The notes beneath the pieces were generated by a model that made no database searches, was not told where the DNA came from, and saw only the letters and a program-made list of their open reading frames with translations. A stretch of 60,609 nucleotides of DNA, the filler included, from Porpidia crustulata (lineage: Eukaryota): assembly GCA_964255105.1 (NCBI GenBank). It is 11 parts of 11 records of this genome, joined end to end, with 100 filler letters (N's around TTAATTAATTAA, not from the genome) between each part and the next. Parts side by side here need not be neighbours in the genome. Positions count along the whole stretch, not along the records: positions 16,579 to 22,001 come from CAXUWE010001817.1; 10 more parts are not named here. One strand, written 5' to 3'. The position numbers were made by a program, and so were the translations under genes. The stretch's first letter is position 1. Each line of letters starts with the position of its first letter. This document shows positions 1 through 60,609 of this stretch, one piece after another.

Positions 1-699
1 TGTGTGGGCAGTGGGTGACCTTTCATACTTTTTCGGCCTATGCTCATGCACGTATCTAGACTTGAGAGGGGCAGTCGATAGATAATGTATACTACAAATT
101 TTCCTGGTGAAAGAACTCAAGGGTCGCAAATCACCGGATAGGCATACGCATAGAGAACTATTGATGAAAGCCCCAGATATATTTTTGTAACCCGGTATTG
201 GTGTGGCATTTAGAGTGTTCCCTCCAAATATAGTCTCTCGCTGTGTGATCAGACATTTCATGTCAAAATCCTTTTCACAAATATCGAAGGAGCTTGAATC
301 TGCATTTGGCTTTATAATGATATGGAATCTGAGCTGACAAACTCTTAGTTTGGATCGCTCCCGTCAATCCATGAATATCGTACGAATTATCGGTGCTATA
401 TTTCCCAGGTCCTTTCGCGCTACTCCGTTCATAGAACTCGTTCTCTCGCTACGCTCGTTGAATTCAACTTGCTAGTTCCGCTATACCCTAAATTTTGTAT
501 GATCTGGCATAGCTTGTGGGCATCCCATCAGTTGAGCAAGATCTCAAATTGACGTCTTCGCAGCCAGCTAGGGAAATACAATGACTAGCGTTACATAGGA
601 GGGACACACCGGCAACTAATAATATCAAAACTCTTCCAAGGAAGAACAAAGACTTCGTTCAGATGAGTATGGTGCAAATCAGTCTAGCCCGGGCGAGGA

Positions 700-1170
700 C
701 GTCAAAGAGCACGAGGATGCCAATCTAATCGATTGCGGTAATCCTGATGATCCAGTGAGGCGCTTCAATTCTCGTGCGATCTCAGACTTCGCGCCCACTT
801 CAAATGCACGAAGGGAAGCCTGACAATTTCTCTAAGGCGAAGGAGGTGTACATTATCGGCAACCTGGCGATGCTGACTTTCATTGTCACATTCCCATCAT
901 AGGTTCTCAGCTCTGCGAGCGAGCGCGTGTCTAAGGAGTACGGCAAATCGACTGAGGTTTCGAGTCTTGCAACCTCTCTATTCTACCTAGGCTTTTCGTT
1001 ATGACCCATGGCAGTCGGGGCTACTTCCGAGATTCTTAGGCGTGAAAACCATCTGAGCATTGGTAATCTATCTTCACCATCTTCTTGACCTCAGTTACTA
1101 TAGCACAGAATGCTGTAACCATTTTCCCATTAGCGGAGTCTTTGGACTCATCACTAGCAATAGTGAATCC
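700..1170 (+). pseudogene. Degenerate MFS (DHA1-like drug:H+ antiporter) fragment
   Basis: Manual translation gives DANLIDCGNPDDP (the VDWDGPDDP motif), then AKEVYIIGNLAMLTFIVTFPS*VLSSASERVSKEYGKSTEVSSLATSLFYLGFSL*PMAVGATSEILRR. In-frame stops are TAG 900-902 and TGA 1002-1004, the latter at the G of the GFAFGP motif. Confidence 0.75.
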
Positions 1171-2370
1171 TAAATGGTTACCGTCGACTTGGTAGATACT
1201 GACCTAAGCGCCAAGGTAGGAGGTTCGCTCGCTGATCTTTATGATCCTGTCTTCCGTGCAACTGCGTTTGCTGGATTCGTAAGCGCAAATTCCATGGGTG
1301 GCATAATCGAACCGATTAGTGAGCTATTAGCAATGAAGAAGCGGACGACCAATAGCTGAGTACAATTGACGGTGGATAGAGTACAGCGGCTTACCTGGTG
1401 GGTGGTACGTGGGCATCACTGTACCTAATCCATCGAATTCATCACTAACTCCATCAACGTAATCACATAGTAAGAATCGTCACACACTCTCGGCGCACTG
1501 CATGAAAGATTACCATGTTTTGTATTAGCTTGCATAGATACTGTCATCGTAGTGTCCGTTACCCGTGGGTATTTATCTTGGTAGGCTGGTACCCTACCAC
1601 TCTACCTACCTAGAATTGGGACCTGGCAGGAAGATGACTGTTCCGGTAAGTCCGGTATGCAAGTCATCGTGGTGTCAGGGTGTGAAGAGATTACATGCAA
1701 GCCATCGTCATTGTTAGCTGTCTACCTTCAGTCATCAACCATCGGTCGACCTTACTCTTGGCGCCTACACTAATAAGCGCAGCAGATGATGCTAAAGATC
1801 GACATTGGTTGATTCACCGGGAATGCCTATTGAAGAATCCAACCGGACCTTAGAGGCTGCCGGGAAAGTAGAGTATATGGGTATCGATTTTCAAGCTGAT
1901 GCGCTGGACCGATAGCCATAAAAGCATGCTTCAAAAGACAGCAACTGATCGGCGCTGGGAAGCTCGCTCTTGAATCGCGCGTGCTTTTGCGTTTTCAGGC
2001 TTCGGGCCGAACCCATCTTGAAGATTAGCAGTGCTAGCTCCGAGCAGCAGCCGTACAGTGGTAACCGCGGAAAGACATGGGATATTCAAGAGCTTTTCCC
2101 AGTTTGGGGATTGTCACTGCATCAGATCAACACGGCCGGAAGGGTATAAAGAGAAATCGTGATAAAGAGCTCGGGAAACATTACTAGGGAACTTCAAAAG
2201 TCATTGGACCACTTCGATAGAGCTGTCTTGCTCCAGAGATCTAATGAATTTGACATCCCGTGGTGCATCATTATATAAACGACAACAGACAAGCCATCCG
2301 TGGCGGCCTTGAAGTAATGTGTTGGAGCCTTTTGCCATAACGTTTCCGGTCACCATCTAGCTATATAGCT

Positions 2371-5040
2371 ATGGAAGCGCGACGGAATCGCCTCTCATGC
2401 GATCGCTGCCATACTCTAAAGCTCCGTTGCCCTCGACAGAATTCTAATGATGATGAGAGCTGCTACAGGTGCCTGCCTGAGGGACTGCAATGCATGTTCA
2501 GCAAACCCCTCCCCAAAGGCCGCCCTCGCACGAATCTGAATTTAGTGACTGCGAATACGGCTGCAAAAGCTTCAAGCCCCGACCCTATACAAGCTGGAAC
2601 TACTGGTATTAGCTTCCCTTGTTCAACTTCATCGTCTCCAAAATCCTCTACATCTCCGGTCTTCTGTCGAGTGCCGTTTGACGAAGACGTGGATACGACC
2701 ATGACCACCAGCCAGTCAACGTACCCGGGCATGAATTCTTCCGCCTGCTTGCAGAACCAACTTGAAGGCCAAGAATGGAGTGATGCCTTGGCTGCTATTC
2801 GACTAGAAGGAGATGTCTTCGCTCCACCGCAGCTAGAAGTGAGTTTGCAGGATCCTCTACGATATGTTGGATCGTATGATGGAGATGAGAGCAATCTGCT
2901 CCCTACAGGCTACTTGGGACTGGGGAACGCTTCGAGACCGCGCTTTGTGGAAAGCGCATTCTGGGCTCTCGTGCATGGTCAGGTGATTAATTCAACATGA
3001 AAGTGACGCTTGATTTTGGCTTACATGCCCTAGGAGCCGCTATGTGACAAATTCCTAGATGCCATTCTTGGCTCCTCCAGAACCAAGGCACTAGGGTATA
3101 TCGATGCAGCTGGCTTGACCAATCTGCTTAATGGAATTCCTCCAAAAGCAGTCTGCGATGTTCTGCTGTATTCTTTCAAGGTTGGCGTCCGTCCTATTCA
3201 TCCTCTCATCCACCCTCCAACATTTTGCAAAGACTACCATGCGTTTTGGCACTGGTGTAAGCATGGCGACACTTCGGCCCCTGACCGGCTCATTGACGAT
3301 CCGACTTTCATCCCTCTTCTTTTCTCTGTCCTTTTCTGCGGATCGGTGGCTGCTCCCGTGAGCTTTTGGTCAGGTGTTCAGCCATTAGCTGGCCTGGACA
3401 TTGGATCCACCGTTTCTCAGCTACGGTACAGCTATCTTAAAGGCCTTGAGTATTGCCAGTATATGAGGCGTCCCACACTGAACACATTGGTAGCCTCACT
3501 TCTTGGTCGTAGCTGCTCAAGACCTGATAGCGAAGCCCTCGAGAATCTATCATTCATCAATATGGTGGTGCGCATCGCTCAAAGTATGGGGTTGCACCGG
3601 GAAAACAGGCCTGAGGAGCTCGACCCAGTAACCCGCGAGATGTATCGTCGAATCTGGTGGCATGTGGTGTGTCTGGATATGCAGTATTCGTTCCGTTATG
3701 GCTCGCAACCATGTTGTGGAACTGAAGGCTACCAGTGGAACGTACAGATGGTGAGCGAATCGAGCGATGAGGCTATCTCGGAGTTTCAGCCTAGATTCTT
3801 TGCTTCAATACCAACGCCGAATTCAGCCACGACTTCGATGTTTATGCTTTTTGCAATAGGCCGCTACGAGACATCACGATTCATGCACAGACTATTGAAC
3901 CGGGTGAACAGTTGCCATCAATTCAACCAAACTGACCTCAACTTCTACCTCGACGATCTCAAGAAGCTGCACATTAAAATCAACGCATTGATCAACAGGA
4001 TGCCAACTCAGGGTGCTCCTGAGAAGGGCTTTGTTCCTTCCCGTTTGGCGAACGCTTCAATGTTGGCGCAGGAATATCTCTATACAGATCAACCCGAGGA
4101 ACCGAGTGTGTTTGTATCATGGGCAAGGATCACTCTTACTATGCTCATGACAAGCTCCTTGTTGGGGTTGCAGAAAATTTTCTTGGGCCATCCCAGTTTA
4201 ATGCCTGAGCAGAGCGAGAAACTCTGGATGAGGTGAGTACTTGTGACCATGCTTTAATTATTTTGATGAATGCTTTCGAAATTCAAGTGCACAACTATAA
4301 ACTCAAATCATCCCTAATTGTTCCGCAGTACCTTTAAACTAAGCATCGACTTCATCCGCCACCTACTCCAAATCACACGAGTGCCAGCATTTACCCCATA
4401 TTTCTGGTATTTCACGACGAACCTCCTTACCGTCCAGGCCATCCTTATCATCCTGAGCTATCTCAGGCACCACCAATTCAGCCAGGATGCCCAGATCGCC
4501 CGCTACTTTGTCGACGAGGCCCTGGAGATGCTCGAGACATCGGACCTGAGCACCTGCCACGCGACACAGGCCAGTGAGGAACTACCTGTTACCGCCGAAT
4601 CGGAAAGGGGCCCACCGGCCGTCTGGTGCCTGCTTAAAGCCATGCGGATGGAGCTTGACAAACCGGCTATGCAGAAATCAGCAACACCGGATTATCCCCG
4701 ACTCATCAATAGCACCGAGGGGTCGAGTAGTCATGGGAGTATCGCAGCTTCGCCGGCCGTTCCTTTTCCTCAAAAATCTCAGCCTGCATCCATGGCATCG
4801 TCATTCCCACCGAACGGCCAACCGATCCCCCAAGCAAGCTCGAGCTGTTCCGCGACCACCACGTCCTTGGGCTACGATCTCGGCTCGATTCCCTCCTACC
4901 CAGGAAACGTGGCCGGTGGCGATCAACCCCTCCTGGACCCGGGCACGGCCCTCGACATTTCCGACTTCGACCTATGGTCCTCGATCCTCTTGCCGGGCTC
5001 GGAAGATCTTCCCGCGGCCGGGGACTTCTTCAGCCAATGA
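2371..5040 (+). CDS. Zn(II)2Cys6 transcription factor with fungal-specific TF (middle homology) domain; exons 2371-2982, 3034-4232, 4329-5040
   Basis: Zinc cluster CDRCHTLKLRC...CYRCLPEGLQC; AQSMGLHRE and RRIWWHVVCLD motifs; two GT-AG introns join the three ORFs in frame. Confidence 0.9.
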
Positions 5041-5427
5041 GGCCTTTGGCGTTGAAGAAGTCGATCCGATAACGTTCGGGGCGAGTACAAAACGGGTGGG
5101 AGGAGGGGGCTTTTGGGAACGGGAGCTTCGAAATACATGCATCGCAAATAGAAGACGCGAATGTTTTTGCGCTTGAGCGATCGAATCAGATTCCTAGATC
5201 CGATAGAATAGATCAACACGTAACATCTATTATCTACCTTTATCTCTGCACTCGAAATCACATGATCCGTTCATCAAACTTACTCACCCACCTACCTCCT
5301 AAATATCTCGCGGATTCTTGCGGATTTCGGGTTTCGGGATGATGGGATTATGTCTGATAGATAAATATTTGTTAATTTTGATTTCGGATGTGGGATGGAT
5401 CTTGGAAATGCGAGGAGAGGTGTGGGT

Positions 5428-5527
5428 NNNNNNNNNNNNNNNNNNNNNNNNNNNNNNNNNNNNNNNNNNNNTTAATTAATTAANNNNNNNNNNNNNNNNN
5501 NNNNNNNNNNNNNNNNNNNNNNNNNNN
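5428..5527. other. Artificial contig spacer N44-TTAATTAATTAA-N44. Same spacer at 10955-11054, 16479-16578, 22002-22101, 27525-27624, 33047-33146, 38567-38666, 44083-44182, 49595-49694, 55103-55202
   Basis: Identical 100-bp linkers with stop codons in all six frames; contig lengths never increase along the window. Confidence 0.97.
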
Positions 5528-7697
5528 GGGTTGGGACCTCCGACAGGGAACATGGAGAGGATGATGCCGAAGATTAGAAAGATGATAGCGGTCCAAGCGA
5601 TCGGAATGGATAGAGCGCCGGTGTAAAAGGGTCCCGGAACGAATTTGTGTTGGCCCCAAACGACGCGGGTGAAGATAGGGATGCCCCAGGCGAGATTGTT
5701 GCCCTGTCACATATCAATTTCAATCACGCGCCGCCTATGCCATAAGAAAATATAGACTCACCGCTACAGCTAAAGAAAACACCGCCTGCGCTGCAGCAGG
5801 TGCAATCAGCGTCAACAGACCCAGCAAAGCGGCTAGAATAGCGCAGCCCCAGACGGTGCGCAGAGGGATGTAGCCGAAACGCGCAGATATTGGGCGGAAG
5901 AAGCGAGAGAAAGGGAGGGCGCCGTCGCGGGAGAAGGCCCAGGTTTGGCGCGAGGCGGCGACGAGGATGGAGAGGCCCATGAGGAATTGGACGATGAAGA
6001 GGAGCGACATGAGGGCGAGGGTACCGTGTTTGCCCACAGCATCGTAGTAGATCTATACGCATCGGTTATTTCAAGGGAGCTTTGGAGGCTGGTTGGGTTA
6101 TAGATGTAGACTCAACGGCGGTCAAATGATGCGAGGGACAAGCTTGTACATACCTGAGCCATTGGTTGGCCAAAGTTGGATTTCACAACGGAGTTGAGAT
6201 CAGGATTGATGGTCGCCGCGATGGTTATCATGATTATAAAGCCTAGAACCCAGCAAGAGCCAATCGACAGGATGATACCATACGGAACGGCTTTCTTCGC
6301 GTTTGCTGCTTCCTCGCTCATATGCACACAAGAATCAAACGCCCCAATCGTCCATAAAGGACTTAGCCAGCTCAGCATAAATGCCCATCCAGTAGGCCAA
6401 TTCGTTAAATTTTCCGTGTGGGTGAAAATGTAACTGGCGCTGTTTCGCTTGTGCGCGGCACCAATTGGCAGAGCAATGACAGTTGCGGTAATGAGAATCA
6501 GGTTCATGACGACAAAGACAGTTTGGAGCTTTCCCATTATCTTGGACATGACAGAGGCCAGGATGGCGTGGCAAAGAACGCAGGCGACGAAAGTTCCATA
6601 GATGACGCCATTAGTGGGTGTCCAATTTCCATCACGGGCGATGACGATGACGGAGAGGAACATTAAGGAGAAACCATCTTGTCTATGGCATTAGCTGTGT
6701 GTTCGAGAGGGTAGGTGCGGCCAGCGCAGCTCACAGTCAATCGAACACAATCCTCCAACAAGCCCTATGGTATTGCTATAACCGACCAAGAAACTAAGGG
6801 GATTTCTAGTGGCAGGGGACGCAAAAAAGTGCGTCCACCTATAATTACCATTTAATTAGAAAAATGGCCAACGGTTTTCAGAGAGCAACGTACCAGTAAA
6901 GACCTCCAGATGTTGGCATTGCAGATCCAAGATCGGCCTGGAAATCTCAGCGACTAGCGGAAAGATTGACTTCAAAACCTTACCATGGCGAGTCCCACAA
7001 TGAAAACGAAACCAGACGCCAAGAACCAGCCCTATAACATTATTGGCCCAAATCTAGTGACATCTGATCGCAGTCTCTTCATACCCAAACCATTCCCACC
7101 GGACCGGCCGGGATTGAATACGCCAACGTCGAGGCAATTGACGGTAGAAGCCCTGTCATCATTTAGTGATCGATATCTTTTAATCCCCCAGCCCGCTACT
7201 GAATTGGAGGATTTGAAGTGTTGTTCCCAGACTCTCTATATCGGTGTACGTTTGAGGAAAGCGACGTCTCGTTTACCAGGTAGAAACTTATAGAAATACA
7301 TTCAGGGACGCAACCTCCGGTGTTCTTACAACGCAGTAATCCACGGTTCCAAATACACGCTTCAAAATGTCATGTAGAAGGTCATGTCTATCCTTTGCAT
7401 GGCTCCAGTGGAAAATTCGCGGAGGTCGCCCGCTCGATACTATCTCAAGGAAATTCAACTCACCCATAATGCTAAATGCGATCCCAAACACCTCGATCAT
7501 TGAAAAGTTCCTTCGGAGCTCTTGCTTGTACCCAAGCTTAGCTGTGTTAGATATTAGTCGGGTCCCTTATCAAGCTCACACTTCCAGATCTTACCTAGAT
7601 CCGCTGCATCGTCTTCCACAACAGTATGCTCGTAAGGCAGTGCATCGACGACTTTGTAGTCCCCGACTTTCGGGGATGTGTCGTCTTCGGAAGACAT
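5528..7697 (-). CDS. Amino acid/GABA permease (APC superfamily, Uga4-like), multi-exon, 3' truncated by gap
   Basis: LGYKQELRRNFSMIEVFGIAFSIMG, SAMPTSGGLY, WTIGAFDSCVHMSEEA and SRQTWAFSRDGALPFS motifs; ATG at 7697. Confidence 0.92.
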
Positions 7698-9356
7698 TTT
7701 CGATGTAGCGCAATTTGGGGGGAAACAAATGAAATTGACACTCGCAGCAGGACACTGCGACCACGAGCCTTTTGTTCATCGTTGATATATGCAGTGTCAC
7801 ACTAGGCTACCAAAGCATGCGGGGTTCTGCATCTCTGATGATAAGGTACCGTCTGATAAGCAAGCGGGTAACACTAGGATGGTCCTATCAGTACTACTCG
7901 CATTAGATAATAGATCTACTCACGCGAAACTGGTATCCGCGATGAAAAGGCGGTGTTTTGGTCGAGTCAGAGCGCGGCTTCAGGGAAGCGCAATCTTTAG
8001 ATAGAGCGTGGCTTGAGGGCGAGACCATGCCATGATGGCCATTAAACTGATCATCCTTGCTTCGTCCCATGCGATGCGGGACTACTTCAATGCCTGTAGA
8101 CATTGACTCGATACAGTTGTAGCTTGGAATGATGGATGCGATGCGATGAACGAGCAGTCGTGGTTGAAACTAGGCTTGTACAAGGCTAGCCCTACGGGTG
8201 GCCTCGATTGTACTTCCACCAATCTTCTGGACAAAGGGCTTTGCTACGCATACACAGCTTAAACATTTCTTGAAATACAGCGTTATGCCCAGAATCTCGC
8301 TCTTCAACGCAAACTCTGATGCTGTCGTTGGAGAGAGAGACATTGGGAATCTTACCGTTATTGTCCTTTCGCACGACTTTCCTTTACTATTCGTCGCACT
8401 AACATCCTATCTTGTTTGGAGCCGTCTCTATGCTTCTTGGCTTTGGAAAACGCAGTATTGGGGTGATCAAGCCATGTTCGTGAGCATAACGCTTCACCAT
8501 AAATACAGACAAATCGCGTGCTGTGTGCAAGCCAGCGATGGATGATGATTTGGTATTAGGGTGGACCTCGGACGCGATATTCCGCTGGAACAAAATTTAT
8601 GTATCTTGCCACCTTTACCACGAAAAAAATCAAAGTCTTGCTTGATCAGGAACTCCATCTGCTGACGATAGAGCCACTGTTAAATGACTAGGCGGAACAG
8701 CATGGGATTCTCGAATTAATCATCTCTCAAGCTGAGTAGCTGCCACTTTTTTGCATTCAAGCCGGTGACGCTTGCATACTAGATTCTTGCAATGACCATC
8801 TCGATTTTCATATTTACTTTGTTTCAATACTGTTGCTCGCTCTTGGTGCCTTGGATAATTACTTCAGTGGCGAAGACAAGGAAGAACATAAAAAACCGGT
8901 TCAATTGTCAAGGAAACGTGCAAGAGGCCTGGCAAGACATGCAATGAAAGGTTGATAGCGACCAGAGAACACATTCCAAATCCTCGCAAGACTACTAATA
9001 TACTGGAACAGTAGCTCCATTCGTGATATAATTCTCAAGTACGTACCTGGAGCTATGCCTTGAATCATGAAACCGGCGTCAATCAATGGTGCGGCGTCTC
9101 GCAAACGTGCTACGACGACGCGGACTAAAAAGGCGATACTAATTTTGCCACCCTTGGCAGTAAGTTCAAAGCGCCTTTAAATGCGCCTTTAAAAGCGCCT
9201 GTTCTTAATTGTGAGGGTTACGCGCACAGACAGAGTCAGACAGCACAGCGCGTAGATAAATAACGCTCCGATATCACATGAATATTTACATCTTCTCTTG
9301 AGTGAGGATTATTAGATGATTTCGTTCCTTACTTTCCTGTCGGATCACCATCCACA

Positions 9357-10226
9357 ATGATTATCGATATATCTCCGAGTGTACCAGCCTGGTGTTCCCG
9401 CATACTTTTCATCCTCCTTGCATGCTTTCTACGCGCGACATACGCCCAGGGAACTCTTGGAGGCGGAAGTCTAGCATGGAGCGGTTCGTATCGACTGCTT
9501 CAATGTGGCTTCGGAGGACAGCCTGGCTCTCAAGCTTCAATAGTCCAGGACATTCTGGCAACAGTCCGGAGGAAAACCGAGGTTGTTCTAGTTGACGCAA
9601 AACTCGGTTCTTCATCTACACATGGTTTCACGTCCTTCTTCAAAAGTGACAGCAACAAGAACGTTATTCAAGATGTCTTTTCCAAGATATTAGACGGCCC
9701 TGTAGTCACTGTGTCTCCACAGAGGGCCCAAAATATTCATAGAGCAACGGCATTCCCCACAATCGTATGCGCGAACGAAGGTGATCCCAGTACTGAGTGG
9801 ATGTACAACTCTTTATGCCAGGAGCAAACCCATACAGCCGCAGGACAGCGGCCTGGTACAGAGCTTGTGGTATTATGCCCGTTATTCTTCCGTCTTGGCC
9901 AAATGGGCTACGCAGAGCCGTCCTCTGGCTTTTGCCCGATACTTATTGACAACAAACTCTCACCAAACAGTGAGGCTCTAACACTCAATCAGTTGTCGGC
10001 GATGGTCCATGAGTTGACACACTTATACGGTCCGGTGAACCAGCCTAATATGGAATCCTATCGTATCCAGGATGCGATCGATCTGAATGCAACAGCGTCA
10101 CTGGAGAACGCAAGTAATTTTGTCTTCTATTTCGCTGCCATCGTGGCAGGTTGCACAGCCTTCCCCCCTAAAAGCAACATCAAGGATGACTTAAGATCTC
10201 GGTCATTCAGGCGTCTTCATGGTTGA
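9357..10226 (+). CDS. Secreted zincin-like metalloprotease (M35/lysine-specific metalloendopeptidase-like)
   Basis: Hydrophobic signal peptide, VVLCPLFF, HELTH (HEXXH) and NASNFVFY motifs; intronless 289-aa ORF. Confidence 0.7.
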   Translation: MIIDISPSVPAWCSRILFILLACFLRATYAQGTLGGGSLAWSGSYRLLQCGFGGQPGSQASIVQDILATVRRKTEVVLVDAKLGSSSTHGFTSFFKSDSNKNVIQDVFSKILDGPVVTVSPQRAQNIHRATAFPTIVCANEGDPSTEWMYNSLCQEQTHTAAGQRPGTELVVLCPLFFRLGQMGYAEPSSGFCPILIDNKLSPNSEALTLNQLSAMVHELTHLYGPVNQPNMESYRIQDAIDLNATASLENASNFVFYFAAIVAGCTAFPPKSNIKDDLRSRSFRRLHG

Positions 10227-10530
10227 TTTGATGGTGCAAGAACGAGTTTGAAAGCGCGGCTAAAGATGGGATCCTCGGGCTGGCTTTCTTGGCTGCGATA
10301 TTTAGCCAAGAGCCTTGGAAAGACTCTCAGCTTCAAATTCAACATGTCCCTAGCTCTCGTAGATAATTTTATTTCTTCTGTGCATCATTCTGGAACTGTT
10401 AGATATGATGTGCTTCTATAGAGAGTTTTGTTATAACCCGATCAAAATCGTGAACTTCGGGGCAAGAGACGCCGACTACCTACAGGCCTACCTTAAGTAG
10501 GTAAGTCGGTTCCTTAGTTTGTACTCGTAA

Positions 10531-10645
10531 TATCCATATGCCCCCCTAGTTCGGTCACTATACCAAGGGTTAGGGTCATAGATTCGAGATCAAGCGACTG
10601 TGACCGAGCTAGGGGTTTGGCCGAACTAGGGGTGTATATGGGATA
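10531..10645. mobile_element. About 115-bp MITE with ~27-bp imperfect terminal inverted repeats and TA ends
   Basis: Left end TATCCATATGCCCCCCTAGTTCGGTCA; reverse complement of right end TATCCCATATACACCCCTAGTTCGGCCA; an extra internal copy of the motif (GTGACCGAGCTAGGGG). Confidence 0.7.
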
Positions 10646-11054
10646 GATGATAAGCCCTGTAAGGTAAACCCTTACTCTCTCTTGGTGAAAGCAGATACAA
10701 TGCAGTAAAAGTACAAATCCTCATTTTCCGCATTAACCAATCGCCAAGCACGGCTCATCATCCAATCCCATAGTTCGAGTCGTATCAACGAACCTAAAAC
10801 ATGCATAACCATTAGCAAGAAACCCACACAATCACCAACAAACTCTCAAATCCCCATCCTCCATCAAACATCTTCACAGCCACCAAAATGCAACGCCGCA
10901 TGGTACGCACTATCTCCCCTTCTCCCTTCCCCGATATAAAGCCCCCCCAAACAGNNNNNNNNNNNNNNNNNNNNNNNNNNNNNNNNNNNNNNNNNNNNTT
11001 AATTAATTAANNNNNNNNNNNNNNNNNNNNNNNNNNNNNNNNNNNNNNNNNNNN

Positions 11055-11815
11055 GTCGTGAGATATAGGGGGGGAGATTTGTACTTCTTTTACTTCTGGG
11101 ATGAAGGGATGCCGGCTTGGGAGTTGGAGACCTGTGAATGTGATGTTGGCGGTGGCGAGGCAGCGGCTCAGAGGGCTGGTGTAGTAGGTTTGCGGAACGG
11201 GGATTTTTTGTTCTGCGATTTCCTTTGCCCAGAAGGCGTTGGCAAATTGGGCTTGTTTGATGCCAGCTTCGGTCAACTGCGCGTCGGCCCAGGTGACTGT
11301 GCCGTTACCGTCCTTTTCTGACCAGTAGCACTATGAATTCGACCTTTATCAGCTTCGAGCCCAACGCCTGGCGTCACGGTATTACGAACGTTCCATAAAG
11401 GAGTGCCGTAAAAAGACTCGGCGACGTTGTGGTAGCCTTCGCCATGGCGACCCATGTACAGGACTTTATATTGAATATTTTTGCCACTTTGGCGATTCAG
11501 ACGGGAGACTTTGTGCTCGAATCGTTGCCATTGGGTCTTTTCGTGTTTAGGATCGTATTCGCTGTCAGTATCGTACGTTCGGTCGATGAGACCAAAGTTA
11601 GTGGCAGTCTGTGGATTCCGATTAGCCTGAGTTACGCTTTCGCTGAGAATGCTCTAACATACATAATCGAATGTGGAAGAAACGGTCTTCGGATCATCTT
11701 GAAGGAAGAAGCCTGTGATGGTAGTGTAATTGATGTACGAAGGCGTTATATTCGCCTCTCCCATAGCGATCACGGCAAGTATTGTCACAAAGAAAAGGAA
11801 CCATCTAGAAGCCAT
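11055..11815 (-). CDS. Secreted histidine phosphatase / phosphoglycerate mutase family (Pmu1-like), 3' truncated
   Basis: Signal peptide MASRWFLFFVTILAVIA, GFFLQDDP, GRHGEGYHN and YYTSPLSRCLAT motifs. Confidence 0.88.
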
Positions 11816-12224
11816 GTTCACTTCGTCACGGCATTATTGTCGCAAGTCTCCAGAAAGAAAATCTGTTCATATAGGTATATACAAGGCATGAGACGCACTG
11901 AGAAACGTTCAATCCGAGGTTCAGATCATGATGCAAAGACTCAGCAAATCATTTCCCGACTTGTCCGATAACGTAGGCGCATGCGGACAAAGATGCGAAA
12001 TGGAGAAGGTGAAGGAGCCTGACTCGAGCTTATGAGCGAATCCAACTTGACATGCTCGAAACGTGGACGTCGAAGGGAACCGTACATGAAGCTAGTCCGC
12101 AGGTATGGCAAGGGTTAGGGTTACTTATCTTCGTCATTCGCTCTACAATAGTCGATCACGTGCCGATATGTTCCCGTCGGGTCTTACTCTATGGTATGTG
12201 CAAAAGTTATACAACCACCAAATG

Positions 12225-13447
12225 ATGCGTCAAGTACAAATATGTTGCTGTTACCCGTCTGGTCGAGAAATCAGAAGCTGCCAGCACCGTAGCTAGAAAG
12301 CACGCGTTCTCTAGCCATTCCCCGGATGCCTACAAGGTTGTAGATCTCCCCTTTCCCCCCAATCACATCCCAAGATCATGCGCATATCACAGTGCATGCC
12401 ACCAGTATCAATCCCATTGATGTAAAGCTCGCTTTCGGGCTGGCAAAATTATTCCAAAATGCCATGTTTGCCTACTTTTTGCTCCTCGTCTGATGATGAA
12501 CCACTCATGACCGCCAGGTTCCTCTACAGATTGGCTTTGATGTGTCCGGTGCCGTGTCAGCAATTACCGCAGCGATGGTGTGACCAAGTACAAGGTCGGA
12601 GACGAGGTCTATGGCATTCTCCAAGACAGCACCAGAGGTTGGCAAACTCACCCTTTCCCCCAGTCTAGATTCGTAACATCCATAGGATCTGGGCTACGCC
12701 CTCGCCTCGCAAACCGTCATCGGATTAAAGCATCCCAGAATTGCCCACGTTGAAGCTGCTTCTTTCGGGATCGCCGGTATCACAGCTCTGAAAGGCTTGG
12801 ACCAAGCCAACAGTCTGACTCCGGGAGGACGTCAAGGTAAACCCGTTTCTGCTCCAGCAGGCCTTAGCAGGGCTGGCTCAATAGGGCTGTAAATTGCCAA
12901 AACCGTCTTTTTACGTCGGAAAATTCGTTACAACGGTCTCAACCGCCAAGCTCGATCAAATTCCTGCTCTTTTAGGCACCGGAGTGGTGGATCGAATGGT
13001 CGACTACAAGACCTAGGACTAGCTGAAAGAAATCTCGTATGGCTCGGTCGATGTTATGATCGATACTATGGGTAGATCCATCTCCTATATCTCTCTTCTC
13101 AAGTCGAAGAATGGTCACATTATTAGCCTCACAACAATTCCTGTAGGTTCTTCCGTGAAGAAAACTTTCCCGGATATGCTATTTTATTTGACGTATGTTA
13201 TGGATCTTGCCGACTGGTATTATAGATTTTGAACCGGCAGATGGAATATCTATACGAACACTTCGATGCTTTGGACCCCAAGACAATAGATTTAGATAGA
13301 ATGTTCAGGTTCGTAGCCGGAGGGAAAATCAAGCCTATCGTGGGGAGGTTGGCGAAGCTAGATGATTTGAATGAGGTGAGCAAAGGTCGTAACGACGTTT
13401 GTGAGACCCACGGTGAGATCGGGAATTTTGTGATTGAAAGTGTATAA
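12225..13447 (+). pseudogene. Degenerate MDR-family NADPH:quinone/enoyl reductase
   Basis: ITVHATSINPIDVK, GFDVSG, KYKVGDEVYG, AGSIGL*IAK (TAA 12890-12892), VDYKT* (TAG 13014-13016), GKIKPIVG...GNFVI; apparent frameshifts. Confidence 0.8.
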
Positions 13448-14034
13448 TAAAGAAACAACGGCCTTTGATACCATATCTCTATGGCCTGACATTCAGAGGC
13501 AGAGAATTGCTACTGAAGATATTTGTAATTTAGCAATCGTAAATCCGTCCTCATGATTGCGTTTGACAATAATGTAGATGATAAGCTTCAAAGCATAGAA
13601 ATGACCGTTCTGAGGATTTGCCAATTTCCGCAGAATTTTTCTTATATTCTCCGGTCTTCTCCTTCGAGTGGCCCACAATCACAAATGCTAGGTCGAAGTT
13701 CTAGGAACATGGACATCCTGGACGATCGATTGTAGGAGCCCTGGCTTATGAATGACGAATCAGTTACCAATTCGCAGAGACAGTTGGATCTTACAATGGC
13801 AGTATTTGGATTTGTGGCTTTTCGCCGTAAGCGTGTGGCCTAAACAGTTTCACATCCTCAATCCTGCGGGTATGGCCCTTTTCTGCAAATCAAATTTGTT
13901 GCCAGACGCAAACCAAGCCTTGCTATAACGACGTTGAAGGTAGACATTGGCTGAGGAATGCATTCCACCTTTTCTCAAAATTGGTACAAATTGTGCCTAT
14001 ATCAACGATATGTTTGGCAGCATCAATGTATCCG

Positions 14035-14789
14035 TTAACCGACGTTTGATAGGGCTCGGCTCGGTGCATTGCATGTCTGCGTTTGTTTTGATGCTGTACA
14101 GTTGGGACGACTCAAACCAAGACCAATGGATGGATGGATTGGAGTCGGATTATTTTGGTAAATGTTCATGATAATTTCGAACCTAGAACGGGTTGCGTAG
14201 GTGTACACGACAAGGTCAAGGCGACCTTGTTGCTCTACATACCTGCAATTCAGAATTCAAGATGTGGACCAACAGGTTTTCTTTACTTGCCATCGATGCC
14301 CACGTATCCTCCAACTTGATCAGTCGTCACGCACATGACATGCGTCTTCTGGGCTTGAGTAATCACGTTAAACCAAGCTTGAGCTACTGGAGTGATGGCA
14401 GTAAGGTCCGCGGACGCATAGGAGACTAGAGCGACCCTGCAGTCTCCTACGTAGTTCGTCGTTTCCTTCAGTATACATGCTTCTCGAAGGGACGATGAAA
14501 CCTTACCAACCGTCCATATCTTCGGGAGCTGGACTATACCATGCCCAAAGATATCATCGACAGCCCGGAAAGGTGGGTTGTACAATTGTGGCTCGACAAA
14601 CAAGCGACGCAGGTACTGCGCACTCGGGTCTGAAAAATCCGCCATTGCACGGTAGGCAGCGTGACAGTCAATCGCAGTCGGCCGGCCAAAAGCTTCCCCG
14701 TTGCAAACGGGCTCTGGCTGGAAAGCAAATACGGAACTTGATAGCGTTCCAAGCGTCAGACACACGAGAAAGTTGAGAAAAGATGACAT
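14035..14789 (-). CDS. Small secreted cysteine-containing protein, probably 3 exons
   Basis: Signal peptide MSSFLNFLVCLTLGTLSSSVFA, C-x-GRPTAIDC and VQLPKIWTVG..CRVALV motifs; a last exon read manually (YVEQQGRLDLVVY...) ends at TAA 14035-14037. Confidence 0.7.
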
Positions 14790-16578
14790 TGCTTCGTCTG
14801 GAAACTTTGACCTTTTTTCACGCTCAGCATGGCAACGACGAGTACTTAAACGCGCATACGATGCGCTTATGAAATGTGTATTCCAAGTCTTTGGGTTTCG
14901 TTGCTGTACGAGTTGTACCGATAAGCTTTAGGCGACAATTTGAGCGGTAATGGAATAGACATGTAATCTTGGAAGTTACTGGAATAATGACACTACTAAG
15001 GATGGAAACATTATTAAAGAAGGAGATATTTTAACTTGATCTTCTTGAAGGTTGAGATAAAACTAGCTGGCCCGCTTGTAAAGAATGATACTTGGCGAGC
15101 TTCATATTAGAGTGACTTATGAGCATAGATCTCTTGATTGATATTCACGATTGCAGTATGTTACGTCACTATATGGAATGCAATGTTGTTAGATGTGAGA
15201 GCGCCAGCGTCAAGTGGAGTATCAAGTACGCCCAAATGACATGGTAATCTGCTCTCTACCTATTGAAGAAGCCTGTTCACTCGCATTGACGCAGAATCTT
15301 AAGCGGAGTTGGCGACCACAATGAATTTGGTGGCTACGAGAGGTTATTGAGACTTTCTGTGGCATGAATCTGCCAAAGATGTCGGTGTCAAGTTGGTGAC
15401 GCTGGCATAGCCGTACTTTGTAAGAGATGGTGCCAAGTCAATAACAAGACATCCGGAACACTGTTGGTACTGTTGCTAAGATTGACGAATGATACGAGTT
15501 ACGGTGAACACGGCATCCAAATAAATGCACCAGAGTGGTTAAAGGACGCGGCGGCGACGCTACTTGAGACGGTTGCTGTGAGACGGTGGTGACCAAGTGT
15601 TCGATGCGATGACGGTGGGATTTCCGGAGTATGAGAGCTCAGGCAATTCGTGGATAAACATGTCCACTTCCACAAACTGCCTGGCGAGCGCATGGGTTGC
15701 TTTGATTAATTCTGCTTCGAATACAGGTATGCAGGACTTGGAGGGCTGGAAATACATACACATATGTGCCAGCCACGCCAGCCTCTTCAGATGCATCACT
15801 AGCCACACTGAAATAATTGAAATATGGACATGTTGCGATTGGCCACGTTAATGTGCTCGGTCGGTACCTAAGCACCCTAATGCCTGTGTCTCAGCATTCT
15901 CGGTTAGACTGCCATTAGTCTCGATTCATTGGCCCCGCCCGGGAAGACCGAGCATTTATAATTAGCTTTTTACACGAACGGCCGGCGGGTGGCCTGGGAG
16001 GAATAAAAGAGATTGCGGTGTTGTTGTTAATTGCGTATGCCCTCGTTCCGCCGTCTGTCCGGCGTTAATTCCTTCGTCAAGTCGTCGCCAAGTATCTTTC
16101 AACATCAAAGTCACAATGAGACGCACGAGGATGCCCCATTGAGTCGTAAACATCAGCGGGCAAAATCAATCATGGTTGATGAGGTAAAGGCGACATGCAG
16201 ACGACTCGCGGCTCCTAATTACTATTACTTCATTACGAGGCCTGACTCCACATCCCGGTTAACTGATTGCCATAGCAGCCAATCATGACATAGCCGAGCG
16301 AGACATTTACGATTTCTCATTGGACAGATTAGCATCGGCCAGTCGGGCAACGATTGGAAATGGCTTGGCTAGAGAGTACTAATCCTAAATAGTGTCCAAC
16401 CGACAGATGGCAGAAAAGGCAGACTGCAACAAGTCCCTTACTGTTGCATCAAAAAAGTGCATCAACACAGCGATCAACNNNNNNNNNNNNNNNNNNNNNN
16501 NNNNNNNNNNNNNNNNNNNNNNTTAATTAATTAANNNNNNNNNNNNNNNNNNNNNNNNNNNNNNNNNNNNNNNNNNNN

Positions 16579-16940
16579 CTCTAAAGCGGCCCTGCTCCCT
16601 TTCCTGATCGAAAAAGGCAATCCCAAATCCTAAGTTCGGGGTGTATATAATACATATATATATACTCGCTTCCACCCCCCAACGGTCCGCGTTAATCAAA
16701 ATTAGTCAATGTAACCCTAACCCTAGATAGGGCGGACCATTGGGGGGTGGGAGCGAGTATATTACATACACCCCGAACTTAAGATTTACAATTACCATTC
16801 CGGGTTGGGAAAGGGAGCAGAGCTGCTTTAGAGGGAGCACCAGGGGAGCAAAGGGGCGCAGTGAAGGAGCATCGATGGAGCAAGAGAGAGCAAGAGGGAG
16901 CAAGAGGGAGCACATTCAGGCATAGCAGGGGCACAGCAGG
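16579..16940. repeat. Palindromic repeat unit, copy 1: arm A 16579-16690, 41-bp spacer, arm B from 16732 with GAGCA array
   Basis: About 100-110 bp of imperfect inverted repeat (CTCTAAAG...CCCCCCAACGGTCCGC versus GCGGACCATTGGGGGG...CTTTAGAG); GAGCA-like motifs at 10-11 bp spacing, 16835-16912. Confidence 0.85.
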
Positions 16941-17278
16941 TGAGAGCCTGAAATGGCTTCCTCGGTCTCGGTTTGAGTTGCCCTCGTTGCTTTTCTGCTG
17001 CCTACTACTAGACTTCGCCACTTCCCACAGGATCCTTTTAACAGCTGAAGCGATCATCAAACTTCCAGTCTGAAGGGGAATCTTCTACGGTTCTGGTGAC
17101 AAGCTTGCAAGAATTTGCGCATAACACTAAAAAACAATTGGGCTCGATTGTAAAGAAATCATTGAATCTATAAGACTTCCACCTACCTTCGGTCAATTTG
17201 GCATCGCAACGAGTTTCTATCTAATGCAGCCTTTGGTCTTTAAGACATTGATACTTAAGCTCTGAAGACTCGGAGCTC

Positions 17279-20200
17279 ATGGCTCAGAAAGTTATTAGAA
17301 GATCTGATGTATTGACATGTCAATTCCTAAGCAACTATTACAATGGTTGTAAACCTTGACAGAAAATAAAATTCCTTAGCTAACAGTCACAGGCGCCAAC
17401 GCTAGAAATACTCTCGCCCAGAATAGACCAAAATGAACCTGGGGTTGAGCAAGTTTTTCCCGACAACTTCAAAGAAGTCTGAACTGACGTCTGGCTTAGT
17501 ATCATTTTTGTGCATGGACTAAATCCTCTGAGCCATACTGGACATGCTGTGAAAACTTGGACTCATGCGAACGATACTTTCTGGCCAGGCAAGCTTCTCC
17601 CGGAGCATATCCCAACGGCTCGAATAATGCTTTTTGCGTACAATTCGAACGTCGCATGGGATGTTTCAGAGGCCGGCATACGCCAGCATGCAAATGATTT
17701 GCTCGATTTAGTCAACGAGCGGAGACAGGTTCTTATTTCGAATTCTCCTGCACCGCTTCCTTCGTCTAAGTTTGACCAGGAAGTCCCATGTATTCGGCCT
17801 ATCATCTTCATTTGTCATAGCCTAGGAGGCTTGGTAGTGAAACAGGTATGCAATGGGTCCTCAGCCTCAGCTTCCTATCGCCCTATACTAAAGGTCACTT
17901 CTAAGGCTCTATTGACAGCACACCTCAATCGCCGATTTGAATCCATACGGCGGATTACCTACGGAATTGTATTCTTTGCGACTCCTCATAGAGGCGGAAA
18001 TGGAGCAACAATTGGCCAAGTTGCTGCTAATGTGGCACGAATTGTTACTGGTAGTGACCGTAACGACCTGGTTAAATCTCTCCAAAAGAACTCCCCATTC
18101 TTGGCTCATCTTACTGCGGATTTCAAGCATATTTCCGATGACTACAGCTATCTTAGTATTGTTGAGAGTAGAGGGATATTCAGGGCTCCCTTCCGAACGG
18201 TTAGTGGCCATTTTTCCATTCCCAGATACTGCTGAACCATCTCAAGGTAGTTGTAGACAGAAACTCTGCTGAGCTAGGACTTCCTGGACATCGAGAACAC
18301 GTCATAGAACTGGACTTCGACCATCGCCAAATCTGCAGGCTCACGAATGATGCCGTTTTCCAACGAATCCTGCGCCACATAAAGTGGCTTGTTGACTCAG
18401 CTACAAGGGCGGCCAGGGATAATCAATCAGATAATCAATCGCAGATCTACCAACAGGAGCCATCGACACACAGTGCTGAGATATCTGTGGCTTCGTCTTC
18501 TCCTCTTTTGTCGACTGTTGACTGCATTGAATCAGTCACGAATGTTGGATTTGAGGCTCTCATGAAGCAATTGACGCAATGGCTTTCTGATGACTCTCCA
18601 TTCTTGGTCCTACATGGAGTTCATGGCTCTGGGTTAGTTCAAAATAGCTAAGCTTATCCAGATGCTAAAATGAAGACAGGAAAACGTCCGTAGCGTCCGA
18701 GTTTGCGTGGAAGCAGCGAAATTCCTTTTCCATTTTCTGGTTTGCGGCCGAAAATTTGCATACCTTACAAATTTGGTACTACAGAGCTTCATTCTGTGTC
18801 GACCCTGGTAGATTCAGTGAACATACGAGAGACCACTTTGGTTTTGTGACACAATGGCTACTTAATCCTGGGAACGGCAGATGGATCTTGATATTCGATA
18901 ACGCGAATCCGGAGCTGAACTTCGGAGAAATTTTGCCTAAAACCGTTCCATGGGGCAAAATACTGATCACAAGCCGCACAGGAAACGTGACAATGGGTAC
19001 AAGACAACCAAGTGAACACCTAGTCTCGGTTTCGATGCCACCGCTTTCGGCTGATGAAGCCCTTGCATTGTTCACACTACGATGTGCAAACTCAGAGATA
19101 GCGCAAGCACAAAGATCGGAAGTCTCTAGGCAGACTTCTCTCTTACGTTACAGTCCATTCTCTATTTTACTGGCAAGTGCATATTTCCAGACGTTCCGGG
19201 ACGTCACGGCAATTCAATCTACCGATCATGACACTCCAGATAACAATGACAATCTCGTGTCGCTGATATCATTTCTGATTGAAGAAGCTGGCATGAATCG
19301 TCGCCTGTTCTTAATATTTCTCTTCTTGCTCGGTGGAGGCACTACCCCGTTAGAGGTTGTCAATCTGTGCCAAAGGCTTCTAAAACCGCGTCGTGACCTT
19401 CAAAGAGGAATCGAATTCCTAAGTATCAGCAACACGGGACCGACGATCAATCATTGGACGTCTCTTGGACTTTTACAGCGCCAAAACAGTCCTCTTGGGA
19501 CAGTCCTCATTTTCCCGTCCTCTGCCGCGATGGCTATGGAACAAGAAATTTTGAAGGATCCTGAGCAGACTATGCACATTCTGGAGCTTAGTTTGCGCCT
19601 CTTAGCTTTGGGAAAGGATGAAATCCGCTCTCTGTCTCCAATCAACATTGTCAGATACGTGGAAAAGACCATCAGCAGCCTCCGCAACCTCTGTGCAGTA
19701 GCTAGAGACATATCATTACCTTTACCCAGGGACTCCATGAGTCATCTGCAGGTTTCTTCCTTCTACTATCTTGACAAAACAATATTGGAGGGCCGCTTAT
19801 TGTTCAAAAAAATGTTTTGGCGGCAGTGGCTTTCTTCGTTCAATTATCCATCTCCAGCTTATTTGACAAATGACAACGAATTTACAACTGGCCCTCCCAT
19901 CCTGCGATGGCCCACTTGGCTTGAAACTCTGCTTCAAAAAAGTGATCTCAAAAGCATTGACTTTAGAAATGTCGTTCACGATGAAATCGTTGCAAAATTG
20001 CGGGACGAGCTAGAGCGTGCGACTTGGCTCTGTGGAATCGGAAATGCTTGGTTCGGAGTGCGTGCGCATGTGTTTGATTTTGCGCGTCATAATTTCCACG
20101 TGGATTTCTCCGAGGGCCAGAAAGCGAGCTTTCTCAACTTCATCGATAAGGGAGGAAAAGAAGGTGTTCAGACCAAACTCGTATCCGTCACCCGGAGTCA

Positions 20201-20897
20201 AGATTTTCGGGAAGAAGTCGAGGGCAAAATCAGCTCTGGCGCTGTAGAGGAAATCGCGCAGGTGATTTGTGCCATCTCACACCCTCATATGCCATTTCTA
20301 TCGAAGGAGGTCATCCAAAAAGCTGTATCTGAGGCTCTCGGAGACATCATGCATGAAACCTTCTACGAAGCCGGTAGCGTCTTCACGTCGACTCTTCTAC
20401 CGATACAAGGTTTGATTAAAAACATTATCGAAGGTCTGTTAGAGATCCCATCCGACGGAGAAAGCGCTCAAAATCTCGTCTCATTTGGCGTATCCGAGGT
20501 AGGTGGGCAACACCTGCAGGAGCGTTGCCTCGCACTAGCAGAAGGGTTCTGCGAGTATCTTTATGCGGCAAAGATGTGGATCGCGGCAAAAGTCTGTCTC
20601 CACCTTGCGTATGCGGCCGCGGATGAGAATAAGCCGACGAGAGAAGTCGACTGGGACTGGATCTGCGCGATCATCGAAATCGCCCGCGAAGGCGTCTGTC
20701 CGGTAGAAAGGATCCCAGGTCGCAAGGCAGAAGTTGCGGGACGGAGAATGCTACATTGGTTAGAGGAGGCTCACCGATGTAGGAATGCATGGGGTGCACG
20801 GCCAGATGTACCGGCATATGAATTTCGAAATCAGGCTTTGTGGGAAGAAACGCGTATTCTCATGGGTGCCGAAAATTATTCCTGGATATTGTCATAG
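17279..20897 (+). CDS. NLR-like protein: SesB/DUF676-type alpha/beta hydrolase + NB-ARC-type P-loop NTPase + uncharacterised C-terminal region
   Basis: DIIFVHGLNP, CHSLGG, ATPHRG and DHRQIC hydrolase motifs; Walker A HGVHGSG|KT split by an intron near 18633-18679; WILIFDNA Walker B; GKILITSR. Start codon and exon 1 are tentative. Confidence 0.82.
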
Positions 20898-21229
20898 CGA
20901 GCCCAGAAACTATCTCTCGACCACAATAGTAAACGAAAGTGAGGGAAGCCGCTTTGAGAAGGGTCTTTGGCTGTCAAGAGGGGAAATTCAGCTCCCTGCT
21001 ATAGTACAAAGCTAATATGCTAGGAGACCTTGGGAGAATCAAGGGGCAGGGAGATCTTACGCCCCGAGGGTTTTTCCCGTACTCGTTTAAGAGTAGCCCT
21101 ACTTCCGTGTAAACAAGAGGATGATAAGATATCCTAGGTAGTAGGAAAAGCAACGAAGGTTTACTGAAGCCGAGACGGAAGAAAGCTATTTTGGGTTTTT
21201 ATCTACTGCGCCCCTATACCACCCTATAT

Positions 21230-21605
21230 ATAGTCCTCTCTCTCGCTCGCTCATATTCCCGCACTGCTCTCTCGCTGCTCTTTACTCTCTTGTCGCTCCT
21301 TTGTTGCTCCTTTTAAAGTGGCTCTGCTCCTGTTTTCCCGCCCCGGAACGGTAAATATCAAGTCCTAAGTTCTGGGGTATACATTATATATACTCGAAGC
21401 TAGAGATTAAAGATTGCCGTTTCTGTTCGAAAAAAGGGAGCAGGCCGATTTAGAAGGATCATAATAGAGGGAGCAAAAACCGTAGCGAAGGGGCATCGAG
21501 GGGAGCATTAAAGAAGCATAAGGGAGCACTAGCGGAGCACAAGGGAGCACAGAAGAGCAGGAGGGGGTGAGCAAAAGCACTAAACGGGCCCTAGCGCGGG
21601 AGCAA
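21230..21605. repeat. Palindromic repeat unit, copy 2, inverted relative to copy 1: arm C ~21230-21396, arm D 21405-~21605
   Basis: The reverse complement of arm C matches arm B (CGAGTATA...CCCC.GAACTTA.GA.T...TACC.TTCCGGG...GGAGCAGAGC..CTTTA); arm D matches the reverse complement of arm A; TGCTC/GAGCA arrays lie on the outer sides. Confidence 0.8.
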
Positions 21606-21658
21606 TGTGGCGGTACTGTTTGTTTGAAATTCGAGAATAGTATATATATAAACATGTA

Positions 21659-22001
21659 ACGTAATCCGACACTAAACGCACGCCGACACTAAACGCACAC
21701 CCCACCAAAATCCAACCATTATGTTCAAATCGCTCCAAAATGGTCAACGAAGAAGCTATAGAGCAAGCAATTAATGATTTAAGATCACAGGAACTTCCTA
21801 ATTTCACTGCTGCTTCTGAAAAGTATAATGTTCATCGTACAACTCTTACACGTCGCTTCAAAAGCGAAGCTCTCTCCTACACCGAAGCTCGATCTAGGAG
21901 CCACAAACTACTCACCAACGCTGAAGAATCAGTCTTGCTTGAGTATATTTAAAAGCTTTCAGACCAGGGACTGCATCCAACGCCTAAAATACTGAAGAAC
22001 C
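21659..22001 (+). mobile_element. Pogo/Fot1 (Tc1/mariner superfamily) DNA transposon, 5' end, disrupted transposase, cut by gap
   Basis: TA at 21657-21658, then a TIR starting ACGTAATC with duplicated CCGACACTAAACGCAC; ORF from 21740 encodes HTH_psq/CENP-B-like motifs (AASEKYNVHRTTLTRR, LLTNAEESVLLEYI*KLSDQGLHPTP) with an internal TAA at 21950-21952. Confidence 0.88.
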
Positions 22002-22101
22002 NNNNNNNNNNNNNNNNNNNNNNNNNNNNNNNNNNNNNNNNNNNNTTAATTAATTAANNNNNNNNNNNNNNNNNNNNNNNNNNNNNNNNNNNNNNNNNNN
22101 N

Positions 22102-23655
22102 GTGGATGGGGGGAGATTTATGAGGGATAAGTAGTCTAATGCGCGGGAGAAGAGGGCGAGAGCGTTTACGAAGGAGCCGAGGAGGGCGTGGGAGCGGGCG
22201 ATGGCGAGACATCTACTATTGTTAGCCGTAGCTTCCAGAGGTGCAGAGCAAGTTCACCTTAATGCTGCAAAGTATGCTCTCTTCCCTTCTAGCTCTGCAG
22301 TAAAGTCTTGATCCGCTGCCACACCTGGTAGTTCCTTTACAGCTTCTACGCTCTGGAGCGTAGCGTCGTAAAGGACAACACGTTCTCTCAGTCTAGCAAG
22401 CTTCCTTCCGGTGTTTCCTTCCTTGCCGATCCACTCCTTCCCATCTTTCCTGGGCTTCTTGGGTTTCTTTGGAACCAGGTCTTCTAGAACGGCCCCATCT
22501 TGTTGGCCACATAGAATTCGATTCCTACCTATTCTCCACCCAATCAAAGCATAGTTGACAGCCGTCCTGGTAATCTGCAATGCCTGCATACGTCTATCGC
22601 TCTGGGGAATACCCTCAGTAGATAGCTCATCAATTGCAGTTTTGGTGGCATCTACAGCGTCTTGACTCGGTATGAGAACCTCGTCATACGCGGCAGCCTT
22701 GGCTCTAGGCTCTGAATCTATATGGTCAGATAGAAAGGTGGATAAATTTTCTTCGGCAGCCGCCACGGCCGCGAGGGCTTGAGCTGTGGCTGCATCCTCC
22801 AAATTTACAATCCGCGATCTCCAAGAAATGGTCTTGGGCAGATTCTCCGCATCACCGCTTGGCCCTTTTAACGAACCTGTCGTGGGATTGTCCAACGCAT
22901 TTGGGTTCGTTTCAAGAACGTGTGCGACATACTCATTATTGCCCCGTGATACAAACTGGAGAACAATCGAATCAATGGAAGTTGTACGTGGTATTTTCGA
23001 CTGGTAAGCTGCATAGCGGATACTCGGATCAATGGTGCTCGACAGTGGGTCTCGCAAAAGGTCGCCAGTATTAGCGTTCCCATTCTTTACAAGAGCTGAA
23101 TATATAAATCGTGCCTCCGAATACGATTGTAAGCACTTTTTCCAGCTCTGTTTCTCAAAGTCGGCTGCTCCAAGTAGCGATACGAAGTAGGCGCGAGCTT
23201 CGAGAATGTTGGTTTCCGTGGTGGATCCTTTCCTGCTCTTTAAAAGGTCGACGAGATGTCCAGCATACTTGCTGGCTTTGTTTATTCGAGTGTTGATATG
23301 CCGTCTGGTAGAGCCAGTAATGTCTTTGCTTCCTGCACCCGCAGCGTATGTTGACTTCATGTGCATAGCTTGAGCCCATGCTCGCTCGGACGTAAGAAGA
23401 AGTAGATGTATAAATCTAGATTGCTCAGCATACAATTTGCGAGAGACGAGTTGATATCCCTAACTCATGATTGTTTGCGATATCCTCTACACTAACTGCT
23501 TCCTTTGCGGTATACTTGACGCCCTTATTTGTACTTGGATAGAGCTTTTTCCTTACGACACGTAGTCGCCGAGAGAGTTGCTGTCGGTACGATCCATAAT
23601 CACCAACCAGGAGAGCTTTCTCTCTCTGGCCAACGACGAAAGCCGTGATGTCCAT
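22102..23655 (-). CDS. SRP68: Signal recognition particle subunit SRP68, 3' truncated
   Basis: MDITAFVVGQREKALLVGDYGSYR, LLLTSERAWAQAM, IDPSIRYAAYQ motifs. Confidence 0.92.
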
Positions 23656-24055
23656 CGTGGGTACTGAAGGTTCAATAATTTATCAGCCCACCCTGCTTGA
23701 CAGTGGGGGAACGAGGGAAGCCCAGGCTTGATTATAATACCGCTAGATGTTAGACGGGTTATAAATTACAAGACCTCGATCTAACCTATGATGCGAATGA
23801 TGCGGTCGATCTTCAATTTGTGTATCCGTCATAAATATTGCCTCCCATATATATGACCTGAGCCTCGCCATAACCGATTACCACTCCCTAGGTCAGCCTG
23901 ACATAGCTCTCCACACTACAAGTATCGAATCAAGATTCTGCGAGTCTGGAACTTTTCAAAGGTTTGCCTTCTCTCTAGTAATCGTGGCAAAGGAATACCT
24001 ATGATCTTCACATTACCGCCTTGCTTTGTACAAGTGGAGGAAGGCTTGTTGGGGC

Positions 24056-27000
24056 ATGATAGAGAGGGCAGCAGGATGCCTGGAACAAGGAGGACGATGC
24101 CTCCTTCGCGTACCCAACAAACCTTTTCGAAGTCGAAGATTACTCCACTCCACGTTTTGGTCCCATGGCGCCGGTGACATTGACCTACCCTCCTGGTGGA
24201 TTGCGCTTTTGCAAGTTCGACAAACCCCATGTGTTTCTCTTTCTCCAGGGTCCCTCACAGATATATCACAAGAGAGAGGGCTGATGGACTTCCTGTATCC
24301 GGCGCAAACCGTGGCATTTTTCCAACAACTTATCAGCAAAGATGTGACAACTTTGCTTGACTACCGCCGACGACGGAATGCTTATCTTCGTGCGAGAACT
24401 TTCAGTTCCGCCGCGTCAAATCGCCTTAGCAGTCTCAGTCAGCAGGAGCCGCTACTTCGAACAGGCCCCGAGGAGGACGATCTTCGAGAAAAACTGAGTG
24501 GACTACTGGAAACCGATGCCTCTGTTGAAAATAATGAAGACATATGGCGGACTTATCAAAGTCTAAAAGAGATGTCGTTTTCCTTATCTCCAGTCGAGTC
24601 GACAAAGCTACTTCGACATTTAAGCACATCGACAAGAATGATTGACCTTGAAAGGTCGTTGGTGCTCTTTGATCATATACCCACTCTTGAACGTCAGGCA
24701 GTCCATTACGACAATGCGGTGGTTGCAGCACTCAGCCAGAATGAGCTGGAGATCGCTCTCAAATGCCATCGTGAAGCTCTATCACGAGTTCAAGGTTCTT
24801 TTGGAACTTCTGCCGTTTTACGATATGCAGTCCAGAACAGGCAGTTCGAGTCAGCAATTGAGGCATGGCATGGATATTGCGTTCATAAGCAGATATCTCA
24901 AAAACAACCGGACGTATGGAATGGTGTCGATGATATACCTCTAACCGAGTTACTGCGGAGGGCTGCTTCGGCCATACATTTTACATTTAAGGTGGTAAAA
25001 CCCACGAGCCATCAGGCCGGTACTAAGGCTTGTGATTTTTCTCTACAGCTCATATCACGCTCGTTCGCCCGGCACGGAGTAATGTTTGATCCAGCAAGGT
25101 CTACGGTTCTCATGAAAAAGGCTACGCGGCTGTTATACTCTTTCAATGCCTTAGAGGAGTGGGGAAAGACATTTTACAACTCGGCAATTACACAATTACT
25201 CTCAATCGACACTCCGGACCATTTGGATGCCGCCATCATTCTGTACAAGCGGATGCGGAAAGTTTTAAATACGATCCCTGAACCCACTGTGATGGAAGGA
25301 CTATTGAACCGCTGCTGTGCTATTCAAAGTACCGCTGAGATTCTCATGCTGCTTGAGGATTACCGAAAGTATGATAACGATATTCCCAAAGAAGCATTTA
25401 AGCCGACGATCCGAGCATTGGCTCAATCGGGAGACACTCAGACGCTTCAGAGCTTGTTCGAAGAACATCGAACACGCTTTGGAACCCCTACCGAACCTAG
25501 TCTGGTCAACTCGCTACTCTATGTATACTTCAGGCGGGGGGAAGTTGAGCAGATTGTTCAAACCTTCCGGAGTATGCTGGAGAACTATGGATTTGTGCCT
25601 GATCTTAAATCTTGGAACCTTGTTCTGTCGACGTTTGCTCGTGTTGGTGATCGTGAAGGTGCCATGAAGTGGTTTACCAGACTGGTCGAAAGCGGATTGA
25701 AGCCAGATCATCAGACATATGCTACCATGATGAGGATGTATGCGAAGCGAGGTGACTTCGAAGCTGTGACTGATCTTTTACAACAGTCCAAGTCCAATAA
25801 TGTCAAATCAACAATGGCAATAGTGGAAACTATAGTCCTGGCCCAGGTTAATGATGATCAGTTGGATCTGGCATTGAAGACTGTCGAGGATAATTCGGGC
25901 TTGAAGGGGTCCCAAACTCGCGTTTGGAATATCCTCCTCAGCGCTCATGCAATGCGCTACGACCTGGAGAAAGTTTCCGAGATCTACAAACGCATGCAGG
26001 AAGCCAAAGTACCTGCTGACCATATGACTTACGCAGCACTACTGCAGAGCTTAGTGAATCTCAGACAACCTGTGGCCGCAAGAAAGATACTGATGAAGAT
26101 TATGCCTCGATCTAAGATACGCGTGAGCTCTTTCCACTATGCTATCGTGATGGGTGGATTCGTTGCAGTCAAAGACTACTTCAGTGTCTTTATGCTCTAC
26201 AACCGCATGCTGTCGCACAATACACAGCCCAGTTCCGCCGTTCGAAGCACAATCATAAAGGCAGCCGCGGGCATCGACATGCAGCAGGCTAGTGCGGATG
26301 GTATAGAAAGCGAGCAAATTAATTTGAACCGTGCTCAGGAGATCCTTGACCAGACTTTGGCGACAATGGATCCAATGGAACTTGCCGCCAATGAACCCAC
26401 CGGATTCGCTGGCATGGGTCGACTTGATGAAGCATTCACCTCCGCTTACTTCTCCTTCCTAACATTTGTCTATGGCCAATTGAAAGCATTCGACAAAGTC
26501 TCTGAGCTCCACCAGAAGTACTCCGCCACCCATCAGAAGTTCCACCGAAATGCCGAACCCAGCCCACCCCTCGAAATGCTCAGCGCCCTCATGGTATCCA
26601 ATCTCGCAGACAAAAATCATGACGAAGTCGAAAGATGCTGGTACCTCGCTCTCGACAAGGCCGAGAAACTTGCTCGGCGCTCCACATCTTCCGATCTCTC
26701 CGACCCAGGTTGGGTAATCCCCTACCGCCGCTTCATAATAGACATCCCGCTCCTGCACTACATGCGCTCCCTCGAAGCCCAGCGCCGCATCGACGACATA
26801 GCCGCCACCATTGACAGCCTCCGCCACTCCGGCTTCGAACTCACCAGCCGATCCTGGAACCTCTACGTCCAAATCCTCGTCCGCGACGGCCGCCACGCCC
26901 TCGCTTACCACACCTGCGAGCACCAACTCATCGACGGCTGGCCCGGCTGGGAGAAACTCGGCAACACCTGGGGCCTCAAGACCCGCTTCCGCAAGCTCCA

Positions 27001-27202
27001 GCCCAAGCGCCTGGCCCAGAAGGAGCGCATGCCGAATTACCCGACGCTCGTGTACCTGGCGAGCGCCTACATGGACGCGCAGTCCGAGTCCAGTAACCGG
27101 ATGGAGGAGCTGATCAGGGCTGCGCCGAGGACAGTGGCGGCGGTGCAGAATATGCCGAAGACGGAGGATGAGTGGCAGACTTGGCTGTTGAAGAGATATT
27201 GA
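24056..27202 (+). CDS. Mitochondrial pentatricopeptide repeat protein, Cya-5/Pet309-like (COX1 translation)
   Basis: N-terminus MIERAAGCLE...LHSTFWSHGAGDIDLP; multiple PPR motifs (PDLKSWNLVL, PDHQTYATMM, ADHMTYAALL). Confidence 0.85.
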   Translation: MIERAAGCLEQGGRCLLRVPNKPFRSRRLLHSTFWSHGAGDIDLPSWWIALLQVRQTPCVSLSPGSLTDISQERGLMDFLYPAQTVAFFQQLISKDVTTLLDYRRRRNAYLRARTFSSAASNRLSSLSQQEPLLRTGPEEDDLREKLSGLLETDASVENNEDIWRTYQSLKEMSFSLSPVESTKLLRHLSTSTRMIDLERSLVLFDHIPTLERQAVHYDNAVVAALSQNELEIALKCHREALSRVQGSFGTSAVLRYAVQNRQFESAIEAWHGYCVHKQISQKQPDVWNGVDDIPLTELLRRAASAIHFTFKVVKPTSHQAGTKACDFSLQLISRSFARHGVMFDPARSTVLMKKATRLLYSFNALEEWGKTFYNSAITQLLSIDTPDHLDAAIILYKRMRKVLNTIPEPTVMEGLLNRCCAIQSTAEILMLLEDYRKYDNDIPKEAFKPTIRALAQSGDTQTLQSLFEEHRTRFGTPTEPSLVNSLLYVYFRRGEVEQIVQTFRSMLENYGFVPDLKSWNLVLSTFARVGDREGAMKWFTRLVESGLKPDHQTYATMMRMYAKRGDFEAVTDLLQQSKSNNVKSTMAIVETIVLAQVNDDQLDLALKTVEDNSGLKGSQTRVWNILLSAHAMRYDLEKVSEIYKRMQEAKVPADHMTYAALLQSLVNLRQPVAARKILMKIMPRSKIRVSSFHYAIVMGGFVAVKDYFSVFMLYNRMLSHNTQPSSAVRSTIIKAAAGIDMQQASADGIESEQINLNRAQEILDQTLATMDPMELAANEPTGFAGMGRLDEAFTSAYFSFLTFVYGQLKAFDKVSELHQKYSATHQKFHRNAEPSPPLEMLSALMVSNLADKNHDEVERCWYLALDKAEKLARRSTSSDLSDPGWVIPYRRFIIDIPLLHYMRSLEAQRRIDDIAATIDSLRHSGFELTSRSWNLYVQILVRDGRHALAYHTCEHQLIDGWPGWEKLGNTWGLKTRFRKLQPKRLAQKERMPNYPTLVYLASAYMDAQSESSNRMEELIRAAPRTVAAVQNMPKTEDEWQTWLLKRY

Positions 27203-27624
27203 GGAGCCTTTCTTCGGGTAATGGGACGAGCGGCGATGACGGCGAAGAAAATGGGGTGTGAGGCGTTTGGGTCGGTGGGATTGCATGGAACGGAGCCCTC
27301 TTTTTTTTTGGTGGATCTTGAGTGGGATGGATCTACAGACGTTTGGCGCGATTGGAAATAAGTTCTTCAATCACTATAGATTTTCAAAGCTGGATAATCC
27401 CATTCCCTTATCCTTCACCGGTAACCCTCGTGGCCATTCCCGACATTATCTCACACCTAGACCCGCCAAAGTATCAAATCGTCTGTTTTGATGTCAAGGC
27501 AGAGAACACCGCACACATCATATCNNNNNNNNNNNNNNNNNNNNNNNNNNNNNNNNNNNNNNNNNNNNTTAATTAATTAANNNNNNNNNNNNNNNNNNNN
27601 NNNNNNNNNNNNNNNNNNNNNNNN

Positions 27625-29229
27625 GGTGGGTTGAGCGCGGTTTGCCAGGACAGAAGGCGAGATTTGAGGGAGGACACCCTATTGGCTGCGGTGGAGATGG
27701 CGGTAGCGGTGAGACGGCCGGATGCAATGGCAGCGTAGATGGCGTGTATGCTTGCGATTTGAGTGGTGTAATCATTTGCCAGTCGGACCATGTCACACCC
27801 CGAAAGCAGGGCTCGTAGCGGCGCGTGTTTGACACATATGTTGGTTTCAGATGGAATTTCGGAGCAGTTGGACACCACTGGCTTTTCGAATCCTAGGCGC
27901 TGGCGAATGATCGTCCTGATGGCTAATTCAATTGTTCGGCTCGCTCTGACAGTATCCCCAAGCTCGTGAACCGCTGCAGTCAATTGCACGCTGTCAAAAG
28001 ACTCCCATTTCATGAAAGCTAATGGCCAACTACCCTCGAGCTCTTTCAAAGCTTCGAGGGCCTCTTCCTCGGATAAATCCGTATCATAGAACCTATAGAG
28101 GTTTTGAATCTCGGCCGCCAGGGTCTCCGTGGCGCACGAAATAACACCGCTTGCGCGCAGACCTTGAGTGAACGCTATGACGTTTTCACTGACAGCCTCG
28201 CGATCGTCCCCAAATCGGCGCGAGACGTCCAAAGGTTCTGTGAGATCGTCGATAGTGTCGTGGGTTGGTGCAAAGTCCCAATTGATCCCAACTGCTGCCA
28301 GTTCTTGCCCGATTGCTCTTGCAATTCTCGAGGTCCTCGATGTTGTTTGAGTAGCGGCTAGACATAATGGGCCAGGGAATTGGGTTGATTGTATGCCATC
28401 GGAAAAATGGCTAACCTATGGTGGATATGTTTTAGCCTTCAAATCTATTACTTCTGAAAGCAAGGCTAATATCAATGGCAGTGCAGTGCTGCTGTGTTCG
28501 ACTCTTTTCCGCTCCAGCACAATCTCGATTTGGCATCGTTCGTTGTAACGAGAAGGCAATGCAGTTTGAATCGTTATCAAAGACTTGCACATCTGGACAA
28601 TCGAATGGATGCACGTCGATCGTTCGGGTCGCAGTCTGGCGATGTGATAGACGTCGCAGCGCCACTGTTGTGCTCCATTGCACCTTCCTGCGGCTTCAAC
28701 AAAAGGATCCACTCACCAGTCCACCCTCCTGCTCAATGCCAATCAGGAGAGGCTCATCATGACCTGCAAATTTTGCGAGTTGCTGGTGTCGTTGTGTGAG
28801 GTTGGTGGCTTGAGCAGAATCTGTTTGCCAACGGATTAGTCCGCTACAACGGAAAATTTCAATGGAATTGTTCAAACCACGGATGTCTGCCGCTGCGAGA
28901 ACGATGTTGCCGACATGATAATCCGAAATGAGCACTCGAGTCTCTGGAAGAGGAAGTCGGCCTGTAAAGGCAACGAGAAGATCTTGGCCCAAGAGTCTGG
29001 CATTTGGCCGTGTGAGCTTCTGAACTTCTCCTGGTAGGCCTGGAGGTTGGGAACCTTTTCAGCCGATCGTCGATAGCGACAGGACTAGTGCTGTAAACGG
29101 CCAAGTCGCAACACTCATGCTGCAGAAAAGGAGTCAGACAGGTTGACCTTAGTGGTTTTAGGCACGAGGTAGTTCCCGCAGGAGGGGTTTGGGTTTGGAT
29201 CCACCCACTCGTACCACTAATACTGCCAT
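27625..29229 (-). CDS. GH3 beta-N-acetylglucosaminidase-fold protein with degenerate active site (Ngs1/Nag3-like), 3' truncated
   Basis: LLIGIEQEGGLV, TQFPGPLCLAAT, ELAAVGINWDFAP, RRFGDD, LGFEKPVVSNC, SGCDMV and SWQTALNP motifs; the 5' exons are tentative. Confidence 0.8.
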
Positions 29230-31529
29230 TGATTCCGCCCTAAATGCTCTCCCGTGAGCAGTCCCACGGCTCTGGGTAAGGAACCTTCCGCTTCAAATTG
29301 GGAAATAGTCGGTACGAGACAGAAGAAAGGCTGGCTGCTCAAGAAAACTCTCGCGTCGAGAGACATCTAATGTAATTCGAGACTATATAGAGCCTAGAAT
29401 ACGGCTAGCATGTAAAGGTGCCTTGTGCTGATTCGAGGAGATCCTCCTCACAGGCGTGCAAATCACCCGAGTTTGCAGGAGATCGACCAGTGAGTCTGCC
29501 AGCTGCGTCGATGCACGTAATCATCGTAGAACAAACAGGGGTTTTCTCCGTCCTCTGATTCCTTCCGACGCTAATCCTAGCTCTTTGGTTTGCGAACGGG
29601 ACGGTCAAATCCGGCAAGACATGAAGGTTAAACAGGGAACGTTAAGTAGGACAAATGGGAGAATGATCCATTGCCGGCCTAGACTGCGCTGGCAGCAAAG
29701 ACGTGATGCATTGAGCATGCATCATCGAATGGAAAGTTCCATCAACGAGCAGGGTCCTAGGAGTTGGAGTAGATGGGAAGGTCACACGCCTTACTGGAAA
29801 GCTTGTCTGCATTATGTACGCCTCGATGACGGTTGTCCAATCGTATGATTCTGAGCGCTCAGGCGCGAGCGCCAAGAAGAGCATAAATGGGCCTCAAATG
29901 TGTGAGTGATTTGATTACTTGCAATTTCTCAGACGGGATGAAAGCCGTAGGTACGGCTTCCTAGGCAGACGTGTCCGCGCTCCATTAATTCGAGTAGCGT
30001 CAGATTTGGATATATATGGCAAGGCAATTTTAAGATTCGGAAGCAGCATTAATTTCAACGCTTGACATCATACTTACGGTGCCAAAACGCTAGATGGAGG
30101 ATGCGGGTCCTGACGTTGAGGAGGCTGATTCTCAGGACCCCTAAGAAATCTGTTTACGGAGCGGAGCATCGATGGCTCGGTGTATCGGAACCAACGATGG
30201 TCCATGTGGAGCTGACACCAACTTGAGGGTCGTCGAGTTGCTGTGCCCGGACAACTGTTGGGGGCGTTGGAATCAAGAGAATAGCTTTCGTTCCGTTTCG
30301 GGGCTCCTTCCTTAGGAGGAGGTTAGGAGGTTGCGGTGGGGCTGTGCTGTGGGAATCTCCACTACCGTGGAGAGTATATGCGACGATTTGTCCAGCGATG
30401 AAGAGAAAGCAGGTAGAAGCTTGCGTAGGCAGAGATACTGCCAGTGCGATAGTCTTAGTGTTGTGGAGTTGATATGTGTTTCCAAAAGGAGGACATGTAA
30501 GGCTGAAATGGCATCTGAGATCTCTACATGATCGAGAGTTCTACAGAGTCTCTGCCCGCGAGATCCGAAAGAGATCTTCAGGTACAAAGCTCACTTGGTG
30601 CGCTCAAGTTCTCCACCCTCGTGCGTAAGAATTGTAGTGGTTTGTAGTTAATTGTGTGCGTTGAGTCCTCATGCAACTTGTGCCATATCCGGCTAGACTC
30701 AACGACTTCAATGTCAACTTCAACTTCAATTCATATTACATTGAACCATCAAAATATGCGTCCTTGACACTCGTCTACCGAAAGACTTCTAAGTGCCATC
30801 TATTGGTCTCAAGGTTGACATCGAGTCACTGTCCACCATGAATAACGCAGCCTCTGGGATCATCCAAACTAAGAAGTTGAAGAGCATGAGCTACAAGTCC
30901 GTAGCCAGAATAGATCAGATGAAAGCTGATATCGCTACACCTCATAACCATGATAGACCCGAGGCAATTTGGAGTTCTGGCTCAAGCCATATAAGTGAAG
31001 AGTCTAGTGTCGAAGTAACCATCAGCTTGGAGGTCCGCACCTTTGCTGACTGTCAACGATCTCACCTTTTGACGCACACCTATCCTATTGATCACAAACA
31101 TAATAGCAGACTTCCATCTCCTGCGTTTCGCATGTAATTCTTGAAGACGTGAACTATTTAGGTGAATTCGAATAATCTACGTATTCTTGCAACTTACCTT
31201 GATCGAGGACAACCTTCACATTGGAGATTTGATTTTGGAATAATCATTCAAAGAGTTGAGATAAGAGCCACTGATCAGATCATCGATATGGTTTAACAGA
31301 TGCACGACTATGTAGACCTGCCAGAGTCGAAGATAGAAAAACTGGCCTACATCTCAAATCCAATGCATTCGTTCCAGGGCAGCTAGATTCTCGTCAAATG
31401 TTTATGAAAGTTCTCATATCTTCCTTTGATTTCAATGTCAACTACTCCAAAATCCTTATTGAATACTATTCCGCCTTCAATATTTGAGGTCCTGCTGACC
31501 CTCCTTGCGCCATTATTCAGCGTGGCATT

Positions 31530-32403
31530 CTAACTACATATTCCAAAAGGTTTTTGGCATCCGTTTCCACAAAACGCTGGTGCTGAGCCACTGTGCTTAT
31601 ATGTTAGCGTTTTATCAAGCAAGCAACCTCGTTTTGCTTTTTCTTTTCGACGTTCTACATACCAGTACCCAAATTGACTGCAACAGTTCCCCGGCGTGCA
31701 AATGTACGCGTTCGCACCACCGCATGACCCATCGGGCGATGGTATCGGAGTTGTCGAGCATGCGCCATAGAGTGGTTGGCACCCGGTTCCACAGAACGCC
31801 GCTGCTGAGCCACTAAAGCAAAGACAGAATCACCGTCAACAAACAACGTCCGGTATATGACAATATAAGCCAAAGGAAGTAAAATTTCAATTTTGTAAAG
31901 CAGACGGGGTAAACGGCAGCTTCCAAGAAAACGGAGCGGTTTCTATTGACTAAGGAAATGGGCAAAAAGGCATACCAATAGCCGTATTGACTGCAACATA
32001 GACCATCTCCACATTTCACCGAATTTGCGCCGCCGCAGCTGCCATCCGGTGGAGGTGGAGGCTGAATACCGCATGAGCCGAAGCTGGCTTGACAGCCGTT
32101 GCCACAAAAGGCATCGCTCGAGCCACTGTTGGAGATGAATCGTCTGGGATTAGCATACGGGAACGAAGAGTGGATGGAACAAATGGCAACATGACAGGCA
32201 ATTTCATACCAGTAACCAAACTGGCTACAACAATTGCCGGTTGGGCAGGTGTATCCCACCGCGCCGCCGCAAGAACCGTCGGGGGAGATTGCGCGAGGCG
32301 CCAGTGAAGAAGAAAGGTCTCGGGAGGGAATTTCGGGTATCTTCGCAATGGCTGCTAAGCCCCGACTCGGAAGTACGAGGAGTGCAAGGAATTTGAGGTG
32401 CAT
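31530..32403 (-). CDS. Secreted non-catalytic lectin with three hevein (CBM18) chitin-binding domains; introns 32126-32209, 31813-31975, 31591-31662
   Basis: Signal peptide, then three copies of PDGSCGG...CCSQ(F/Y)GYCGS..AFCG.GCQ..(F/Y)G.C; stop TAG at 31530-31532. Confidence 0.9.
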
Positions 32404-33146
32404 CTTGAACGCAAAAGAATGTGATGCACTTTGTATTATTGTTGGAGGAAAATAGAGAAACACCAGCTGTGTTATGTAATATCAAAATCAATGCTAGAAG
32501 TTGGGTAAAATCGAGGATTCCCTTGACTCCACAACTTTGAATCATCCTCGTAGCTGTCCACCCACTCAGCCTATATAGTCGAGCGAGCGGTGAGGGGCAG
32601 AGTGCAACGCTGAGGGAATATGCAGCTTGCTGATACATCGAAGCAGCTGAGGGTAAAATCACTTGGCGGGCCCCCTCGTATAATAGCAAATGGAATAAAA
32701 GTAAGTTATTTGAAAGTGAGGACTTGGGATGTATTCGATGATCCGCAAATATTCCGATATTCTCAGCTTGTCTTGAGATTATTTTGAGGATTTTCGGTTT
32801 TATGTAGGTAGGCATGATTACTGATCCACGAATCCTCACACCCTCAGTATCTCAACCGTGTAAGTGAATAAGCCCGGAGCGCACAAATCCACCGCACACT
32901 TGACAGCGCACAAAAGCGCTCTGTACTCACAGCCACTCGCATCAGCCACCACAACTCAGGTACACGACGGGTACCTCATCACCCTCATCACTATCACCTA
33001 TCCACTTCCGCCCCGCTTGGTATCTATTTCGCCATCTCCCCTCCGCNNNNNNNNNNNNNNNNNNNNNNNNNNNNNNNNNNNNNNNNNNNNTTAATTAATT
33101 AANNNNNNNNNNNNNNNNNNNNNNNNNNNNNNNNNNNNNNNNNNNN

Positions 33147-35175
33147 ACCCTCCCTCCAAACTCCCCTGAACCTACCCCACAGCCCATTGTCCCCATTCAC
33201 AACCTCATCCTTGGCCAACGAGACCTGCGCCCAGCGCCCAATGACTTTCAAACGATCGATCGGCGAGCCCAAAAGACGGTTGTTACCCTGCACGATGCGG
33301 AAATTGCGGGCGATGAAGATGAGCTCTTTGGGGATTTTGTCGGGATTTGAGAGGAAGGTGGTGGCGTCAAATTTGCCGTGGGGAGATTCGCCAAGTTGGG
33401 GCTCATCTACGTCTGCGGCATCTGTTGATGTTTCTGAGCACGCTATTAGCCTGCAAGCGTGAACGGAAAGAATAGATAGACTGCTACCTTTTTCTTCCAC
33501 GTCGTCTGTTTGGGCAGCACGCATGAAGTCCTTCGAAGCTTCTTGCATGGATTCGAGCGTAAGGATCTTTGACAATACTTCGACGTTTCCAAATCCCCAT
33601 GCCTCTGCGATCTGTAGCAGGCCAGTCGTGTCAAATGTCAGAAGGGAGCGCCAGAAGAGGGCCAATTCGTGACGAAGCTTTGGGTTGATAGAGACGTAGA
33701 GGCCGTGGTCGAGAAGGACCTGAAAGGCATGTAAGCGGGAGACTTGAATTTGGATATGGTTTCAGGTATTTGAACTCTGAACAACGTACCAACTCGGGTT
33801 TACCGTTGGGTAAGCGCCTGATCAGAATATTCCCAGGATGCTTGCGCATACGTTAGCGGCATATACCAAAATCAAATATGGACTGATGATTATTACAGGA
33901 TCACAGTGAACCTGCCCAAACAGGAAGGTTTGCGCACAGAACAGATCTAGCATCACAGACATGATGTCTCTTTCACGAAGGCCCAGCCCACTAAGTTCGT
34001 GTAATGGTGTACCGCCTGGCGACGTTTTCGCCGTTATTGGTGTACCTGTGGCTGCACCTGGGTTCCAAGACCCCGTCAAGAGCTCAGCCTCGGATATGGG
34101 AACGCCGTCAATCCACTCTGCGACCATTACACGCTTCGTGCAGAGAGCTGAGTACGTCTTAGGAATGTGGACGATGTCCCGCAATCGCGGCTCTTGTTCG
34201 ATGCTTTTACGCATATACTCTGCATTGGAGACTTCATTTAAGAAGTCAGTCTCCGAAACGACCCGATCCGTGAAGAAATCGGTCAAGCTTGCACGGAAAG
34301 CTGAAGGGATGTCCCTGGCAAAAAAATATGTCATGGTCCTTTGAAAGGTCAGCACTCTGTTCGTGTGGCATCTGAAACACCAATCTAGAAGTTTCAAGGG
34401 CGTACGAAAATACCCATAGATCCCATCGTATCTGTTGCTCAATGGCTGGTTTCTGTATCTTGACGGCGACTGCGTCCCCTGTATCTTTAAGACAAGCTTT
34501 ATGAACTTGAGCAATACTCGCACTGCCAACAGGCTCGCTCTCGAAGCTACCTGGAGCGAATAACGAATCCAAGACGGCTTCAGGGGAAGACGCTGTGGAA
34601 GGTATGTCGAACTCTTGTCGAAGTACTTCAGCAACTTCGTTCAAGCTCACTGACGGGCAGTCATCGTAGAACGTTGCAAACTTTGCTCGAAGTTCGGGGG
34701 GCATCGTCGTCGATTGCAGGGCGATACCTTGCCCAATCTTTTGGTAGATTCCCCCATTCGACTTGAACATCTTGAAGAATCGTTCTGCGTTGCGCTCCCG
34801 TAGTTTTTTCGCGTCGCCATATTCTCCAAGCAGGCGCTGCGTTTGATTATCGACAGTAACAACAGCGAAGGTCGACACAGCTCTAAGATTACGGGTCAAG
34901 GTAGAGTAATTATATTGACGATCATATATGTAGACGCTACAAATCGTTATACCAGCTGCAAGTAGTGTGCCATAGCCTCGACGACGGCGCGGGCTGGCTT
35001 TTCGCTCCCAGCCTGGAGCATGACTTCGAGCACCTAGGCTGCTCGTTTCCGCAAGTTTGCCGAAGCTGCTGGAAGCTCGCAAGAGGTGATGAGGGAGAAA
35101 ACTTGGCGTACTATAAGAACCGACACTCTTAAATCTCAAGCATTGACCATGACCAAGAAATTTGGTCATCACCAT
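33147..35175 (-). CDS. ABC1/UbiB atypical kinase (ADCK/Mcp2-like, probably mitochondrial), 3' truncated
   Basis: GGIYQKIGQ, GSASIAQVHKA, VAVKIQKP, HCDP/HPGNILIR and LDHGLY motifs. Confidence 0.9.
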
Positions 35176-36346
35176 CAGAGGGTAAGCACACAATTATCGA
35201 CAGCGTGAGAGTCAGCAACGTTGATCGTGACAAACAAGCATGTGAACCACAACAATTCTTCGAGCCTGAGATACAGCTTCCCAAGGCTTCTCTAAAGTCG
35301 TAATTAAGTACCGAGGTGGGATATCAATCTACCTTGATATCTCCGCGATAAGTCCGTCACCAGTGAGATGTTTGGAGTTTGGTACAAATACAGGGTTGAC
35401 GTTGATGTATATCTTAGCTGCTAGTGATTGATGACTTGTATGGTTATGGGACTGCTGCCTGTTAATATACTCTGCTGTACCTACTAATGTTGGAGATATT
35501 ACTGTGGCGCTTGGTGTTGACCTACACGCAAATAGACCAACCTTGCCTTACGAAGAGGTAATTACGTCAGGTACAAATCTTAGGGTCCAAGATCACAGCT
35601 CCGTATTGATGCCACCGACCTGCAGGGACTGGGACTGTTGCCTAGAAGGCCTAGAAGTTTCAGTCGTATGTTTTATCGACAGCCCCGCGGCTTAGATAGT
35701 GCGCTACAAGTAAGTGCTGACACCTCCTGCATAAGGCGTTTTGAGCTTTCATTACAATGGTGGTTCTCCCGGCTCAAAGTCACATCCTTCATTTGAATCG
35801 ACAGCACCTTCAAGTGGCAGTTTGCGCCCATCTCACAGTAGCCAGAGCTTTGGTGTTTGTCCCATGGTTCAAATTCTGTCTCTTCTCCCTAAGCAGTTGT
35901 TCAAACGGTTGCAGTACTCTTCGGCTTACATCACGAAACCGAGAAGAAAGGCTATCTCTTAAGAAGGGGAGTTACTGACATCATATGGCTGTGACCCTAA
36001 TAAAAGATGCGCTATCCGGGAAAGAACATCAGCCAATCATTCACTCCGCTGGATCTCGACGAGATCAACCCTACAGACACATCAAGTAGTCCTCATAAGC
36101 ATGTGGTAGCAATTTGTTAATCAAGACTCCTTTTTGCTATTCACTTACACCTTGAATCACCTACTACCTGTCACCTATTTGCTAGATGTGAGTCTCTTAT
36201 TGGACGTCCCAGCCAGACCTTCCATTGGAGTTCAAATGCAATTATAGATCTGAATAGTACATGCTTCAACTTAAAAGATTCCGATCATCTTTTTCTATCT
36301 AGAAAGCACTCCATAATTTAATATTTCAAACTCTATCGCAGTGAGA

Positions 36347-38566
36347 ATGGACCTCCTCAGAGAGGCAATAAAGACCACGCCTATTATAGACCACCATGCG
36401 CACAATCTCTTACTTCCGGGTGAGCAAAACAAGCATCCGTTACTTTCCATGACAACCGAAGCAGAAGGCCTCGCCTTGGAACACACCCCATCTACGCTCG
36501 CACACATGCGTGCCGTACGACAGCTGGCAGAGGTCCTAGACTATGACCCAGATTGGCAAATGGTTCAGGCGGAGTTGGAGAGGAAGCGACAGTCCGTGGG
36601 ATCCGATATCTGGGCGAAACGATGCTTTGAGGGTATCGAGACTGTACTAATTGATGATGGCCTGGACCAAGATATTGTCCATCCATACGAGTGGCATGAT
36701 CGATTAACAAGGTCGCCGTGTAAAAGAATTGTGCGGATTGAGAAGGTAGCAGAGAGCATCCTTGTGGCATTATACGAGGAAAAAGGTGAGTCAACGACTC
36801 GAGATGGGTCCTTTCACGCCACGTTCTTCGAAAGCTTCATGGTCCAGTTCAATAAGGCCATCTTAGAGGCCATTTCAGACCCCAATGTTGTCGGCTTCAA
36901 ATCAGTCATCTGCTATCGCACCGGTTTGGCAATTCCACAATGTCCTGAGCCAAGAGATGCTATGGTGGCAATGCGATCCATGGTCGGGCACGCGCATACT
37001 GTCAAAATAATACGTAAAGTGAAAGACCAAATCCTAAACCCGTTCCTGGTCCACACTGCCGCTAAATTGATTGAAGAAAAATCGGCATTCAAACCCATTC
37101 AATTCCATACTGGGCTTGGTGATAATGATATCCGTCTTAGGTTCAGCTCTCCTTCCCATCTTCAGCCCTTTATTGAGACGTATCCCTCTTTACCTATTGT
37201 ACTATTACACGCAAGCTACCCTTTTACGAAAGAAGCAGGTTACTTAGCAAGTACATATGATAATGTGTACTTGGATATTGGAGAGGTTTTTCCTATGGTG
37301 AGCCAAGAAGGACAGGAGAGCTGCATTCGAGAAGCTTTGGAGCTTTGCCCATCGGAAAAACTGACCTGGAGCACCGACGGCCATTGGTTTCCCGAGACAT
37401 ATTTATTAGCTGTAATTCAGGTGCGAGAAGGTCTGGAATATGTGAGTATGGCAAGACTGCAATTATTTTCAGCTTTTCTATCAGGTCTTATACGTCAGTT
37501 CAAAGCTACGGCAATTTTCGACCTCCCCTCACTCCTGCTGATCCTTGAGAACTCGCATTTGTGTATGTTTGCACTTTCAATGTGACGTCCTACTAATGCT
37601 CGGCTTGATGGAGCAGGTTTTGTGTGAATATGTGCGACGTAGCATCATGACTCACGATCAAGCAATCAAGATTGTCCGGGATATTCTTTTTGATACGTCA
37701 AATCGCTTGTACAAGCTCAATCTGTCAATGAAGCTATTAGAAAGGCCGGCATCAAGCGAAATCGGCGTGCAGAATGTCGTGTCTTCTGAGCTTGACGGGA
37801 TAGAAAAATTCAGAGACTTCATTGTGAGTCATAAGGACATCAAGTATTTCCTTTTACAATGGCTAGATTATACTGCTACTCTGCGGGTCCGCCTTTTGCC
37901 TCACGACCAAGCTCTCAAACGATTCAACAACGGGAATCTTATTGGAATTACAAAAGCCGTACTCGGCCTGTTGCAGCAGGATGAAATGTGCCCAGGATTC
38001 ACGGCTACAGGGCAGTACAGCCTTTATCCATGTTTTGAAAGTCTGCGGGTTGGCGCTGAGAGCGGGTTCGCTGTTGTGCAATGCGAGTTTCGTGAGGAGA
38101 ATTGGAGTCAAGTGCCAATCTGTCCCAGAACAGTGCTGCACAACATCGTGGACAAGTTGGCAGCTCAGGGGCTATCCTTTCTTGTCGGATTCGAGGTGGA
38201 GGTGGTATTTATGAGATGGAGATTTGTCGATGGGCAATACCGCTACGGGCAAGAGCCAATCGCTCAGGGCCACACCTGGTCTGCCGCGCGCGCTCTGCAT
38301 GACAATCCAACAAGAGATATGCTGGAAACGATCTTGAGCAAGCTTTCCAACTCAGGCATCGAGCTCGAGCAATTCCATCCCGAGAGTGGCCCGGGTCAGT
38401 GGGAATTTATCCTCGGTCCATTACCTCCTCTACAAGCGGTCGACACGCTCCTCCTGGCTCGAGAAATCATCTCAACTGCCGCAAGCCCCCACGGGTTCCG
38501 AGCGACTCTCGTCCCCAAAGCTTACCCCTCGGCCGCCGGCACAGGCGCTCACATGCACATCTCGAT
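36347..38566 (+). CDS. fluG: FluG-like developmental protein (amidohydrolase + glutamine synthetase-like domain); intron 37442-37616; 3' truncated
   Basis: IIDHHAH, QFHTGLGDND, LLHASYP and WSTDGH in the amidohydrolase; GFEVEV, EQFHPESGPGQWEF and GTGAHMHIS in the GS-like domain. Confidence 0.9.
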
Positions 38567-38666
38567 NNNNNNNNNNNNNNNNNNNNNNNNNNNNNNNNNN
38601 NNNNNNNNNNTTAATTAATTAANNNNNNNNNNNNNNNNNNNNNNNNNNNNNNNNNNNNNNNNNNNN

Positions 38667-41600
38667 CCTTGACGCCGTTCTTATCCTTCTTCCTCGCCGG
38701 CGTCAGATCCTCCTCCTCGTCTTCTTCCTCGTCTCTTGGCCTCCCCTTCCCAACCCCATTGCCATTGACCGTCTTCCCATCGTTGGCTTCGAATTCTCTT
38801 GCCACCGTTGTCAATAGTGTGGCACACCGCCGTCCAATCTCGACAGGTGTACGGCTGAGGAAGAACCAGTCAAAGCGAAACAGAGGACTCTCGCGGATCT
38901 CGTCTCGGATTCTTTCGTAAATGTTTTCGCCATCGACACCGAGGCGATCGAGTAGGACCAGGAGGAATCGATCTTCTTCTTCGGTATAGACTTTTTTGTT
39001 GGTTGTAGAGACGGAGTAGTTTAATTTGAGTTGCTGCAGTGGAACACGGTACATTTCCATCTTGCGCTTCAGCATTCTCCGCTGGTGATCCAGCTTTCGG
39101 GCCTTTTCTTCGCCGGCTTCGATTGTAGAAATGTACTTTGGATAGTCCTGGATGTCTGTAAAGCGCTTCCAGAAGACCTTCGAGTACTCGGCTACTTCCT
39201 TCTCGAATTTGCCATCGACTTCGGTAGCGATGTCCCGGTAATTGTAGCGACCGTGCTTGGCAGACCCGTTGATGAATTGTTGGAAATCTCGGCGGTTCCA
39301 ATGAGGAAATCCTTGCTCTGACATGCGAGCTTTTTCATCTTGCTCGGCTTCGGTCAGAGGTGTGGCATCGTCGATTTCTTGCTGCTCCAGCGCACGCTCG
39401 GCTTCCCTGTCGCTTTCTGCCATATCCTCTTGGTCGCCAAGTGGGACCTTATAGCCAATTTCTTTGCGGAAGTAGGCTGTCTCTCTGTCTTGCAGATCGC
39501 GAAGTTTGGAGGGGAAGAATTGGTAGTCGTGTACCTGGACCTGTTTTGGTGCGCGTGGTGCTTTGGGTTTGTTGTCCGCTGTTCGTCCGCCCGTTGATAG
39601 GGCTTGTCGGTAGTATTTGTCCATGGAATATGACTGTTCCTTGCGCTCACGCTTTGATGGATTGATCCAAGATACGCCAATCTCTTTCTTCGTAGCTTTT
39701 GTGAAATCCTCGCCATTCCACTCATAGGCATTCTCAGAGGAGAACTTTTGCAGGTCATCAATGCCAAGCTTCTCATATCTAGCGTTGAGGGCTGCTGTGC
39801 GTTCTTCGCCATGCTTCAAGATCGCGTCAATATCATCGTCGGAGAGATCTGACTTACTGCCCAACACCCCTGTTGCACCATTGCTGGTGAATACCTTCTC
39901 TGCACCGTGTTGGATCATATTCAATAGGTCATCCTTCGATGCGGCTGCTTTTGCAGCCTGCTGTGCTCGTCCCTGTTGGATGACTAGCTGATCGAGTCGA
40001 AGCTTCTGCGCTGCGCGTTCGAGTACCTTCTCTTCTATAGCTTGCTCAGTAACGAAGCGAAACACAACGACTTGCTTCGTCTGCCCTATCCTGTGTGCTC
40101 GATCCATGGCCTGCAAATCCGCCTGTGGATTCCAATCGCTATCGAAGAGAATAACGATATCAGCGCTTGTAAGATTGATACCAAGGCCTCCGGCTCGCGT
40201 AGTTAAAAGGAATATAAATTTCTCGGATCCTGGCTTATTGTAGTCGTCGATCGCAGCAATACGATCTTCATGCGCAGTTGACCCATCAATTCTGCAGTAC
40301 TTGTGTTCCCTGAATACGCAGTAATCCTCGAGAATGTCAAGTACTCTGCTCATTTGGGAGAAAATTAATACTCTGCTGTTTTGCTTCTTCATCCTGACCA
40401 GAATCTTATCAAGCATGACCATCTTTCCTGCGTTATATACTAAATGTTCGTCGGTCGTGTATGGTGGGCCAGGCTCAGCACCTTCGAACAGATAAGGATG
40501 GTTGCAACACTTCCGTAATTGCATGACAATGTTCAGGAGTCGGGTTTTCGACTCGCGCTTGCCGGCAGCACCATTAACAGCATCAATATCTTTCTCGAGA
40601 ATCTTTTTATACCACTTGACTTGCATATCGGACATACCAATATACAAGTTGACCTCCTTTTTAGGTAAAAGGCTCTTTTCAACATCGCTTTTCACTCTTC
40701 GTAGAAGAAAAGGCCTAAGCACTCTATGCAATTGCTGAACAACAGTGTCTTGATCGGCGTTTTGGCTTGAAAACCATGAGTCAAAAGCCTCAGAGTCGCC
40801 AAAGACATCCGGGAGCAGGAAGTTAAGTAAAGCCCAAAGTTCGTGTAGATTATTCTGAAGAGGTGTACCGGTGATTAGTAGTCGATTCCTTGATGTGAAG
40901 AGGCGAATTATCTGGGCTAGTGAGGATTCCTCATTCTTGATACGATGAGCTTCGTCAATAATGATGTATTCCCAGGCGAATCGCTTGAGGTGTGACTTTT
41001 CGCGGAGAATCATCTCATAGCTTGTGATACAAACATCAAACTTCTCGTCAATTAGCCGATCGTTAATGAGCTGGTGCCGGTCGTCTTTGGCACCCTGAAG
41101 TACAAGTACGTCTACTTCTGGCGTCCACATCGTGAATTCTCGCTTCCAGTTGTCAAGCGTTGATTTTGGTACAACAATAAGGTGAGGACCAGTGATATTG
41201 GAGATATGTCGAAGGTAGCCTAGGAAGGCAATAGTCTGTAATGTCTTTCCCAAGCCCATCTCGTCCGCTAGGATACCTGAAATCCCATTTTCATGCAAAG
41301 ATACTAGCCAGTTTAGGCCTTGAACTTGATAGTCACGCATCTCGCCATTCTTGATGAAAGCTGGAGACTCGCGAAAAATAGTTTCCGCCTGTCCACCGCG
41401 CTTCTCATCTCTTAGGAGCTCAGCATCCTCTTCTTGCTCTGTTCTCCTTCGTCGCTCTGCCGCAGCACCTCCTTTCCTCGCATGACCCTTCCTGCCCTTT
41501 TCTGCCTCTTCCTCATTCTGCCTGTCAATCTCGGCCATGATCTCCTTGATACGAGGATTTGGGCTCGCATCGATGAAGTGACGGAACAGATCTGTAAGTC

Positions 41601-42150
41601 CGAGAAGATAGCGAAAGCGTCGAATAGAGTCATCCTCCTAGAGTGGTAGACGTCAATTAGCAAAGGCTTCACATTTTTATCCATAAAGGAGGTCCCACCT
41701 TTGATTCATCAAGCCGGTTGTGCTTCTTTCCGAACACGCTCTTACGTAGTTGTGTTGCTTCGGACCTTCGCTTGCGGCCATCGGGTTGCAGAGGATCGCC
41801 TGCTACACTGCTAGCCGTTGTATTTGGGTTTGTATCAGAGTCCTTGGGATGCCAATTAGCCTTGTGGGAAAATGCCGCTTGCAAAGCCGGAATGTAGACG
41901 CTTACAGAGTAATCTGGAGTTTCTTGATTTTCCTACATAGATATTAATCAGCCAGGTCCGCACACATGAAAATAACACAAATCCAATATAAAAACACGTG
42001 AAGCCAGAGGAGGACTAGGAGAAATACCACCATCCCTTCTTCCTCATTGAGTGCTGAGCTGCGACCATTGGCGGTGGTGTTGACGTCAGTCATGGACGTG
42101 TCTGACGATGCCCTATTAAGTTTGGGTCGGCCAGCCTTAGAGACAGGCAT
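38667..42150 (-). CDS. isw2: ISWI chromatin-remodelling ATPase (Isw1/Isw2 family), extreme 3' end cut by gap
   Basis: [15 protein letters not shown] and [14 protein letters not shown]2 motifs plus a HAND-SANT-SLIDE-like C-terminus ([18 protein letters not shown]). Confidence 0.95.
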
Positions 42151-42634
42151 CCTCGACAGAGCTTGGAAACGAGGGCCCGGTCTGGGCTGTAGAGCTATAT
42201 GCTTCCTCAGGATTACTAGCGCGTTTGACTTCGGGAGAGCTCGTAAAGCTGTGGGCGCTGGTGATTTGGGTTCTTGAGGGCCTTGTCGCACGTTGCAGAA
42301 GCAGGAGAAATTGTGTGGTCGTGAAGACGTGGGTGGAGCGTCTAAGGGAGTAGAAATGTTTCGCGTAATTAAGATACCGTCGGATGCTATTCGCCCTCCC
42401 GCCGCTTACTTGCTTACATAAGGCCGGTCCTGCGCTAGGGCCCACTTCGGCGGGGCCAGGTCAACATTGTTCAGATTATTCCATTCCAACATAAGCGTCA
42501 GCAATCAGTCCTCAGAAATAACCTTTCATTCTGTGAAGGTTCCTCGTATCTGCTTTTCCTCTTTCTTGCCTGCGAATTCCAAGTCCTATCACTCAAGCAT
42601 CTGTGCCCGAAACATATTCCGCTTATAGACGACT

Positions 42635-42681
42635 TTACCACCTAATAGTAAGATCTTACCACCTAATAGTAAGATCTTACC
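42635..42681. repeat. 21-bp tandem duplication (TTACCACCTAATAGTAAGATC x2.2)
   Basis: Exact direct repeat in the divergent intergenic region. Confidence 0.9.
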
Positions 42682-42765
42682 GTAGACTTTACGGACGCAT
42701 CTCCAAACCATCTGGAGCATCTGTCTGATATCTGCACTGTTAGGAATACGATAATAGTACAGATC

Positions 42766-43608
42766 ATGGATTCGATGAGAAGTCTCAATAAATCTTTACC
42801 AACATCGCATAAGCAGCGATCTGCTCAACCGCCTGAGCAACTCATCCAGGCTTTCAAAACGGCTGCCCTTTCAGTAACAAATCTTTATAAGACTGCCGCA
42901 TCAGACCAGACTCGAGCGCGTGAGGCAGGATACCAGGATGCACTCGATGACGTCCTCGCCTTCCTCGATAAGGAAAATCTAGGATTAGGAGACGGTGAGG
43001 GCTGGAGAGTCCGGCAATGGGCCACGGGACGATTGGATGGGACTTTACCGGCTCATGCCGGCAGCGATACAGATGATGACCGAGGGGAGACAGAAAAGCG
43101 GACGAGAAGCAGCTCCCCTGCGGCTCAACGCAAAGAGTGCCCGGATTTACTCGTGGAACGCCACCATTCACGATCAAGTTCGCCGGCACGGACGGCACCT
43201 ACTTCTGCAACAATGTCAGAACCTGTACAAACGCAAGTAACCGCTATCAAGAAATCCGAAGTATTCTCATTTCGATCCTCAATTCCATACCCTCAAGATA
43301 TGGAAGTGCAAGCCGTTGACCCTGCAAATGTTGGCACTTCGCCGTCAGAAGGACAGATACAACCTACAGCAACAACGTCCACGCCAGCAGTCCGGGTTGA
43401 GGTCGTTCCACGTGGTTCTAGGACGCCTCATCGGAACGGAAATCATACCAATAGGCACAACACGCGATCGGCTACCACTACGCGATCCATCGGTTCTGGG
43501 GCAGGACCTAAAAGAAAGTTACAATTTGGTGACTTCTTCGATATCGGCAGTCTAGGGGATGGGAAAGATGGATTCGGTGGCGGCGGGAAGCGATCCCGGT
43601 TCACATGA
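42766..43608 (+). CDS. Conserved fungal hypothetical protein (YJR056C/HAPSTR1 N-terminal-like)
   Basis: AFKTAALSVTNLYK...GYQDALDD motif followed by a low-complexity region; intronless 280 aa. Confidence 0.75.
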   Translation: MDSMRSLNKSLPTSHKQRSAQPPEQLIQAFKTAALSVTNLYKTAASDQTRAREAGYQDALDDVLAFLDKENLGLGDGEGWRVRQWATGRLDGTLPAHAGSDTDDDRGETEKRTRSSSPAAQRKECPDLLVERHHSRSSSPARTAPTSATMSEPVQTQVTAIKKSEVFSFRSSIPYPQDMEVQAVDPANVGTSPSEGQIQPTATTSTPAVRVEVVPRGSRTPHRNGNHTNRHNTRSATTTRSIGSGAGPKRKLQFGDFFDIGSLGDGKDGFGGGGKRSRFT

Positions 43609-44918
43609 GCACCGACTGACGCATCAAGCATTTTTCTTTCTCCTTTTATATCGCGCGGCGGCATAGCATGGAACTGTGGATATTTGAGACTTTGGAGACG
43701 AGCGCCTCGTCGTTGCATCATTGAGATTACACGGGATATGAATATGGGTCTCTGGTGGGCTGTCTACCCTCATGAACATACTGCTAGCATTTCCAGCATA
43801 GTTGCACTCATCCAGCTTCCATTCGTGCATAGACGTTCCTGTTGCGTTTAATTTCGGCCGCAGCCGTCATTTTCCATGTTAGCTTCCCGGAAAACTAAAA
43901 TTCATCCATCCATCTCAGATCCGTAATGAGCGCCCGAATCCCTGCTACCACGTTCCATCAGCACATCCACACAAGCCACCACGATTAAGCGACCACTTCC
44001 CTCCTCATCTGCCTCCTCACAGCCCTCGCAGTCAGCGCAGGAGGTCCCGCCAACACTCCCACGCTCCCGCCTCCCTCCCCATNNNNNNNNNNNNNNNNNN
44101 NNNNNNNNNNNNNNNNNNNNNNNNNNTTAATTAATTAANNNNNNNNNNNNNNNNNNNNNNNNNNNNNNNNNNNNNNNNNNNNGCCTTGTTTGGTTTACAG
44201 CCGCGGTGGTTTTGGTGGGAGGTTTGGCGGTTTGGCTGTCATAGAATGCCAAGCCGAGAGTTGGGGCTCGGGACTTCAGAAGTGTACAATGGCTGCGTTG
44301 CGATCGAAACTTTTCGGATTGCCGGACGGGGTTTGTTCGACGATCTGTATATAGGACGTGTGAGTGTAATATATGGAATTTTTATCATTTATACGACATA
44401 TAAAGACATCTAAACGATGGGTACCCCGGGCCTGCAGGGAATTTAGAAGATCAGTCGTCTTGATGGGATTTTATCATGTCTCGTGATATCCTATATGTGC
44501 ACAAAGTAACGTGACTAGGCATGAGATTTGTCTCTGAAGTACAAATGTCGTGAAAGGGAAGGACAAAGTAAGTCACGGACTGCCCTCGTGCGAGATTTTA
44601 GCGACGACAGCCAAGCGAATGATGAGAGCTTAACGACTAAAGAGAACAAAAATCTGTCCCCAGTTTAGTCGAATGTCGCCCGAGGACTGCCACTTTGCCG
44701 AAAGGGCTGGCTGAGCAGAAATGCTACAATATCCTTATCAGACGATGAACGCGTTACGCTCATTCTTTTCATTCATCAAGACTTTCTCGTTCGACCATTC
44801 AGAAAAGCGCGCGCTCTTTCACAATTAATCTCATGATCGCTGAGATGAGATATCCGTTGGCAGGCCTTTCTTCTCTGCTTGAATTGCATGTTATACAATG
44901 TAAATGAATATACCAGAT

Positions 44919-46261
44919 CTAAATACTGCCGTTCGATGTCAAATTCCAGTCTCTCGTTACCATAATTCCTGGAATAGTCTCCGTAGGGTTGGATGTCAAC
45001 GACCTTTCATAATTCGAAGTTCCATCGCTTTCCGGGCCGGAGATTGTATTTTGGGTGGCTACGACATCTGTCAAGGGGTACAAGTGGCCGTGCAGACGCT
45101 TGAAGTTTCTTGAATTGGATCTGCCTGATCTTGGGTTTCCTCTCGAACGGCGGCTCATCCAAAGCCTCTGGCTTTCTGTGGTTTTTGTTGAGCCTGTAAT
45201 CCGGCGCCACATGCGTGAGATGGTATCAGACAAATTTGAAAGAACGGGCTTCATAAGTGGTAAACATGCACAGGTAGTGCCAAGGGCTGGCTCGAGAGTA
45301 CAAAAGTTTACATCGAGAACGGTAGAGTACGTTATATCCTTGAGACCTATCTGCTGATTTGCCCAAATACGTACGATTGAGACTATGCAGACACTGGAAC
45401 AGGATCTTTGTTAAAAAAGATGAACCTTCAAGTGCATGAAAGTTCGAAAAGAGCTTACAGTGAGCCGAAACCAAAAATCAAGGTCAATTCCACCTTCTTC
45501 CTGACTGTCATTTGTAGGGTCCATAGCATTGGGATGACATTTGCAATAACGCTCACATCGAGAATCAGATTCAATACCACTGGGATGGGGTAGATGTCAT
45601 TTGGATTTGCGCAGGAACCATGAATCGTCTTGTCCCAGCTGTATGCCAGCGGACGACAACCTAAAAGCAGAGCCAGAATATTTCCCACACAGAAGCATGC
45701 TGTGGCAGCCATTATGGCGTACGTCTTTATTTTAAACCTTCGAACGGGGAAAATTCTGATGTGTAGATCCAGTATCGAGATCTTCAATGATGTTGTGGCA
45801 ATAGTGAAGATGAATCCAGCCGAAAAGAAAACCTAGGGCTGGTCACCATGGTTTTAAGTCCTCGATAATGTGATAAGACTTACTTTAAGCAGAACCGTTC
45901 TACCCTCCTCGCTCACGTCCGTCTGGTGCAGACCGATACCTCCATTTATGATACCTTGCATTTTTAATAAGTCTCCAACGACTTCATATTGCCAGGACAG
46001 CTTACCAACTACGTTTGCTCCGATTAATCCCAAGGTAAAGATCTATTCCATTGTCAGCAGCACTCTTCTCGGCAGACCGTATGGAGTAATCCTTGCCAGG
46101 GCACAGATAATGGCATAGTCATTGAAATAGAGCGATTGTTTTTTCAATCTCCGTACCCAGATGCGGAGACCAACTGCAAGAATAGCGAGTGCACCAAAAA
46201 AACCAGTGACCACGATAAAGGCGACGCCGCGAGGGTTATAGTCCAAGTACAAAAGTGCCAT
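44919..46261 (-). CDS. Pth11-like integral membrane receptor (fungal rhodopsin domain, no CFEM)
   Basis: AVGLRIWVR...NDY, KISILDLHIRIF, CRPLAYSWDKTIHGSC, PMLWTLQM..RKK and ACLPLMKP motifs across several exons. Confidence 0.85.
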
Positions 46262-47714
46262 TGTACGCTGGTGGTGCAAAAAGGCAAAAGTATCACGCTT
46301 TATTAAGTAAACATAATCGAACTAGACGTATTGTGTCAGTTGCTCTTCTTCGGACTGAGATTATTCTGGAGGACGAAGAACAGTATTTCTGTTCCAAATT
46401 TTCTCGAGTCTGAAAATATACCCATCATATCACTTGCCTTGTTGGATTAAGGCGCATCTGTGCCACGTTCGAGAATACGCTCTGCAGCTCGAGTCGCCGA
46501 GTCATGATCAAGGATAGATAAGAACGGATAAGAATAATAATGCCAGATTGGAATTGAATGGTGACATGAGAGCTACATGGAAATATGAACGACGTAGTCA
46601 GAGCCTTTTCCTTTAATTGATTAATTGAAGCCTCTGATGTCGGTTTCAGTTAAGAATCTCGAGACCCGCAGCTACAAAACCCTGAGATATGTACGATCGT
46701 TCATTGTAAAACTCACGCAATGTATAAATAAACGTTCTCGGATGATCGTGATGAGGCCCTCTGAAATTGATAGGCTAACTTCATGCAAGTCAATCGCGGG
46801 AAACACATCTATGATGCCTTCTCGAGGGAACACAAGGGCAGAGGCACAGCATGCATACTTTGTCTAGAACAGAGCCAAACATATCATTTCTCATAAGGGA
46901 ACAGGTCTTGATACAAATCCGTGAAATTTCTTTAAATTCTAAGAGTGTTTCTTTAGAACACTAGAGGGATACCGAGCAACACAGTCTTCTGAGATAATTC
47001 CTCTTTTCAGCGCTCAATAGTCTTGTTTATGTAGAACGAGTTTTCACTTTTTATAAGTCGTGACGAATTAATCTTTTAGATCTCTTCACACTTACTCTTC
47101 ATTCTTCTCAGAAGTAAATGTAATAGGGTACTTCAAGACTAGCGGTGCGACAGCAGAGCTAATTTCTGAGAGAGCCATGTTCTTCCCGACGCAAGTATAT
47201 CGACCTGGAAACGTAGTGGGCTTTTGAGGCTTAAGAAACACTTAAACGTATCATTGAAGAACATGGCGAAGACTCTGGTGAAGGGAATTAGGTGATGACG
47301 ACGCAAATCCGGCACTATGACCGCCGTTATGCCCGAAATCCGCCTCTGGTTGATGATTGGCTGATTATAGTATCAATTGGTTTTAAGGGGCTGAAATGAC
47401 TAATGCGATGATCAAGTCTTGTCCAATCAGCATCTGTATAATTCGACGTCTTCGCAATGACGCACAAGGAGGGTCGTTAGCGAGGGATCGCTGTCGCAAG
47501 TGTACTACGTAAGCGCCACCCTTTGTCCTTTTCGGTCAGTAGATACAACTGCTTCAATTATAACTTCATCTGTGTCTACAGTGTAGTGTACCTGACTTTT
47601 GCTGTCACCTCTGCCTACACGACTCGGTACTTGGTCATTTTATATTCTTCAATCGCTCATTAAGACGAAAGCATTGGCCTTGACTAGGTCTCCCACTTAA
47701 TTCCGCTTGCCAAC

Positions 47715-48990
47715 ATGGCCAAAACTCGTTCAGCGGGCTCCGGTCGCAGCATTCCTTTGATACTGTCCTACATATTCGACTGGATTGTCATTGTGTAAGG
47801 AGACCACACTCCTCTCTTGGCAGTATTGCTGACCCTGTAAAGTGTCATTGCAGCCATTGGTGCTGGCTTTTACAGAGCCACCGGGAACCGACGTCCTTTC
47901 TCAGTCACAAACCCAGAAATCTCATTCCCTTATGTCGCCAAGGAGAAAGTGTCGACCGGCGTGCTTGTCGTCGTGTCTCTGGTTGCCCCAGCATTTTTGA
48001 TGATTCCAATCTGTCTCATTTTCGTACCTGGACCCAGTGCGTCGAGAGGTGTGCCGAAGTCATTGCTCTGGAGGCGGAAGCTTTGGGAACTCAATACCGC
48101 ATTGATGGGCCTTGCTCTTGCCGTTGCTTCGGCATTTTTCTTCACTCAAGGAATGAAAAATTTGTTTGGCAAGCCGAGACCCGACTTGATCAGCCGTTGT
48201 AAGCCGAATCTGGCGAATCTGGTTACAAACTCTGTCGGTGGTCTTGGCAATGCCGTGCCTTTATGGAACGAACTTCAATCGTGGACTATCTGCACCCAGA
48301 CGAGCACGGCAATTCTCAATGATGGGTTCCAAAGTTTTCCCAGTGGACACTCTTCCTGTTAGTACCGAATTATCAACTTCGATAATACCATCTAACAGCA
48401 ATACAGTCTCTTTCTCCGGCCTAACCTTCTTCTCCCTCTTCCTCTGTGCCAAATTCGCTATCAACATCCCCTACCTCCTTCCATACACCCACACAAACCG
48501 CCACACCATGTCCTCCCCCTTCGCCCTCGACTCCGCCGCCAAGTCCACTGGCCTTGCTTTCCGTAATCAAGCCGCCGCGCCACCACTCTACCTCTTCGCT
48601 CTCCCGCTCGTCCCCTTCTGCGCCGCCATTTACATCTCCTCGACCCGTTACTCCGATTTCCGCCACCACGGCTTCGACATCCTCTTCGGCTCTGTCATGG
48701 GTTTCGTCCTCGCCTGGGCCTCATTCCGCCTCTATCACCTCCCGATCCGCCGGTCTGCCGGCTGGGCATGGGGGCCAAGAAGCTCGACCAGGGCGTTTGG
48801 TGTCGGCGTTGGTGCGGGTGGGTATGTGGAAGAGGAGGAGCGTGCGGCTATGCAGGAGGATGTCGAGTTGGGGAAGATGAACGAGCCAGCGCATAACAGG
48901 ATCAGCAGTGGGGCGGATGATGCGAGGTTGGTTAATACGGGGTATGGGGGTAATGGGGCCACTCCGACATATCCGCCTCCGCCGCATTGA
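47715..48990 (+). CDS. PAP2 lipid phosphate phosphatase (Dpp1/Lpp1-like)
   Basis: KNLFGKPRP, SFPSGH and STRYSDFRHH catalytic motifs; two introns. Confidence 0.92.
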
Positions 48991-50206
48991 GCGGAAGGAG
49001 CTCAACAGCGTGGGACGTCGTGGGTCATCTAAATGGTTTGACGTACTTCCAAGGATCGATGAGAAAAAAATTCAAACGCAATTTTGGACATTTCATCTTA
49101 GCGCAGTTTGTCACTTTGGAGTTTTTTCTTTGTACTTTAGATGACACTTTTAATAATCGCCCAGAATCGCATTTCCAAATCAATCTTTCCATCGGTGAAT
49201 TTTTTTCCCCGTGGGTGATCGGGGAACGTCCATTTTTCTTGGACCTTTGTGAGGTTGGTGTTTTCGGTGGGTTATTTCTTATTTTTTGATCTTTTTGGAA
49301 TTTCGTGGGGTTTTTATGAAGGGCAGGAGGGAGGTGGGTGAGTGAATGATCGAGTGGATGAGTATTGACGATGCATGGTTACAAGGGGGTTTTTTTTTTA
49401 AATTAAAAAAGAGATGAGTGCGTTGTTTGGATTGTTTTTTGTAAGGTTTTCACCCTTCACACCGCTCTCATTGTTTTCATACCTGTATTTCACATTTTTT
49501 TGTTTTATATTCTGAAAAAATAATTCCATCGGACATCTTTCCTCCTCATCTTCAACCTTCTCCCCCTGTTTTTTGTCCAACCCCTCCCTTTTTCNNNNNN
49601 NNNNNNNNNNNNNNNNNNNNNNNNNNNNNNNNNNNNNNTTAATTAATTAANNNNNNNNNNNNNNNNNNNNNNNNNNNNNNNNNNNNNNNNNNNNGGGGAG
49701 GTGGGATTGGAGTGATGGAATGGGAGAGGGATGGGAGAGTGGGATGGGAGAGGTGGGATGGTAGCTAGAGATTATAGGTCTATAAGTAGATAAACAAGAA
49801 CGTATGTCTATGAATCCTTCAGTTGAAATTTCCAGATTGTAGTTTCAATTGATCAATTAGCAAAGGAAAATCGCAAAACAAAGGTTGTAGGGGTCCGGAA
49901 GTTTGGAGGTAGTGATAGAGAGGGAAGGGGCAGAAGGAGTTGAAAGGGGATAGACAGTTGTAAGTGAGGGTGATAGCTTGGAGACGGGGTTGAAAAGGGG
50001 CAGATGGATAGGCGGCGTATGCTCCCAGCGTTTCCTTGCTGGCTCTGGTGAATCTGTCAGTGGGAAGGTGTTTGACTCGTCGTCGCTAGTTTGGATTTCT
50101 ATTTCCTGGTTTGTCAGACTTTAGTATTGCAAGTTCACTGCTTGGAGATCTAATGTATAATGACCGAAACCAAGTGATGGGTATCATTGTTCTTGACAAA
50201 TGCCTA

Positions 50207-51951
50207 TCAACTGCCCATGATCATTTGCACAGCTTTCAGACTCCCCACTACCGCGAAACAGATCAACGGGCTGACGACGTAAGCAATCTACAAACACATC
50301 ACCGTCAGCACTTCCGAGTACCCTTGTTTAAATTTCCACTGCAGGAAGTAGCAAAGATCAGGACTCACGGTCAAGAATTTAGCTATCGACATCTTTTCTT
50401 GCTCACTGCTGCCATTGACGTCGGCGAGAGCGGTAAGCTTCATGGCCGGGGGTCCGGTTGGTATGAGCATCTGTTGTATGGATGAGATACAGATCTATCT
50501 ACGAGGGCATAAGGCCCTCTTTATAGACGATACGTACATATCTACGTACAAAGAAGACAATACTAATCGTATTGACTTCTGCATCCGGTCACATATGCCG
50601 GATGCGGTGAGGTGTGAAAGAGCCCTTTATCCAACAGCATCATGGTGAACCAGAGCATGGGGTCTGCGGAGAGCCAGGAGGTGCGAGCGGCGACGGCGTA
50701 GATGACGGTTATTGAGATACTATGGATTTAATCAGTAGCGTGGACAGGCTTCAGAGGTGGGCTTGACGTGAGACCCTGCTGAATCAATGATGGACAAAAG
50801 CTGAGACACTCACACTGGCCAAACAAGGAACCGAATAACGAGGACAAATGTCATTGGCAGCCAAGGCACATTGCCACTGTCCTCCCCTTTCTTCATTGCC
50901 CTCAAACTACTACTCAGCTTCACTCCTACCACCACAACCTGCAACGCCGCAAAAAGCTGCCCGATGCTCTTCACGCTACTTGTCAACCACGCCGTAAAGA
51001 TTCCCCCCTGTTGGGGCTCACTGAAAAAGGCCTTGTGTAGCGGTGGTACAAGTCCGATGGTAGCTTCAATGATTGCTCCAATCAGGGGCGCGTTGAGAAA
51101 CGCATACAAGAAATCCAGGAGTGATTGTACCCATTGGGGCAGCTTATCCCAGCCTCTTTTACCATGGTGATATCCTTTGCGCCTGGCTTCTTCACCACGG
51201 CGAACGACGGGTTCTGGGAGCAGGGAGGTTTCTTCGCTGGGCTCTTCACCGTCAGGATGGTCCTCGGTCTGACCATTAGACTGGTCACCTTGTTCGGCGT
51301 CATGTGGTTGGTTTCCGTCACGCTTGTGACCGTCTGCTTTTGGCTTGTTCTCGCCTTCTTCCTCTTCTGGCGATTCTTCGGCGTCGAGAAGTTTGGGTCC
51401 CAATGCAAATGTCAAGGAATTCCCAACGATGGCATTTACTTGGAAATACGGATTGGCTCGTGCAAGAGCATCAGAGCTCGTATCGCTGCTCGACATGAGC
51501 AACTGTTCTAGGATTCCGGTAGATTGGAGGGATTGAATGAGGAGAAGAGGGAGAGCTGTGGTGTTATTGAAGCAAAGAGCTGGTGTTACCCAAGACGGAA
51601 GCTTGAACAAGCGAGTTGCCACAAAGCCTAGTAACATTGAGAGAAGAGTATACGCCAGAGACCATACTGAAAAGTTTTCATTAGCAATCTGTTAGTAAGA
51701 GAAATAGAAATATGGCGAGAGATACTAAGGATTGGAAGGTACCGTATGCCAGTATCCGCATGTAGCTGAGAGCCGACATTTGTGATGAGCAGCGCAGGTA
51801 GGAACATGCGCACACATAAAGTGCTTATCTGTTTCGTAGCAGGCCCCTTCAAGAGGTCGAATTGTGCAGCAATAATACCATAGCCTATTGTCAAAAGCAC
51901 GGATAGCGAAGCTTGAAGAGCACCCAGAAATGGAGTCAAGATGTCTGACAT
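50207..51951 (-). CDS. Auxin efflux carrier family (PILS-like) membrane transporter
   Basis: CVRMFLPALL, FNNTTALPLLL, NAPLIGA and GPPAM motifs; last exon IAYVVSPLICF...MGS*. Confidence 0.85.
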
Positions 51952-52708
51952 GCTGAATTGAATAGTGTGCACTCAAGCTAAATAGCTTCGAGGATAAGAT
52001 ATGTAACTTTTAAAAGATCAATGTATGTTGACAAGATGCACACCGGATACAAAACACAAATTATACAGAGGCATGACGTCGATGGGTTGACAGATCAAGC
52101 TAAGCTGCCTTGAGATGCTGATGGATAGAAGAGTGGTCCGCTGTTGCACGCACTTTGCCGCGATCGTCAATATGTAAATCATGCATTTAATCCCGAGGGA
52201 ATCTAGTATCTGTTTCTGATTCCTGTGGCAGATGGAAATTGATTGGATTATTGCTCTGGTTTATGTAGTCTTCATCACGTGGTCGAAAACTGCCGGTACC
52301 TTGGTCTGTCGACTTCCACCACAATAGTCAAGCAAAACACACGAATGTCTACAGCATAGATTAACAATTTGATATGCATTCGTTGACATTGTAACTAGAT
52401 AATGCTATGAAAAATGTCACGATTCCCTCAAGTCGTTACTTCGTTTCTGTGTGCGAATTGCCCCTGATCTAGACGTCCGGACCAACAGGAAGCCATGACA
52501 CGATCTAAAGAGAGCTGGTAGAAGAACCGGTCCTTGCAATATAGATTTCCAGATTCCGTTATCCGTTTGGATCCCCGATACCACTCTCTGTCCGGATTTG
52601 CCACGATCATTAGGCACATACCAATACTCTGCCATACCACGATGTTATCATAGACCGTCATTTCACCCCATATGAAACCAATTGTTTCTCTGCTTCGGTT
52701 ACCCATGT

Positions 52709-54534
52709 CTAGTACCGGGCCTGCTGCGGTCCTATAGGAGGTAGAGGGAGCCCCCCGGCATGATAAGGGTTGCCATCCTGGTACGTCGGTCCTGCGCTTT
52801 GATAGTAGTTTCCGCGATACAGGTTGGGTTCTGAGGACCGATACTGATCGTTACTCTCGCCATATGCGCTACCATCGTGGCTGTCGTGGAGCTTCTTCTG
52901 GTGTCGCTCGTCGCACTTGTGGCAGAATTCCTTGTACTCATCTCGCTGTTCCTTCATCTCTTTCCACTCGCTGACAGCGCCCTTGATACCTAGTGCCGCG
53001 ATGCCCACGCTGGCAGCTTCCTGTAAGCGAGCCTTGTTCTTCTTCTTCCGGGCTTCCTCGGGGCTAATCTTTCCCTCGGCCACTTGCTTGAGACGCTTTT
53101 TGCGATTCTCGACTGACTGGTACACACTGTGTGCCGCGTGAATAGTCGCAACCGAAGCGAGACCTGCTGTGATCCATTCCTTCCCGCGCATCTTCTTGAT
53201 TCGGCGTTGCTCTTCAGATGAGGAGATGTCGCTCGAGTCCGAATCAGAGCTACTGCCACCCTCATGACTGCCAACCCCATCGCCACCTTCACCTCCTCCG
53301 CCACGAAGTCGCCCTGGACCCCCTTGAGAGTAGCGGTCATCGTAGCCACTATCATAGCCACGGCTTCGACGATCATCACGACCACCTTTTTCGTCCTTGA
53401 GGCCCATAATAGCCATACCTTTAGACACATAGTCGCTGACGCTCTTGCTTCGTTTCTTGTTCCGGGATGGACTGCGACTGTCATCAGAGCTATCGTAGGA
53501 TCTGCGGCCTCGAGACTTGGATCGATTTCGGTATTCGAGAAATGCTTTCCCTGCCGCTGCTGCCAGTCCACCTGCGGCAAGGCCTTCTAGGCCGCTCTTG
53601 GCCCCTCCACCTCCTCCACCTCGGGATCGAGCACGCGAACGAGAACGGGAGCGGGACCCAGATTTGTCTCGGGCACCGTTCAGCATCCTGTTGCCAATCA
53701 GACCTCCTATAACAGCCTCGGCAGTGTGTCGACCGCTCTTCTTTTCCGGATCTTTCCCCGAGACTAAACCATCAATCCCGCCGGCACCAATGGCCGCAGT
53801 CAGAACTCGCTTTCCCTTGTCACCACCCCAGCCGCCGGGCTCCTTGCGACTTCTGAACGCCTCAGCCGCACCGGCAAGTACGGCTGCCTTGGCAGCTTGC
53901 ATGATTTTATCTCGGTCCATCCCACCAGGCCCTCGCGAGCGTGAGCGAGAACTTGACGAATCATAGCGCCTGCTACGACGATCACCACCACGGCGGTCTC
54001 GTGATCGGTCTCTAGATTTGGCCCCACCTCCGGTCAATGCAGCGGCAGCACCTCCTAGCCCTAGCGCAGCCATTGCCTGTTCTCCCAACGACTTCCGGCG
54101 CTCTCGTCTCGGCGGTGGACTTGCCGAGCTTGACGATGATGAATAATCTCTACGTCGATGACCTGCGTCCCATTAGCGAGAGCCATTGGAATTCGTGTTC
54201 AAATCGCACTTCTCTTATCATCGTAGCCTCTGCTCTTCCGTCCACCGTAAGAATCATAATCGCGGTCTCTGCGGCCATCTGATCGCGCACGTCTAGGAGG
54301 ATTGGCTCCGCGCCGTCCTAAACCTTCGCCAGGCGGAAAATCACGCTGAACCTCTTCAATATCGTCGCTATCTTGCCGACGAACTAATTCCCGATGGGTT
54401 TGGACGTCCTGTCGAAGAGGGCCTCGTCTCTTTTCGATGATTTCCTCCTCTTCGTAGACGGGTCGGTTCCGACGGGAATCACGATCGCGGCCCGGTTTAT
54501 GACGGCGAGGCGGATCGTCGTCATAGTACGACAT
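52709..54534 (-). CDS. Arg/Ser/Gly-rich protein, DUF3824-like
   Basis: QAAKAAVLAGAAEAFRSRKEPGGW, AGLASVATIHAAH and AALGIKGAVSEW motifs. Confidence 0.75.
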
Positions 54535-55807
54535 GATGAAGACTCACGGATGAACGATAATGGGGATGATGGTAGTGCTTCTGGTAGATGTTGAAGAAGC
54601 AAATTGCGTATGTACTCAGGTTAAATTCAGACCTGGAAACCGGGATTTGGAGGGCCTGAGGCGGCCGGAAGAGAAGGAGTGGTATCCCCACGTTGATCGA
54701 TGTACAAGCACCAGGATATGACAGGATCAAAAATCGATGGCTTTGGGTAAAGTGTGCCAGTACTTAGTGCCTGTGAACCCGGTCGCACCTGAGAAAAGTG
54801 GGAGGGTGAGTTGAAGGGTTGGAAACCTGGCGGAGATGACTTGTACTTAAGCTGTCGCGAGAGTGCCGGTGAATCCGAAGAGCCGCTGCATTCAAATTGG
54901 TGTGAACACAGTAGGATGCCTGGTTGAATACGAGTAGCAACACAGAGCAAGCATATGAAAGCACCAATAATGAGTAACGGTTGATGTCTGCGTGACAAGT
55001 TATGGATGGGGTGAGGATGTCAAGAAGGGTAGTCGGGCGCAAAAAAGAAGACCCTGACACCCTGAGAAGTTTCTTGGTACTACTGAGAACGAGAACCGGG
55101 GGNNNNNNNNNNNNNNNNNNNNNNNNNNNNNNNNNNNNNNNNNNNNTTAATTAATTAANNNNNNNNNNNNNNNNNNNNNNNNNNNNNNNNNNNNNNNNNN
55201 NNGATTGACTACAGTATAGTTGTACTGTGGAAGAAAAGGTGCTTTGGGAGCGTGAAGGATGTTCCACAAAGAAAAATCGGTGCAAGGATAAAGCCAAGGG
55301 GGCAGGGGTGGTTTCTTCTACATCACGATGTGACAAACACTCGCATCTCTCAAGCAATAAATATGTTTTTCACACTTCCCCGCAGCATCCACGTGTCCTC
55401 GATCTGCCCTATCTCTCTCTCTCTCTCTCTCCCCCCCACAAAATGATCTATTATCGTACAACAGAAGCGAATCGAGCTCGTCGTTGCGTACTCTACATGG
55501 CGCACAAAATAGAAGAAGCAAAAGAAGAAAAGAAACCTCGGAATCTCGCTGTGCCAAAAATTAGCCCCTAGGTCCTGGCGAGATCGAGAGATCGGTACGT
55601 GTACGGAAAAAAGCGCCTGTACATTTCGTCGTGGGCGGGTGTTGCTTAAGACTTGCTTTCAAAGGCCCGCAAAGGTCGGCCGGCAACTGGGGGCAGGGGA
55701 AGGGAGGAGTTGACGCCCGAATGATGATGTATATTTTTTTTGGAGAAGGACATGCTGTTTCTATATGCTGAGAGGTGCGCCGCAGATATGCTTTGCTTAA
55801 AGATTGA

Positions 55808-58145
55808 TTATTGACGCATATCCCATTTTGGTTTTAGGCTGTCCTGAAGATCGTTCCTGGTCCCAACCACTTCTTTTGGTATGCGGCTGACACGGTATGC
55901 TCCGGCGCGGATGCTATGCAATTGCTGAGCAGACATGGCGCTGCGGTTGCTGCGTATACTGCCCGCGTCGGAAGCAGTCTCACTGCTTTTAAATCGGGGA
56001 GGTGGGGCGAAATCAAGAGCGGTAAAGGTCCCCGATTTTCGCAAGGAATGTCTAGCATATTGTCAGTCAGGGATCTACAGCCTTTACTGTTTTCGGGGGG
56101 ATCCATCACTTACGGGCTTGGCATGACTGAGAGATCATCGAACGACGATGCGAGCGGTAAGTGAGCAGGCAGCATCGGTGAGAACGGTCTGGAACCTCCT
56201 CTGGGACTCTCTGGACGTCCAGCCTGTCGATCCTTGTAGTTTGTAGGCGGCGCGAAATCAATCGGCAGCATAGAGTCCTCCTTCAACAAATGAGGAGACG
56301 GCAGAACGTTGAGTGGAGCAGGAGGCGGCAAGGATTTCTTCGGGGGACCGCGGCCAGAGGGACCGAAGCGACCAGATGCGGATGAGTATGCACGAGCTCC
56401 GCGAGGTATCCCAAGCCCACTGGACAACGCAGTTTGATGACGCGAATCGCCCTGGAAACGTGGAGGCGCTCGCGGTGGCGGGGTCATTGCACGTCTAGCA
56501 TATGGCTGAGCGTACTCGGGTTGGCCAACAACGAATTGACCGGACGCAGGATCAAAAATGGCGGCGTCGCCAAGGTAATTTTGATCGTAGTCCTCAACAT
56601 ACCCTCCAGGCGGGTGGGCTGCTCCTGTTTTGGACTCGTCAAAGTATTCTTTGTAGAAAGATCTGATCCTATTGGCACGCTGTTCAGGATTGTCTGTAGG
56701 ATCATCGGGTGGAAGAGGTCGGAAACCCATTGACAGTCGTCGAGCGTCAAATCTCAGACCAGCTGGATCCACACCGAGGCCAATCTCTTCTTGATATGGC
56801 TCCTGATGCTGGATATCAAATTGTCGATCTCTCGCAGGCTGCGGGGGCGATGGAGGTGTGACTTTGAAGCCTTTCCCGTAAATATTTTCATCATCAACAG
56901 TATCCTGTCGATACACTGGTTGGGCAGAGGCTTTCAATGACTGTTTCCTTGGGGGCCTTGGGGTTGGATCAGGGACAGTGGTGTTAATGATCGGAGGTGG
57001 TGCTTTTCTGTTTTCTGTCCGTTGCATTACAGCTGGAGGGCTGGCAGGTAGTTCTCGTTGGGCCATATTAGGACTCTTATCGGTATGATCTATCGAAGCC
57101 TCCCGGCTATGGATGAAGGAGCTCAAATAATCGTTGCTTTGACGGAAGGCCGCACCATCCTTACTTTGGTATGAGTCTCTATTATCTTGCGGAAGCGCTG
57201 GTGCAAGACTGTTCTGCTGCGCACTTGGGACCAGACCTTTGCGAGGGAGTTGCGTGGATGCGTCTGGTACCCGAATTTCTGGGAGATTGGTGCTATTTGG
57301 AGCAGGAGACCGTTGCATCGGAGGCATTGATCTTGACATTCTTTGAGCGTTGCGTAATAGATTTTGGTTCATTGCGTCATGCCCATAGCCTCTCCCAGTC
57401 GAGGCAGAACCTGCATAACTCGAAGAATCGTCCCCATTTTTTTGTGCAGGATAAGAATGCAATGAGCCGGAATCATTAGAAGTGAAAGTCGTAGCGGGCC
57501 GGTACTTGTCGTCTCCACTGGGTACTGTACGTGACATTGAATGTAGCGATTCGCGAGAGCCGTGTAGGCCGGGCGGTAGCACGTAGGGACTTCCCACATT
57601 CATATCCATTGACAAGCCACGGCCTCGACGTAACGATTTCTCCAGCCCGACTTCGGCCACACTCATTTCTGGTGCACCTTTGAACCCTTTCTTGACCTTC
57701 TTCTTATTGGCCACAGTTGCACTAGTGGGGTCCATGCCAAAATCCAATGATGCATGAGGATCATTGGCATCCTCGCGTCGAAGTTTTCGAACATGGCGTC
57801 GGTGAAGGTATATGAATAAGATTATGGCTCCCACCACGGGTATTCTGATCAACATGTTAGTCTAATTGTCTCTGGTGGTATTGCCATTTTCGGTACATAC
57901 ATGACGCCCAGAGAGATTGGTACTGAGATGTCGATGGCTTTCGAGGGTTTTTGGCAGTTTGGATTCGAGTCACTAGAGGTGCAAACACTGTCTGAGGATG
58001 AGCTCGTAGTGCTAGGTGAGCCTCTTCTGACGACAGTTGGTAATTCAACTGCAGGAATTTGGACCAATTGTTCCACCGGCAATGGTTCCGCTGCTCGATT
58101 GCTGAGATGGAAAGCTTGGTGTGCCTGATGCAGTCGACTCGCCAT
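55808..58145 (-). CDS. Single-pass membrane protein with Pro-rich cytoplasmic tail (Skg6/Tos2-like), 3 exons
   Basis: CQKP...VPISLGV then a TM helix; EQRANRIRSFYKEYF; C-terminal LKPKWDMRQ. Confidence 0.7.
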
Positions 58146-60442
58146 CGTATATAGACTTTAGATTCCAGAGCCTGCCAATATGCGACAAAAAGGTCAAGTC
58201 AAGCGAACGTGATCAAAGTCTCTGTACCACAATCACTTCATTATTGGATTTGCAATTGACGAATGAGGTGCGGCTGAGGGATTGACAAGCACGAAAACAC
58301 CGACCAAGCAGTGTGATAAGGTCTATAACGACTAAAAAGAGGGACGGAAGCGAATCAAAGGAATGTAATCGTGATGTAGTAACAAAGGAATGGATGGTCC
58401 TGTTCAGCGACCTTGGATAGAGGGTTATTGTGTTCGGTGGAGGTTGTTGACGATAGAGTTCAAAGAGCGTTGAAGATTTAGGGGGCACGGAGAATTGGCC
58501 AATCCAATTTCCGCTGTTCCTGGAGCTAAACCGTTTGGGCCGCAGCGTCAAGCCTCTTTAACGTTGAGAAGTTGGAGGCGCTCGGTAAGTATGGAAATAA
58601 CGATGTACAATACACGGCTCTGTATGAAAAGTAAGAGAAGTAATATTAAGATGGCGTTTACCAAAATGAGATCCTTGTCACTACTGGATTTTGTTCGCAA
58701 TCTTCTGTATTGGAGTTGCAAATACCGTATTGGCTTGGTAAGAGTATTTAAGCTAACTAACAAACCAAGCGATCCAGATTACATGCTAATTTCCAAACCT
58801 CATCTCTCAAACAAATCCTCGAAGCGGAGTGCCCTGCGTCAAGTCGTCGTTGACGGTTGTATGACGAGTAATTCATTCAGAGGCTCGGAACAGTGAGCTT
58901 GCACGACCTTGCGTGGTTGGTCATTTACTTATCTCATTTGTCCCAAATTCGAAAATACAACGTTGAGGACCAGGCAGAAATCTCAATCACGAGAGGATGC
59001 CAAAAGTCAGCGGAGCTTTTCGGCTGGGTCGTCACGTCGTCTCGCTCAATAGCTCCAACAACTTTTGGCAACCCCCGTGAATATCAAAGTGTGTCTTCGA
59101 ACTTGCACAAAGTGGTATCGCATGTTCAAGGCAGACGATTATTACTTGAAATCTTAGCCTCTGAAATATCTATCACAAATTTGACTTCAAGGTCACTAAA
59201 GCTGGAGAGCCTTCTGGGACTGTAAAATGCCCTTGAAAAATATTACTCTACTCAGTTCCATTGGTGCAGAGGCGGTACTTGAAGTAGAATGCTCAGCATA
59301 CCTGAGTCTATCGAATGGGAGCAGTCCCTACAAATATGTTAGTCATGGCTGTACAATTGGAATATACCTGGTTCATCGGATATCAAGGCTCAATCATGAT
59401 GCGTTCGATTACGCTATGGCGCTGGTCAAGTGATCGAGTGGTTTCGTTTGAGTCTTTATTTCTCCCGTCCTGATGTATATAATTGATCTTTCCCTTTTAG
59501 GCTCAATCGTCCCCCACGTAACGCCTTGTCGTCCAAGTCCGATACGATAAGTTTTCCATTCCCAGCAGCTTTTTCAGCATCATAGCCACAGTTCAGCTTT
59601 GGCTTCGAAGCAGAGAACAAGAAGAAAGTGGGGCTACATCCAGGCTCCCGTGGGCTCAGTCAAAAGAGATTTTCATGTTCGCATGCAGAGACCAAACTGC
59701 TCTGACACATCCTTAGAGCAGAGCCTGAAGTCCGTTTCACGAGAGTTTCCCAGATTTGGCTCAGTATTTAAGCGCATCGGCAAGAACGTCGAATGGCGCG
59801 CGTATACGGCAAATGGGCCTAAACGGACCAAAGACACCCTCCGAAATATTCCTAACGGTTACTTCGAGACTCTAAAGGGTCCGAGAAAGTTTCATCTGGC
59901 GTTTAGCATCTCGGAAAGTCGGACTGTAGCGTAGCATAAGCCGTACGAGCGTTTCTCAGCCGCCTCGAGGTACGACTTACGAAACATTTGGACGGCCCCA
60001 CACACGGGCAGCTCGCGGGAGTAGAGCCCCAGATCTTGGCGACCCGTAGATTTTTCAAAGATGACTGGGTTCTTGCTGGCTGGGTGCGAGCGCCTGCACG
60101 CCGTCGCTGTTTTGCATCACTATTTCACCTGAGCGCTGCATGGGCTTTGCGATATCCATTGTAGATGTCCAAGTATACTCTGGACCCTCGATGGTGCTGT
60201 CTGAAGCTATCATCGACCGTTTTAATAATTATCCGAGTTGCGGAGTACATCCAGGCTTGTATAAATGTGGGGATGATTCCCATTTTCTTGTCGCCATGTT
60301 CTTCCTCCTTCCTTGAGAATATCAGAGTGCCTTGATCTCAGAGTTGTGATTTCTTTCTTTTCTTTTGAAATATCGTCCTTTCTTTCCTATATCTTCGGAG
60401 AAAAAGCAAGCCTTTCAATAATACACGTTGTGATACGTCAAT

Positions 60443-60609
60443 ATGCTCCCCTTCATCTTCCTCCTGACCGCCACCAACATCGTTGCCGCCTTTGCCCCCG
60501 GTCGAAGGAACATCTTGGACAGGCGCCAAGGTTCCACCTTCACCGGCGTCGCAACCTTTGTCAACTTCGGCACCCAAGGCAACACCGTCTGCGGCCCCAT
60601 GTCCGGTAC
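60443..60609 (+). CDS. 5' part of a secreted protein, possibly double-psi beta-barrel (expansin/loosenin-like)
   Basis: Not in the ORF track: MLPFIFLLTATNIVAAFAPGRRNILDRRQGSTFTGVATFVNFGTQGNTVCGP, with signal peptide and Kex2-like RR; TATAAA near 60260. Confidence 0.55.
   Translation, partial: MLPFIFLLTATNIVAAFAPGRRNILDRRQGSTFTGVATFVNFGTQGNTVCGPMSG

Follow-up and report, generated by a model that had tools for sequence, protein, structure and literature searches.

The window analysed here, a 60,609-nt stretch of Porpidia crustulata DNA (assembly GCA_964255105.1), consists of 11 contigs of 5407-5427 nt each, joined by ten artificial N/TTAATTAATTAA/N linkers. The locus under study is a 5.4-kb fungal contig (16579-22001), in which four homologous arms (A to D) form two imperfect palindromes, unit 1 (A and B) and unit 2 (C and D), around one lipase/NB-ARC-like gene (Table 1).

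Table 1. Features of the contig at 16579-22001 and the linker that precedes it; "head" and "tail" are the 5' and the opposite end of the repeat family described in the text.
Feature	Coordinates	Strand	Remarks
Artificial linker (N run, TTAATTAATTAA, N run)	16479..16578	.	contig boundary, non-biological
Arm A, head end	16579..16662	-	head profile E=1.2e-25; body off contig leftward
MITE-2, nested unrelated palindromic MITE, 97 nt	16663..16759	.	inverted ends 31 nt, 94%
Arm B, head arm	16760..17080	+	head profile E=1.1e-26; inner-segment profile E=1.7e-43
NLR-like gene	17433..20897	+	gene model open over ~1086 aa, four GT-AG introns
Arm C, head arm, inverted	21130..21393	-	head profile E=4.1e-14; inner-segment profile E=1.2e-7
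Arm D, complete short copy, ~250 nt	21380..21650	+	head profile E=1.8e-10; tail profile (21540-21647) E=4.3e-16
Putative pogo/Fot1-type transposon, 5' end	21651..22001	+	cut by contig end; assigned from relatives' domains

The gene model has introns at 17846-17905, 18200-18246 and 18633-18679 and a less certain one at about 17453-17499. It comprises a DUF676/sesB-like lipase domain (with the motif GHSLGG), a putative NB-ARC-like NTPase (GSGKT Walker A and ILIFDNAN Walker B, both appearing once the intron is removed) and a C-terminal region of ~650 aa. The lipase domain matches fungal DUF676 and 'LipA and NB-ARC' proteins with E-values down to 1e-57, and 203 longer proteins at E<=0.001, many of which combine DUF676 with NB-ARC or NACHT and with TPR or ankyrin repeats; the Pfam DUF676 match is weak (E=0.014, below cut-off). 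By these alignments, the N-terminal domain is homologous to that of known DUF676-NOD proteins. For the NTPase region, 15 homologues compared by hhalign with protein P0052 (residues 349-496) gave 86.6% probability (E=4.5e-6); these residues come after the DUF676 domain of P0052, and NB-ARC is in its precomputed Pfam list. Pfam overall gives weak matches in the gene, with no match to NB-ARC and no TPR, ankyrin or WD40 repeats in the C-terminal part. The ~650-aa region matches no known family; none of its 17 homologues has a Pfam domain, and a profile search against PDB sequences returned nothing below E=0.77.

In unit 1, the repeat search detected outer arms at 16579-16652 and 16760-16833 (74 nt, 80% complementary) and inner arms at 16660-16690 and 16732-16762 (31 nt, 94%, with 41 nt spacing). 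It also aligned 16814-16849 with 21295-21330 in inverted orientation (81%), and by blastn the two units are inverted to each other with 71.6% identity over 162 nt; blastn found no copy in the remaining 10 contigs of the window. MAFFT alignment gave identities of 58/73 for B versus rc(A), 59/86 for rc(C) versus rc(A), 45/71 for D versus rc(A), 159/303 for B versus D and 182/293 (~62%) for B versus rc(C). All four arms match one profile of the head of a repeat family, and D also matches its tail profile; the likeness of the arms is far beyond chance. Each arm has the core of the terminal inverted repeat (TIR) beside a TA run. Arm A, with the core GGGGTG at 16639-16644, is truncated by the contig start (~85 nt visible), and arm B consists of the TA run, a CACCCC core (16769-16774), GGGAGCA repeats to ~16925 and a conserved inner segment (16926-17074). 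Arm C contains the inner segment (21134-21215), TGCTCC repeats and the core GGGGTA (21374-21379), whose TA run is common to C and D. Arm D is complete, with its head at ~21391, its tail end at 21640 (a distance of 249 nt) and a TA run to 21650.

The four arms all belong to a single family of non-autonomous DNA transposons, MITE-like and abundant. In public metagenome contigs, a search with a terminal motif of 17 nt retrieved at least 122 stretches, which form the locus set, and nhmmer placed 180 heads, 129 of them unique, among the loci listed. The head consists of a TA run, the core CACCCCGAACTTAGG and an array of 11-12-nt GGGAGCA repeats, which are putative transposase-binding sites; the tail closes with the core in inverted form, after which a TA run follows. 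Head and tail thus have in common a core of ~15 nt, inverted between them and adjoining (TA)n runs, and the head consensus aligns with the reverse-complemented tail consensus with a score of 36 (500 shuffles: mean 14, maximum 30), so the family has terminal inverted repeats composed of the core plus TA run. Besides arm D, the loci contain no fewer than 13 different complete copies, which measure 177-316 nt from head to tail; they consist of repeats only, lack coding capacity and are short (MITEs being taken as under about 800 nt). Like MITEs, the copies are dispersed among unrelated flanks (at least 122 stretches; 129 unique heads listed), and in most pairwise comparisons similarity ends 10-30 nt upstream of the core, within the TA run. 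One-ended 'solo arms' are more common than any other form, which is odd for a cut-and-paste MITE: among the loci listed, inward sequence extends for 6.9 kb or more from 54 heads, and 28 of these have neither a tail nor a convergent head. The conserved inner segment is present in 56 of the 129 unique heads listed. Copies show no orientation or upstream bias toward genes (inward 22 versus 20).

Identity to the family consensus is 79/85 for A, 83/103 for B, 68/85 for C and 76/92 for D, and arm B is 77-81% identical across ~310 nt to the copies in L076, L055, L056 and L030. At ~80% to the consensus each, arms B, C and D are old insertions. A transposase with the same ends, which the sequence-only reading had proposed to look for, did not turn up: 139 ORFs of at least 250 aa in ~1.3 Mb around copies include no transposase, the sole trace near copies being a DDE_3 fragment (L032, 4859-5224).

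Two further TA-flanked elements lie on the contig. The first, MITE-2, sits inside unit 1; it has inverted ends of ~28-31 nt with TA on both sides and a loop containing two CCCTAA telomere-like units (16712-16726). The source run contains further copies (record 11 matches 16673-16759; loose ends lie at 16663/16673 and 16725/16759), while the 122 loci listed contain none, and its ends show no likeness to those of the main family (score 12; shuffle mean 14). The second, a putative pogo/Fot1-type transposon, begins at the TA run after arm D, and its ORF (ATG at 21740, in-frame TAA at 21950-21952) has 248 relatives at E<=0.001. Eight longer relatives were scanned, giving DDE_1 in P0248 (2.1e-23) and HTH_Tnp_Tc5 in P0204 and P0147; the N-terminal 70 aa, which alone lie on the contig, have a weak HTH_psq match (E=0.06). 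Logan contig word depth is 228.8 at this element versus 12.3 beside it, and its end is unlike the MITE ends (scores 14 and 16). The two TA runs in the window are thus common to three mutually unrelated TA-flanked elements.

These assignments bear out much of the sequence-only reading, which had described four homologous arms in two palindromic units around a single hydrolase-NB-ARC gene and had suggested that they were transposon ends, with A and D belonging to elements other than B and C. Some of its boundaries have to be redrawn: the 41 bp taken as the spacer of unit 1 is the loop of MITE-2, the inner 31-nt arms assigned to A and B belong to that nested element as well, and unit 2, which had been ended at 21605, extends to 21640-21650.

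Abutment of ends is a general habit of the family. Among the loci listed, 30 of the 129 unique heads are placed head to head within 14-126 nt (~15 junctions), a further 18 junctions are tail|head and 3 are tail|tail, and about 44% of ends lie in end-to-end stacks; the chance expectation for abutment, at about one head per 7 kb, is ~1%. Since abutment is habitual, the two palindromic units are best read as piled-up independent insertions in two TA-run hotspots flanking an ordinary host NLR-like gene. We consider this reading, which the sequence-only reading had listed last of three models, to be probable.

The family would insert into TA runs, or carry them, so that the end of each resident copy becomes a further target, and later arrivals (of the same family, the unrelated 97-nt MITE and the pogo/Fot1-type transposon) would land end to end. 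A and B may have met head to head, with the 97-nt MITE splitting them afterwards, and C and D would likewise have met head to head, yielding two imperfect palindromes in mirrored arrangement with the NLR gene between two hotspots. Both ends of copies lie within TA runs of variable length, where no target-site duplication or empty site is readable, and among orthologous locus pairs 18 presence/absence rows (4 distinct indels) include none with the family's ends; for this reason we infer TA-run targeting from the position of the ends. The order of events and a putative Tc1/mariner-like mechanism are likewise inferred.

The head-to-head junctions also recall a foldback element or recombination site: each palindrome would be one unit, and a pair would delimit a cassette mobilised or inverted through recombination. 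Palindromes acting as recombination sites around a gene cassette had been another of the three models. The arms are long imperfect inverted repeats with tandem subrepeats, and head-to-head pairs recur (the ~15 junctions among the loci listed). However, 81 of the 129 listed heads are free (as are 10 tails) and have unique flanks from the TA run onward, so that the palindrome centre is a true element end; elsewhere it is the end of single arms, which then run into unrelated flanks. For arm A, other copies in four runs match up to 16660-16664 and are followed by unlike sequence. Moreover, D has a proper tail bearing the inverted core, tail|head and tail|tail junctions also exist, and the contig contains no recombinase. 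A foldback element or recombining cassette is therefore very improbable.

The palindromes could, in principle, be false joins where contigs of a fragmented short-read assembly end: arm A lies at the contig start, where its junction comes from the window's own assembly (in the source run, the Logan contig does not start until 16653), and the right contig end falls in a repeat that assemblers collapse. We give this next to no credence, however, since the arms are imperfect (80% and less), unlike an artefact product; record 10, from an independent assembly of the source run, spans the nested element, arm B and unit 2 with 0 differences, and the head-to-head layout is found in many unrelated public contigs.

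Distinct from independent insertion is the possibility that B and C are the present or former ends of a 4.6-kb non-autonomous transposon with the NLR gene as cargo (a composite or Pack-type element), A and D being neighbours inserted at the flanking TA runs. Here the arrangement itself is suggestive, as the heads of B (plus) and C (minus) have intact TIR cores and lie inverted around foreign DNA, 4608 nt apart with the gene between them. Both are the same end type, however, whereas complete copies have a head plus a tail, and B and C are only ~62% identical to each other and ~80% to the consensus. The gene is covered by only one source contig (record 10, 16653-21683, 0 differences), and the B..C interior has no copy in the 122 loci listed. 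A contig of run X4 (4951 nt) matches 16892-20982 and 21061-21284 with 235+38 differences; this ~94%-identical relative keeps the inner parts of B and C, so that any mobilisation would be ancient. No second copy, empty site or target duplication that would mark movement of B..C was found, and its ends abut other copies. There is no evidence of NLR mobilisation at the locus, and the gene is not demonstrably carried by anything. Capture by B and C, the first model of the sequence-only reading, is thus quite unlikely here. That reading had also held that the cassette idea would fall if the repeat were abundant and randomly placed, without paired bracketing of genes, and relatives had the NLR without it; the abundance was borne out, yet in relatives the repeat still sits next to the NLR.

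Pack-type capture is nevertheless possible in kind, because a 3242-nt head-to-tail unit with a HET-domain gene (PF06985, 5.5e-30) occurs in two unrelated contexts, 99.4% identical between L006/L062 and L070/L071. Head and tail are the precise limits of this match, and the flanks, up to 7 kb, are otherwise dissimilar. Convergent head pairs around genes turn up repeatedly, as in L058, where a HET gene lies between heads 5288 nt apart; in L002, a head and a tail separated by 6.2 kb enclose a NACHT-ankyrin gene. The median distance to repeat ends is shorter for HET/NLR ORFs (825 nt, n=12) than for other ORFs (2305 nt, n=129; one-sided p=0.019). Gene bracketing may therefore not always be passive. 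Bracketing alone means little, since other head-to-tail intervals hold housekeeping genes, as in L070 (645-6983: asparaginase, HIT and class II tRNA synthetase); the HET unit is the sole cargo unit in two contexts among all listed locus pairs, and one of these contexts is supported by a single metagenome contig. That the family includes Pack-type derivatives moving whole HET/NLR genes between TA runs, the window NLR being an old, now immobile example, is unlikely. Carriage in such derivatives would be between head and tail, or between two heads.

Independent insertion makes the result for this locus deflationary: an apparent mobilised immune cassette reduces to ordinary stacked small-transposon insertions at TA-run hotspots. 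For a MITE-like family that had no name and is very abundant in rock- and lichen-associated ascomycetes, there are now profiles of head and tail, which can be used for annotating such genomes and explain short-read contig breaks there. End-to-end stacking can create long palindromes beside genes and may matter for local instability. Two observations, the presence of one HET unit in two contexts and the short distance of HET/NLR ORFs from repeat ends, bear on turnover of the fungal NLR/HET repertoire; if the family does include Pack-type derivatives, a small cut-and-paste element, not a giant Starship, would help to shuffle fungal non-self-recognition genes.

Several known systems invite comparison. 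Stowaway-like and other Tc1-mariner-derived MITEs target TA, and share with the Porpidia family TA-rich insertion sites, short TIRs, a length of several hundred nt at most and insertions that are nested or lie side by side. The Porpidia family differs in that its TA duplication is unreadable because the ends lie in TA runs, and the contig's single Tc1/pogo-type transposase has ends unrelated to those of the family; a shared superfamily is putative. Pack-MULEs usually carry gene fragments. The Porpidia-family head and tail similarly enclose unrelated host sequence (0.4-6 kb), with one HET unit in two contexts, but the genes between its ends are whole, and B..C in the window has two heads, one copy and no readable duplication; a literature search for fungal Pack-MITEs gave only a paper on grapevine. 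Drosophila foldback (FB) pairs can bracket and move genes, and FB elements resemble the arms in having long imperfect inverted repeats made of short tandem subrepeats, whereas the palindrome centre in the Porpidia family is the genuine end of two separate copies and not the middle of an element.

Mimps derive from impala, whereas no autonomous partner of the Porpidia family was found in the ~1.3 Mb around copies. In the reports cited, mimp (miniature impala) MITEs of Fusarium oxysporum are found near effector genes (PMC3599309, PMC5579170). As described there, they are likewise short, multi-copy, non-autonomous inverted-repeat elements of a filamentous ascomycete that lie in the direct vicinity of a fast-evolving gene class, on its immediate flanks, but their terminal sequence is unlike that of the Porpidia family, which has long GGGAGCA subterminal arrays, ends piled up at TA runs and many one-ended arms. 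In Podospora anserina, NLRs with high internal conservation have 23.4% TE in their 2-kb flanks versus 2.4% for random genes, and the authors consider that flanking TEs may mediate duplication or that the genes may be mobilised directly (PMC13449251). In the Podospora literature represented by that study, repertoire turnover via TEs has so far been raised only as a possibility. NLR genes with TE-dense flanks are common to both cases, but the Podospora study takes a statistical approach to TEs of every class and does not single out a particular small element (PMC13449251), whereas the Porpidia case concerns one defined MITE-like family beside an NLR without a repeat domain.

The 60.6-kb window is made up of 11 contigs of 5407-5427 nt, sorted by length and separated by 10 artificial linkers of the form N/TTAATTAATTAA/N, and is therefore not a single genome stretch; features spanning a linker, or repeats built of linkers (D1 and I1-I4 of the repeat search), were rejected as artefacts. 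The two repeat units studied here, arms A and B (unit 1) and arms C and D (unit 2), bracket a gene on one of these contigs (16579-22001). The remaining contigs encode ordinary fungal genes (Fungal_trans, SRP68, PPR, an ISWI-type SNF2/HAND/SLIDE protein and ABC1), and blastn finds a match to the arm repeat in none of the other ten. Within unit 1, the repeat search gives an outer pair (16579-16652 and 16760-16833; 74 nt, 80% complementary) and an inner pair (16660-16690 and 16732-16762; 31 nt, 94%, 41 nt apart). The same search finds inverted matches between units 1 and 2, blastn aligns them in inverted orientation with 71.6% identity over 162 nt, and a four-way alignment shows that all four arms are homologous (182/293 for B versus the reverse complement of C, 58/73 for B versus that of A). 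The two mutually inverted, homologous palindromic units described in the sequence-only reading are real.

The contig was compared with Logan contigs from four runs. Record 10, from the source run, spans 16653-21683 with 0 differences to the window, confirming that arm B, the gene, arm C and arm D are contiguous in one piece, while the attachment of arm A to the arm B side has the window's own assembly as its sole basis. Many distinct Logan contigs from the four runs match arm A and then diverge into unlike sequence at 16660-16664, and further ones start to match arm B at 16759-16767, which identifies the centre of the palindrome as the true end of two separate copies.

Scanning of public metagenome contigs with the 17-nt arm-tip motif yielded at least 122 stretches (loci with L numbers), at least 80 of them having 7-kb flanks; apart from a few that match by chance (L017, L046 and L068 among them), all the listed loci carry the same repeat. 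When the copies are aligned on this motif, they proceed from a TA run (∼17 nt, usually ending TTATATA) to the core CACCCCGAACTTAGG, a conserved stretch of ∼60 nt and an array of GGGAGCA repeats spaced 11-12 nt apart, together termed the head. Among the matches listed, copies are mutually unrelated upstream of the TA run in most pairwise comparisons, and ∼15 are preceded by a tail, a second conserved piece terminating in the core's reverse complement and, once more, a TA run. The head and the reverse-complemented tail consensus align with a score of 36 (shuffles: mean 14, maximum 30), indicating a terminal inverted repeat, and this, together with the complete head-to-tail copies of 177-316 nt (at least 13 in the loci), marks the family as MITE-like. 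The family, though new, is of a conventional kind. Pairs in the same orientation 3-6 kb apart had prompted consideration of the arms as LTR, Helitron or SINE sequences, which was rejected because the tail ends in the inverted core. The assignments of the four arms, and the positions of other features, are collected in the table.

Features of the contig and of related metagenome loci (window positions unless a locus is named)
Feature	Position	Strand	Description
Arm A		minus	head, truncated by contig start; profile built from copies
Arm B		plus	head; profile built from copies
Arm C		minus	head; profile built from copies
Arm D	end 21640, TA run to 21650		head + tail, complete ∼250-nt copy; profiles built from copies
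Nested palindromic MITE	16663-16759		97 nt; flanked by TA at both ends, inverted ends of its own, loop with two CCCTAA units (16712-16726)
Third element	21651-22001		pogo/Fot1-type 5' end, from the TA run after D; ORF ATG 21740, in-frame TAA 21950-21952
C-terminal ∼650 aa of NLR-like protein	18680-20897		conservation across 17 proteins, lowest identity 40%
Linkers	e.g. 16479-16578, 22002-22101		artificial
HET-carrying head-to-tail unit	L006 3804-7034; L070 6984-10225		3242 nt; PF06985, 5.5e-30
Indels between 93-99% identical loci	L032 9310-9785; L028 486-1067; L023 8590-9225; L041 8335-8483		474, 580, 634 and 147 nt, respectively
∼2.2-kb multi-copy region	L071 7531-9705; L003 6594-8790; L065 10870-13066; L031 9922-10694		copies 73-90% identical

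A profile search among the matches listed gave 180 heads, reduced to 129 unique heads after merging copies at least 90% identical over their flanks. The commonest form of the family is not a tidy head-tail MITE but a head arm of 320-400 nt with a conserved inner segment. This segment is present in 56 of the 129 unique heads listed, B and C included, and the idea that it sets B and C apart as a rare subtype was dropped. Partnerless heads account for 28 of the 54 listed that have at least 6.9 kb of inward sequence, and only 2 of 110 listed heads have the tail motif of D within 800 nt, so this motif was rejected as the usual 3' end. The possibility that the arm is a mobile promoter was likewise rejected, the first inward ORF of at least 200 aa pointing away from the head in 22 cases and toward it in 20 (p=0.88); for the first such ORF outward of the listed heads the split is 22 versus 39 (p=0.04, marginal).

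Two further elements occupy the TA runs. The spacer of 41 bp proposed between arms A and B did not hold up, since the inner 31-nt pair is part of the separate 97-nt MITE, without which the gap is ∼28 nt of TA run. Further copies of this element are present in the source run, but it has no copy in the 122 loci among the matches listed, and its ends bear no likeness to those of the main family; the CCCTAA units in its loop are telomere-like. The ORF of the third element has 248 relatives at E≤0.001 in a full HMMER search (a word-index protein search with the transposase fragment gave no matches). The scan covered eight longer relatives, of which one also has DDE_1 and two have HTH_Tnp_Tc5, which identifies the ORF as the N-terminus of a pogo/Fot1-type transposase; given the in-frame TAA, the copy is probably inactive. 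Word depth on its Logan contig is ∼19 times that of the neighbouring contig, as for a collapsed repeat, this depth not being a copy number. A transposase partner sharing the arm ends had been envisaged, but the end of this adjacent element is unlike that of the MITE, so the element is not that partner.

Among the matches listed, 30 unique heads lie in head-to-head pairs 14-126 nt apart. A second count of the listed matches that included tails gave 18 tail-head and 3 tail-tail junctions and left 81 heads and 10 tails without an abutting end, so that ∼72 of 163 family ends abut another family end across a TA run. With about one head in every 7 kb of the DNA sampled, correctly oriented neighbours no more than 130 nt apart would arise by chance in ∼1% of cases. 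The simplest reading is that the palindromic structure reflects stacked insertions of the MITE-like family at TA runs, with targeting of copy ends as the cause. We infer that TA runs are insertion sites for the family, as for the other two TA-flanked elements of the window, in which case the TA-rich end of each copy would itself be a fresh insertion target, and the meeting of two heads would give an imperfect palindrome, an event that would have occurred on both sides of the NLR-like gene. No target duplication is readable. A search for empty sites in orthologous locus pairs among the matches listed returned 18 rows with four distinct indels, none having the family's ends, and these may be other small mobile elements.

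The single gene between the units is open over ∼1086 aa with four GT-AG introns, and encodes GHSLGG, a GSGKT Walker A and an ILIFDNAN Walker B motif. Its N-terminal domain is homologous to the DUF676/'LipA' domain of fungal NB-ARC or NACHT proteins (E down to 1e-57), with the best matches to this lipase domain in lichen-forming and other Pezizomycotina. The NTPase part aligns with residues 349-496 of one such protein, P0052 (86.6% probability), whose precomputed Pfam list includes NB-ARC, while Pfam itself makes no NB-ARC call on this part of the gene. The C-terminal family of 17 proteins is without a Pfam domain, and a profile search against PDB sequences gave nothing below E=0.77; it appears to be an undescribed module replacing the usual TPR, ankyrin or WD40 repeats. 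Domain homology and the Walker motifs make the earlier label of a single bracketed hydrolase/NB-ARC NLR-like gene a fair one, though the usual repeat domain is missing. The position of the gene's 5' end is uncertain, because the lipase frame has an in-frame TGA at 17480, directly upstream of the conserved core, and an open start requires a short weak intron (GTTTTT...TAG, 17453-17499) after the ATG at 17433.

The mobilised immune cassette preferred in the sequence-only reading is not supported for this locus; in its Pack-type form, the interval from B to C would be a gene-carrying non-autonomous transposon. The evidence points against the NLR-like gene having been carried: only one source contig covers it, the B-C interior has no copy in the loci among the matches listed, complete copies consist of head and tail but B and C are two heads, and B and C have diverged (81% identity to the consensus for B and 80% for C, with 62% between them; A is at 93%). 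X4, a run labelled rock metagenome, contains a 4951-nt contig ∼94% identical to the locus (235 differences over 16892-20982 and 38 over 21061-21284), showing that the inner parts of both B and C are present in a ∼94% relative; B and C are old insertions inherited together with the locus. In X20, a run of a relative, no contig of at least 80% likeness covers the gene body, and such a gap in cover does not count as absence. The matches to the lipase domain and the X4 contig point to an ascomycete as the source, probably a lichen- or rock-associated one. Intervals between family ends can also hold plainly resident genes, as in the head-to-tail interval L070 645-6983 (asparaginase, HIT and a class II tRNA synthetase).

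Of 151 representative ORFs of at least 250 aa defined in the listed loci, 139 were scanned (132 + 7), the 12 omitted being two near-duplicates of scanned ORFs and 10 located on L046 and L068, both chance matches; the scan also took in eight shorter ORFs. The 139 ORFs near copies in the matches listed yielded no transposase, the sole transposase trace among those scanned being a DDE_3 fragment in L032. Beyond the inner segment, copies lose similarity at differing points, as if derived from a longer master element, which was not found by following arm extensions among the matches listed. One such extension past the inner segment led to the ∼2.2-kb multi-copy region, which in L071 starts ∼530 nt inside a head arm and whose broken ORFs look, by eye, kinase or phosphotransferase-like rather than transposase-like.

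Two observations keep the Pack-type idea alive for the family. The HET-carrying unit is 99.4% identical between L006/L062 and L070/L071, and the match stops exactly at both termini, with nothing else common to the two contexts in 3.8-7 kb on either side. It lies between the tail and head of other copies in L070 and between unique sequences in L006; in L070 its long ORF is uninterrupted (560 aa), and in L006 it is split (275 + 284 aa). L070, a context given by one metagenome contig, looks like a real second location, since its left neighbour has housekeeping genes missing from the L006 flank. All-against-all comparisons among the matches listed, both at 85% identity or above and with plain blastn, gave no further cargo unit in two contexts. 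The second observation is the proximity of HET and NLR genes to family ends. Among the matches listed, six of the scanned ORFs are HET genes and six more represent five NLR-type genes (two NACHT-ankyrin, SesA-NB-ARC-TPR, NB-ARC-TPR and NPHP3_N alone), and in L058 a HET gene lies between convergent heads in the same layout as in the window. The 12 HET/NLR ORFs have a median distance to a family end of 825 nt versus 2305 nt for the 129 others (one-sided Mann-Whitney p=0.019, a comparison within listed loci selected for holding the repeat, not against a genome-wide baseline). DUF3723 (4.4e-81), a Schlafen group-3-like helicase (1.3e-64) and a patatin-like protein are also encoded by ORFs near copies (at L039 8567-9694, L041 9315-11201 and L063 726-2135); genes of such kinds frequently reside in accessory or mobile parts of fungal genomes. 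The HET-carrying unit merits one targeted follow-up.

No description of this MITE-like family was found in the literature, TE libraries and supplements aside. Literature on MITEs in lichens returned general TE surveys only, and that on 'Pack-MITE' with fungal a match concerning grapevine only. Four MITE families with 130 copies are counted without description in Umbilicaria pustulata (PMC8773270), and NLRs with TE-rich flanks are reported in Podospora, with TE-mediated duplication raised as a possibility (PMC13449251). The closest named analogue is the mimp elements located near effector genes in Fusarium (PMC3599309).
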